A stretch of DNA of 64,000 nt, taken from Pseudogymnoascus verrucosus (Eukaryota). This document shows positions 1-64,000 of this stretch, piece by piece (positions within the stretch are counted from its first letter, which is position 1; each line of letters starts with the position of its first letter). The notes below the pieces were generated by a model, which saw only the letters and a program-made list of their open reading frames with translations, made no database searches and was not told the DNA's origin. Position numbers and translations under genes: made by a program. The stretch lies in the NCBI GenBank assembly GCA_001662655.1, contig KV460247.1. One strand, 5' to 3'.

Positions 1-910
1 GACCATCCTCAAGCCCAGGTTGTGAACGTGGAAGTTGACGAGCTGTATGTTGAATCTAGAAGGTTAGGGGATATAAGCTCATACGTGCCACAGATTTCGA
101 CAACGCTTCAAGTCTCTCATCGACCAGTACGAACTTCGAGAGCTCCATTTTCACTCACTCATGCGGACGAAGGAACTCGAGGTGCAGTACAATATGGCAC
201 GGTACGAGCGAGAACGGAAAGCCGCTGAGCAAGAGATGGCTAGGTCTAGGACGTTAAATACGCAGGTATTGACTTTCTCGAAGACCGAGTCTGAGCTAAG
301 GAGCCAACTCAACATCTATGTCGACAAGTTCAAGCAGGTGCGTTACTCATGGTGCCCATTTCCTAGTTGAGTCGGTCATACTAACCATTAACAGGTCGAG
401 GATACATTGAACAATAGCAATGATCTGTTCATGACTTTCCGTATGGAAATGGAGGAGATGTCTAAGAAAACGAAACGCCTCGAGAAGGAAAACATGACTC
501 TGACTCGCAAGCATGACCTAACTAATCGCAATATTATTGAGATGGCGGAAGAGCGAACCAAGACGACTCGCGAACTGCAGACTCTCCGTAAAAAGAACGA
601 GAAGTTAACCGACATCATCAACCAGATGCAGAAACAAGGTAGGGGTTTGGCACAAGGCATGGCTGGCATGATGGAGGGGGCTGTAGAAGGAAGCTATGCC
701 GAGGGCGAAGGCGATCCAGAAGGAACGGAAAGCGAGTATGAGTACGAAGACGAAGACGAGGAGGAAGGTAGTGAGGAGGGGGAATACGATGAGGACACGG
801 AGGAAGAGCTGCACCCAGAGGCACCTCAACCTTTTGGCCCGGTTCCCCCTCCGCCGCCTCCGCCGCAGGCGACAACCAATGGCTCTATGGCCAATGGTGT
901 CAAGCATTGA
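1..910 (+). CDS. Taxilin-family (myosin-like coiled-coil) protein, 3' part; exons <1-44, 94-337, 395-910
   Basis: GT-AG introns 45-93 and 338-394 join the ORFs. ESELRSQLNIYVDKFKQVEDTLNNSNDLFMTFRMEMEEMSKKTKRLEKEN is the typical taxilin C-terminal core, followed by an acidic tail. Confidence 0.85.
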
Positions 911-1452
911 TGCGTGTATTATTTAGTACTATTACCTAGGTTCTGCTGTCGACACCGTGTGAAGGCAAATTATATATGTTGGCAGCCATTTGTCTCTTCA
1001 TGAAGTGCTGATGCGATGCTGGGCCAGAATCTCCCGAGACAGTATTTACTGCACAACAAGATAGTCAGTTCCCATGATAAGAAGATGTAACCACAACGCC
1101 AATGAGGCACGCTATTGCGCATACTCTCCGTGCCTCCTGCCGTACAAAGCCTCACTTGCGTCATTGAGGGTTCACACATAAAAGCTCCAGGGGTCTCGCA
1201 AAAGTGGGGGCTGCCTTAGCCTGGGTTTGTATGCGGCACTGTGGGCTGACGTCACGTGCACGAGGCTAATCTAATCACGGACGACAGCTCTTAGCCCATC
1301 ATCCCGCAAAGCGGTTACGCAACAAGCACAGAATGCCGATGATAACAGCAATTGATTCAAGAATACCGCTATACTGTAGTTGCTATTCGATAGTGGCAGC
1401 GATTACTTTTACTCCACTCATGGAATGATCGCCTGTCCCCTCGGCACCTACA

Positions 1453-2814
1453 ATGGCTACCCTCCTCGAAGATCCCCGGATCCGCCAGACGTGGAACAAC
1501 ATCTCGCATAATGCTGAGACCGCGACGGAGACTGCGGCGGCTGGAATATGGTCATTTGTGCACGATTACATCAATCCATGCTTTGCGTCGATGGGAGAGA
1601 GCGTCGAACAATGCATGACACAATGCTTCCCCGATCGCGAAGAGAGGGCGAGGCGACTGCGCGAGCGCGACAGAGCTAGAGGCAGGGCAGAGTATAGCTT
1701 CGACTTCTACGATGATTGGGATGATGAAGAAGCTGGGGCCAGTGGTGGACTTCTAGGATGGGGGAATGATGAGCTTGACAGGTTGCTGGCTGGAAGCGGG
1801 TCGAATAGCCATGGGCCAGACGATCAGCCGTCAGGAAGGAAGAGGAAAATGAGTTATGGGACCAGGCGCACTCCAAAGCGGAGAGGAACCATTGATGGCT
1901 TACCAGATCCGACAATTATCCCGAGCACCAGTGCCCTTGGATTCTTACAACGTCTCCCATTCAAGTTTGGTGGGACGTTGAGATACAAGCCAAGCGCAGC
2001 CGACTTGCAGGATCACCCTGGCGCGCACAGGGCAGAGCTTGGAGACGATGCTGAGGAAGAACCTCTTATAGACGATGACCATAGTGACTACAGTGATGCT
2101 GGAGATCTAAACATCAAAAAGACGCGGCCAAGAAGTTCTACTACCGCATCGGGAGACACTTCAGACTCGTTTAGGTCAAGGGGTGATCTCTTCCCTAGTG
2201 ATGGAGAAGACGATGCCGTTCCACTGAGTGATGAATTTGCGACCACTCTTGGACGGCGTGGTACCGTCACCACCTTAGAGGATCACAGCAGCGGTAAAAC
2301 AAGAAACAGTAGTAAAGGAAAGAGCCGTGAGCGATCGGCGGCAATGTCGAGGGCACTCTCGGTAACATCGCATTCCTCAAACCAGTCACTCACTGCTCTG
2401 GGATTTAAATCGGACAAATCGGCGGCGCAACTCTCGGATAGGCCAAATGAAGAGGACGGAAACGTACCGCATCTATCTGAGTTGCAACAGGAGGAGGAAC
2501 GGCTCCGACAACAAGAAGAAGCTGAGCTACAGTCAAAACGCGAGGCTGCTCTCAAGTTGGCTTCAGAGCGAGGGCTGGGCAGTGGCGAGCTTCGTTCAGG
2601 GTTGCAGACGCCCACGCGCCAGAGTTTGCATTCTCGCAATTCCGAAGACTATCTATCACCCAAAACAGCAAACGTTGAAGAGGTCGATACAAAGCCCAGC
2701 TCAGAATCTGCCATCGCCAATGGACTCACGAATGGCTCCTCAAACGAAGCCACATCTGACTCTGAGGAATCAGCAGAACCGGATTTTGTGCCAGCGAGAT
2801 TACCTCGGTTTTAA
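1453..2814 (+). CDS. Uncharacterised fungal protein, 453 aa, largely low-complexity/disordered
   Basis: Long single-exon ORF with ACAATGG start. Blocks such as FDFYDDWD, LLGWGNDELDRLL and SRGDLFPSDGEDDAVPL look conserved, but no domain was recognised. Confidence 0.8.
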   Translation: MATLLEDPRIRQTWNNISHNAETATETAAAGIWSFVHDYINPCFASMGESVEQCMTQCFPDREERARRLRERDRARGRAEYSFDFYDDWDDEEAGASGGLLGWGNDELDRLLAGSGSNSHGPDDQPSGRKRKMSYGTRRTPKRRGTIDGLPDPTIIPSTSALGFLQRLPFKFGGTLRYKPSAADLQDHPGAHRAELGDDAEEEPLIDDDHSDYSDAGDLNIKKTRPRSSTTASGDTSDSFRSRGDLFPSDGEDDAVPLSDEFATTLGRRGTVTTLEDHSSGKTRNSSKGKSRERSAAMSRALSVTSHSSNQSLTALGFKSDKSAAQLSDRPNEEDGNVPHLSELQQEEERLRQQEEAELQSKREAALKLASERGLGSGELRSGLQTPTRQSLHSRNSEDYLSPKTANVEEVDTKPSSESAIANGLTNGSSNEATSDSEESAEPDFVPARLPRF

Positions 2815-3060
2815 GGAATCATTATTTGCTTTTGGGCTTGGAGTATGACTTGGAAGGGACCTACATGGTGTATTAGGGAACAAGGAAAGGTGTCAGGCGT
2901 TATACGTGCATGCGAAGTGCTCGCCATGCTGGGTAATTGGGATAAATATAGGTGTATATACATTGTTACTAGAGGATATCAAATCTAGACCTTACTGTAC
3001 TCATACCTGGTTGACATGCTAACAGTAGCAAGAACCGATTCGCCTCATATGTGACACTCT

Positions 3061-4110
3061 TCACAACCTGCTCTGCTTACCACCGTTGAGATATGTCCCG
3101 CCTAGCTTCAACATGTCGGCGGCCTCAGAGACCATCTCCCTTACAATAACTCCGGCCGGCTTAATATCATTAATCGCCCCAGAAACCGAGCCCATCAAGA
3201 AGGGAATATCGATATCCACTCCATCATCGAAGTCCTTCTGGATAGGGACAACACCGCTCTCCGTCAGCTCCTTGATCTTCTCGGGCTGTGCCTCCCACTT
3301 CGCAATATAATCGTTCATCTTGACTCTCAACGGGCGTCCACTGACCACCAAAGTCCTCAGGGTATCATCAAAGCCAGCCGACACAACAGCCTCCTTGTGT
3401 TGCTCACTGCATCCAGCCTCAGTCGCCGCAACAAAGCGGGTTCCCACCCAAACACCAGCAGCTCCCTGCATCAAACTCGCCGCCAAACTACGTCCATTGT
3501 AGATACCACCTGCAGCAACGACCATCGCGGTCTGCCCCTTAAGAAGCTTCGGCCTGTACTGGCGCGCAACATCCACAACAGCTGGGATCAACACCGAGTT
3601 GGGGATGTTACCCGTGTGTCCGCCTCCCTCGCCTCCCTGCGCGCATACAATATCGACGCCAGCATCGAGAGCGTACTTTGCGTGCTTCGGCGCGCCAACC
3701 ATGTTCATGATAACGATGCCAGCATCGTGGAGGCGCTTAATCACATGTGGCGGCGGGATTCCGACGGCGCTGATGAACAACTTTGCGCCCTCCTCGATGG
3801 TGACGGTGATCAGCTCGTCCAGTTGGCCGTGGGTGTAATCGTGGTTGGTTTTGCGCGCGCCGTCGCCGACCTTAGGGAGAGCGAGATCAACACCGAAAGG
3901 GAGATCTTTAGAAGTGAGGTTCTCCTTGAGCTCGTGGATGATCTCGCGGAGCTGGTCGGGGGTGTAACCTAGACCGCCGATGCAGCCAATGCCGCCGGCG
4001 TTGGAGACGGCAGCTGCCAGGGGCCCACCTGATGTGCGTGCCATGCCAGCGAGCAGTATGGGGTGCTGGATGCCCAGGAGGGTGGTGAGAGGGGTGGTGA
4101 TTGGAGCCAT
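3061..4110 (-). CDS. Nitronate monooxygenase / 2-nitropropane dioxygenase family FMN oxidoreductase
   Basis: 349-aa ORF with LGIQHPILLAGM, LAAAVSNAGGIG, QGGEGGGH, VAAGGI and GVWVGTRF motifs. C-terminal SRL is a possible PTS1. Confidence 0.93.
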   Translation of the reverse strand: MAPITTPLTTLLGIQHPILLAGMARTSGGPLAAAVSNAGGIGCIGGLGYTPDQLREIIHELKENLTSKDLPFGVDLALPKVGDGARKTNHDYTHGQLDELITVTIEEGAKLFISAVGIPPPHVIKRLHDAGIVIMNMVGAPKHAKYALDAGVDIVCAQGGEGGGHTGNIPNSVLIPAVVDVARQYRPKLLKGQTAMVVAAGGIYNGRSLAASLMQGAAGVWVGTRFVAATEAGCSEQHKEAVVSAGFDDTLRTLVVSGRPLRVKMNDYIAKWEAQPEKIKELTESGVVPIQKDFDDGVDIDIPFLMGSVSGAINDIKPAGVIVREMVSEAADMLKLGGTYLNGGKQSRL

Positions 4111-5860
4111 GGTCAGGAGGTGCTTCGTGAAGGCGTGATAGATGAAATGGCTTGCTAGATGAAGGGTATTATTCTCAAAAACTCATGATTTACAAAGGTA
4201 TCCTCTATATAAGCGCAAGCGCTTGATGTGAATATCCGGGGGTGGCTTCATGAAGCTCGGTTGCGGATACAGAAAGTGTGGGGTATGTGGAGAAGTGTGC
4301 CGAGGCATGATATTTCCCCAAAAATGGGTCACCGCATCTTCCCAACAAAGTCAGTAAACTTTAGAAGGTTAAAACTAACACGTGATAACACCGAAATCAA
4401 GTGGCCATAAGGCAATCATCTTATCTTGCACCGAAGTCTACCGTAAGAAATAGCTGCAGCTGATTGACACTTTTAATTTAGAGTTAACCGGACCTATTCC
4501 TCCATGTCGGATATTCTGTTTGCCATGCTGACGACGATCTGAAATGTATCACAGAGTCCGGAGATGCACGACTCGTCCCTCTTCGGTTCATGCGACATGT
4601 TGATATCATGCCAGAAGAAGAGACGTGGCAGCGGAAGAAAGGCTATGAAGGCTGACCTGTGGGACTTCAACGGTTGTATTGATCACGTGATCTCATATTG
4701 ATGAGATGGAACCGGTGAGCTGTAAACGAACTTCATTCTCTCAACCACCCTATTCGACAATCATTTTGCGGACAACAGCCAACTACTTTAAGGCGTCTTC
4801 TCCTCGTATGGCAGACTGGTTTGCATCAAAAATCGGTGGCCAAGACAGCGAATCCATTCTCAACAAGGTGGGCAGCAAGGCATGAGCTAAGCCATGCCCA
4901 AGGAGGCCTGGATTCATGCCCAATGCTCGCACAACGCCCGGCTTTGCTGCCACCAAGGGCATCAACTGGGTCGGCAGAGGTGACAACATGTAGGTCGCTT
5001 CTCAATGTAACTTAAACTACTCTCGAGTTTCCACGTCTCTTGGGCGATGTTTCTCTAAACACCCCTGCTCTCTCCAATCGTCATGGCAAAATTTCTCACT
5101 GCACAACCACGTCTGCCCAACGCAGCCTAAGGGGCCCTAGTGGCCTGGCGCGTCGAATCGATTCGGGCCTCAAAGTCAGTCGACTCTGGCGTAGCAAATG
5201 GGCTAATTGCACGGTATGAGACGAGCCTAGCGAAGGTCATTGCGGGCTGCCGTGGACACCCTGACGTTGAATGCCATGTTTAATACGCTGGTTCGTAGTG
5301 GCCCGCAGCTCCCGGTCGATTCCACGAGAGGTTGCCCTGTTTCCAAATCATTTGCGCGCCCGGCTTCAGTGAGGCCAGTGAAGGATCGCTGTTTGCGAAA
5401 CCCCAAGCAGGATTTACAGGGCTATAGTTCCAGCAATGGTGTTAGGCCAGTGGTGGCCTAATTTCTCTCGCAATTACCATGCGGCGTCATGGTAGGAGCG
5501 CTGACCGCCCCATCATAATTGCGAGAATGGGTATTTATGTTTCTCGGTCTCCCCTCCGATCAAATACCTCACCAAAAGTCAAAGCACGTTGTCCCAAGCT
5601 GTTCTGTTGCAGTCAAGACTACATTTCCAAGCCTGGTCCTTTGCTTATACTCACCGACCCACCTGGATGTCGAGTTGCTGGTATCAACTTTCCTTATTAC
5701 GAGCCCAAGATCCGGATATTTCACTTCACTGGTATACCTATCTGCAAACCGCAGCGCTGGTGGTACCTCTGCCAATTTCTCTGTCTGACTCCTTATTCGG
5801 TTGGATCTCTCATTCGCCCTGATGTTTTCTTCTTCCGTGAGAAATGTCCAGCCGGACTAT

Positions 5861-6958
5861 ATGGATTACAGTCGTCCGATAGCGACTGGTCCTAACGATC
5901 TTCCCCGAAGGTACGAGACTTCATAGACAGTATTAAGATCGCTAGCTGACAAGGGTCAAGTGATGGCCATGGAAGTGGGCGAGCACCAGCTCCAGCAACT
6001 TCATACTATCCCTCCTCAAGGTATTTGTTTTGAACCCCAAGACAAAGAGTCTTACTGAACCTTATCCCCAAGCATCACATACGTTTCCAACTCGGTGACA
6101 TCCGCTTACAGTCCAACCTCTGTCATGGCACCTAGCGATCCCATGGACCGATCAGAACCTATCTACTCACCCAACGGATACCAGAAGGAGCCTATATCTG
6201 CCCCTTATGGAAATGGAGCCGCTCCCAACTACGGGTCTTACAGCAACCGTACATCTCCACCGCGGGAAGCAGGTGGGCGTATAACACCAGAGTACATCAT
6301 CACTAACTACCACGGCTCACCTGCTGCAACCGACCCGGCACTTGAAGCTTCAGGGCGGCCTCTGAGTGGGCCTCCCAACGCGGACCGAGTTCATCCACAA
6401 AGGCGTCCGTCCAACCGGGACGAGTTTGATGGGCCTCACCAGCTTCTACCCCGCCCTTCATCAGGATATCTTGAGCAAGACAGAGATCTACCCCACCTTC
6501 CTACCAACCTGGTAGTCCAGGAACAGGACATTATTCTTACCCGGGTTAATGAGCGCCTGTCGCGATGTGCGTTTGATTTTGTTGCCAAATACGAGTTTCC
6601 CATCCCCATAGACTCCAAGATGCGACCCGTGGAGCGCCCAGAGGACCGTGAGTGGACTGAATGGGTATACCTCTTGAAGCGTCTTGCTACCAAGCGTCGC
6701 ATTCCGGCTCGCGTTTTATATAACGGCCAGATCAAGCAGTTTGTCACTATCCTGGAGAACTCCCTGGAGATGAGGCATGCCGCCAGGAACCAGTCCAGAC
6801 CATTAAAGGATGACCGGAACATCTTACAATTAATATCAGCCGGAATCCAGGTGGCTAAATTACTGCGGGATGCGGACTCGATGTGTTATTTGGACCAGTT
6901 ATACGTTGCCACGGAGAAACAAATCCAGGAGAGGAGCCATAGCAGCCGCTATCGTTGA
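5861..6958 (+). CDS. Conserved uncharacterised fungal protein; exons 5861-5910, 5961-6020, 6073-6958
   Basis: Two GT-AG introns keep the frame from ATG 5861 into ORF 6095-6958. The C-terminal block AFDFVAKYEFPIP...EWTEWVYLLKRLATKRRIP...LENSLEMRH looks globular and conserved. Confidence 0.8.
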
Positions 6959-8348
6959 TTATTTTGGAACCCTTCGAATTTTAAATCCCTCAGGACCATG
7001 TTTAAATTTGGCATCCAGCCTAGGATTCAGTGGACACTTACTGGAAGGGTCACCCGCCACAGTGACCACAGTGCTCTCATTCCCGATGAGCAGGACCATG
7101 CAGGAGCCATTTTGCTACGCCGATATCCCCAAGGCTACGGTTCCATCCAGTGGAGGTGTTATTGGAGTAGCAGTTTACGCGTTGAAGGCGCTTGGAGTAT
7201 TGGATTTTGTGTGTTGGCCGTTCTGTTTAGCAATATGTGCCGGGGTTGATCCACGGATGGAGATTTTGCTGAAAGGAGCAAGTTGCACATGACGAGACTG
7301 GAAGGCGAGTTTATCCATTGGCTGCAGTATGTGTGTGTGTCTTTTTGTACACTTTTAGAGATCGCCCATACCCTAATTAAATCTCGATAAACAAACTGAC
7401 TGAGGCTTTGTGACCGAAAGTTCATACTGCTGATCTCAAAGGGGCTGAGGATCCTGCATCGCCATCGACGTTGTTCGCCTCATCTGCACGTTTGATGCAT
7501 TGCAAACACATCGCGAAATGATAAGAGCTATGCGGATGCATAATACCGCATCCGGATCCACCGGTGGGGAATGCAGGGCGGTTTGGATGCAGGTGCATTG
7601 ATAGGTTTCTGTGCCTCGGTCTAGACTTCATACGTTTATGGCTATAAAGCTCCCACGAATCCAACTCGTGGACAGCTTACTACAGCCTCGCCAATCCTTT
7701 TTTTTTTTGGCCGACTTCGAATGACCTGAGTCGCATTTTGAAGATGCCTCTCGCCAGCATATATTGGAGCACGCGTACATAACGAATGAGGGAAAGGGTT
7801 GCAGGCAGTGCAGTTTCTAGACGACAAATGTACGTGATGATCATGCAGAGTAATTTATAATACAGAATATATATGCTATTGGATAGTTTGTTTGTCCTGA
7901 TTAGTCCTCCTGGCGCACTGGTCTACGCCAACAGGGTGGATGGGACGGGCTGTCTAGGCCCTTTGTTCTTTATTCCACGAACGATATTTAAATAAGTGAC
8001 GCTCATGTCCATGAAAAGGATAAGAGGTAGGCAATATGTGGTTTGTGTTCATACAAAAAGAAAATAGTTGGCTGGTCTTGGCCGAGGCGCGCGCATGTCC
8101 TTGGCTTTGCCATGGAGAGGCAAAGACGACATTTGGCCTTATACTTACCAGTATCCCAAGAGCGGTGTCATGAGAGGCGGTTTGCATCATGATCCATTCC
8201 TTTAGATATGGCGAGGAAGTCGGGCTTCCCTTGTTGATTGTGACATTGTCAGTAGAGAATGGAGAATTCACAGACGGAGGAGAATTTCTTATATGAGCAT
8301 TAAGCGAAAAACTGTTAGCGCGGATGATCATGGAAACTGGAGCGATAA

Positions 8349-8356
8349 CACGTGAC
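8349..8356. promoter_or_regulatory. CACGTGAC E-box (Cbf1-type bHLH site) upstream of the snoRNA host transcript
   Basis: Exact GTCACGTG on the minus strand about 60 nt upstream of the host donor site. The same motif occurs near 1250 and near 51683. Function is inferred. Confidence 0.35.
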
Positions 8357-8417
8357 TGCGATTTTCATACAAATTCAAAATTCTCTCGCTGATCTGGTTC
8401 TCTTCTTCTTCATGGTA

Positions 8418-8559
8418 AGCACGACTAAATCAACCGTCGTCCAGATATTTCCAACTGGCCGATCGGTCAAATTTACGTGCTAGATGATTTTGGAGACGAC
8501 GAATAATTGGCAATGACTTGTGACCAAACAACCATTGCTGTCGACGACTCCAAACATTT
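8418..8559 (+). ncRNA. Box H/ACA snoRNA, probably intronic in a non-coding host
   Basis: Hairpin 1 (AGCACG/CGTGCT lower stem), H box AGATGA at 8482-8487, hairpin 2 (TTGGAG/CTCCAA lower stem, GCAATG/CATTGC upper stem), then ACA at 8554-8556 followed by TTT. Both pockets end 15 nt before their box. GTAAGC donor at 8415. Confidence 0.8.
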
Positions 8560-9086
8560 TCATATTTTCTTAACCTTTTTGGAGACCTGGTCTAGAACCT
8601 TTTGAGATCGGCGGATAAGCCGCTTCTCCAAGTTGGAGGGCTTCACTTATTGATATAATTAAAATATATTTACAGCTATCCATACCATAGCAATGCTACA
8701 ATGATATTATTTCTCTATCACAAAATATAGCTGGCGAAGGGTGCAGGTCCAACTAAACTTGCTTCGGTAACACCCGCAAACGGTTCCTCCTGAACCGTTA
8801 ACCAAACGATAAGGAGCCTCAAAAGGAGTACGTACCATACCTTGGATACGTTGCCGTTTTTGTAAATACGAGCTTCCCCGACAACATTTGCATGTGAATA
8901 GGGCGGCAGTTTTATATTTCTTCATTTATTGACCTTTCACTCGCTTTACCTATGATAATTTGCGACCGCCAGAGTACCAACCCACACCACGAAGCCATGT
9001 TGTGAAGCCCGATGTTCCAGAGATAAGCCGATAGATGACGTCCACCCCGTCTCCAACGCAAGAAGTGGCACATTGGCCTCCAGGCA

Positions 9087-11855
9087 ATGTCTGAACGATG
9101 GAATCGAGAATCGCTTTCCATTGCCAATTCCGCGCCACAAGATAAAGAAGTCCTAAGGGCACTATCGCGATCACCACATCCCTATCATCGACATAATCCC
9201 GAACTCCGGCGCGCCAGGCACAATCTGAGCACCACTTCCTCACGAGACCAATCCCCCCGCCCTACATCCAGCCCCGAAAGCTTTGTCGTCGATGGACCGA
9301 TACTTCATTCCGAGGATCTATACAGACACAGCACCGATAGCGATAGCGGGACAGAAGCAGACGATGAGCACTTCCTCCTCGGGTTGCCGGCACCCCGCTC
9401 GCGGCCGCGGAAAGGCTTACGAGGCCTCGAGAGATCGAGCTCAACATCACCAAGTCCTGCGTTATCTGTGGTTGACCTCCAACAAGCCTCGCGGCAACAA
9501 GAATACATATCCGATGCCCTGAAGACACTTAAAAATGAGGAGGAACGGCGCTCTCGGGAAGCATGGGAGAAGTTCAGGGCAACAAGGAAGACGGAGGTTC
9601 TACGACGGGTTTTGGAGGTTGTTCTTTTGCTTGGCCTGGGACAAATAGTATATTCCGGAAATGGGAGAGTTACAGCTTCTCTATGGAAGAACGGTATGTT
9701 TGTGACGGTCTATAATTTGGCAAATACTAATTCCCTTCCAGAGTTTACGTACCAGGCCGCCATCATGGGGTCATTAATGGTGCTCTACCCTATTCGACTA
9801 TCCTATTATTTGGCTTCTCAAAATTCCTTCAAGAAGTGGCCCTCACTTCGTATCCCGGCGACTTTCGACCCAGCGCCGCTTCTCTACCCCTCCCTTCTCA
9901 CGAATTTTGTCACCACTCTCCTATCCTGTTCGAACCAGGGGATAGTTCTCCCTAATATAATCCTCGGCATTTCGTCACTTATGCCCGAGTTGCTACCTTC
10001 TTTTGCTAAAGGCGAAGATGTTGGTACATTACGTTGGCTTTTGTCTTGTATACCCCTATTTGCTTGGCAGTCGCAGCCGGATCTTCTTCGAGATAAAAGC
10101 TTGCTTCCCGAGAATAATATCAGCCCAGAGATCCTGGTTTTGATATGCCCCTTACATCAAGTAACCTGCTCGGTGCTGAGATATTTAACGACAACCAGCC
10201 TGTTGGAAACCGAGCTGCAACTTCTTTCTATTTCACTTATTAATATTCTGCTGTTGTCAGCTTCGCCACAAATAGTGATCTTGCAAGCTCTCATGTGGGG
10301 AGGGGGGCTGTCATTGCTCATATCTTGTGGCTTCGCCCTTAGATGGGTGATTGCGCTGGAAAGGATTCCAAGATGGAGGTTTAAGCGGAGTGGAAACGCC
10401 CTGGGACGCCCGATAAAATCAACATCAAAGTCGATTTTAAAGGAGCCTCTAGGAAAACTGAGCGAAATTCTACACTTCGATCGGCCTCTTACGCTGGACA
10501 GCGAGGACGATGTTTCATCGGCGGTGCAGAGAGTCAGGCCAATGCGATTGAAGACAAACCTGACAAAATCCAATACGGTTCAATTTGAGAAAGGCTCAAT
10601 ATCTGCAGTGTCTGAGGAACCAGAAGAGGAGTTCGCCTCCCGTATCGACGGAGCTCTAGCCGATGTGACGAATCGGGAAAGGAATCGAAGAAACACGTTC
10701 CCATCGATTCGCTCACCTAAACGCTACAGTGGCCTCACTGCATCGGGTCGAAAGAGGCGATCGGCTTCCTCTAGTCTTCAGGGCTTCTACAATCTTACCG
10801 TAGCACAGGCAACAATCCGCAAGGGGCTATATGCAGCCTATGTCTACTTCTGTGTTCTCCTCATCATCTTCGCAGGAGTCCGCACATACGTCGGGAATGT
10901 CGCCTTATCTGGCGCTGAACCCATCGGCTGGGCCCTAGCATACATGTTTGGAAACTACCCCTGGCTCCGAATGCAAGTTCTCACCCTAAACCTCGACCAC
11001 TGGATCCCAGTCCCCGAACACCTCCCAGCCGTCCCGGTAACATACTTCCACGGCCCCTGGATCTCCCAACTCCGCTCCAACATCGGCCTCGCCAACACCC
11101 GCCTCCTCATCTCGACCTACTGGCTCGCCATCATAATCCTCGGCCTCACAATCGTCATCAACCTCTCCTCCACCGTCGAAGTTGACACCCGCCGAAAGGT
11201 CTTCCACTTCATGATGGTCGCTATGCTCCTGCCGGCCACCTACATCGACCCCACCTTCGCCGCCCTCGCACTATCCCTCATCCTCGCTGTCTTCCTCCTC
11301 CTCGACCTCTTCCGCGCTACACAATTACCTCCTCTTAGCAAACCTATCGCTTACTTCCTTACGCCCTATGTGGACGGTAGGGATCTGCGCGGGCCAGTGG
11401 TGATTAGCCACATCTTCCTCCTAATCGGCTGCGCAGTACCGCTCTGGCTCAGCCTCGGCGCCGTCACCAGAGCCGACGATGGATGGGAAATCCCAACTCG
11501 GGACGTGAGCATGGTATCCGGCGTCATCTGCGTCGGTATGGGCGACGCAGCCGCGTCGCTTATCGGGCGGCGGTACGGGCGGCGCAAGTGGCTGTGGCCT
11601 GGTGGCAAGAGTTTAGAAGGCAGTTTCGCATTTGCGGTCGCGGTGACAGTGGCGTTGATGGCGGCGAAGGTGTGGTTGAGGGTTGGTGGGTGGGAGGATG
11701 GAGGCGCGGTCGGGGACGGGTGGGGGAGGACGTTGGGGAAGGCGGTGGTGGCTGCGGGGATGGCGAGTACGACTGAGGCGGTGTTGACGGGGGGGAATGA
11801 TAATGTGGTTGTGCCGGTGGTGTTTTGGTTGTGTGTTAAGGGGTTGAGTATTTAG
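9087..11855 (+). CDS. SEC59: Dolichol kinase (CTP-transferase/cytidylyltransferase family, polytopic ER membrane); likely intron 9694-9741
   Basis: Motifs VDTRRKVFH, DGRDLRGPVVISHIFLLIGC, GMGDAAASLIGRRYGRRKW, GKSLEGS and NDN; many hydrophobic segments. Confidence 0.9.
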   Translation: MSERWNRESLSIANSAPQDKEVLRALSRSPHPYHRHNPELRRARHNLSTTSSRDQSPRPTSSPESFVVDGPILHSEDLYRHSTDSDSGTEADDEHFLLGLPAPRSRPRKGLRGLERSSSTSPSPALSVVDLQQASRQQEYISDALKTLKNEEERRSREAWEKFRATRKTEVLRRVLEVVLLLGLGQIVYSGNGRVTASLWKNGMFVTVYNLANTNSLPEFTYQAAIMGSLMVLYPIRLSYYLASQNSFKKWPSLRIPATFDPAPLLYPSLLTNFVTTLLSCSNQGIVLPNIILGISSLMPELLPSFAKGEDVGTLRWLLSCIPLFAWQSQPDLLRDKSLLPENNISPEILVLICPLHQVTCSVLRYLTTTSLLETELQLLSISLINILLLSASPQIVILQALMWGGGLSLLISCGFALRWVIALERIPRWRFKRSGNALGRPIKSTSKSILKEPLGKLSEILHFDRPLTLDSEDDVSSAVQRVRPMRLKTNLTKSNTVQFEKGSISAVSEEPEEEFASRIDGALADVTNRERNRRNTFPSIRSPKRYSGLTASGRKRRSASSSLQGFYNLTVAQATIRKGLYAAYVYFCVLLIIFAGVRTYVGNVALSGAEPIGWALAYMFGNYPWLRMQVLTLNLDHWIPVPEHLPAVPVTYFHGPWISQLRSNIGLANTRLLISTYWLAIIILGLTIVINLSSTVEVDTRRKVFHFMMVAMLLPATYIDPTFAALALSLILAVFLLLDLFRATQLPPLSKPIAYFLTPYVDGRDLRGPVVISHIFLLIGCAVPLWLSLGAVTRADDGWEIPTRDVSMVSGVICVGMGDAAASLIGRRYGRRKWLWPGGKSLEGSFAFAVAVTVALMAAKVWLRVGGWEDGGAVGDGWGRTLGKAVVAAGMASTTEAVLTGGNDNVVVPVVFWLCVKGLSI

Positions 11856-12210
11856 GGTTTGGTGCTGGATGCACTGGGGGTATATGGAGGGGGGTTGTAG
11901 ATCAATGGTACTCTAGAAGAGGGTTGGATATAGGGGCGGTGGATTGTTGGCGTCTTAAGGATATAGGAGCTCTTTCACAAGGCTACGAATATATGGGTAT
12001 GGGCAGTAGATATTATATTGATACCACATAATATGACTACACTTTACAACATACATTTTATCTTCCCCTACAAATCGATGTCTGTGGATATCATATAGCA
12101 GCTACAATCACCACCGGATAAACATTCTTCCCGCCCCAAAGCTCGCCCCGCCATACCCATAACATAGCTTTCACCTCAACTCTCCTCACCTCCCCAACAC
12201 CAACCCCACC

Positions 12211-12726
12211 ATGGGAGGCGACGACTACTCCTCCGCCATCGGCGGCGGCCTCAAGCTCAAGGGCTCCAAACCCTCCGGCATCAAAAAGAAGAAATCAAAG
12301 TCCTCCAAATCCTCCTCCTCCACCGCCGCCGCCTCATCTACCTCCACCACCCTCACCAAACGCCCAACATCCGCCTCCCCTGCCCCCGCCAGCACACCTA
12401 CAGACACCAAAGAAGCCCCCGCCTCCGCCTCCGCAAAAGACGAAGAAGACGCCCTCTGGCGCCAAGTCGAAGAGCGCGAGCTAGAGCAGGATTACAAGAC
12501 TCCCACTGAGAAGCGGCATGAGGAGATGAGGAGGAAAAGGTTGGAGGATAGGCTGAAGAGGGAAGGGGGGGGGAGGACGCATAAGCAGAGGGTGGAGGAG
12601 TTGAATAAGTATTTGAGTGGGTTGAGTGAGCATCATGATATGTATGTTTTGGTCCTTTCCTTGGGGTTGCTTCTGGAAAGGTTGGCTAACGTGGTGATTT
12701 ACAGGCCTAGAATCGGACCGGGATAA
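12211..12726 (+). CDS. FAM32A/DUF1754-like small nuclear protein; intron 12642-12704
   Basis: N-terminal GGGLKLKG...KKKK, central [10 protein letters not shown], and [28 protein letters not shown] after splicing. Confidence 0.88.
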   Translation: [171 protein letters not shown]

Positions 12727-13310
12727 CAGGAGGAGGGCGGTGGTTATGTTGGGGGCTGTTTTGCGCTGGCTGTGCGATGGAGTTTGTGGGTGGTTATGGG
12801 GTTGAGGGGCGCTTGGGGAGTTTACATGATATTGGGGGATTAAAAAGATGGATAGTTGGGACGAAGCATATCTCAGCATATCAATGGCAAAGGCTCGCAC
12901 GACGGACAGTACGAAGCAAAGATTTCATGCTGTAAGCAAATATGATTTGTTTCCTCAAATATAAAGTACAATTGCGATTTCCGCTGCAAGACGATGTTGC
13001 GTTTCTCCTATTTCCTTCTAATAAAGCACGCCAACCTAACCCAACCATACCCGCCGCCGTTTTCCCACCACGCTATGCTGTAAAGGAGTGTCGTTACATC
13101 GTTTTCATGATGATGTCGTTAATTCTGCGCCGTAATCCCATTGCTTATTGAAAAGGAGTGTCCCATCTGATTCCCATTTTTGTGTATTCCCATTGCACTT
13201 TGTGCCCTTCTCCGAAAATCTGTGAAACAATTTTGTTCTTCCATTCTCCATAACTCAATTGACAGTCGCCGCGCTGCCCTTGCTAGGCCTGATAGACCAT
13301 TATCGAGTGA

Positions 13311-14367
13311 CTATAGTATAGCCATCAAGCCGACGAATAAAATAGACCCATACCCTACAGCACCAAGCACATTGAACTTAGACGCCGCATTCCCCTGCAA
13401 AGAGGGCGTGACAGTCGGCTCCGCATTCTCCGTAGGTTGGCTCCAAGGAATAACGGTATACGCTGTGATAGTGCTCGTAGTACCGTCAGGACCAACCGTC
13501 GTGTATGTAGTCGTCTCAGTCTTCGAGGTGTGCGTCTTCGCCTCTTGCCCTCCCGTTGGGGGAGGAGTTGTAGGGCCGCTTTTGGTCGGAGTACTGCCGG
13601 GAGGGGTGGGGGTTGGCGTGGTTGGTGTTCCGGGTGTGGGAGTGGGAGTTGGAGGGTTTTCAGTTGAACTGTCGGTTGGGTTTGGGGTTTCGGTCGGCCC
13701 AGGTGGGGTTGGAGTGTCTGGTGTAGTTGTCTATACGGAATTATAGTTAGAGAAGGGTTAAACATTATGTTAACCAAGGGGGTTTACTGACTGGAGGAGG
13801 TTCATCCGTAGTTGGGGGCACAACAACAGAAGTGGTGGTCTTCGGCGGATCGGTTATAGAGGTAGTCGTCGTAGTCGTAGTCCCATTAGAATTCTGCCTC
13901 TTGACAAGCTCCACCAAACTCGTCGCAGCAGCAGCCTTATAGCTGTTAAGGAACTGAAACGCTGTGTCGTCCCCGCCCTTCTTGCCTGGGTGATATTTAT
14001 TTGCAATGTACTTCTCTAGCGCATCGTGAAGCTCCGGGTCGTCGGAAATCGTAGACAGAAGCTTGGTGAACTGTATTTCGTCCGCCGTTGGCGCATGGTA
14101 CCTCCGGACCTGTCCTACGGCCGCCGAGGTAAATGTGACTGCGAAGACAGTGAAGATGGTGAATAAAATGAGGAAATGGCGGAAGGAAGGCATCCTGGTT
14201 GAGGTGATAAACGCGGGCAGCTTCAGCCTCGTCGTCGCCGAGAGCGCAGATCCTTTAGCCTCGACCCGACTATTTCGCAGCCCGGACTTTTCGTCGATAT
14301 ACTGGGATTCGATTCCGGGCACCCGGTTTCCAGCTTCTAGGTCTTTCTTCTCGTCAGTGTGAGCCAT
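13311..14367 (-). CDS. Secreted Thr/Pro-rich, probably GPI-anchored cell-surface protein; exons 14367-13792, 13730-13311
   Basis: Hydrophobic signal/TM segment (FLILFTIFTVFAVTFTSA), KR Kex2-like site and T/P-rich stalk. C-terminal QGNAASKFNVLGAVGYGSILFVGLMAIL* resembles a GPI signal. GTCAGT..CTAAC..TAG phase-0 intron. Confidence 0.8.
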
Positions 14368-16375
14368 GACCCCGTTTTGTACGACTCCGAAGAGGAATTG
14401 AACAAATAGTGCTGGACCGCAAGAACGGGTGGAATGCTGAGCCCGATTGAACGTGGAGCCAACCAGCAGGGTGGCTGAAGTTCAGCTCGATGTCCGTGCC
14501 AGCCTATGAGCGGCCTGATACAGCAGCGTGGTATAGCTGTCAATGAGAACACGGAATAACTGGCAACGGTGATGGGATGATTGAGGAAACAACGCGTGGG
14601 GAGGATAGATAAATGATTTTTTAATTCGGTCGAGAGAACAAAGCAAACAAACAAAATCACGGCAAACTCGCTGGAACAAAGAAAGTGGAGGTCGTGGGGG
14701 GAGGCTGAGTGAGGGTTCGTCGTATATTGAAATAGTTGCGGGCCTTCGTCTCACTCACCCTGTTTCTAATTGTAGAGGTACCTCCTCGCTCGTAATATTT
14801 TTTTGGTTTCCCAGTATCTGTCTGCAGCACAATGGTGTGCTGCTTCGTATACTGTTAATTCTTCCTAGCCAGTAGATATGAACCTGGTATAAGCAGTCCG
14901 CGGGAATAGCAATCAAGGAATCCTTCTTTCTCCGGCAGGAAAAAAAGAACCGTGCAAGGGTGAACGAACGAACGAACGAAGGTGAACAAAACAGAATTGA
15001 TAACGACTGCGTGTCAACGAAAAGGCAAAGAAGAAATAAATCCCGCCGAGCCTTTCAAAGCCTCATATATATCTGCAGCAGCACAACTTCCCAAACCCAT
15101 CCTATGTCATGACTCCACAAGCTGAACCGAATCGCCTTTCCTGACAACAACAAATTCCGATTCCCGATCCCACAATTAATTCCCCCGCCATCTCCCAAAG
15201 CCAAAAGCTGACTTTCGTCATGGCCCTAAAGAATCCACCAAGCAAGGAGCGACAACTTCCTTTCCTATTACCGATGAAAAAGGGCTGGAAGCTTGGTACA
15301 CCTACCTATCTCCAGCTCAGCATGCACCTACCTCTCCACTCGCCAACCTGCTTCCCTGCCCATGTCGGCGCTCTAGCCCACGCCACGGATGACCCGCCAG
15401 CAGAGTCCCAAAAACAGGGCGCTGCATGGCTGATTTGCCGTGCCTGCCGTGAAGATCCATTGGCCTCGAACTCTGATCTTTTCCAACGCTCGGGCGCTTC
15501 ATAACACACCGCTTCCTAGGTCGACGACGGCGGACAGCGAGTTGTATCGCGAATATTCCTTATTCCTCAACAGCAGGAGAAATAAACTGACCATTAGAGA
15601 GTAACTGACCTGTCAGTGAGCGAGAGAGTGCTAACACTGAATCCAGTCTCACCCCTCCCGCTACCTCCCTCGCTGTCCTGTCTCAGCTGTGTTCCTCGCA
15701 CCAGCACCTCCCCATTGGTCAACAACCACCAACCCACTATCCACCCCCCATCCAGAACCTGTCCTGATCCTGCCCCGCACCTCACCCCATCCAATCGAGC
15801 GCTAGACCGTGCGACCCCACCAGACACAACATAACATACATCATGGCTGTGCTTGCGCCGCATCGGGATGAGGGGGGGTTATTATATATTTAGACATGAA
15901 ACGGAGATAAGCTGCGTTGGCAGTGTCTGGGACGAACCAAAGGGTTGGACCACGCTGCTGCTTTTGGAGTGGTGACAGGTTGGCGAGGGGAGCGGGCTCG
16001 TATCCGGTGTTACCAAGGGGACGGGTGGCCGGTTTGGGAAACGGAGCGGCTCGAGGAGTGGGATGTGGTTTGGGGTTGTTTCTTGGGGTGGTTTCCGAGG
16101 AGCGAGGTAGGAGCGAGGGAGGCTCTTGCTGTTTCGGACCTGGCGTACTAACTACACGTGCTTTACTGGTCTGACTTGCAAAGGGGTCACATTTCATACA
16201 TCATAACATCAGGAACAAGGTTTGCGGGTGATGCATCATTGAATTAGAACCTGTCTAATCCGTCTACCCAACCCTTTTTATACACTCATCGTCTTCTCTC
16301 TCCAACTAAAAGGGCACAAATCTCGCCCTGCACCTCTTCCCTTCCTAACCCACCTATCTGCAAAAAAGTCCCTCT

Positions 16376-16573
16376 CTACAACAACCCACAAAGCCAAATC
16401 CATCTCCTCCTCGCAGCACAAGCCGGGCAGAAGCCCTGCGCGTGCCGATGCCGGAACCAGTACTCCGGGCAGTTGCGGCCGGGAGTCCTGGAGGTGCGGG
16501 AGAAGGAACACGGGCCGGTGGTCTGCGTGATGTGCCCGCAGCGGCTCCAGCTCGTGCCGACCTCTGTGCACAT
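16376..16573 (-). CDS. 65-aa Cys-rich microprotein (MC..CGH..C..C..CPxC) with C-terminal CaaX-like CGLL
   Basis: ACAATG start context, CT-rich leader and TATA-like ATATAT about 220 nt upstream. Cys/His spacing is of a type common in small fungal proteins. Confidence 0.6.
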   Translation of the reverse strand: MCTEVGTSWSRCGHITQTTGPCSFSRTSRTPGRNCPEYWFRHRHAQGFCPACAARRRWIWLCGLL

Positions 16574-17389
16574 TGTCAGTAGCTGTGAGGGTGGCTGTGT
16601 GTGCTGTGAGTTGGAGGCTTACCTGTTTGCTTGTCGAAGGTGTCGAGGAGAAGCGGAGGAGGAGAAGGAGGTAGGTGAATTGTCGCGTTTTTCTTGAGGA
16701 TCCGAGGAAGAGAAGAAGGGGGGAGATTTCCCGTCCTTAAATACACGACGCGGGCTTCTGGTCTTTTTCGAGTTTTGAGACTTCTCTGGATATATGTCGT
16801 CGTTTGGGTGAACCAGGGGGTGGCGGAATAAAGAACATTGTTTAAGAGGAACATGGCTGTTCAGATCAAGGCAGAGAATTGAGATCAGTATGTATCGGGC
16901 TTTGTTCATTATCAGTCCTCCTGGTTTTATTGTCTTATTGTCTCTCGTGCGCGGAACATAATACACCAGTCTTCTCCGTTTTTCTTTGATTTCTGAATTT
17001 CCGTATATGCCACCTTCGACATTTGAAATATATGCGCCATCAACAAGAATAAAGTAGCTTCATGCCGAGCCGGGGGAGTTGCTCGACGCCATGAGCCGCC
17101 GTTCGGCCTTTGTCCAGCAACTACCTGTCTAAACTTCGCCTCCCTGGTTGGTATTGTCTAAACAGCCCCTTTGTTCTCCTTGTTCCCATTGTTCCATGCC
17201 ATCCCGAGTAATCCCACGGACGCCTCAGCCCTGACTTTGAAGGGCTGTATGTGGTCGCAATAAAGCGTCGGGATGCAGCACCCCCTTTCAAGCTCCCATG
17301 ATGAGGAAGGACAAGAATTATCAATCCTGCGCATTCGCCACAGGAGAGATACCATTTTGTAAAATGCCTGAATACTCCACTCAACCGTG

Positions 17390-18805
17390 CTATGACTCCG
17401 CATTCTTAACCTCCTTGATTGAAGCTGGTACACTTCCACCATTCTCGACCGAAGTTTGCGTCAGCGGCCGTAATCCAGGGCTTGCAGGCGCGCCATTAGA
17501 GCGCCTGGAGTGCCCCGAGTTCACGGAGACATTCCTGCGTACACCGCCAGGATGCCTGGGGTTGTCGCCGCCTGCGCTCGCATTCGACAGCGACCTGCTG
17601 ATTCCGCTCTTCTTGGTGATCGAAGTCGGCGTCGCGGGTGGCGGGGTTCCTCCCTTCTGCACGTCTTGCACCGTCTTCTCGTCCGCGGCCGTGCCACGCA
17701 TGCCGATTAGGAAGTGATCCTGGTTCTCGATCAAGAAAACCAAGACATTTTGGTTCAGATGGTACTCTTCTGGAGCCATGTCGTGCTGGGGGTGAGAGAG
17801 CATTCCAGGTTGGAAGATAGCGGCCAAGTTGGCCGAGTCCATACGGTTCTCGTCTGACTTGGATGAGAAAACGGCTAATAGATCAAGGATATATAGCAGT
17901 AATTGGCGGTTCAGAGGCGGTAGCTCTGTAATTAGTTGTTGATAGGTCTGTATTATGCCATTCGTGTCTTCGGGCGAGACTACTTCTTGCCCCATGACGC
18001 TGCGAAGAGGGGCACGGAAACGATCGTATAGATCCAGAGGAACAATCGGCTCTGGAAGCTGATTTAGATAGCGCCGGAGCACATTTGCTGCGTCATGGAC
18101 GGTGTATCCATCCCAGTCAAGGCCCTTCCCATAGCGATCAGGTGCGTCGAAAATCGCGCGCAATTCCTTGATACGCTTTTCCGAGCCACTCATACGGAAA
18201 ATCCCCTCAACATTGGTGGCTATATCACAATCAGCCATGAATTCAAAAGTTGCCGGGGAAAATAAACTGACCTTTCTCCTTCAAGTATACACCGCACTTC
18301 GCCACAACTATAGGCACATATCCGTAAATATAGCTGTTCCCCTCCGCATCAACCAACGATATCGCGACGTTCGCGTATGTAATACTTTGTCGCAGAGGTA
18401 CACCAAAAATGCCAGCCGGTTGTTCTGCTTCATGCGATTAGTTAAATGCCTTATTTATAAGAATACACAAATTGCGCAAGTAGCCGCGCTGTAACTGTAC
18501 AGGCGCCACGGGGAAATTGCCTCGCTGCCACTTGGGAGAACTTGCGCGCGCGAATGAGGCGCAGGACAAGGTGAGGGATAATGGGAGGTTGTGGCTGAGG
18601 CTGAGGCAGCTGGTGTACCTTGAGTCTCATGGTTCTTCTGGCTCTTGAAACCCTTCCACCATGACTTGAGGTCTCTCTTCGTTGGGGGCGAGGCTGCTGG
18701 CGGAGCAGGGGCGCTCTGATGTGTGAGTGGGAAGTGTCGGAGCGTCTTGGGCTGAGGCTGGGAGTACGGCTGCTGCCCCGATTGCGCGCTGTGGCTGGAG
18801 GACAT
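17390..18805 (-). CDS. Rho GTPase-activating protein, Sac7/Bag7-like; exons ~18805-18619, 18424-18272, ~18219-17390
   Basis: GIFGVPLRQSITYANVAISL...GYVPIVVAKCGVYLKE, arginine-finger motif EGIFRMSGS, and NRMDSANLAAIFQPG. Confidence 0.88.
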
Positions 18806-20218
18806 GGCGGCGTTGCTCAAGCTTTGCAGTGAGCAAGAGCTAAGAGCTGAACTATTACAATCGCTCGCAGGTATGAAGAGGATATCGAATGTTGGTGTGT
18901 GGCTGGGTTGGCTCTGTCGCAAATTGGAACTTGGCGCTGCTTAAATCTGACCGCCTGTATGAATCTTACACATGCGGGACTGTGTCGCCTGGTGGGAAGA
19001 TGGCTTAATTATTGGATTCGGAGCCGCGCGATAACGTATAAGGTCGTTCCCCCAAGATTGCGAGGTGTAGAATGAGTGTTTGCGGGGTGGAGAGTCAGTG
19101 TCGCGTTTTCCGTGTGCCCGTTGGCGTGGGGTCGGTATGTATGCGACAAGGCGGGAAAGGTTCAAATCAGAGACTGGTTGGGTCGCCGCTGGGTATAGAG
19201 TGAGTAGCTGTAGGTGTAAATGGCATGAGACGCTTCCAAATGTCGAGAACGATCGGAGGTATTGGATAGAAAAGAATGGTCTTCCTATTTGTTATTGCGG
19301 CTATTGGGGAGAGGTGGAGGAGTAGACGCTGTGGGATAGTAGAAGTTCCAGCCGCTACAGAACTCTTAACCGGATTGGGCGGCTAGAGAGAGACTGGTGG
19401 GTGGTAGACGGGTGGTAGTTGGGTGGTGCTGGTGTTTGGTGTAGCGTACCTTAAAAAACGGGCTTTACCGCTTGGGATAGAAGTAGAACCATGAGTAGAA
19501 GAAAGGCAAATAAGATATGAGGTATAGTGAGGATATTACGATATTAATTGTGATCGATATGAATGATATACTCATAAGATCGAGCTCAATTATGCCATGT
19601 TACATATATATACATATATATATATACTCTGTGCATGTGCAGTAAATGCCTCTGTAAGATGACACTCCAAGGATTAATATAGACATAGACGGCAGAGTTA
19701 CATTTACCTGCTTGCCTGCTTGCTTGCCTGCCGTCTATATAGACTGTACTCCTATCAGAACATCCCAGTTACCGAACGGTATATATAAATGCATATATAA
19801 ATAGAAGTATAAAATACAAGGCCACGCATTCGACCTCCAGTTTTGAGGGTGTCGTACCTCTTTAGAAGGGACCGCTTTGAGGGGAAGTGCGTTGTGTTTT
19901 GTGGCGGGGTCAACGCAGGCAGACGTGATAACAGGGAAAGCGCAACTGCAACTGGACGCCAAGGCGAGAGAGGAAAGGATTATGAAACACGGAAACACGA
20001 ACTCATCTGATGTGCGCTGCATGAAAGCAGCATCATGGTGCAGAAATATGAAAAATTTGAAGAAATATGCAGCTTCTGGGGGGAGGGGGGTAACCAATAA
20101 TACTGCGTATAAAAATGAGTATTCTGAGAGTAAATATATCCCTCTCCTCGTCAATAGAGTATCAAGGAGGGGGGGAGTTGGAGTAACTACACACTGCCTT
20201 AGTTGCGGCCTTATTTTT

Positions 20219-20270
20219 ACATTAGTTTCTGCCTTAGTTTCTGCCTTAGTTTCTGCCTTAGTTTCTGCCT
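20219..20270. repeat. 12-bp tandem repeat (TTAGTTTCTGCC) x ~4
   Basis: Directly visible in the sequence. Confidence 0.9.
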
Positions 20271-20565
20271 GAATGTCAGCCTAAGGACCCCAACCCGGAG
20301 ACGGAAATACCTATTTCCCCCCCAACCCTCCCATTGGCTCCATTCGCGAGTCCAAAGAGAGAGACCAGCAACTCAAAATGTCCCAGCGCTAGCCGTGGTA
20401 CGTACCGCTAACTCAGTCCGCGCTAAACTCAAGGAACTACGAACGTTCAAGCTTCACAGGATTTATATCACCAAACAAGCTCACACTACCATCTATTACC
20501 ATCCCCGACCACGCACCCCTTTACACCACCCACCAATATAATACCCGCGCTACCAATACAGCAAT

Positions 20566-21080
20566 ATGGACGGGTAAGCAGTTCACTCAACCTACTACTC
20601 TTTGTCGATTGATGTCCTCTCGGGCAGACATGGGCCAGAAAATTACATAGCCGATTCTAACGCCTCTCTCTCACAACAGACTCGGACTCAATGCCTCGGA
20701 GCAGCGCGAATTCCAGGCGCGCATGGAGCGCAAGCAGATGAAGGAGTTCATGAACGTACGTCTGCCCTCATCTCCATCTTCCCCCATCGCACCCTCGATT
20801 CCCAAGCCACCTCCACCCAGACCATCAAATCCAAACACCTATCCTACCACCGCCATTTATCGTCACCAATACACACATACTAACACACCACCCACAGATG
20901 TTCTCCGGCCTCGTCGACCGCTGCTTCGACTCCTGCATCGACGACTTCACCACCAAGTCCCTCATCGCCCACGAGTCCGGCTGCGTCAACCGCTGCGTGC
21001 AGAAGTTCATGGCTGGGAGCGAGAGGATAGGACAGCGCTTCTCGGAGCAGCAGGCGCAGATGATGAACAACCCCAAATAA
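20566..21080 (+). CDS. TIM9: Mitochondrial intermembrane-space small Tim chaperone Tim9; exons 20566-20573, 20680-20755, 20898-21080
   Basis: Spliced product [50 protein letters not shown]...CVNRC has the twin CX3C motif. Confidence 0.95.
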
Positions 21081-21595
21081 GCGCCAGATATTGGCCCTGG
21101 GGAGATGAACGAGAGATAGTGTACGATAGATGTGTGATGTGGGTGTTTGTGTCCGCATATAGATGGGCTGGGATGCCGATTGGGATGTAGGAACACGGGA
21201 ATGGAGATGGATGGGGTGCTGGGGCTTGATGGGTTGTTGAAGTAAAAAGCACCCGGAGAAGTCGGGTGTCCGATTGGTTGTAGGATAGATATACGTAGAA
21301 GTATAAAAACTCTATTTCACGGTCTGAAGGTTCACTTGATGGGTTTCAGTGACTGTGAGGACAGGAGACTTCAAGACGGCTACAGCAAATCGAAATGCAC
21401 AGAATCTAAAAACACATGTATCATCCATAAACTTAATATGCGTGTACAAACTATGAAGATGATGCACCACAACTCCCAGATGACCCCGCCTGGTCCGTTA
21501 CGCAACATTCTTTACGCACGATATAAAAACACCAATGTATCTCACACATATTTTCCAACCCCCACGGGGTACCTACCCCCCCATAATCCTCCCTA

Positions 21596-24500
21596 TCAAC
21601 CCTCATTAAGTTGCGTCAACACATCCTTCAACCCCAGCAATTCATCCACTACCTTCTCCTCCAGCTTCCCCGTCCTCTCCAGCTCCGACTCCCTCAACCC
21701 CAACGGCACAATCCGCTGGCTCAGTAATACCCGGCTGCTCAGCCAGTACTCGACGCTCTCCAGCACCGCTGTGGCATCCCACGGTATCGGCAAAACGCCT
21801 GACACCTGATTGCGGCAGCTATTCAAGATCATCGTCAGCAGCGCCAGGGAATGCGCCTCTGACAACGTCAACAGCGCCACACGAGTCTCTCTCCTCGGTC
21901 TCCCAGGTCGGCGCTCATCATCGCTCGAGTCTAGCGAGTGCTCCGCCTGCTCCAGCAGATTCGGGAACTGGCTCAGGAACACGGCAACCTCCGCCGCGAT
22001 GCTCGTCTCGAGGCGCGCGAGCAGATTCAGAAGCAAGGGAAGGATACCTCTTGCCCAGATGCTGTAACAGCGTATCGCACCCGCGGAATCGGCAAAGGGC
22101 CCGACGTTGGCGCGGCGCATGTACACTGTGAGAGGGGCGGAGGAAAGCAGGCCGAGGACGCCTTCGACGGCGAGTTGCTCGGCGATCTCGGGGATGGTAG
22201 AGAGCTCGAGGAGGAAGAGGATGCTGAGCTCGCCATAGACTGGGTCGCCGTCGATGGCTAGTTTGTCTGCCCAGGAGAAGAGGGCGGTGGCCATGCGGGC
22301 GGTGCCGTGCTTGGAGAGAATGGCTTGGACCTCGACTGTTCGGACCTCCATGCCTGGCATGAGGAGGCAGTTTTGCAGGATGGCGGTGATGATGGCGATG
22401 TCATCAGGCATGATTGTGCCGGATTGCTGGTGGAGGGCCGTTGCTAGGTCTCGGAAGCCTTGCCCGACAATATTATCGAGTATGTCCAAGGCGATAGTTA
22501 GGTTTGCTTGGGCGGCTGCGGGAACGGCGTTCAGCGACGAACGGAATTGCTGATCTGACGTGTCTTTCCGTGTGTGGATTCGTAGTAACAGGAAAAGCAC
22601 CTTTAGCAACGTCCTATAATACTGAGCGGCTTCCGGTCCATCAGACAGGGCCAATTCAAAGGTTGTTTGCAGATCAACAATTGCCCTCCAAGCAATTGGA
22701 AGAAGCTCCTTCAACATTGGTGTGTCTGGGTTTGTCTGCAGTAGCTTCTGTAGCAAAGTCAATGCAAAGTCTGCCCGGGTCTGGTTCAGTCGCGAGAATA
22801 TAGCTTCCGGGGGTTGACTCCTCGTATTGGATATCAGACAGTCCCGAGCAATTTCACATGAGATCGTGGCGACTGATGGGCCAATATCTGCTGTCCCACC
22901 AAGGTTGTGGCTGAGCTCAATGGCAAGCATTTCCCAACCACGAAGAAGAGACTAGATTATGTTAGTTGATAGACCGAGTATAGAGTGGTGCAGAACATAC
23001 TATTTGCGCATCGACCACGGAGAGGTTGACATTGGCCTTTATGAGTTCTTGAATAATGCCGTCGCCCTTCTTGCCTTTCCACGCCTGGTGGAAACATAGC
23101 ATCTTGTTAGCCAGTTCAATGTTGTAAAAATAGTCTTTTCCAAGCGTTTGGGTTTGTAGTTGGGTGAACTTGAAGCTCTGCAGGTTGCAGCCAGGGTAAC
23201 GAGCTTCCAAGTTCCTCTTAAGATTGGTCTGAAGTGAGGCATTATAAGCTGGCGCTGCAACCCCACATCGTATGAAATATTTCAGTTTGGGGAGTATATC
23301 TTTGACAGGGGCAACATTCCCCGACTGCCGCGAATGATAGAGGTGCATGGCTAAAATTTCAGCGACATATGCAGCCATACGTGCCTGGAATGCGCCCTCG
23401 ATTGAGCGATCGGTGCTTGCAGATGCAGCCAGTGCCTCGAAGCCACTAACATGGTCCAGCAACGCTGTGTTGAAGTCTGAATTCTTCAGAGCGTCTTTCA
23501 TAGCCCATGGCCAGTAGTTTTGAGCCAGAGAAATAAATTGTAGAATAGCCAGAGCTCGCGGCATGGGGATTTGTTTGATGTTTGATAGCTCCCCTAAGGC
23601 AATGCTTATCAGAGATTTCGAAGTCGCGGCTGCGCCGTTTGCGTTTCCTTTCAAGTTATCACGGGGGTTTTTACCCGTAAGAAGATAAATGGCAAACCAC
23701 TGCTGGCGGTTGCTAACAACAGCAGACAGCAAGTTCCATATCGGAATAACGTGGTCGTCGCTGTTTAATGGCTTTCCTAAATTCAACAGCATGTGAAGGA
23801 AGTTTTTTGATGTTTCTTGTCCAAGGTGAGCAAGTAACGAAGGAGGCTCTCCTGTGTTTGCAGATGCAATAATTACAAGTTCCTCGAGTAGAGTTGTAAC
23901 AGGCAGTCGATAGGCCCAATTGACAGCGTAAAGCCTGGCAATGAGCGGTGAAACCTTGAAAAGTTGGCCTTCCAACTGAGAACCTGATCGTTGAAGTAGC
24001 GTGCCGACTTTTATCAAACTCTTCGTGAAGCCGAGGATCGACTTTACTTGTGCAATCCATAGTATACGATATTGGTTCCGGACCGTCGACTCTGGAGTTG
24101 CGAATCCGTCCAGAAAGCCTCTGAATAAAGATTGGAACCGGAGAAGACCTGATGTTGGCGATAGGAAGGTTTCCACTACTTGACTTGCTGCTGGGCCCAG
24201 TGATGACGAAAGGTTTGAACCAGAGGATGGATCCTCTCCAATACCATAGTTGTAATGCAGCAACTTATCGAATATAGATGAAATATGTTTCGACAATAAG
24301 AGGCGTTGCTCGGGGATCGCATAACGCCAATTGCAGGCACTTTCAAACACCCCAAGAAGAGTTTTGGAATACGATGCGGTGACCTTTGAAAGAACGTGAT
24401 CCGGGACGCCAGTTCCTAAATCATCGGTGCTACCCGTCTGTGCAGTAGATTTCAAGCCGCCTTTCCGAAGGACAGCGTGTGTGACCAGGTCTTCGACTAA

Positions 24501-27211
24501 CGCTCCGAAGAGATGGACGGACGATAGTAAGAAGTCAAACTTTGCGTTTACGAACTCAATGCCAGACAGTATCGTAGTGAGACGACCACTGCGGCCCTCC
24601 TGGTCAAGCAAACCTGAGCGAGCGATCAAGGGCCATACTCTTCCTGGAAGAACAGGCACCAGCGCGTGAATGAATTGAACGCAGGCATTGAGAAGATCTA
24701 GGTTTGCTTCAGAAGCTGACCCGCCGGCTTGCCGTTCCAGCTCCTCTTCGAAAATTGAGAAAACAACCAACACGATATCGCGGTTGCGATCGAGGCCGTC
24801 ACTGGCTTGCTCAAGTATCCGATGGGCTGCCCCGTTCGAGTCGCCTGTCCCGCCATTCGACTCATTTATACGGATGCTTGTTCTGACAAGAGTGGCCAAA
24901 ATCGAAACAATCTCAACGAGATCTTCTTGAGAGGCAAGCTGGTCTTTTATGGCGTCGACATACTCTCCAGCACCCATTCCAGCCTCGAGGAGTTTACCCA
25001 AGTATTTCAGACCTGAGTACTCGTAGAACCACACAGCGACTCTAGGATTGCGTTCCGAAACAATACGTCCTTGGGTGCCAGCTGGAATGCAAAATTCGTT
25101 TGTAATTTGTTCCATGCCAGTTGAGACACCGCCCGAACCCGTTCGCCTATACATCAAGCTTAGGTTCGCACGAGGCTTGAATAGCATTACGCTGTCGGTT
25201 AGTTCGACAATATTCAAATTCTCTTCCTCCTGTGTAGTCTGGTAGTCTCGGAAGTCGTGCGGCAAAGCAAACATAAAACATGTGAGATTGTCGAGAGACT
25301 GGACGGCAGCAGGCGTGCCATCATCTGCCTCGTACTCGCAGCTTGAAATTGCACGGATGAACCTCAAGAATGGAAGGCTTTCGTAAGGGTATCTCGACGC
25401 TGATGCAGATAGGAACCTTTCCACGAGGTAATCATCCTGCATGAAATATGTGACGGGATTTTCATCAATCCGAGCAGAGTGAAACGTGTTCTGGTTCCAA
25501 TAATCAGTGGCGCCTGTCAGGCACGACAATGCTGCAGATACAACTTCCTCGCCGTATTGGACCAGGGGTGTAGTGCATCGAATAACGTCCAAGATAATAA
25601 TCCGTATCCTTGAGTCGAAAATGTCCGCCAGGTCCTGCCCAGAGCTTGCGCCAAACGTGGTTGCCAGCATTGATAATACATTAAAGACTTTGATCTGGTC
25701 TACCGCACAGACTGCCAAATAGTGTATAGGGCTTTCCTTTTCATGTCCGGTCATGATAGCAGCTATCACTTCCGCAAAAATTCCAGTATCAGCTGTCGCG
25801 CTCGGTCCAGTTGAAGAATTTAACCCATAGTTTTCGTCGTCATCTTCCGTAGCCTCAAGGGCGCGGGATCGAGCTTCATCCTTCTTTCTTGTCAAGTCTT
25901 CCATGGCGAATAAAATAAGCGCCCATGCGAGAATTGCCGGACTAGCGATAGTGGACACATTGGATGCGGACATGGAAATTACCTCGTGTATTTTGAGGAT
26001 AGTCTCCAGGTCCGTAATATATGATGGCGTGCCGTCCTCGGTCTCTGGGGCCTCGGTTTGGCCTTCATCGTAAATCTGCAACACCATATTTTGGCAATCA
26101 AGCATTGATAGTGATACTACCGATACCAGCGACTGGATTGAGGACGTAAGAGTGAGTAGCGAAGGATCGGGGTGACTAAAGTTTTCAAAGAAGCCATAAG
26201 CAGACATAAATTGAAACCATTCGAGCACATTTGCACCCGAACGAGTGTCTTTCCGATAGTCCAAGATCAACAGAGTGATCTCCAAGGAGTGCACTGCCTC
26301 AATAACTCGGCCTTGGAGCCACTCAGATTCGACGTTCGGTCGACCACCCTCGCATTTGAACCACCCGCTTCCATCATTAAGGGTATCAAAATTCGCCTTT
26401 AGGGATGTGATAGAGTAATGCAAGAACCTTTCCGGGTTCTGCTCCTGTGATGTGACAAAGGCTTCTGCCACGCGATCTATCCATGTCGTTTCAGCGTTAA
26501 GGCCCTTGCCTTTCGATTCAAACGTGCGGAAGCCGACATGGAAAATCAATTTGCTGCACGCTAGAATACTCTGGCGTTCCGTGAGATATAACTGAACGGC
26601 GCGAAGTCGTCTATCCTCGTCTGAATCTGATTTATTTCCGCCCGCAGCATTCTTCGCCGCGCTGAGCGCAAGAGATAGAAGGTTCGAAGACTCGGTGTTG
26701 ATGTTCCCAGCAGCTGTCTGGAGGCTGACGGCTTCCTCATTCGAGAATTCGCTTTTGAGTTGCGCTGCTGCCCGGGATTGGTATTCCAAAACGATAATCC
26801 TCAACGCCGAAACCTCATCGATCTGAACCTCTTTACTGAGCCAAAGCGCATCCTCCTTTATTTTGTTGATATCGTATTCGCAATTGCTAGTTGGAGCAAC
26901 ATTGATAGCAGCTGTTTTGGTTTCGAAGGCAGCTTTGGTGTTGGATTGCGAGAATGAAAATGGGTGAAAAGGTCGCGCCAGCAATTTTTGAACTTGTGTG
27001 TCACTAAAAAAGCTCTCTAAATGGGAATCCGATGTCCCAAATTTATCAAGGTGCAAGAGGCAGGAGTATGCTGCCCCCCAGGAGCTACGATGAAGTCAGT
27101 ATGGGTGGGTTTTGAGTTCGAAGAGTTTGGATAGGCATACATGAGGAGCTGTTTGTTGGATAAACATTCCTCCAACGGGGGGAAATAATTCGACTCATTA
27201 TTTGGCACCAT
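21596..27211 (-). CDS. NUP188: Nucleoporin Nup188 (~1836 aa); exons 27211-27141, 27084-23001, 22951-21596
   Basis: Very large helical-repeat protein with N-terminal YFPPLEECL, AFETKTAAINV...IKEDALWLSKEVQIDEVSALRIIVLE and C-terminal DGDPVYGELS. Splice phases are consistent. Confidence 0.88.
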
Positions 27212-27399
27212 TGCTATCGGGCACAGCAATGTATGCTGTGCAGGAGCAGCATGGCATGGAGCTTCAAAAAGCTCTTCGATGTCTTGATAGGGTCGCAAGT
27301 GCTGCGCGGCTGTTTATTTGGCGCGTCGGGAAATAGTGCAACCGCGTTTACAAGGGACCCTAGGGTGCCGAACTTGTGGTGGGTGAATGTGGGGGCGAA

Positions 27400-27406
27400 T
27401 GACTCT
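27400..27406 (+). promoter_or_regulatory. Possible Gcn4/CpcA site (TGACTCT) in the NUP188/TRP1 divergent promoter
   Basis: One mismatch from TGACTCA, about 165 nt upstream of an amino-acid biosynthesis gene. Function is inferred. Confidence 0.35.
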
Positions 27407-27568
27407 ATCGCTAGAGGGCTACAGCTAAATAATATCTCGGGACAATTGCCTTCGATAAGAATACCACATTTACTCAACACCAGTACATGACCCAAACTCT
27501 TCTCTCAAGCCGGTTTTAGGTCGCCGGCCACTCGAAGAAACTGTGCGAGAAACTATTATAAGATCAAC

Positions 27569-29911
27569 ATGCCTTCTCTTGAACTGATCGACCATTCCCC
27601 CCACGGGCACGCCGCCGTGGCGCCGCTCGAAAATGCTTCCAACCTTATTATGATTGATAACTACGATTCTTTCACCTGGAACATTTACCAATACCTGGTG
27701 CTCGAGGGCGCAACAGTTACAGTTTACCGCAATGACAAGATAACTGTGGAGGAACTCGCTGCTAAGAAGCCAACGCAACTGGTCATCAGCCCTGGCCCAG
27801 GTCACCCAAGCTCCGACTCCGGAGTTAGCAGAGATGCTATTAAGCATTTCGCAGGAAAGATTCCTGTTCTTGGGGTCTGCATGGGACAGTAAGTATTGAC
27901 ATTGGCAATTTATACCTATGGAAAACTGACAATTGGCAGACAATGCATCTTCTCCGTCTTCGGCGGTGAGGTCTCGTATGCAGGCGAGATTCTCCACGGA
28001 AAAACGTCGCCTTTGCGCCATGACTCCAAAGGGATGTACGCGGGACTTCCACAGGACTTACCTGTTACACGATACCACTCGCTAGCCGGAACACATCCGA
28101 CTCTACCGGAGGCCTTGGAGGTGACGTCCTGGATAGCGGGCCCAGATAACAATGACGGGAAAGGTGTCATCATGGGTGTGCGTCACAAAGAGTACGTCGT
28201 AGAAGGAGTTCAGTTCCACCCGGAAAGCATCTTAACTGAAGAGGGCCGGGTTATGCTGAAGAACTTCTTGAAGATGCGTGGTGGTACATGGGCAGAGAAC
28301 GAACGGCTTCAAAAAGAAGCTGCGTCCAAAGCTACACCGCCTGGGGTCGCCTCTTCCCAGAAAGAGAACATTCTCGACAAAATATTCGCCCACCGAAAGG
28401 CTGCTGTCACTGCACAGAAGCAAATCCCATCCCAGCGTCCGAGTGACCTCCAGGCGTCTTATGATATGAACCTTTCCCCACCAAACATATCATTTGTGGA
28501 TCGGTTGAGGCTGTCCCCATACCCACTATCTCTCATGGCTGAGGTTAAACGGGCGTCTCCTTCGAAGGGTATAATATCCATTTCGACGTGTGCGCCTGCC
28601 CAGGCCATGGAGTATGCACTTGCTGGGGCGAGTGTTATTTCGGTACTTACGGAGCCCGAGTGGTTCAAGGGGAGTATTGACGATTTGCGTTATGTCCGCC
28701 AAGCGCTGGAAGGCATGCCTAATCGACCAGCTATACTCCGAAAGGAATTCATCTTCGAGGAATACCAAATACTCGAAGCAAGACTTGCCGGGGCCGATAC
28801 TGTGTTGCTCATCGTGAAGATGCTGGACGAAGCCACCTTGCAAAGGCTTTACTCATATTCCCTGACTCTAGGGATGGAGCCATTGGTTGAGGTTAACACC
28901 GCAGACGAAATGAAGGTGGCAGTTGACCTTGGAGCTAAGGTTATAGGTGTAAATAACCGAAACCTGGCAAGCTTCGAGGTTGACTTGGAAACTACGAGCC
29001 GTCTCATGAGCCAAGTCCCAGAGACAACAATCGTATGTGCTCTGAGTGGTATTTCTGGGCCTCAAGACGTGGCGTCTTATCAGAAGAATGGTGTTGGAGC
29101 TGTTCTTGTTGGTGAGGCGCTTATGCGGGCGAGTGACAAGCCCAAGTTCATTGCGGAACTCCTTGGAGGCTCCCTTGATGCGCCTACGAACGCGCCAGAA
29201 CAGCCCCTTCTGGTTAAGATCTGTGGAACACGGTCTGCCAAAGCCGCTGCAACGGCGGTTGCAGCTGGTGCAGATTTTGTTGGCATGATACTTGTCCCAG
29301 GCCGTAAACGCACTGTCACTGAGGAGGAAGGACTGGCAATTTCTGAGGTGGTACACAAAGCGACGCCAAGGACTGTCAAGACCAATTCACAGATCAAGGC
29401 AACTGCGGGCTCTGATTTCTTTGCCGCGGCGGCATCTACTTTGACATCTGCGCGCCCTCTACTAGTTGGTGTCTTCCAAAACCAGTCGCTTGAGGAAGTT
29501 TTGAGACTGCAGAAGTTGTTTAGCTTGGATGTTGTTCAACTCCACGGCGATGAGCCATTGGAGTGGTCGAAACTCATCCCCGTCCCGGTCGTTAAGAGCT
29601 TCAGGCCCGAACAGGTCAACATCGGCTCCAGAGGCTACCATGCAGTTCCATTGCTTGATTCTGCAACTGGCGGATCGGGTGAAAAGTTGGATATGAGCAA
29701 AGTTAGGGAAACCCTGGAGAAAGACCAAGGGCTTCGCGTGATGCTTGCTGGTGGTCTGAACGCTGATAATGTTGTGGGGGCTGTTCGTGAGGTTGGCGAG
29801 TTGAGCAGCAGGATTATCGGAGTTGATGTCAGCAGCGGTGTTGAGGAGGGTGGCGCTCAGGATCTTGATAAGATCATATCCTTCATCAAGGCGGCAAAAA
29901 GTGTTCGTTGA
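27569..29911 (+). CDS. TRP1: Trifunctional tryptophan biosynthesis protein (anthranilate synthase glutamine amidotransferase - IGPS - PRAI; trp-1/trpC); intron 27889-27939
   Basis: GATase: [84 protein letters not shown]. Confidence 0.97.
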
Positions 29912-30376
29912 GTAAAGGTGGAAGGAATTCTTCAGAATGTCTTTATGATCCAATGATTTTAATACCACAAAAAGTTCAACCGTCTTCTGAGGTGCCATGT
30001 GAAATTGCCATCGACAAAGTTCTTCCTCTTCTTCACCCTAACAAATATATTCGGACACAAGTAGGTCGATTGCAGCCGCACACTCTTCGTCCACAGCATT
30101 CAGACAGAACCTACTCTTCTCTTTGAGACTTCGTGTAGGTTCCAAGACAACCAGAGATAAAGTGCAGCTTCCTTATACCTTCAACACGGGCGTCTTCTCA
30201 GTTTACTCACTTCATATTATATACTTGGGCACCTCATTATTTCATACTCACTTAACTCTTCACTCTACATCACTCTCTTGAAGACTGCTCGACTAAATTC
30301 GTTCCGTTTTAAATAATTTACAACCTCGGTCGAGATCAACTACCTCACCGAGCAACAGTTTCACCAGTACGATAAA

Positions 30377-31693
30377 ATGGCCAAGAAATCAGCAGTACCG
30401 CCAGCAGACAAAATCTTCGCCGGCAAAGTCTTCGTCCTGCAAGGCGATTTCGGGCGTTACCCTCGAACTCACCTAAACATCGCCCGCCTAATCGCCGGCC
30501 ACGGCGGCTGCGTCGACAGCACAGTAACAGACCGAACAACCCTCCTCGTGACCACCATCGATGAGTTCCACAAGAGACCCCCCGCGGGTAAGTTTTGTCT
30601 CCATTTTCATTTTCATATTCATTTCATTACTTCTCATTGACCGCCTCCCTCTGACTTTCGGTCTCTGGTTCCAGTCGAGAAGTCCATTTCAATGGGGAAG
30701 GCGAGATGCAGAATCGTTCAGTGGGAGTATGTGGAGGATTCGATCTTTACCAAGAATGGGAAGCCGAGGGTCATTTCGGCGAATTTTCATGAGATTCAGA
30801 GTGTGCTGAAGAGACAGAATCGGCTCAGCGAGGCGAAGGCTATTTACAAGAAGAAGTTTATTGAGGGTGCGAATTCTATGAAGGGATTGGCGGATCCGGG
30901 TAGGTGGTTTTTTTTATTTCCCCTTTGTTCCCCTTATTCTTTCTCCATGTTATATTCAAATAAAGACTAAATGTTTTTATTTCCCCTTTGTTTCCCTCTA
31001 TTCCCTTTTATTCTTTATCCAGGTTATATTGAAATAAAGTGTACATGGTCGACAACTATTTCCTAATTTCGCGTTTCTATTGCTAGTTATCAAAATCATG
31101 GAATTCCAAGGTGATCGCCCAAGAGGGAGAAGCACAATAATTACAAACCGAGACTAACAATCCAGGCCTCCACCACGTCTACCTCGACACGACCGGCTTC
31201 AAATATCTCGTGGTCCTAAGCCGTCTCACAAAAGTCGACCAGAAAACCAGAGTCGAGAAATACACCCTCCTCGTACGTCCCCCTCCTCCGCTCCCCCCCT
31301 CTCCCCCCCTCTCCCTCTTCCCCCTCCCTCTCCCATCCCCGTCATATCTTCTAACGCCCCCTCCAGCTCTTCGAATCCAACGCCTCCCCCTACACCTACA
31401 CCGTGGGCATAAAATTCAACCGCCCCGGCCACGCCACAACCTACATCAAAGAATACATGGTCCCCTCGACCTTCGACGTTGCCTTCCGGCAGTTCCGCAA
31501 GTTCTTCAAGATCAAAACGGGGATTGAATGGGATTGTAGACTTGATGGCCCGGGGGCGGGGGAGGATGCGTTCGTATATGTGCCGCCGGGGAGGGGGGAG
31601 CCGAGGGGGGTGATGCCGAAGGATTGGAAGGAGCCGGTGGTGGGGAAGGTGGGGGGTGGAGCGGGAGCGGATAGGGAGGGGGGGAGCGGGTGA
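30377..31693 (+). CDS. BRCT + WGR-like domain protein (~289 aa); exons 30377-30587, 30675-30899, 31166-31272, 31367-31693
   Basis: BRCT pattern IFAGKVFVLQG..IAGHGG..TTLLV..IVQWEYVEDS. WGR-type pattern GLHHVYLDTTGFKY..YTLLLFES..AFRQFRKFFKIKTGIEWDCR. All splice phases join. Confidence 0.75.
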
Positions 31694-32144
31694 GGGTGGG
31701 AGGCGGGGGGGTGATGGGGGTGATGGTCGTCGAGGAGAGTACGATGCTGTAGCGGGAGGGGGGGTTTTTTTTTTTTTTTTTGCAAATCTAGAGTCAAGAG
31801 CGCTTGCTGTGGTTGGGGGTATTATCAAGTACTCGACAGATTTCTTTCTGGTGGGGAAATGGGGTGTCTGCATCGCTTTATGGGGGAACTGGATTTTACA
31901 AAGTTGAGAATGGGATATGAGCTTAGCAACAGCATGGAGAAGAGAAACAGCATAATTAACAACGCCCAAATCAATATTCAATCAATTCCAGTTAATCCCA
32001 ATAAAAGCCAAATTATAACATATTCAAAAACCATCGTTCTCAATTGCAACTGTTAACAATAACATAACATATTTTTTACGCCCCACCCCCAGTCATCAAC
32101 CATACCAAGTTGAACCCCCCAAACCCCCCCAAATCCCCCAACAC

Positions 32145-33951
32145 TTATGCCTTTACCTCCCCCAGCGCCGCCCTCCTCCACTCCCAATAATTCTTCCTCA
32201 CCCCATCATACTTCTCCCCCAACAACCTCAGCGCCCTATCGGCCCTCTCCTTCTCCCCCTTCTCCGCCCACACATCAGCCAAAAAATCCAACGCATGCGA
32301 GCTCCTCACCTCCTCCTCCGCGTCTCCAAGTTTAACAAACTCTCCCGCAAACCCCTCCTCAGACTTCAACTCCCTCCCCCCCTTCCTCAGCACGCCGCGC
32401 AGGAAGTTCCACGGACTCTGGTTCTGCGGCGCAAGATAGATCGCGTTCTCCGCGACCCTAATCTCGCGGTCCAGGATCTCAGCCGGGATTTTGGGATCAA
32501 CCTCCGTAGCCTTGGACCCCTCAGTCGAGTTCCCCGGATCCGAAAACACGAGGAAGAACCGATGCGACCAGGCGGAGTTATTCCTCACATCCTCCTCAAT
32601 CAACCTCTCCACCGCTCCCAGCTCCCCGGGGTCCTGACACTGACTCGGGAACAAATCCAGTTTCCTCACGAGATATTGGCGGTATGACCAAACATGGTAA
32701 TTCTTGCTATCCTCCGCAAACATCTGCGTCAGGAACGCGATCTCCTCCCTCGCGAGCTCTAGCACCTTTTCGCGATCGGCGGAGATGGTGGGGTAGAGGT
32801 TATCGATCAGGAGCTGGCGGTGGTGCCAGATCTGGTAGTTCTTTTGGTTGTTAAGCGCCACTTCGTTGAGCCAGGCGAGCTCGTCAGAGAGAGTGAAGGT
32901 TAGCGCGAAGAGAGTGCTCGCCCGGTAGAGCCAGACGGTGTAGTGGGCGGGGTTGAGGCTGATGATGTGGGATGTTAGTGCTAGGGTGCGCGGGGAGTGC
33001 TCTTTGGATGCCATGACGGCGCGGAGGTAGGCGATGGCTGTTGTGACGAGTTAGCTGGGTTGGGTAAAAAGTGTTGGGGGTTGGGGAGGGAGACATACCT
33101 TCCGCATACTCGTCGGTGTAGGCAATTGCTGCTAATGGGTTCTTCCCATCGTCTTGTGGAATGGGCGTCACATCATCCCAAGTCGGATCTCCCTCATATC
33201 TGCCAACCTGCTTTCCCGATTCCATTTTAACAATCTCAGCTCTGCGCTTCTGTTCGTCCAGCCTATCTTCTTCCGTCAAAGGTCGTAGTGTCTCCTCGTT
33301 GACCTTCTCAAAATCCAAATCCGTAGTTTCCGGCTCCCAGATGCACTTCTTGATATAGTCCTTGTCGGCGCTACTCGGCTCCGTACTAGGTTTGTAATGC
33401 TGTTTCGCCCACTTCTCTCTAAAGGTCTCACTCTCCCATTTCAGTATCCTCAGTTTCTCCTCGTCCTCCTTCCACGCCTCGTACTGCGGAATCGTATAAT
33501 CCTCGATATTATTTCCCCTCCTGTCTTTGCCTAGCGGATATGGCTCCGGTAGTGGTTGTGAGATCTTGAGCTGGTCAACAAGCTTTAGGAAATCCTTCTG
33601 TAGTGGTGCGCTCCAGGTTGTGTAGGCCTCAGATTCTAGCAGCGCAAACGTAGAGTATGCAGTCTTTTCCGCAGCCGTGAGCCCGTCCCAGCCTTTCGTA
33701 TCATGCAGAACCTGTAGAGGCCTAGAAGCAAGGTATTCCGCACGTCGCTTTTCGCCGATAGTCTTGTACTCTGTTGGCGGAGGTGGTTTTGAAGCCGCTT
33801 GCTTTTCTGTAGAAATTTGGACCGTTAGAGCTCATAGTCTACGTCATAGCTTGTTGCGGATTACCGAAAGGCCCTTGGAAAGTGCTATTTCGGTAAAAGA
33901 GTATGGATAGAAGTGGTACTTACGGGATTGTTGCTTGCCCTTGGGAGCCAT
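32145..33951 (-). CDS. RAM2: Protein farnesyltransferase/geranylgeranyltransferase-I alpha subunit (~542 aa, long N-terminal extension); exons 33951-33924, 33806-33099, 33037-32145
   Basis: DPTWDDVTPIPQDD start of core; PFTA repeats NPAHYTVWLYR, KNYQIWHHR, KNYHVWSYR, RNNSAWSHR, NQSPWNFL; C-terminal DGVRKNYW. Confidence 0.93.
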
Positions 33952-34346
33952 CGTTGCTGTTGCGGGGGATGGCGGGGTTTATGTAGGAATATTGAGGTGA
34001 GGTGAGGGACGTCGCGAAGTGCGGTAAGGGACAATGCTAAGAGACGGAAGCTACCAGAGAGCAGTCAACTATCACATTTCAATGCAACCACTCAAAGGCT
34101 CGAATTATACCAATTGCGATGGGATTACGTTCTTGTCTTTACGATTACCATTGTTCTCCCTGGAGCAGATTTATACCTTGCTTGGACGGCAAGGGATTGC
34201 GCCTCACATGATTTAGGGGATCATATTGTGGAAGAATTGTAATTATTGTTTGCTATGAGCTCGCGCTGCATTATAATCATTATTTACATCTGTAAGACTG
34301 TTAATACACCCCCCAGATGATTGTTTTAGACCCCATTTCCCATTAA

Positions 34347-35998
34347 TTAATTCCCATCCACCCTCCAGAACTTCCAGCTCTCCCTTTCCCCATCCTTGCC
34401 ATGCACACCCACCAGCCTCTCAACGCCTTCATTACCCACCGCATTCAAGAACTTCTCCTGGTCGATCTCGACACCCCCCTCATCATCCTCGTCGGTCCCG
34501 TTCTTCAGAACCGCGGGCCACAGAACTCCAACGCCGTCGCCGCCGAGCGTGGTTTCGAACTTCTCGTATCCTTCATCATCAAGGTCTTGCTCCAGCTGAC
34601 GAAGCCTCTCCTTTGATACATCTGGTTTCAGAAGCGTGATGGCGCACCCTCCGCCGCCAGCGCCAGTGAGCTTTGTCCATCCAATGCCCGCATGATCGAC
34701 CAGCTCTCGTACTCTCTCAAGTCTGGGGTGCGAAACACCCAGGGCAACGAGTAAACCATGGTTGATAGTCATCATCTTGCCCAGATGCGCCTGTCCAGCC
34801 TCCTCATCGTCATCGTACTGCTCGCTTGTAATCAGATTCGCCGCGCTGATGGTGACCTGATCGATCGCGTTTAAGATCGCTCCAGTGACTTCGGGATGCA
34901 CCTTCTTAAGATCGCCCACCTTGGCAACCTCGGCCTTCGTAGACTTAGGCTGCTTGGTATCGACTAAGAGGAGGGGTAGCTCTGGGAAGTTCCAGAGCGG
35001 AGTGACGACTGGTGGTTTGCTGTAGTCGGAGCGCTGGAAGACGACGGCTTTTCCTTGCGTCGCGACGGTGTTGTCGACGCCAGATGGGTTGCCGTGAATG
35101 CACATCTCGCATACGAACGCCCATCTGTTTATTCTTTCGACCTGGAGGAGGGCTTCCGCAGTAGGCTGGTCGGGGTGAGGGCCAGAGAGTGTGCGTATCT
35201 GGAGAAGCAGAGCAGACGACAGGCAAACAGATATCGAAGCGCTGCTTCCTAGCCCTGCTCCTATTGGTAGGGTTGATCGAAGTGTATATAGGCAGCCGTT
35301 GAATGATTGCGATCCAAGCGAGAGGAAAATATATAAGAATGCGGAGGCTGAATTTTGGTGCACCTTGCGAACTTCATCTGGTGCCCCTGGCGAGACATTG
35401 GCGAGGTGTGGCTTCATGGCAGCGACAAGCTCGGGGTCGAGCTCTGTCACCAGGTCGTAGTAGTACTTCTTTTTTGAAGGGTGCGAAAATGTGCTCCATG
35501 GGAGGTCATCGATGTTCCAGGTATGTGATAAATTGATGTCTGGGAATCGCAGAGAGATTGTTCGCCTCGATTTTGAAAGGGATGTCACGAGAAGGTATGA
35601 ACGGAGAGAGATCGCAGCAGCTATAGCGGCCTGGTACGTAGTGTTAGAAATATGTGTGTTGTCAGTAGTAAGTTGAGACGAACCTTTCCATGCACCACGG
35701 CGTGTTCCCCAAACACAATAACTTTTCCAGGTGCAGAAACCATGAAAGCAGGCATCATGGGAGAGGAAGCCTTGCGGCCATGTACCGTGCGACTCTTGGG
35801 CTTCCCCCCATCGCCATTGATCTGTACACGTCTCACACCCTCTCCCAAGTCCTCGAGGTTGGAAGGCATATCGGAGGTAGGGGATAGCGAGGGAGTGCTG
35901 GAGGTGGGAGTAGTGATGATGTGACTAATTGAGCTTGATCTGGAGGAGTTTCTGCGGGGTCTGGTCTCCAAATATCTGGTAGAGTCGCTGTTCATCAT
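34347..35998 (-). CDS. ERG12: Mevalonate kinase; intron ~35683-35633; start ATG uncertain
   Basis: GHMP kinase motifs SAPGKVIVFGEHAVVHG, LPIGAGLGSSA, HGNPSGVDN and KLTGAGGGGC. Confidence 0.95.
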
Positions 35999-37216
35999 CT
36001 CACAACCTGCATGGCGTGAAAGGAGGTCGTCGTTGTGGTGGTAGAGGTGGTGGTGGTGGGGGAATTTTGGGGGTGGGAGTAAACTGGGGAAATGGCAGAT
36101 GGGGATGTGTGATGGGATGGGATGAATCTTTGGGTGTGGTCATCTACATTTGGTTAAGGCAGGCTCGAATCACGGCGGGTGGAATATCCGGTCATCTGGG
36201 GGTTCTCTAGTGGTTCTAATTGGGGACTCGTCAATTGGCCCCAGCGCATCCCAAGCCTCAGTGCCTGGCATTGGTAGCGCGTCGTACTTGTGCCCCTAAG
36301 GGATTAGCGGATTAAATAGGACCCGTCCCCTAGAACAATGTGACCGATGTGACCGTTGTGTGGTAGATTGGACGGAAAGGGCTGGGATGGGCTGGGATAG
36401 GCTGAGGAATGGCTGGGATTCAGTGGCAAGGTGCCGACGATGCGGTCTCAAATCTCCAAAATACCCCAATTACTGTACATCCCGCCACCAAAAAGTATCG
36501 TGCGCCAATACTCCAATTGTGGTTATTTCGTGGGGTAAGTAAGTCATGAACCTAGGAGGGACAAAGGGACAAAGGGACACAAAGGGACAAAGGAAAATCT
36601 ACCGCCACCAAACCAAAAACTCATTCCAGAGTCTTCAGCACCAGAAGGGATATTCAAAGAAACCAATATGTGGTTGCAGCTTTACGCTTTAAAGCATCGT
36701 GAGGTTCCTCTCTCTGGTGTTTCTGGCTGTATCTGGTGTATCCGGTGTATCTGGCGTTAAATATCCAAGTATTACAATGATGGGCGCCCTACAATAGGAT
36801 GAAACTTTAGTGGCAATACTTAACTTTACGATCTACTCCTCTAACTAACTCCGTGGACTCCGCTGATTCCGTAGACTCCGAAGTATGTATGTACTGTACT
36901 GTACATTCCGTCCCACTCTTGGATAATCAATCAGAGTCAACCAACAAAGCCGCTCCGGCACCGCCTCAGGTACGACGCGTAAACTTGTGGGCTGTGTCAG
37001 TCATGTCGGATGCACGACAGTGAAAAATGAACTGTTCATTGTTACACATATTTTGCATATTTGTCTTCCTGCATCATTTTTTAATCTAGAGACGCATCAG
37101 CGAGGACGACATAACGAGTTATCCCATCCGATGATAGTCTTACCCCTGAAGCCCGTTTGACAAGCCAACAAAGATCCGTCTCACTTGAGCCGTCCCCATC
37201 ACCACCGCCACCCGCC

Positions 37217-37918
37217 ATGCCCGCCGACGCCCCTCCGCAATTCACGCTTTTCCCCCTCCTCCCGGCAGAACTCAGGGTCAAGATATGGCAAACTGCCCTT
37301 TTCGAGCGCAATTCCATCGTGGAACTCCGCGTTATCAACGATGCGATTATCCCTAAATCGCGCCCTTCTATCGTTCTTCGCATTAATCAAGAATCAAGAT
37401 ACGAGGCGTTTAGGGCTTTGAAGGCTCTCTCAGACAGTCTGTCCTTCTCTAAAGATGGGGAAGCACAGAACCAACTGTATCTCTTGCCAGAACGAGATAC
37501 CATCTACTTCAGCAATGACTATCAGTTCGTAAGCCCATCGACCGTTCAGTGCAAGATGGCAGGTATGGCGGGGACCCTGTCGTTACTTGCTGCATCCTTG
37601 TCCGAGATCGAGAGGGCCAAGATCCAGACTCTGGCTATTGACATTTACGAGTGGTCAGAGGTTGACCACATAAGGGAGATACTACAACAGCTCATTCCAT
37701 TTGAAGGGTTGAAGACTCTCGTTGTAGTGATGAGGGATCCGGTGGAGGAAAAGAAGTCCGGCGGTGGCGACAGGATATTTGTCGACTGGCCTTGGAGCCA
37801 GAGAAAGCCAGCCTACGACCTACAGACGAAGTTATGGAAAATGTCTAGGAGCACATTACGATATAATCCCCAGTGGAAGGAACCTGTTGTACAGTTGGTA
37901 TGCCTAGGAGGAAACTGA
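37217..37918 (+). CDS. 2EXR-domain protein
   Basis: FTLFPLLPAELRVKIW...LRINQESRYEA...PERDTIYF is the 2EXR signature; GCCATG start at 37217. Confidence 0.85.
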   Translation: MPADAPPQFTLFPLLPAELRVKIWQTALFERNSIVELRVINDAIIPKSRPSIVLRINQESRYEAFRALKALSDSLSFSKDGEAQNQLYLLPERDTIYFSNDYQFVSPSTVQCKMAGMAGTLSLLAASLSEIERAKIQTLAIDIYEWSEVDHIREILQQLIPFEGLKTLVVVMRDPVEEKKSGGGDRIFVDWPWSQRKPAYDLQTKLWKMSRSTLRYNPQWKEPVVQLVCLGGN

Positions 37919-38177
37919 TGGACACTGGAATAGTTTTTTTTACTTCAATGATTCCCCAATAGATAGCAAGCTTAAATAAATGTATTTTTGGATTTCAGGT
38001 ACAAGACTCCACCCAAGACCGGGCAAGCAAGGCGCGCTCGGTAAACGCCTTTTGGCGCGCCACTTAGCCGTAGAGGACATGTTGCCGTCCCGCCGACGCG
38101 CCTGGGTTAAGCTTGATACAAGAAAAGGTGCCCCATCGTGAAAGCACCCTTCCTTCCATCATCACGACACCGTCAAG

Positions 38178-39719
38178 ATGGATATTCTACAGGTATCTTC
38201 TGCCGCCCACTCAACTGACTTTGATGGGCCATGCTGATAAATTGTAGCGCCTGGCACATTTCTTGGATAGGCCACTGTTCCCATGGAAGAAGCTTATAGT
38301 GGGCTTCTCCCTTGCACAGTACCTTTTCGAAAGCTACCTCTCCCTCCGTCAATACCAGGTCTTGAAGAACACTAGACCACCCAAGGTTCTCTCCAACGAG
38401 GTCTCCCAGGAGGTCTTTGATAAATCCCAGGTTCGCCCGCTCCACCCCACTTGCAATTTATCACCATGCTAACCATACCCGAAGGCATACGGACGCGCAA
38501 AGGCGCAGTTCAGCTTCGTCTCTTCTCTCTACGGCCAAATCCAAAACACTGCTTTCATCTACTACGATATTCTCCCGAAACTCTGGACCTTGACTGGATC
38601 ATGGCTCCTTCGATTCGCACCGACCCGCTTCTCCGGCGAGATCTCTCACTCGATCGTCTTCGTCCTTACATTTATCATCATCCAACAAGTTCTTTCGCTA
38701 CCTACTTCGATCTACAGCACATTTGTCTTGGAGGAGAAATTTGGCTTCAACAAGCAGACGCCTAAGGTCTTCGTTACCGATATCTTGAAATCTCAGATGC
38801 TGGCGTTCATCCTTGCCCCACCTATCCTTGCCGGTTTCCTCAAGATCGTCCAGAAGACTGGCAACCAGTTCTTCTACTACCTCTGGCTATTCGGAGCCGC
38901 ACTCCAGGTTTTCATGATCACCGTCTACCCAATCACCATCCTGCCACTCTTCAACAAGCTCTCGCCTTTGGACCCAGGAGCACTCAAGACCGGCGTCGAA
39001 GGCTTGGCACAGCGCCTCAACTTCCCTCTCAAGGAGCTCTACGTTATCGATGGAAGCAAGAGAAGCGCCCACAGCAACGCCTACTTCTTCGGTCTGCCAT
39101 GGAAGAAGCACATCGTCATCTACGACACCCTCATCGAGAAGAGTGAAACCGAGGAGGTCGTGGCCGTTCTCGCACACGAGCTCGGCCACTGGAGCCTTGG
39201 TCACACGACACGTCTATTCGCGATCTCACAGGTATGCATGCCAGACAAATTACTTCAAGTGGAAACATATTAACAAGTAATTCCCAGGTCCACTTCTTCT
39301 ACATCTTCTCCCTCTTCTCCGTCTTCATCAACAACAAATCCCTCTACCGCTCCTTCGGCTTCCACACCTCAATGCCCATCATCATCGGCTTCATCCTCTT
39401 CTCCGACGCGCTCGCGCCCATGGACACCGTGATCAAGCTACTAATGAACATCCTCTCGCGGCGCTACGAGTTCCAAGCCGACGAGTTCGCGCAGAAGCTC
39501 GGCTACAGCACCGAGCTCGCAAAGTCCCTCATCAAGCTCCAGATCCAGAACCTGAGCACCATGGACGCCGACTGGATGTACGCCACGTACCACTTCAGCC
39601 ACCCGATCCTGAGCGAGAGGCTGGGCGCGCTGGGGTGGCATGGCGATAGGAGCGGGGAGAGCGTGGTGGATGAGAAGAATGATGGTGCGGTGAAGGCGAG
39701 CGGACGCGACGAGTTGTAA
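38178..39719 (+). CDS. STE24: CaaX prenyl protease 1 (Ste24/Zmpste24, peptidase M48); exons ~38178-38192, 38248-38430, ~38485-39231, ~39288-39719
   Basis: EEKFGFNKQT, DGSKRSAHSNAYF, zinc motif HELGH, EFQAD and HFSHPILSERL; multiple TM segments. Confidence 0.96.
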
Positions 39720-39934
39720 GGGTCGTAGGGTTGTAAAAGCTGTGCAAACACAGCGCGCGCACGCACCGCGCAGATAGAGAAGGAGGAGGAGGGGCGCGAG
39801 GAAGGAAGGAGCGCCGCCTTCTTTGAAGCGAGAATTAAAAAAAATGTTGTCCTTCACGCCGCTCCCATTCATTCTCCCTTGGTGACCACCCCCGCAAATG
39901 TCGTAATATCCAACCCATGAAGCCGCAAACACAC

Positions 39935-40489
39935 TCACGCACTAGCCCCCTTCCTCGCCTTCTCCGCCTTCTCCCTCTTCAGCGCCTTCTCCTTCTCCTT
40001 CTTATCCCTCTTCCTCGCCTCCTTGTCCTGTTTCCCCCCCGCCGCCTCACTCGCCTTCACCTCCACCGCCTCCTTTACTCCCTCCTCACTCGCCACCACC
40101 GTCTCCCCTCCCAGCTCCCCAACCTCAACACTCTGCTCCCTCTGATACTCATCCAGATCCTGCCACCCATCCGTCCCCATCTCCGCGTCCCCCTTCTCCT
40201 CGCCATTGACAACGGCAGCGGCAGCGGCACCGGATTCTTCGAGATCAAGCACGGGCGCTAACCACTCCCCGCGTAAACCGGCTTCGACGCGGCGTAAGTG
40301 CTGCATGGTGAGGTTGGAGGCTGCGTCGGAAGGGGCGATGGGACCGGTGGGTTGGAGGGTCGCGTTGGGGAGGAGGGAGGGGGTGGTGGTGGCGGCGGTG
40401 AGGTAGGTGGTTAGGTGGGTGAGGGCGAGGGAGGGGGGGATGGGGTGGGAGGGCTTGGAGTGGTGGGGGGGGAAGGAGGTGGTGGACAT
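39935..40489 (-). CDS. 184-aa uncharacterised protein, candidate RNA polymerase I A14 (Rpa14/Ker1)-like subunit
   Basis: Intact ORF with AAAATG start; two predicted helices (LALTHLTTYL; LTMQHLRRVEAGLRG) and a Lys/Glu-rich tail. The gene call is fairly solid; the function is inference. Confidence 0.7.
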   Translation of the reverse strand: MSTTSFPPHHSKPSHPIPPSLALTHLTTYLTAATTTPSLLPNATLQPTGPIAPSDAASNLTMQHLRRVEAGLRGEWLAPVLDLEESGAAAAAVVNGEEKGDAEMGTDGWQDLDEYQREQSVEVGELGGETVVASEEGVKEAVEVKASEAAGGKQDKEARKRDKKEKEKALKREKAEKARKGASA

Positions 40490-40874
40490 TTTTTGGCTGT
40501 GGTGGTGGTTGTGGTGGTTGCGCCGGTAGGTATCTTGGTATTGGTGTTTGGAGTTCGGAGTTGAGGGTTGTGGTTATGTCTGTGTGCGATTGTAGATGTG
40601 TATATTTACTTCGTCTGTACCCAGCGCAAGAATTGACTCTTTGAAAATAAAGTAGTTGCTCGACCTGCCCTTATCGCAAGAAAAAAAATCGAGGGTTGCG
40701 GATTGGAGAGCTCGGGGACATTTTGGCTCAAGAAATTATTTGGCAAGCGGAACCTACTCCGCTAGCGCGGATTGGAATTTGGCTGCCGACGAGAACATCA
40801 CGTTCCAACCTTCAAACACCAGTATCAAGCCAAACGTCTCGCTGCGTCTGCGCAACAACACGTCACTTGACACC

Positions 40875-41397
40875 ATGCTGTCCCTACGCTGTTCACGAGG
40901 CGTTACTGCGGCTTTGAAGCCGGTTATGCAGGCGAAGGCTGTTAAATCCGTGGCTCCTCAAGCTTCGAGGTCCGTCTACACCCTCCCTCCCTTCCCTTTC
41001 ACCTTGAGCCGCACCAGCAACCACCGATGCTCTATGCTATTCAATAATACTAACCCCCCGCAACAGAACCTTCAGCATCCTCACCCCCCTCCGCCCCTCC
41101 CTGCAACCCCGCGCCCTCGCCCGCGCGCCTACCTCCGTCTCCTCCTCCGCCGCCATCGACACCACCACAACCACCACCAGCGCGTCCAGCAGCGAGATCC
41201 TCGACCTCCTTCCGAAAATCAGCACGCACCCCTCTCTAGCGGGTATTCAAGTGCGTTGCGGGCCGAGGAATACGTTTAGTCCGTCGCATTTTGTGAGGAA
41301 GAGGAGGCATGGGTTTTTGTCGAGGGTGAGGACGAGGAAGGGGAGGGCGACGCTGCAGAGGAGGAAGAGTAAGAATAGGAGTACTTTGAGTCATTAG
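40875..41397 (+). CDS. Mitochondrial ribosomal protein bL34m; exons 40875-40969, 41067-41397
   Basis: Presequence-like N-terminus; spliced C-terminus GPRNTFSPSHFVRKRRHGFLSRVRTRKGRATLQRRKSKNRSTLSH is the L34 signature. Confidence 0.93.
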
Positions 41398-41540
41398 AGG
41401 AGGGGAGGGGAAGGGATATTGAAGGAAGAGGGGAGGGGTGGAGTGGATAAAAGTGTTGGGGGAAAGGGAGGGAGAAGGAAAAGGTGGTGGTGGTTGTACG
41501 ATTTTTTGGAGGGTGTGTAGTGTATGTGTATACTTATGGG

Positions 41541-42170
41541 TTGGGGCATAGATATTGGGAAACAAAACAGAATGAAGGAACAATATACTCTCAACGAGCA
41601 TGTTTCCTACAGTTATATCCCTTGTCACTGAACTGTGAGATGTCGTCCAGAAGAGCAGTAGCAAACTGGCCAAGAACGAGGTGTACCGGGTCTTACGGTG
41701 GGATATTGGAGCATAGATTGGGAAACAAAAGAGAATGTGGAACAATATCCTGCCAATGAGCATATTTGCAGCTTCTCTCTTCCACTGCTCAGTCAATTGC
41801 AAGATGTCGTCTAGAAGTTAAGCAGCACATTGGCCAAGGACGAAGTGTACGAGATCTTGCGGTGGGATATTGAGGGTATATGTATTGGGAAACAACAGAG
41901 AAGGAAGGGAAAATACACTGTCAATGAGCATATTTCCAACTACTCTCTTCCACTACTTAGTATATTGTAAGATGTTGTCTAGAGGAACAGTAGCAAACTG
42001 ACCCACGGACGAAGTGACGGGGTCTTGTGATGGGATATGGGGGCGTAGAGAAACAAAACAGAATGAAGAAACAATATACTCTCAACGAGCATGTTTCCTA
42101 CAGCGTTCTTTCACTTGCCACTGGATGGTAAGATGTCGTCCAGAAGAGACAACACCAGCAAACCAGCCAA
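41541..42170. repeat. Degenerate tandem array, ~165-bp unit x ~3.8
   Basis: Units start at about 41541, 41706, 41870 and 42038. They share GAAACAA, CAAYGAGCATRTTT and AGATGTYGTCYAGA, and the first three end in GGGATA. Confidence 0.9.
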
Positions 42171-45100
42171 GCCCAACCCCCATCTCCACCCTCAAAAATA
42201 ACGAGCGAGCACACACAAAACATGCGGCTCTTCCCCAACCTCCCCTTCCCACCCAATAGCTCTCCCCAGCAAAGCCACGACCCGTGTCCGCCCTGAAATC
42301 AGGTCCGCCCATGAAATTACCTGCCTACTTCACCTCCACGATTTCCCACATGGCAAATGGCACCATCATCTCCCGTCCGTCCGTTCCTCCCTAGTTTGGC
42401 TCAGACCCTCCAAAGCGGGCTCCCCAAAATCCAATAGCTTGGAGACTAGCGGCGATAAATATGGAATGGCAGCCGCCTACGTCTATGTCCGAGTGATGTG
42501 CATCTCAGCAGTTCAAGGGGATGGGGGCCAAGAAGAGGGAAGGTCTGTGGCGATTTGATGTTTCTTTCGGCCAATAATTCTCCGACTAGCGGGCTCGGCC
42601 GCGAGGGGGGGATAGGGGTCAGACTACATGGTTACTATGGAGGGGTTTGGAGAGATTCTCAATAGTTTGACAGCTAATATCAATACCATGTTTTTGGCAA
42701 TAGACGCCGCTGCCTGCAATGATTGAGCGGGGCATCAGTGTGGTGAGGAGTAGTATTCCAGAAAATCCCACAGTGGATCAAACGTATTTTATTGTGACGT
42801 CCCCCCCACCTCCGATACCACCGTCCCCAAACCTCAGACATTCCACGGCTTCGAATCCCATTTCAGGAAGGCAGAGCAGAGGAGGGAATCCCTCAGAGAC
42901 AAAGAAGGAACAAAGAGGACCCCGGATATCGATGGGAAATCGATATATCCGCCTCCACCCACTGCCGATCGGTGTGGCGCGCAGAGCAATATAAGCTTGA
43001 TCTACACATCTCGGAGCTGGATGATGCAAGGAGTAGAGTAGGGAGATACATTGATGATGGGAGGGGATAGGAACAGGACAGGACAGGGTCAGACATCGGC
43101 CCTCTCAGGGGTCTCCTCGGGGGAACAGATAGGCCGTTATGGTATGTGAGGAGGGGAGGGGTGGAAAGGTCAGGGCCCGCGGCGGCCAGAATGTCGGCCT
43201 TGTATGGGGCGGGGGCAACTTTCCTTTCTCTTCAGCAGCGTACAAGACGTGCCACAGGCTAGGATATGGTATGATACTCAAATCCCCCAAGTGTCACGAA
43301 TGTCACGTCCGGAGTCTCGGAGTCCAGTCAGTTCGCTGGGGTAGGTAGGATCGCAGGTCCTCCTCCTCTCATCCCATCCACTCGTTCATAAAGCTATGGC
43401 GAACTACTAATCTTATATAGTTGCGCACGGAAATATAAGATATGGTGTAGGGGACTGTGCCCATCGCGGGCTTCGAGAACAATTTTTTCGGGGGGTTTTT
43501 GCATTGAACATACGATGGTATGGTATACTCCTACTACAACTGGTGCTACCCCCCATGAATTGTTGCGTGCCCCACTTCACCCCTTTTTCTGATCCCGGCT
43601 GGAGATCGCTGGGCGCCGCTGGGCGCTGGGCGTGGCGGCGGTGGTGGGAGGTGCGTGCGGTGGGCGGTGGTGGTGGGTGGGTGATGCACGTCAATATAGG
43701 AAAGTAAGTACGGGGGTTGTCTGTGTTTGAAGTACTCGCTCGGCTTTGTAAACCATGTCGTATACAGTACCCATCTATCAAACGAACGGGAGTCAGTTGT
43801 CCTACCCTCCCTCTCCTTACTCCTCAACTACCGTTCTGCCAGCATCTGCCAGCATCTGCCAGCATCTGACATCTGCGGAAACGCCATGTCGTGCAAGAGT
43901 CATGTACTGTACTGTACCTCGGTGTGTGGTGATGTATGTGGTGATGACCGAAAATACGAGGCGAATGCTGTAAGACAACAGTGTTTCAAGATTGGGGCTG
44001 GGCTTGGCTGGCTGGCTAGGAGGGGGGAGGGTGTAGCCTTTTCTGGATCGGCCCTTGTTTTTTTGGGGGGGGGGCGGCGAAAGAACTCTCAGACACTTTT
44101 ATTTTAGAATTTCTTAGATGGAGGGAGGGCTGATGGAGACGGTGGTTTGGGTTTGGATCAGGTTTGGTTTTACACCCCCCACCCCCCCCCCCTTTTTTTT
44201 TGAGGGCATTAATGGTGCATTCGTTATTGTCATGTATGTATGGTGAGGTGGTTTGAGGTTTAGAGTTTGGGGTTTTGAGATAGTGGAGGAGGGGGGTTTC
44301 ATGTGATGTGATGGGAGATGGGTGGGTATGTTTTGTACCTGACAGTTTGGTTTGTGAGAGGGACGACAAACAGATGTGAGATGTACGTACACTACAGGAA
44401 GTGGTATATCGTAATTGACGAGCTGGAGCTCAGCTGAAGCCTTTCGCATCCTCCATCCTCTGTATGTCCGTTCTCGGCGTAGTAGTATGGTATGGTATGT
44501 ATGTGTAGTCTGCCTCCGGTCAAGGAGAGGGAACCATTATTCCGATGGAGAGGATGAGTGAGCGACTTACTCGCATAGGACGGAATCCGAAGTCAGTTTT
44601 GGTTTTGTTACTGTATACGTATCTATCTATCTATTCTCCCTTCTGTATCAAGAGTAACTGCCTGTATCTATCTATACTCCCTTCTATATGAGCGGGCATC
44701 ACGAAACTTCTATACTCCCTTCTCTATGAACGGGCATCACGAAACTTCATCTACTCGCTCGTCACACTCCTCACACCCCTCCCTCACTCCTAACTCACTC
44801 CCTTGCAAATTCCACGTCAGAAACTCACCCACAACCCATATAGCATAGAGAACAATGAACCAGGAACAGAAACACACACACGCCCACAACCGTTAGCATA
44901 GCCAACAATGAACCAGGAACAAGAAACAGAAACAATAAAACCTAGAATAACACTACCGTGCATGATTCTCTCTTGTTAGTACAGTAGTCTGGCTTCAGGG
45001 CGTCTAAAAGCGTTATCACACCGCACCGTTGCATCAAACACACAAGTACCGTACCTTGCTTGCTTTGCCTGTTCGGTAGTGCATAGTACCTTTGATCCTT

Positions 45101-46371
45101 TATGATCCTTATGATCCTATGATCGTCTAATCCTATGAGCTGGTATTGTCCTGTGCAGCAGTGGAAATATACAGAGTACATACGAAACTACCTATACAAT
45201 GGCTTACGGAAGCGCCGTCTCTCCGTCCCCTTCACCCTCAGGAGATCGCCATTGTTCCCCATCACAAATCACACCCCCGAATACGCCCCCCCCCAACACC
45301 CTATTTAGTGACTTCTCATTTGTATGTAACACACCATATAACAGCAAGTACACCACCACCAACATCCCAGTCTTTTATCCCCCGGCCACTAAACTAAATT
45401 TGCCTTTCGTGCTTTAACTGCATGCGCCCCTGTCCTATCGGCAATCAACGAACATCAACTAAAAACCCTTAGCGCCCTTTCTCCAACAACCTATTCGTTT
45501 TCTTACCCACCGACCACCACCGACCACCACCGTCCACCACCAACCACCGACATATCACTAAAACCACTAAACTGCCACCCCCATCGCACCCTAACACCAC
45601 CCTAACCACCCTAAACCACTCTGACCCTTTCCCACCCTTTCACCCTCCACCCTTCCACATTTCCACCCTTCCACCACATCCATACCCCATCGTCCGGTCC
45701 ACCAATCCACCAATCCATCAATCCACCAATCCACAACCACTCACACCACCACTCAAACTCCCCTTTACACCTTTACTACCACCACTACCCACCACTACCA
45801 CCCATCACGAACTCTCTCTCCCTCCTTTCACAATTCAATCCCAACTTTTGCTCACTCAGCTGTTGGCTTACACATTCACAAACTATACAGTTCTTCTTTC
45901 TCCCTCAGCCACGGCCACTTCAATCTTGACCTTCAATCAAAAACCCGCCATCGCTGTTGTGGACAACGACGACAAACAATAAAATCTCTCTTTCCGTGGT
46001 ACGTCAATTTCCCCTTCAGCGTCCTTAGTCTCGGGTAGTGCGGGTCGCTATTACCTATCTGGGCCTGTTTGATTTCGCTTGCCCAGCGACAAGGAGCTTC
46101 CTTCGGACATCCACCTTTTTGTTCTTTCGTTGTACACTTCCTGTCAACCAGCGCTTCTTCACGGTGTGGATGAGTTTGGCGATATATTCATCGCGTTCAT
46201 AATAATACCACAAAGACTTTTGGTCGCGCCTTACTAACACCTCATCTCATCAACAGCCACCACCACGACCTCCTTTCGCCCCCGACTTCCACAGTCACAT
46301 CCCACGACAAACATTGCTCCCTTCAATCATCAACACCAACACAGTGATCACCGCAAGGGACATCAGCCACG

Positions 46372-47659
46372 ATGGGTTGCGGTATGAGCACAGAAGAGAA
46401 GGAGGGCAAGGCCCGGAACGAGGAGATTGAGAACCAATTGAAGAGAGACAAGATGATGCAGCGCAACGAGATCAAGATGCTTCTGCTAGGTCAGTCACAT
46501 CCACCGACTCCGATCTTGGAGTCCCACCACAAACAACGTCTAACCCCTCTCCAGGTGCCGGTGAATCCGGAAAGTCCACCATCCTCAAGCAGATGAAGCT
46601 CATCCACGAGGGTGGCTACTCACGCGACGAGCGCGAGTCGTTCAAGGAGATCATCTTCAGCAACACAGTCCAGTCGATGCGCGTCATCCTGGAGGCGATG
46701 GAGTCCCTCGAGCTGCCACTCGACGACCAGCGCGCCGAATACCACGTCCAGACTATCTTCATGCAGCCACAGCAGATCGAGGGTGACAACCTGCCCCCGG
46801 AGGTTGGCAACGCCATCGAGGCGCTTTGGAAGGATGTTGGCGTCCAGGACTGCTTCAAGCGCTCCAGGGAGTACCAATTGAACGATTCCGCAAGATAGTA
46901 AGTTCCCCTGAACAATTATGGCGCCCGACATGAACAACCTTTTGGGACTACAAACGACCAGTCATTTGACGCCTATCCAATCGCAATACTGACTTTGTTT
47001 TCCAGCTACTTCGACAATATCTCCCGCATCGCGCAGCACGACTACATGCCCAATGACCAGGATGTCCTGAGGTCTCGTGTTAAGACCACCGGTATTACGG
47101 AGACCACCTTCATCATCGGCGAGCTCACATACAGGATGTTCGATGTCGGTGGACAACGTTCTGAGCGTAAGAAGTGGATCCATTGCTTCGAGAATGTCAC
47201 CACCATTCTCTTCCTGGTCGCCATCTCTGAGTACGATCAACTTCTCTTCGAAGACGAGACCGTGAACCGCATGCAGGAGGCGCTCACCCTGTTCGACTCC
47301 ATCTGCAACTCCAGGTGGTTCACAAAGACATCGATAATCCTGTTCCTGAACAAGATCGATCGCTTCAAGGAGAAGCTCACCGTGTCGCCGATGAAGAACT
47401 ACTTCCCCGACTACGAGGGTGGAGACGACTACTCAGCTGCCTGTGACTACATCTTGAACAGATTCGTCAGCCTGAACCAGCACGAGGCAAAACAAATTTA
47501 TACCCATTTCACTTGCGCAACCGACACAACGCAGATCCGCTTCGTCATGGCGGCTGTAAATGGTAAGCTCTCACCCAATTTCTGTCTTTCGACGTTCACT
47601 TACTAACAATCCCAGACATCATTATCCAGGAGAACCTTCGCCTCTGTGGCCTGATCTAG
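46372..47659 (+). CDS. GNA1: Heterotrimeric G-protein alpha subunit, fungal class I (GNA-1/FadA type); exons 46372-46489, 46555-46897, 47007-47562, 47617-47659
   Basis: Myristoylation N-terminus MGCGMS; GAGESGKS, DVGGQRSE, NKID and TCAT boxes; C-terminal LRLCGLI. Confidence 0.97.
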
Positions 47660-49446
47660 ACGCACGAACCATCCGGATACCCAATCTCGTTTTTATCAAA
47701 GCACACATCGAATCCACACACACACGGCGTTACTGCGTTCTGAGCTTGTTTCTTGGTGTCCAACCCACACAGCGCCTGACGCGACAATTTGGGTCTCTTT
47801 GTATTTGGCTACTATACCAATCATGCGTCCCCTTACGAGCGAATAAATCCACCTGAAATTTTCACACCAATTGCATATTTGTCTTCCATGTCTGCCTTGC
47901 GAAATCTATCCACCCTTTCGACAATGCCACACGAAAATACATTCTCACAAACCTTTCATTACGACGCGATTGACCGAACTCACTCCCGGACCGGTTGATT
48001 TATAAAAGAATACCTTTCAAAAGGGCGGACTGGAAGACAAGTTGCATTGGGTGCAATCATTTCACGTTGATCTACAATTATTCATCCCTCAAGACCGGGT
48101 CGTCGCCCCTTGTTGTATGAAATGATTTTTTCGCCCACCACACAACCCATTTTAATGTGTCTGTTTACCATCCTTTTTCCATTTTTCTTGTTTCCTTTAT
48201 AAGTGCTTTGTGTGTCATCTTACGATCTCGACCGGCGCATGACTGAGATTCTTTCCCCTTTGATTTATTTGGCCAGGGATTTTGGCAGGGGGAGGATCAA
48301 CCGTGTTTTTTTTTCTTTGTTAGTATTTTTACATAATGGGGATTTGAGAGAGCCAACTGAAAAAGAGGAAGGCGGAGGGGCGGGAGAGGAGGGAAGGGAA
48401 GGGGGGAGGGAAGTGTTTTCACGATGCGTTTATGTGATGATGGTTGGGTGGGGGGGAGGACTGTTATAGGTTTGGGAGATGGGAGAGGCATTGTGCGCTG
48501 GATCTTCTTTCTCTTGGACCTTGTGGCGGTGTGATCTGGGGAGAATGATATAGGATTTTTGTACATGTTTGTGTGTGTGTGCTTGTGCTGGTGGGATGTG
48601 ATGTGATGTGATGACTTGCGATGGCTTCCTTCCAGACGGATATGCATGGTCCTGTGAAAGTGTGTAGGAATCCCATGCCGTAGTGTACTGGTATTAACTC
48701 CCATCGTAGCCGTCAGGTCTTATTCACGACAAGGTAGTTCAGTAGTTCACAAAGGCCAGATGGAGGGTCTACTTCTCGATGAATGGGTGGGTTCCCTTGC
48801 TGCTCTCCCATTCCGTTGAACGTACGTACAGCTCTGATTTTTATTTTTTCTATTTGGATAATCCTCCTCCACAGATCCCAGACGCCCAAGCTCATATGCG
48901 GCCGTGATTTGTGGCGCATTTTTTACCTTGCCGTTCAAGCAAGGAGGACAATGGGTCTGGAACAGGCATCTGGGGGGGTGGGAGGGGCAGAGGTTGTATT
49001 AACAGTCGTAACAGATGGTAAACAATGAGTATAATGGAGCGCGAGCTTGTTGGAGGATAATGATTACCGAAACAAATCGAGGGGGAGAGAGAGAGGGAGG
49101 GAGATGTTTGGATATGGATCTAGGAGGTACAAATGCCTAGCTTGAAGCCGTGATGCTGTACCTCCTATTGCAGCATCTGGTCCCATTGGAGCGGTTCAAA
49201 CGGTCCAGAAAGAGTCGGATGGGAAGTGTAGCTTCGTTAATGGATGAGGGGGGTCTTTTTTGTTGGCAGTTTTTTGTAGAGACAGTGATAGATTATTGCC
49301 TATTGAGAATAAGCCCCATGCATAGGGGGGATCTATGATAATATCCAGCGACGCACTGCACCATCCATACCTCAGGGCCGTTCGACTCCAATCCTCCGCT
49401 TCAGCACCCCCGCATTTCGCCATGAAGATGCCATCGCCATCCCCAC

Positions 49447-51522
49447 TCATCCAACAACCTCCGCCTCCTCCTCCACATCCTCCTCCCCCCTCCTCCTCTT
49501 CCCCGTAACCCTTCCCCCCTTCTCCCCAACCTTCACAAACTGATCCTCCAAAAACGCCTCACTAATCCGCTCAGGCGGGACTAGTTTTCCATCCACAAGC
49601 GTCCAGCCTACGCCTTGCATCTTCGCCCATTCGCGGCCGATGGACCAGCGGACGAGATCACCGGCGGCGTTGGCGTCTTCTTTGCTGTCGTGGCCTGGTG
49701 CTACGACGCCCTCCTCGGCGGGGGCGGATGTGGATGTAGACCCAGCAGCTGATGTAGCTGGGGCAGCTACAATCCCACCACCAGCTTGGATAGTCCTCCC
49801 CAAATGTAGGGAGACGAGGGTACGCAACGCATGTCGGTATGGTAGCCCCGCTTGGTGGGGAAATAACAGTGCCGTATCGATGACAGTTGGGTGGATGAGC
49901 CTAACAGCATTCAAATCATTCTCCAACCCATGCCCAATAACCGGCGTCCTCGGCGTCAAAAACCGCAGCAGCAACTCCCTCGCCGCCTCAGGTGACTCAA
50001 CGACATGGAGTCTTTTCGCGCCTTTGAGTTTCTCGGCGTCGCTGGGGGAGGAAATATCAAGGGGGTTGGGGAGGGAGGGCGCGTTAGTGAGTTGTGCGGC
50101 TGAGACGCCGGACCAGCGCGTGTTGAGATCCAACACCTCGCCCAGGGGGCGCACAAGGATATCGAGGAGTGGGGTGCCGCTCGGCCAGGATGTGGCGGTG
50201 AGACGGATGAGTTCGAGGCCGTGGACTGTATATCCCATTTCGCCATCGATGCAGACCGGTTCATCGTCATCCGCCTGATCATTCTCGGGTGTGCTGATGA
50301 AATTAAACAGCGCAGCGAGGCGCTTGACTTCAGTCACTTTAAAGACGTGGGTAGTCGCTTTCGTGCACCCGGCGGAATCACCAAGAGCTTGTCCACAGCA
50401 CCGGTACCGCTTCTCGCGCTTTGAGCCTTTGATATCTGTCGCTGAGCGGGAGGGGAAGAAGGGTTTTCCCCAGTGATACGTGCATGTACCCCCTGAGGTG
50501 AGGAGCCCGTCGGATTCGCGCCGCCCGGGGAAGACTTGGAAACGGGACTTGCATCTATCGCAGACTTCCCAGCCCTGGGCGGCTGCGAGCCCGGACTGTG
50601 CCGTGGCGATGGAGTCAGCGGAGGGTATGGAACTGACGTATCCGTGTGCGGAGAGGGAGGTGAGCGGGGTGAGGAGTTTGGGGAGGAGGGAGAGCTCGAG
50701 GTGTTGGGGTAGGCCGGTGGTTAGGGGTTTTGGAGCTGCGGCGGTGGGTGGGGGTTTGCTGGTTGAGGTAGCGGGGGCGGATTTGGCGGCTTCGGCATCG
50801 ATGGTGGTTTGGCGCGCGGATTTCCAGTCGGCGAGGGGCATTTTTTTGTACCGCACTATGGTATTCTTGACGACGCTGGAGTGGATGGCTGGTTTGTCTT
50901 TGGCGGCTTGTTCTTCGATGTCGAGGGCCATGGTGATGAGTTCCTGGGCGGTGAGGAGGAGGGATTTGTTCGGGGGAGATTCTTTGGCAAGCTCGGTGTT
51001 GAGACGGACGAGTTGGTCGTGGAGGAGGTTGACGAGTTTGGTTCGGAGCTCGTGGGTTGCTGGGGAGTGCTTTAGGAGCCGCGGGTTGAGGGTCTCTGAT
51101 TTTGCTGGTTTTGGGACTGATGGAGCGGCTTTTGGGGCTTGTTTTGCTGGAGCTGCCGCCTTCTTTGGTTCTGTCTTGGACATTTCTTCTGGTTTTTTTC
51201 CGGGAGCGAGACTGCTGGTGCGGCGAGGAGGTGGCGGGGATATTGGCCGCTTTTCTGAGGATGTAGAGCTTGACTCCTTCGCAGCCGCCTTGACTTCCGC
51301 GATATCTCCATGGCCTATCTTCCTTCGTTTTCGCTGCCCATCTTCAGCAGCCACTGCGATGGCCTGCTTCTCCGATGGTAGCTCTGGGGATGGCACAGCT
51401 GGTGAAGATTCGGCTGGCTTCATAGCTGGTGGCTTGTGATGTGCGAAGAGGCATTTTGGCAACAGGCAGCGATCGCTGTAGGGGCAGTCTATCTTGGAGA
51501 AGAGGCCCTTTGAGGTGAACAT
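49447..51522 (-). CDS. REX3: RNA exonuclease 3 (Rex3/REXO1-like DEDDh exonuclease)
   Basis: Cys/His region CDRC..CTYHWGK..CC..GC..HV; exonuclease motifs CIDGEMGYT, IGHGLENDL, DTA and HDSKEDA. Confidence 0.9.
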   Translation of the reverse strand: MFTSKGLFSKIDCPYSDRCLLPKCLFAHHKPPAMKPAESSPAVPSPELPSEKQAIAVAAEDGQRKRRKIGHGDIAEVKAAAKESSSTSSEKRPISPPPPRRTSSLAPGKKPEEMSKTEPKKAAAPAKQAPKAAPSVPKPAKSETLNPRLLKHSPATHELRTKLVNLLHDQLVRLNTELAKESPPNKSLLLTAQELITMALDIEEQAAKDKPAIHSSVVKNTIVRYKKMPLADWKSARQTTIDAEAAKSAPATSTSKPPPTAAAPKPLTTGLPQHLELSLLPKLLTPLTSLSAHGYVSSIPSADSIATAQSGLAAAQGWEVCDRCKSRFQVFPGRRESDGLLTSGGTCTYHWGKPFFPSRSATDIKGSKREKRYRCCGQALGDSAGCTKATTHVFKVTEVKRLAALFNFISTPENDQADDDEPVCIDGEMGYTVHGLELIRLTATSWPSGTPLLDILVRPLGEVLDLNTRWSGVSAAQLTNAPSLPNPLDISSPSDAEKLKGAKRLHVVESPEAARELLLRFLTPRTPVIGHGLENDLNAVRLIHPTVIDTALLFPHQAGLPYRHALRTLVSLHLGRTIQAGGGIVAAPATSAAGSTSTSAPAEEGVVAPGHDSKEDANAAGDLVRWSIGREWAKMQGVGWTLVDGKLVPPERISEAFLEDQFVKVGEKGGRVTGKRRRGEEDVEEEAEVVG

Positions 51523-52560
51523 GGTCGCGGATGGAAAAGGCTAGGTTTGAGGTGTAGGATGCGGAACAAGGCTGAGGTTGACTCTTTATATATATGCCTT
51601 TAAACGGTATGATCTGGCTTGTAGGCTCGGGCTATCTGAGAACTGTTGTGCTGGTCAGAAATCTGCGTAATTCATGTCGCTGCACGTGACTTGGGTGAAG
51701 GCCAGGATGGAGAATAAATAGGGAAGTGAGTGTGTGATGCTGAGCCAGTGAGATGCTAAGCCAGTGATATGAAGCAGGCAAAGCTTCAATTTCAGCTTTC
51801 TTATCACCTTGACAGACTTACTGAGAATTTATATACGGGGCCTCCAAGTGCAGATTATGGATCCCTTTTGAGCCTCGGATGTTGAGAAGATGTAGTCGAT
51901 AGTGTTACAGTGAGCTAAGCCATCAAAGATCCATCCTCACTCGCTAGTCACACTACAATGCCTGTAGACTGTTGAGCCCGATTGATGCCTCTATCCATCT
52001 GAGGCCGGCGTAGTTGTCGGTGGCAAGTCGTCGTCGCTGGCCATATCGCGTTTAGCGAGTGTCGTTGATTTACAGTACATACCAAGGTACTCCCTCGTAC
52101 AGATCTGATCTCAGCGACGCAGTCTAACTACAACAGGGCTATTATAACATTGATTCATTATTATATCTTATTTACTTTTATATATAGACGCGCATTGTTA
52201 TATCAGAATTTAAACAACTCTCTTCTGACCTTAACCCCGATCTCCCGTCGGAGTTAAGCTGGTTGCATCAGTAGCGTCGTCAGTTTCTCAGGGGTCTGGG
52301 CTCGTCGTCGTCATTGACTATGTGTGCCTGGTCTGGGTCTGCAAGGTGGTTTACCTTGCCTTTTTATAATTTCTGTTAAATACAACTGTTCATACGCATA
52401 TTCACATTCAAGCCTTTTCTTGGATGCGCTCTAAATACCCACCTGCAATACTAATTCATTATCCAAGTTAATATAATTTCTCGTCAATAAATCAACAAAA
52501 TATCTCATAGAACAAACCGCGACCACCTTTTTACCGCCGGCCCTGGCTGCCAACCCCGCC

Positions 52561-54026
52561 ATGGCAGACCATCTCTGTGTCCTCGTTCACGGGTACGCCT
52601 CTTATGTAACCTGTCTGAATGCAGCTCTAACACATATCTGCTCAAACCAGCCTCTGGGGCAATCCCAACCATCTCAAGAACGTCGCCAAGGTGCTCCGTG
52701 AGAAATACAGTGAGGACGAGCTCCACATACTGGTCTCCAAGCGGAACAGCGGAAGCTTCACCTACGATGGCATTGAGCTTGGAGGACAGCGTGTGTGCCA
52801 AGAGATTGAAGAAGAGCTGAAGCGTCTTTCGGAAAGCGGCCAGACAGTCAAGAAGTTGAGCATGGTTGGGTATTCTTTGGGTGGCCTCGTAGCGCGGTAT
52901 ACCGTTGGTCTCTTGGAATCGCGAGGCCTTTTCGACAACATTGAAGCAATTGTAATTCACAAATCCTCACAAATTTAGGACGTCGAGCATACTAACTAAG
53001 CCGTAGAACTTTACCACCATAGCGACACCCCACCTCGGGGTAAGATCTCCAAACCGCGCCGTGATAAGTCAGATCTTTAATGTGCTCGGGCCACAAATGC
53101 TGTCCATGTCCGGGACGCAACTATTCATGGTCGACAACTTCCGCGAGACTGGCCGGCCCATCTTGGAGGTTATGGCGGATCCAAATTCCATCTTCATTAC
53201 GGGACTGCGGAGGTTCAAGAGGCACTCATTGTATGCGAATATTACCAACGATAGAACCGCACCGTTCTACACTACGGGAATCTCCAAAATCGATCCGTTT
53301 GTGGACCTGAAGGCGGTGGATGTGGGGTACCTTGATGGATACGAGGACGTTATTCTGGACCCAACGCGGCCGTTTTCGCCCAAGGAAAAGAAAATCCTAA
53401 CATTTTATTCCAAACTCAAGCATGACGCATCCTTTTTCTTCAGGAACCTCCACATTTTTGCCCTCCTTACAATAGTTATCCCAATCGGCACGCTTGCCTT
53501 CATCACCTATGCTGGCATCCAGACTATACTGAGTAGCAGCAGGATACGGCTGCATGAGTCTGGCAAAGCTGGGATTGACCCGAGCAGCTATCGGACACCC
53601 TTCCTGCTGGACATCCGCGAGGCAGTCGAAGATGCGTATGGGAACCTCAATAGTGCCCAAAGCCAACAGTTCCTCTCCGCCGCTCCCAGCACTGCTGGAT
53701 CGTCAGAGGATGAGTCTGAGGCCAGCGGACGGCCGTTAATGGGGAACCAAGCGGCCGAGAAGCCGTCCCGTTCGACTACAAAGGGTTTAACAAACGGCAA
53801 TCCTGGTACCGACATATCGCCCAAAGAGACGCCGACTCTGGCCCTTGCCCCCGAGCAGTTTACTATCATCCGGAACCTTGATAGTGTGGGCTGGAGGAAA
53901 TACTTTGTGCATATTCACAAGCAGCGACATAGCCATGCTGCGATTATTGTACGAAGGGATAAGGAGGACTTTAGTGAGGGGTTTGTGGTGCTGCGGCATT
54001 GGTTGGACGAGTTTCTTATGGAGTAG
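52561..54026 (+). CDS. DUF676 putative serine esterase/lipase; exons 52561-52592, 52651-52951, 53007-54026
   Basis: DHLCVLVHGLWG, TYDGIELGG, nucleophile elbow GYSLG, ATPHLG, LYANITND and HSHAAII. Confidence 0.9.
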
Positions 54027-54446
54027 ATGTTGTAAGGATTCGGTTTTACGTTGGTGCTGAATCATGGGGAGTTGTGTCGGTTGTCAACGACTTGATTTGG
54101 AAATTTCTTTTGATATTGCAACTCTAGATTTTTTAAATTTTGATAGGAGGCGTTATATAGAAAGGACGGTCTCTTGTATTTGGACGGGTTATAGTTATCG
54201 GATTAGATTTGAAGGTGTATTTATAGATGTTTTATTGCTACTCCTCTCAGGGGCGTTTAATACAAGGATAAACAATGGATATTAATTTTGGCAGAACTGA
54301 TGCCAGCAATTACCCCAGACGAATAATAACCCCGAAACCGTTGAGTTCAGGATACTCATTTGACATCCACATCCACATGAGCAGGGCACTTGGTCAAATG
54401 AGTGTATAGTTCGGTGTCAAACTCTGAGCGCCAGATCTATACTTAT

Positions 54447-55044
54447 TTACACGGAATTTAGAGATCTGACCTTCTCCTTGGCATTACTGCCAAAGTCTAC
54501 AGGTGGCCCTGAGCTTCCAGTCAACATAGCCGTCTTCCCCGTGGTATCAGTGACCATCATCTGCGCCATCATATTCCTGCCGACCACATCGTCGTAGACT
54601 TTTTTGGCCGCAGCAGCACCAGTTCCTAGACAGTAAATTAGCTAATCTCTACTTGTGCGGTTTATACATCAAAGTTTAAAAAAGCAATTTATAAATTCCC
54701 ATCATCTTCATAAAAACGAACTCACCAGGAGCTGGACGAAACTGATTGGGATGCGTCAAAGCGCGACCAGCCTCGATGTTGTCAAACTCAGAACAGCATG
54801 TACTTCGACCTCTTCAGAAAGTCCCACACGTGGTACAGAGTCTGGTTTGGGGTTGGCGGAGTCCAGAGCTCATGGTTCTCGATGGCTCTAGTTATCGGGG
54901 CAGCCACCCCAAGATTAGCTCTTCTAGATTATATGTGGAGCACGATCGTAAACTCTGGGGAGGTTGAGCAAGGTCTCACTGTATCAATTCCCCGAGTTTC
55001 TGCTCCATCGCCGCGCGCTTCTCTGGGGCTGGGGCGGCAGGCAT
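54447..55044 (-). pseudogene. Three-exon gene for a ~133-aa uncharacterised protein with one +1 frameshift (pseudogene, sequencing error or recoding); exons 55044-54980, 54887-54726, 54625-54447
   Basis: ACCATG start; canonical introns GTGAGA..GCTAAT..TAG and GTGAGT..GCTAAT..TAG. Exon 2 is exactly 1 nt too long, at CTG TTC TGA G (~54795-54787). Confidence 0.75.
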
Positions 55045-56035
55045 GGTTGTGGAGGCTTGCGTGGGTATGGAGTACGTATGGAAATTCAAGATGTTGGTAG
55101 TATGAGGCTTGAGCTGGTGATGGGGGGGAGGTATTTTTTTTCAAGATATATTACAGGTTGGTAGAGCGGCTGGGGTGAATGAATTATGGTTCACACCGCG
55201 TATGCTATCGGTGTAGTGGAGACCATAGTGGACAGCCCCTGAATAGCTTATGCAGGCTGTATTATGTAAGTCAACGAGACACGTCCTCAACACAGCCAAA
55301 AGAGACGGGGATCTGCTAGTGGTGATGGGCGTGCAAGCTGAATTGAGATCTTCAAGGATAGGAGAGGATAGGAGAGGGTTAAGGGTGAAGGAAGCCCAAC
55401 ATGTTGTGGCGGTTCGACCCTGGAACTTGGCGCCACAGAACGGCACAGAATGCCACGGAAATACCACAGTATGATGAAGTGCGTACAATTGCGGCAGGTA
55501 GTACAGTCTATGAAGAGGGGTGTAGTTGTATAGGTATAGTACTGTATTTCCACAAGATGAGATCTGTTGAGTACAACTTATATAGAGTAGTTTGTACAGT
55601 AAAGCACAGTCAACATTCAACATTCGCTCTATCTAAACCACGTGATATCACTCAAACGCACGGTGATAGAGGCTTAAGCTGGGTCGAGTAACTGGCAGTT
55701 TTAGAGGCACGCACATGTCATTGATACTGACGATAAATTGACGATAAATTGTTGGTTGTTGCACTTGATTTGGCTTGATTTGATTGGTTGAATCATGTGA
55801 AACCCTAGCTTTCTCTCGACCTTTGGGTCTTTAGTTTGGGCCATGATCTAAGACCGCCTTGGCATCACGCTAACCTACTTTGAGCTCCAAGCCCTGACCG
55901 CTAAGGTACCCTCAACTGTATATTCCCCTCCTATCCCTCTCATTCGCTACCCCGTTGAGCTGTCCACGATCCCATATATTTCCCCGTCACCGTTTCCCTT
56001 TCTTCTGTGGACAAAGTTGGGATTCACAAGGCATC

Positions 56036-57780
56036 ATGGCGTCCGAAACCAAAAGCGCCAATGGCTCCTCCGAGAGCGACTTTGAGTTTATAGAAACTCC
56101 AAAGGTTCACACGCCAACCTTTGAGAAGTTCGAGGAGTGTGGTGTCAAAACCACGGCTGTAAGTCTACCACACCAGGAGCTCTCCTGAAGCTTGATTTGC
56201 AGAGCGTATTTGTTGAGCCATACTGACTGCAAAATTATAGTATCCTGCGATCAAGAATGCCCCTCTCCCAGCTGATGGCCCTGGATCCGAAAGCTTCTCT
56301 AACATCGCCCTCTTCTCACTGCTGTTCATTGTGCCCGCATACACGGCCTGGAAAGTCGGTGGCGGTCTGAAGACGACGATTTTTTTCGGCCTCTTCACCT
56401 CGATCCCGCTCCTGATTTCCTTCTGGTACCTTAACTCGACCCTCGGCCCCCGCAAGAATGAGAAAGTGAGACTTCCGGGTCGCCCGATCGAGCACTACCT
56501 CACCTTCAAGAACGATGCCGATAAGCTCAAGTACCGCGGAAGGACCAAGATCCCAATCGAGACCTTCCACAACATGTACTTTGAGGGCGATGTTGAGTTC
56601 AACGGCGACTGCCTCGAGGTCCTCGAGTACCGTGCCGACTGGGCCAGCTTTACTTTCACCATCAGCTTGTTCAAGTTCATCTTCTTCCAGTTCGCACCGG
56701 AAGTCATTATGCACACTCGCTCGCAGGGTACGTTTATGCATTCCTACTTCTGTAATACTATATACTAATATTTGGCAGATGAGGAGCAGGTCAGAGATCA
56801 CTATGACAGAGGCGATGATTTCTACGGGTGGTTCCTTGGACCACGTATGATTTACACCTCTGGCATTATTTCCGACATCACTAAGGAGGAGACACTTGAG
56901 GAGCTCCAAGATAACAAGCTTGCCATCGTTTGCGAGAAGATTGATCTTCAAAAGGACGAGCGCATGCTTGATATTGGATGCGGCTGGGGAACTCTAGCCA
57001 AGTTTGCTAGTGTCAACTTTGGCGCTCAAGTTACTGGTATCACCCTTGGCCGTAACCAAACCGCCTGGGGAAACAACGGTCTCCGCAAAGCTGGCATTAC
57101 CGAGGAGCAGAGCAGAATCCTCTGCATGGACTACCGCGATATCCCAGTTCCAGAGGGCAAGTACCACAAGATCACCTGTCTCGAGATGGCTGAGCACGTC
57201 GGTGTTCGCCACTTCAAGTCTTTCTTGAGACAAGTTAATGACATGCTTGATGACGATGGAGTTTTCTTCTTGCAAATTGCCGGACTTCGCAAGTCGTGGC
57301 AGTACGAGGATCTTATGTGGGGTCTTTTCATGAACAGATACGTCTTCCCAGGCGCTGATGCTTCTACCCCGCTTGGATTCTTCGTCGACAACCTCGAGGG
57401 CGCTGGCTTTGAGGTCAAGTCCGTTGACACCGTTGGTGTCCACTACTCCGCTACCCTGTGGAGATGGTACAGGAACTGGCTCGGAAACCGTGACAAGGTT
57501 GAGGCCAAGTACGGCAGCAGATGGTTCAAGGTAAGTTATATTACACTACAGACAGAATAACGACTAATGGCGCTTTTAGATCTGGGAGTTCTTCCTTGCC
57601 TACTCCACCATCATCTCCCGTGAGGGAGGTGCTACCTGCTACCAAATCACCCTGGTCAAGAACATCAACTCTACCCACCGTGTTGAGGGCATTTCGACCC
57701 AGTTTGCTCTCACTGCGGCTCTTGCCAAGGGCCGCGCAGACATTGCGGCCAATGCTGCTGCCAACGGTGTCAAGGCCTAA
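56036..57780 (+). CDS. MTS1: Sphingolipid C9-methyltransferase (CMAS/cyclopropane synthase family); exons 56036-56158, 56241-56727, 56779-57530, 57580-57780
   Basis: N-terminal TM helices; HTRSQDEEQVRDHYDRGDDFY, GPRMIYTSG, SAM-binding motif LDIGCGWG, LEMAEHVG and YVFPGAD. Confidence 0.92.
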
Positions 57781-58404
57781 ATATGAAATGCCATCTAAAT
57801 ATTGTTATTGGCATGTATGATACGTATGATACGACGACTACAAATAGCCCAAAAGTAAGGGCGCGGTATTTGGACTATACTGTTTATGCCATCTAGATGT
57901 AGCTAAAAAGCTGTGCAGCGATTTAGCATGAAGAGAAACATGGGTTTATTATGATGGCAATCAAATAGAAGGAGGTATTGGGATACTTAAAAAGGCGATG
58001 ATCATTTAGCTACGTAAATGCGAGTCGATGCCATAGATTGGTGGAAATGGAAAGTTATGATTGGTTTAAAAATGATTTTAAAAACTGAATGATACTTGAG
58101 ATTGATTGTAAAACGAATCCAAATATATTTACCCCATACATTGGGAACGACCAACCTGTCCTGATAACAATTGATGCCTAAGGTGCATATACTCACTTCA
58201 GGCGGCAGTGGCGGGACAGTGGCTGGGTTGGCTAATTTGCGGCGGCGGAACTTGCCTCCGTCCTGGGAACCCAACTGGGTAACTACCGTCGTCAGCGACG
58301 TAGGCCGCCGCGCATCAAAACTTGTAGTTGGGATTCACATCTCAACCTTTTGTATCAGCTTTCGTTTTGTATCCAATTTTAGCATTTTTTTCCTTCATAT
58401 CGCA

Positions 58405-61400
58405 ATGTTTTCGGGCTCCAACTCGTACCTGGGCGGAAATGCCGGCCGCCCTACAGGCCCGCCGCAGCAGCAGCAGCAGTTCAACTCCTATAACCAGAAT
58501 CAACAACCAAATAGCTTTCCTCAGCAACAGCATGCCCAAACCGGGGGGTTTCAGATGAACCCGCAGCCTACGGGCTTTCAACCTCAGCCGACCGGTTTCC
58601 AGCAGCCTGCGCCGTTGCAATCCCAATACACTGGCTTCCCAGGCGCCCAGCCTCAATATGGCCAGCAGCAGCATGACTTTGGAGCTCCGCCGATGCCAAT
58701 GCAGCAACCTCAGCAGCAGCAGCAGCAACCCCAAGCACCGGTCCTACCCCAGCCGACGGGGTTTAGCCAAATGGCAGCTTCCTTCCAGACGGGAGATTCG
58801 AAACCAAAGGGCAGACGACAACCACAAGCCAAGTCGACAAAGATACCGAGCATACGGCTATCGTTCATTACCGCTAAAGACCAGGCGCAGTTCGAAACTC
58901 TCTTCAAGTCTGCTGCGGGGGATGACCAGGCCCTCTCGGGAGATAAGTCTAGGGATATATTATTACGATCAAACTTAGACGGAGACTCTCTGTCCCAAAT
59001 ATGGTATGGATAGGTCTCGCTGTCAGATTTTCACCGGCTAACATCAGTAGGACTCTTGCGGATACGACAAGATCAGGACACTTATTGTTCCCCGAATTCG
59101 CATTGGCTATGTATCTATGTAATTTAAAGCTCGTTGGCAAGCAGTTACCACCATCGCTTCCAGAGCATATTAGAAACGAAGTTTCAAGCATGGTCGATAT
59201 TATAAACTTCGGCGTCGCTGACGATGCGCCTCAACCAAGAACGAACGTCCCCGACTTTAATACTCGATCTTCAACTGCGTCGCCCCCTACGATCCAGCAG
59301 CCGCAACCAATGGCATCGAACTCCCAGCTACTTACAGCACAAATGACCGGATTCCAGCAGCCGCAACAAACTGGCTTCCAGGGAGGGTTTCAGCCGCAGC
59401 CAACTGGGTTTGGTGGTCAGCAGCAAAACTTCCAAAATGCGACCAACCCGCAGGCTACTGGCTACACTGGACCACGGCCACCAATGCCTCCTATGCCAAC
59501 TGGGTATGGACAGGGTGGCGGCTTAATGCCCCCCGGTGGTGGGATGGGAGGCATGGTGGCGCCACTCAACGCCCAGCCAACAGGAGTTCCTGGCCAGTGG
59601 GGATTGGTAAATGCCCCAGCTACGGGGCTTCCCAACATCGATGCGCTGCAAGCTCGCATGATGCCTCAGCAAGGCCGCGAGCAAGGCAACTTCACCACCG
59701 CTGGCTTGTCTGGAAATGCTGTTATCCCATGGGCTGTGACAAAGGATGAGAAGACGAGATATGACTCTCTTTTCAAGGCCTGGGACGGTTTGGGCAAGGG
59801 CTTCATTGGTGGCGATGTTGCTATTGAAGTCTTTGGACAGAGTGGCCTCCCTAAGCCTGATCTCGAAAGAGTTTGGACTCTGGCAGATAACGGAAACAAG
59901 GGTCGCTTGAACATGGATGAATTTGCAGTTGCCATGCATTTAATCTACAGAAAGCTTAACGGATACCCGCTTCCTGCTCAACTGCCAGCCGAGCTTGTGC
60001 CGCCTTCGACTAGAAACTTCAACGATTCTATTGGAACTGTGAAGTCTCTTCTTCAGCAGGAGTCTGCATATAGAAAGGATTCTGGCGCCAACCTGCTTCC
60101 CCAGAAGACTGGCGTCAGCTACTTGAAGAACCACTCGTTCCGCGGCGATTCGAACCAACTTAGGAGCAATCGTAAAGATGCCACCGTTTTCAAGAACAAC
60201 GACGACGATGTTGGATATAAATCAAGCGCTCGTAGACGCTTAGGCACTGGATCACCACGCCCAGAATCTCCGTCCTCGACTACAAGCGAAGACCTTACCT
60301 TGGACCAGCTAAAGAAGAAAATCCGCGAGAAGCAAGTGGTTCTTGACGCGCTCGACTTCAAGGATGAGAATGCTGCCGAGGAGGATGACGTTCTTGACAG
60401 ACGTGATCGCCGGGAAGCGGATGAGCTTTACAGGCGCATCCGTCGTGTTCAAGAGGACATTGACAGCCACCCAGACGCAGCACTCCGAAATGTGGACTCA
60501 GGGGCTGAACGCCGCGCCCTGAAGCGTCAATTGCAGACGCTAACAGATAGCCTACCTGACATCGCAAGCCAAGTCCGCCGCACAGAGCGCGCCATCGCCG
60601 AAGCAAAGCTTGAGCTCTTCCGCCTTAAGGATGCCAAGGCTCACCCAAGCACTGCGTCAAGCATCGTTGGAACTGGACCAGGTGGTTCCGTGACCGAGTC
60701 AGACAGACTCAAGGCACGAGCTAAGGCTATGATGCAACAGCGTTCTGCGGCCCTTACCGGAAAGAAGATCGAGACTGTTGATGAGGACCTTGCAGCTCCC
60801 AAACGTCTGGAGGAGGAAAACATTAAAATCAAGACGGAACGTGAGAACAACGAGAGAATGGTCAAGGATGTCGAGGATAGCGTTCGTGAGTTTGCGCAGG
60901 GTCTTGAGGATGGCTTAAAGGAGGGATCTCAAAGTTCGTCGAGCGAGCATGAGAAGCGCAGATGGGAGGACGGACTTGGTGTTGAGGACGAAGTCAAGGA
61001 TTTCATCTTTGATTTGCAAAGGTCGACCAGAAGTGCCAGGGTTCGCAATGAAGATCGTTCTACCAGTAGAGGCACAGTGGAAGATAGACGCGATCGCGAT
61101 ACTTCCGCATCCCGTTTCCGAAGCAGTGCTTCGCCAGCGCCGACAAGTTCCCGCCAAAGCTCCTCCCCCGCACCAAGTGGCGGCGGTGGCTCGTACGCCT
61201 CTTACAAGACCCCTGAAGAAAGAGCTGCCTTTATCAAGCAGCAGGCTGAGCAACGCATGGCTGAACGTCTGGCTGCCCTGGGTATCAAGGCTCCTTCCAA
61301 GTCTGGCGAGAGCGCTCACCAGAGGGCAGAGCGCGAGAAGAATGAGCGGGCAGCTAAACTTCGCCAAGCTGAGGAGGAAGATGCGAAGCGCGAGAATGAG

Positions 61401-62774
61401 AGACAGGCGAGAATAGCTCAGGAGGAGGGTCGCCCTGCGCCAGCAGCTGCTGCCTCCCCAGAGGTTGCCAAGAAGCCACCCCCACCTCCAACGAGGAAGG
61501 CTGCTAAGAGCGAGGTGGAAACCCCAAGAAAGGCTGAGGAGGACAGAGTCCATCAAGAACATGAGGCTCAGCAGATAGCAACTAAGGAACTGGAGTAAGT
61601 CTCATTGACGCTAATGATGGAAATATGCTAATTTTATAGGGATGATGCACAGCGCCAGGAACGCGAGATTGCCCAGGAGCGCGAGGCCACCGAAGCCCGC
61701 TTGAAGGCCCTCGAGGAGCAAGTCAAGGCCGGTAAGATCAAGAAGGAAGAGGAGAGGCGCAGAAGGAAGGCAGCGCAAGCCGAGGCGAAGGAAAAGGAAG
61801 CAAAGCTTGCCGCCCAGCGTGCTGAGATTGAAACTGCTCGCCAACGCGAGATTGAGCTTCAGCGTCAACTTGAGGCCATTGATGACGAGAGTTCGTCGGA
61901 CGAGGAGGGTCCCCAGGACATCACTCCCCAGGCAGCAACTCCTCCGAGAGCCGCCGAGAAGCAGGTATCCCCACCAGCGCCAGCGCCTCCTATCATCACG
62001 GCAACCTCTCCCCCATCAGCTGCGGCCAGCACCTCGAACATCAGCTCCCCACAGGCAGATACCGCCACCCGCAACCCCTTCTTCAAGAACTTGGGCCAGC
62101 CGATGGTTCCAGGAGCAGGCGCCCCTGTTGCATCGCCCCCCGTCGCATCGCCTCCTACACAGGACACAAACCCATTCCATCGTCTTCCTCCGCAACAAGC
62201 TGCCGCCAAGGCTCCCGAGCCAGTCCAGCCCAGCCCAACAGGCGCAAGACCTTCTCGCGTCCGCCCAGAAGAAGACGAGTGGTCCGTTGTCGGTTCCGAC
62301 CGCGAGGACTCCTCCGACGAAGAGGAAGGACCTGGTGCCGGAAACGCACGCCAGCTTGCCTCGATGCTATTTGGAACCATGGCGCCTCCCCGCCCACTTT
62401 CTGCTGCCGATGACACACGCGCTTTCTCCCCGGTTAGCCCTGGCGTGACGTCCCCAGTGGCCGAGACTCCTACTCCCACTGGCGCTCCACCAGCACCTCC
62501 CCCACCGCCTCCAATGCCTGGTATGGGCGCGCCGCCTAGTGCACCACCGCCACCTCCTATGCCTGGTATGGGTGCTCCTGGTGCGCCACCTCCGCCACCA
62601 CCTCCTCCTCCAGGTGCGGGACCACCTCCGCCTCCGATGCCGCCTGCAGGCGGACCGCCAGCGGCGGGTAGACCTATGGCACTACTTGGCGAGATCCAGG
62701 GCGGTCGCCAGCTGAGGAAGACGCAGACGAAGGATAACAGTAGCGCTTCGGTTGCGGGTAGGGTTTTGGATTAG
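58405..62774 (+). CDS. PAN1: Actin cytoskeleton-regulatory complex protein Pan1; introns 59004-59050 and 61595-61639
   Basis: QPTG/QxTG repeats, two EH domains ([36 protein letters not shown]), coiled coil, NPF motifs, poly-Pro region and WH2-like [15 protein letters not shown]. Confidence 0.95.
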
Positions 62775-63031
62775 TTTGTACAAAGATAGTGGAGGTGTTG
62801 GGATTTGGATGAGGCTTGACGAGGTCGAGTAGAGTGTATGGTACATAGCAACCCCCTCGGGGTTTATTCTAGAAATCCTTTACCTTTATAACCACGCACA
62901 TTTGTCTCATAGGTCTTTCGTGGATAATGGTCATGTATTGAATTTGTTATGGATCTCGCGGCATCCACATCTCCACTTGATAACCCCCCCACAAGCCCTC
63001 CAGCCCACCAAAAAAAAATGCAAAAAGATAA

Positions 63032-63150
63032 TGAACAGAGTGGGACTCGAACCCACGCCACTTTCGTGACCAGGAAACTATATGATGATATATCACATGT
63101 ATTAAGGTATAACCTTAACCTGGCGCCATAACCATCTCGGCCATCTGTCC
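63032..63150 (-). tRNA. tRNA-Leu(AAG) with 37-nt intron (63112-63076)
   Basis: Minus strand reads GGACAGA TGGCCGAGATGGTTATGGCG CCAGG TT AAG G [intron] T CCTGG, long variable arm CACGAAAGTG, GTGGGTTCGAGTCCCAC, TCTGTTC A. Oligo-T terminator downstream. Confidence 0.95.
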
Positions 63151-63675
63151 TACTTGATGTGTTGAGGTGCGGTGTAATTTGGAATATTTGTTGCCGAAAA
63201 AGTTTTATATCAAAATCTCATAATATTATAATGTGGAAAAAATTATGAATTGTGAATTAATCGAAGATTATAGATTTTTTGGGGGGATTTATTTAGCTTA
63301 GATAATATAGTATAATATATTTAAATGGGATATCGCTATAAATACAAAAGCTAACTAAGAGCTTAGTTATACAGCCTGCAGATGAGGCGTGGCTTGACGT
63401 AGACAATATTACAGTCTGCCGTTAATATCATACAATGTCCCTGCTGCTTGTACACACATTAGAATGCCTATCCGTTGCCTGCAGCCCTCGTACAAGCAGG
63501 TGTATCCGCCGCCAAAGGCAGCTGTGCCCCAACAGCCCTTATCCCAAACTAAGGCAGGCCACGGCCCTCGATAGTCGGTATGCCGCAGTGATATCGCCTC
63601 GTCATATCCAATGCGCCTTTGTATCTTGACTCCTTCCATAACACAGCCTACACAGTCTCAAAGTTGAATCGGCAA

Positions 63676-64000
63676 TCACGGTTGCTTGGGCTTCGCTAGG
63701 GCAGCTTCGAGCTGACTCTCGAGTTGAAGGATTTCATCTAAATATGTGTGAGTTCGTCACTCTGCACCGCTCGTGGCATGGTCCATACTTTGTCGCTCCG
63801 ACTTGATCTCGTCCTTCTCCAGCTTCACCCAGAAGTAGTACGATAGTTGGTATGTGAATGTTGCCATGAGCAGGACCTTTGCGATCGGGCGGGTGAAGGT
63901 TTTGTAGAAGTTTACCTGTTGGGGCCAGGGAAATTAGCTTCGTCAACACGCGGGCTGGGAATAGCTGCACGTACGTGACCAGATACGGGCTTGGGGGCGT
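63676..64000 (-). CDS. 3' part of a small single-TM protein, Ina17-like (mitochondrial inner membrane assembly complex); exons >64000-63975, 63915-63789, 63737-63676
   Basis: Spliced translation VNFYKTFTRPIAKVLLMATFTYQLSYYFWVKLEKDEIKSERQNEILQLESQLEAALAKPKQP*; canonical splice sites with consistent phases. Confidence 0.7.

Follow-up and report, generated by a model that had tools for sequence, protein, structure and literature searches.

Does a short piece of intergenic fungal DNA encode a guide RNA and, if so, which uridine would that RNA modify and how would its gene be expressed? The window analysed here, a stretch of 64,000 nucleotides from Pseudogymnoascus verrucosus, had received a preliminary description, made from its letters alone, in which a box H/ACA small nucleolar RNA (snoRNA) was placed in the intron of a non-coding host and assigned a pseudouridine (Psi) target in the large-subunit (LSU) rRNA. 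Taken as a whole, the best explanation of our results is that positions 8416-8559 of the plus strand are a box H/ACA snoRNA, pocket 1 of which would guide the modification of a uridine of LSU helix 86. We consider this explanation likely, with high confidence, from the sequence comparisons presented below.

Architecture and conservation of the predicted RNA

The predicted RNA (8416-8559, plus strand) would be about 140-145 nt long, with its 3' end assumed to lie 3 nt after the ACA box. The lower stem of hairpin 1 is made of AGCACG (8418-8423) and CGTGCT (8476-8481), partners both by sequence and by their pairing in the five-copy alignment. Between these strands lie the 5' strand of pocket 1 (8424-8433), the upper stem and its loop (8434-8466, with CCG-TCG-(T)-CCAG at 8434-8444 facing CTGG-(C)-CGA-(T)-CGG at 8455-8466) and the 3' strand of pocket 1 (8467-8475). 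The H box AGATGA follows at 8482-8487. Hairpin 2 (8490-8553) combines a lower stem of TTGGAG (8490-8495) and CTCCAA (8548-8553), an internal loop forming pocket 2 (8496-8509 and 8539-8547) and an upper stem-loop (8510-8538) closed by GCAATG (8510-8515) and CATTGC (8533-8538), and the ACA box stands at 8554-8556. From the top of the pocket to the box, the spacing is 15 nt for both hairpins (8467-8481 before the H box and 8539-8553 before ACA). Every element of the hairpin-AGATGA-hairpin-ACA layout listed in the preliminary description was found where it had been placed, within 8418-8556 of the plus strand.

This segment folds with a minimum free energy of -46.1 kcal/mol. In 200 shuffles the value was -27.75 +/- 3.7 (z = -4.96), and none of them folded as well; a stable fold is predicted for the opposite strand too (z = -4.05), but the boxes are missing there. 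We scanned both strands of the whole window for two hairpin-and-box units. In each unit, the lower stem had to reach 5 bp or more, the spacing 14-16 nt and the pocket strands 4 nt or more, and the upper hairpin had to fold at -8 kcal/mol or lower. H-type units numbered 48 and ACA-type units 47, with a single full combination, at 8418-8556 on the plus strand. Thirteen dinucleotide shuffles yielded one full combination in all, that is 0.077 per shuffled window. By itself, the H/ACA layout is therefore only moderately unlikely as a chance product, and it is conservation in relatives that makes the element more than chance. The Rfam check suggested earlier brought no match to a known family: with the Rfam 15 covariance models, no snoRNA family reached its gathering score in the window and none appeared at E values up to 10 within 8200-8800.

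The element lies next to a dolichol-kinase gene, and relatives were sought among 60 fungal metagenome loci around this gene (L numbers are labels of these loci and contigs), about 35 of which, by our own count, have at least 1 kb of upstream sequence. With blastn, the element aligned to L095 (91% over 189 nt) and to L071 (74.7% over 150 nt); when a 1787-nt intergenic query was used, the alignment to L071 was confined to the H/ACA element and to a second element on the minus strand, discussed in the next section. In 61 sources (542,602 bases), covariance models R1 and R2 added L069 (E = 0.0025, and 5.6e-25 once included) and L094 (E = 2.5e-4). In all, the models find the element at four of the 60 kinase loci, L095, L071, L069 and L094, and their matches cover 8416-8562.

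The two hairpins, the hinge and the tail are kept in all five copies. In the five-sequence model alignment, which is fitted to the structure and so inflates pair counts, 87.6% of the 145 pair cells are paired, a share that falls to about 30% once the partners are slid, and both-sided changes occur at 15 of the 29 stem pairs. On four of five measures, none of 500 shuffles did as well as the alignment; for the number of further pair types, 32 of 500 did. The lower stem of hairpin 1 (helix 1) has 93% of its cells paired in the five sequences. In the upper stem, the pocket-side CCG/CGG is invariant and five of the 11 pairs carry changes in both partners; the loop varies. All six pairs of the lower stem of hairpin 2 have changed on both sides across the five copies.

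Conservation is highest in the guide strands of pocket 1 (mean identity of 0.88 for the 5' strand and 0.83 for the 3' strand), with AATCAA of the 5' strand invariant in the five copies, and lowest in the loops (0.55 and 0.44). ACA is likewise invariant in the five copies. The H box reads AGATGA in the window, L095 and L071, ATAATT in L069 and ATAATC in L094; the latter two keep the first and third A and have lost the sixth, which is the variable position of the box in the text of Canzler 2018 used here. On our own reading, the H-box position of L069 and L094 and the 3' strand of the lower stem of hairpin 2 are perfectly complementary, which is unusual for a hinge. By hand count, the spacing in these two copies is 13-15 nt for the H position and 15-16 nt for ACA. 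Contigs of related organisms carry, among the differences listed, A to G changes at 8552, turning a U-A into a U-G pair, and at 8526, in a loop; a U-G pair in relatives, as at 8491/8552, is valid on the plus strand only.

The alignment of orthologous regions proposed in the preliminary description thus revealed compensatory changes, at those 15 of 29 pairs, together with the retention of ACA and of the stems. Architecture, conservation and covariation all support the identity of a box H/ACA snoRNA. With conservation as the decisive evidence, 8416-8559 is very probably a box H/ACA guide.

A divergent neighbour and the mode of transcription

A second H/ACA-like RNA gene, very conserved, lies head-to-head with the first at about 7886-8046 on the minus strand. 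It presents an ACA at 7891-7889, a candidate H-like AGAACA at 7969-7964 and a 3' hairpin with pocket strands at 7942-7936 and 7905-7898, the pocket being 14 nt from ACA. Over about 160 nt, its identity is 90-94% in L071, L069, L094 and L075; it is conserved in L095 too, and its conservation stops a few nucleotides past ACA. No Rfam match was found for it. Its pocket has a single rRNA match, at SSU position 1289 of the fungal rDNA unit L130, which is the equivalent of yeast 18S Psi1290, the site of snR83, and the element is predicted to guide modification there. As in yeast snR83, which guides 18S Psi1290 and Psi1415, the 3' pocket of the second element pairs with 5+5 bp around the Psi1290 equivalent; unlike in snR83, no guide for Psi1415 was found in this element.

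Several other readings of this region were rejected. For the second element taken on the plus strand, RNAalifold energies are similar on the two strands (-36.8 and -34.3) and the single-pair wobble evidence is mixed (one pair for plus, two for minus), and a 14-nt complementarity between the plus strand of the element and the LSU falls partly beyond the conserved block. The boxes of a box C/D candidate (GTGATGA at about 7834 and CTGA at 7897-7900) are not conserved in L071, L069 and L094. An open reading frame of 125 aa on the minus strand (7954-8331) has no Pfam match and overlaps a block with 1-nt indels.

The order and orientation of the two elements are constant in the window, L095, L071, L069 and L094, where they are 320-460 nt apart; in L094 the pair is inverted and lies about 6.3 kb from the kinase gene, still head-to-head. 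The spacer (8046-8415) may act as a shared divergent promoter. By eye, a CACGTGA motif can be made out on the 5' side of the snoRNA in the window, in L095 and in L071, together with TATA-like and CT-rich stretches. The linkage of the head-to-head partner in all five lineages suggests independent, divergent transcription. The gene is most likely transcribed alone, from the spacer that it shares with the second element, rather than excised from an intron, and we hold this reading with moderate confidence.

The preliminary description favoured a host intron. In this other mode of expression, the same H/ACA snoRNA would derive from a short non-coding transcript, being released from its 181-nt intron (8415-8595) by splicing, debranching and exonuclease trimming. 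The corresponding signals are indeed present in the window: GTAAGC at 8415-8420, TTAAC at 8570-8574 and AG ends at 8584 and 8595. The flanking exons would be short: an ATG (8412-8414) joined to 8596 onward gives 21 codons before a stop. Both the window and L095 carry the good GTAAGC donor (8415), TTAAC and a TAG (8593-8595), while L071 retains CTTCATGG on the 5' side of the RNA and TAGAA on its 3' side. In the passages of Liu et al. 2009 (PMC2780460) drawn on here, snoRNAs in introns of non-coding hosts are known in Neurospora crassa, mostly of the box C/D type, and two of its 20 H/ACA genes are intronic. However, 16 of these 20 genes are intergenic according to the same passages, and the donor is kept in the closest relative (L095) only. 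It is replaced by GTTCAG in L071, where a pattern search found no branch-like site, and no donor adjoins the RNA in L069 and L094, nor is one found within about 140 nt upstream. The conserved head-to-head partner and the CT-rich and TATA-like spacer also fit an independent promoter. Because the intron signals appear not to be conserved beyond L095, excision from a host intron is a weak proposal, and we regard it as unlikely.

The contigs of related organisms, from four runs of unrecorded or guessed type, cannot show level, ends or strand. A 274-nt X3 contig (run type guessed) spans 8435-8684 without a joint and is uninformative on splicing; the X3 contigs leave 8218-8434 uncovered, and nothing is concluded from such gaps or from the lack of a joint at 8414/85xx.

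Pocket 1 and its candidate target in the LSU rRNA

Targets were searched on L130, a complete rDNA unit of another fungus with SSU, 5.8S and LSU confirmed by Rfam, and at least 3 pairs were required per arm; the target sequence is known from this unit and from contaminant LSU contigs. For each of the five copies, pocket 1 has a single match on the SSU, 5.8S and LSU of L130, and this match is always the U following CUUGA in the LSU. The pairing amounts to 9, 10, 10, 11 and 11 Watson-Crick pairs in the five copies, arranged as 3+6 to 4+7 bp with a short side of 3 bp in four of the five; in L094 the 3' arm is longer by one matching base. In the 5' strand, AAATCAA (8427-8433) would guide on the rRNA UUGAUUU, downstream of the target U-N, and TCA(A) of the 3' strand would pair with (U)UGA upstream of the target U. 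For the segment first proposed, CUUGA-UU-UUGAUUU, the fit stands and the segment does exist in eukaryotic LSU; the fourth base of the short arm was lost to the comparison, A8470 being T in four relatives and TCA alone being invariant within TCAA. When viral contigs were scanned for the rRNA motif, 21 loci came up and none was rRNA.

Scores of at least 11 were reached by 16 of 3000 shuffled arm pairs and by 69 of 3000 random 10+9-mers from the window (0.5-2.3%). Scores of at least 10 and at least 9 occur in 2-7% and 5-16% of random pockets, respectively, and are not rare by chance.

The target uridine could be placed among known modifications by anchor mapping. In yeast, one offset fits seven of seven modifications to the right bases and makes the target 25S U2716, which is unmodified since no Psi is listed between Am2640 and Psi2735 (Sloan 2017, Table 1). 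In Chaetomium thermophilum, one offset fits seven of seven anchors and leads to 26S Psi2675, detected by four methods (Wild et al. 2025, Table 2). In human, one offset fits five of five nearby sites and leads to 28S Psi4263. The earlier statement of a site pseudouridylated in human 28S and not in S. cerevisiae is thereby borne out. The main text of Taoka 2016 mentions none of the positions sought.

For pocket 2, the target suggested at the outset could not be retained: GACUGUCUAAUUA exists in the LSU, but by hand pairing the required geometry gives only two G-U and six further pairs, below the 3 per arm demanded by the scan, which does not list it. The 5' strand of this pocket differs in every lineage, and the scan of the SSU, 5.8S and LSU of L130 with the five copies gave no conserved rRNA target. 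Hairpin 2, a conserved structure with a lineage-specific pocket, would probably serve as a second module for RNP assembly, or as a guide for another substrate.

In the mechanism that we propose, the RNA would fold into two hairpins with the H box AGATGA between them and ACA at the end and, by its family membership, would be expected to assemble with Cbf5, Nhp2, Nop10 and Gar1. The internal loop of hairpin 1 would pair with the LSU around an unpaired U-N, through UCA(A)/(U)UGA and AAAUCAA/UUGAUUU. At a distance of 15 nt from the H box, the U found at the foot of helix 86 would then occupy the catalytic position and be converted to pseudouridine. Guide pairing would need the segment CUUGAUUUUGAUUU in the LSU of the species itself.

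A true H/ACA-type RNA might still use pocket 1 on another substrate, be it an snRNA, another rRNA site or the pre-rRNA in a chaperoning role. The entire 9-nt 3' strand of the pocket is conserved, yet only 3-4 nt of it pair with the proposed site; the remainder of this conserved strand (ATATTTA) is unexplained by the LSU target and can pair with the RNA's own TAAAT. Matches of 9-10 pairs arise by chance in 2-16% of random pockets, and the search covered SSU, 5.8S and LSU. Against another substrate, the helix 86 uridine is the sole match in these three rRNAs for all five copies, with a longer match in L094, and pseudouridine has been proven at this site in human and in a second filamentous ascomycete, which leaves this alternative improbable. 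Highly improbable is that no RNA gene exists and that we face two hairpins and boxes brought together by chance, a regulatory element conserved as DNA or a minus-strand miRNA-like hairpin: the layout does occur about 0.08 times per shuffled window, and the minus strand folds nearly as well and has a weak mir-4796 match (20.7 bits for a gathering score of 90, E = 0.15), but pairing is kept despite the both-sided changes at 15 of 29 stem pairs, the U-G pairs of relatives (such as 8491/8552) are valid on the plus strand only, the loops drift where ACA and the two guide strands are conserved, and the guide matches a known Psi site.

Place among known guides and significance

The predicted snoRNA resembles fungal box H/ACA guides in its hairpin-H-hairpin-ACA order, its pocket-to-box spacing of 14-16 nt and its bipartite pairing of 9-13 bp around U-N. 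Like several fungal families described in the consulted text of Canzler 2018, it associates one conserved guide hairpin with one lineage-specific hairpin. It differs from yeast H/ACA guides in that the equivalent of its target, U2716, is unmodified in yeast; yeast snR189 guides 25S Psi2735, 19 nt downstream of that equivalent. By anchor mapping, the human guide of 28S Psi4263 would modify the homologous uridine. No similarity of sequence or structure to any Rfam snoRNA family was detected.

N. crassa, a filamentous ascomycete as well, has H/ACA snoRNA genes that are mostly intergenic and independently transcribed, as far as the passages of Liu et al. 2009 (PMC2780460) used here report. Nearly all of its H/ACA snoRNAs exceed 160 nt, unlike the present RNA of about 140 nt, and among the 20 described in these passages none has an annotated target near the equivalent 26S position, about 2674 by our own estimate, which takes CD6 Um2687 as yeast Um2729. 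Seven of the 20 are orphans in the same passages, so identity with one of them is possible. The T. rubrum H/ACA table holds no clear equivalent, Trnc_64 (25S-Psi2714) being about 10 nt away by a rough offset. The term '25S-393' is absent from the main text of Canzler 2018, the supplements of which may list the family; by our own arithmetic, the target has the alignment coordinate 25S-3933.

The H/ACA guides of filamentous fungi are poorly catalogued. A cDNA screen in A. fumigatus reported 27 box C/D candidates, and in the portion of that report consulted no mention of H/ACA snoRNAs was found. Five species supplied the homology seeds of the fungal snoRNAome, according to the consulted text of Canzler 2018. 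In C. thermophilum, 112 pseudouridines of the rRNA were mapped, and the H/ACA guides are not annotated and not easily deduced (Wild et al. 2025).

The predicted RNA is an addition to a known class and brings no new mechanism. It does provide, through the clean match of a conserved guide to one of the sites mapped in C. thermophilum, a testable guide-site assignment for a pseudouridine present in human and missing in yeast, and a covariance model is now available for locating other members of the family. With an snR83-like gene as divergent partner, the locus would represent a simple case for the co-regulation of guides for SSU and LSU modification. We see the chances as evenly balanced for the joint picture, that of a conserved head-to-head pair, independently transcribed, in which one RNA guides the 18S Psi1290 equivalent and the other founds an uncatalogued filamentous-ascomycete family installing the helix 86 Psi (Psi4263 in human and Psi2675 in C. 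thermophilum, absent in budding yeast). If true, it would be the first guide assignment for the fungal helix 86 modification, and would mean that guide and modification were lost together in the yeast lineage or were gained independently.

Layout and conservation of the candidate snoRNA

The candidate snoRNA (8416-8559, plus strand) carries the complete hairpin-H-hairpin-ACA layout of the preliminary description, every listed feature of which was found in its place on the plus strand: hairpin 1 with its lower stem (8418-23/8476-81) and interrupted upper stem (8434-44/8455-66), the H box AGATGA (8482-87), hairpin 2 with its lower (8490-95/8548-53) and upper (8510-15/8533-38) stems, and the ACA box (8554-56). 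Each upper stem lies exactly 15 nt from its box. The sequence folds far more stably than its shuffled versions (z -4.96; 0 of 200 as good); the opposite strand also folds stably (z -4.05) but without the boxes. No ORF of at least 60 aa overlaps 8332-8706. With a script of our own, which seeks two consecutive hairpin-and-box units of canonical geometry on both strands, the window yielded a single full combination, 8418-8556, from 48 H-type and 47 ACA-type units. Thirteen dinucleotide shuffles together also produced one (0.077 per window), so that the layout arises by chance in about one window in 12 and independent support is required.

Conservation was sought in 60 metagenome contig loci encoding homologues of the adjoining dolichol kinase (protein identity 32-90%). 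By blastn, matches to the candidate were recovered from L095, at 91% over 189 nt, and from L071, at 74.7% over 150 nt. The L071 kinase is 67% identical, and there only the candidate and one other block of a 1787-nt intergenic query could be aligned. Covariance-model searches of the window and all 60 loci (542,602 bases) added L069:7817-7963 with a three-sequence model (E 0.0025) and L094:3082-3229, on the other strand, with a second model (E 2.5e-4), all further matches being noise (E > 1). The candidate is found in four of the 60 kinase loci, about 35 of which, by our own count, have at least 1 kb upstream.

In the five-sequence model alignment, whose fitting to the structure flatters pair counts, 87.6% of 145 pair cells are standard pairs, a share that falls to 28-41% on sliding the partners by 1-3 columns, and 15 of 29 pairs show two-sided changes. 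Column shuffles never matched the observed values on four of five measures (0/500), and did so in 32/500 for further pair types. The compensatory changes that the preliminary description proposed to look for in orthologous intergenic DNA also appear in a plain MAFFT alignment, with A8494-T8549 replaced by G-C in L071 and A8512-T8536 by G-C in L095. Mean identity to the window is highest in the two strands of pocket 1, the internal loop of hairpin 1 (0.88 and 0.83), and lowest in the loops (0.55 and 0.44); the ACA is invariant in all five copies. In these alignments, constraint is distributed as it is in a guide RNA. Three copies have AGATGA as their H box, while L069 has ATAATT and L094 ATAATC, with A1 and A3 kept; in fungal H boxes these two are described as highly conserved and the sixth A as more variable (Canzler et al. 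2018). An oddity, by our own reading, is that the H position of L069 and L094 could pair perfectly with the 3' strand of the hairpin 2 lower stem.

The predicted rRNA targets

Genome contigs scanned for the rRNA motif gave 44 loci; short eukaryotic LSU contaminants with identical flanks account for many of them. The reference for target scans, a complete rDNA unit of another fungus (L130), was taken, less a group I intron, from a 24-kb contig with rDNA repeats; Rfam confirmed its SSU, 5.8S and LSU. This unit, with the stretch L130 4854-5196 (equivalent to L044 2204-2546), belongs to a contig filed under a bacterial MAG; being eukaryotic, with an LSU gene that contains the intron, it represents contamination of the bacterial bin.

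Scanning SSU, 5.8S and LSU for contiguous pairing around an unpaired U-N (minimum 3 pairs per arm, 8 in total), we found that pocket 1 has exactly one match in every one of the five copies, always at the same uridine, with the pairing (u)uga-UU-uugauu(uu) comprising 11, 10, 10, 9 and 11 Watson-Crick pairs. Among 3000 shuffled arm pairs 16 scored at least 11, as did 69 among 3000 random 10+9-mers drawn from the window; scores of at least 9 were reached by 5-16%. The LSU motif proposed in the preliminary description is real. Of the TCAA guide arm given there, TCA alone is conserved; in L094 a longer 3' arm makes up for this. The target uridine is position 2725 of the Rfam LSU model, the second base in the 5' strand of a 9-bp hairpin. 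On this sequence evidence, the candidate is very probably an H/ACA snoRNA directed at helix 86 of the LSU.

To identify the site, the U following CUUGA, published modification positions were set on the fungal sequence and an offset was sought that puts all of them on the right bases; this assumes collinear local sequence, which the anchors support, short of proof. A single yeast offset fits all seven anchors (Um2724, Um2729, Psi2735, Gm2791, Gm2793, Gm2815 and Psi2826; Sloan et al. 2017, Table 1) and places the target at 25S U2716; the part of that table covered here lists no pseudouridine between Am2640 and Psi2735. In human, one offset of 45 fits all five nearby sites (Psi4263, 4266, 4269, Um4276 and Psi4282; Taoka et al. 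2018) and three of five more distant anchors, the exceptions being Psi4323 and Psi4331, which meet no U in the fungal sequence. This puts the target at 28S Psi4263, listed there at 98%. Anchor mapping thus bears out the preliminary description, in which the site is modified in human and not in S. cerevisiae. One offset likewise fits all seven anchors of C. thermophilum (Wild et al. 2025, Supplementary Table 2), among them U2678, C2696, Psim2690 'next to loop' and Psi2703 'next to GAAA tetraloop'. By this mapping, the helix 86 site is a proven pseudouridine (26S Psi2675) in this filamentous ascomycete. Its H/ACA guides are described as lacking annotation (Wild et al. 2025).

For pocket 2, the scan of the L130 SSU, 5.8S and LSU gave no target common to the copies, and its 5' strand differs in every lineage. 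The target earlier suggested for it finds no support: GACUGUCUAAUUA occurs in the LSU, but, paired by hand with the geometry that a guide needs, it yields just two G-U pairs on one arm and six pairs on the other, and the site is absent from the output of the scan, which needs three pairs per arm. We regard hairpin 2 as a module that is conserved in structure and whose guide function would be lineage-specific or absent. The combination of one conserved guide hairpin with one lineage-specific hairpin is described for several fungal families in Canzler et al. (2018).

Genomic setting and mode of transcription

Downstream, an uninterrupted 922-aa ORF (9087-11855, plus strand) resembles Ascomycota dolichol kinases (protein atlas, score 0.98), with no Pfam hit at E up to 0.001. 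Contig sets X3 and X11, from related organisms, skip 39 bases of it at 9232-9272, which is an in-frame length difference in the poorly conserved N-terminal part and not a canonical intron (ends CA..AG). Over 7000-9600 a third set, X21, holds two versions, one almost identical to the window and one about 87-90% alike that shares many differences with X3 and X11, so that X21 contains two related genomes or haplotypes. The sole Rfam match at gathering score in the window is a tRNA (63032-63150, minus strand) with a 42-nt insertion, an intron, at the anticodon-loop position.

On the other side lies a second conserved element of about 160 nt (about 7886-8046), 90-94% identical in the distant loci L071, L069, L094 and L075 and conserved in L095. 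In all five lineages it stands 320-460 nt from the candidate snoRNA in the same relative orientation, an arrangement that L094 keeps despite inversion of the pair and a distance of about 6.3 kb from the kinase gene. Its minus strand has an AGAACA-type H position and, at the 3' edge, a conserved ACA, a few bases beyond which conservation stops. The pocket of its 3' hairpin, 14 nt from the ACA, has a single rRNA match (5+5 Watson-Crick pairs) at SSU position 1289 of L130; an offset of -1, which fits nine of ten yeast anchors among the published positions covered, makes this yeast 18S Psi1290, the snR83 site. The element has no Rfam match. With mixed wobble-pair evidence on strand and an unsettled 5' hairpin, it is a lead rather than a settled call: a candidate second H/ACA snoRNA on the minus strand.

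If the second element is a gene, the two would form a head-to-head pair across a 370-nt spacer, most naturally read as a divergent promoter for two independent snoRNA genes. By eye, the spacer (8046-8415) contains CACGTGA (about 8349-8355) and TAGCGCGG (about 8322-8329), both also found upstream of the snoRNA in L095 and L071, together with TATA-like stretches and, immediately ahead of the candidate, a CT-rich tract that ends in CATGG. It may be a bidirectional promoter. Independent transcription of the candidate is the reading we favour, with some reserve. The host intron initially proposed, with its GTAAGC donor, TTAAC branch-like site and TAG, can be read in the window and in L095; yet L071 has GTTCAG in place of the donor and no branch-like match, no donor adjoins the candidate in L069 or L094, and the fixed orientation to the conserved second element also speaks against it, leaving an intronic location unlikely. 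Of the 20 H/ACA genes reported from N. crassa, 16 are intergenic and two intronic (PMC2780460).

Place among known guide RNAs

No Rfam 15 family matches the candidate snoRNA, at gathering score or at E up to 10. In the reported N. crassa set of 20 H/ACA RNAs no annotated target falls at the equivalent position, though seven of the RNAs are orphans (PMC2780460), and the T. rubrum H/ACA list offers no clear equivalent. The A. fumigatus screen describes 27 box C/D candidates and, in the part covered here, mentions no H/ACA snoRNA. The main text of Canzler et al. (2018) mentions no coordinate matching the target, and its supplements could list the family. In mechanism the candidate would be an ordinary H/ACA guide; it is probably uncatalogued so far, and it offers a useful assignment of a guide to its site.
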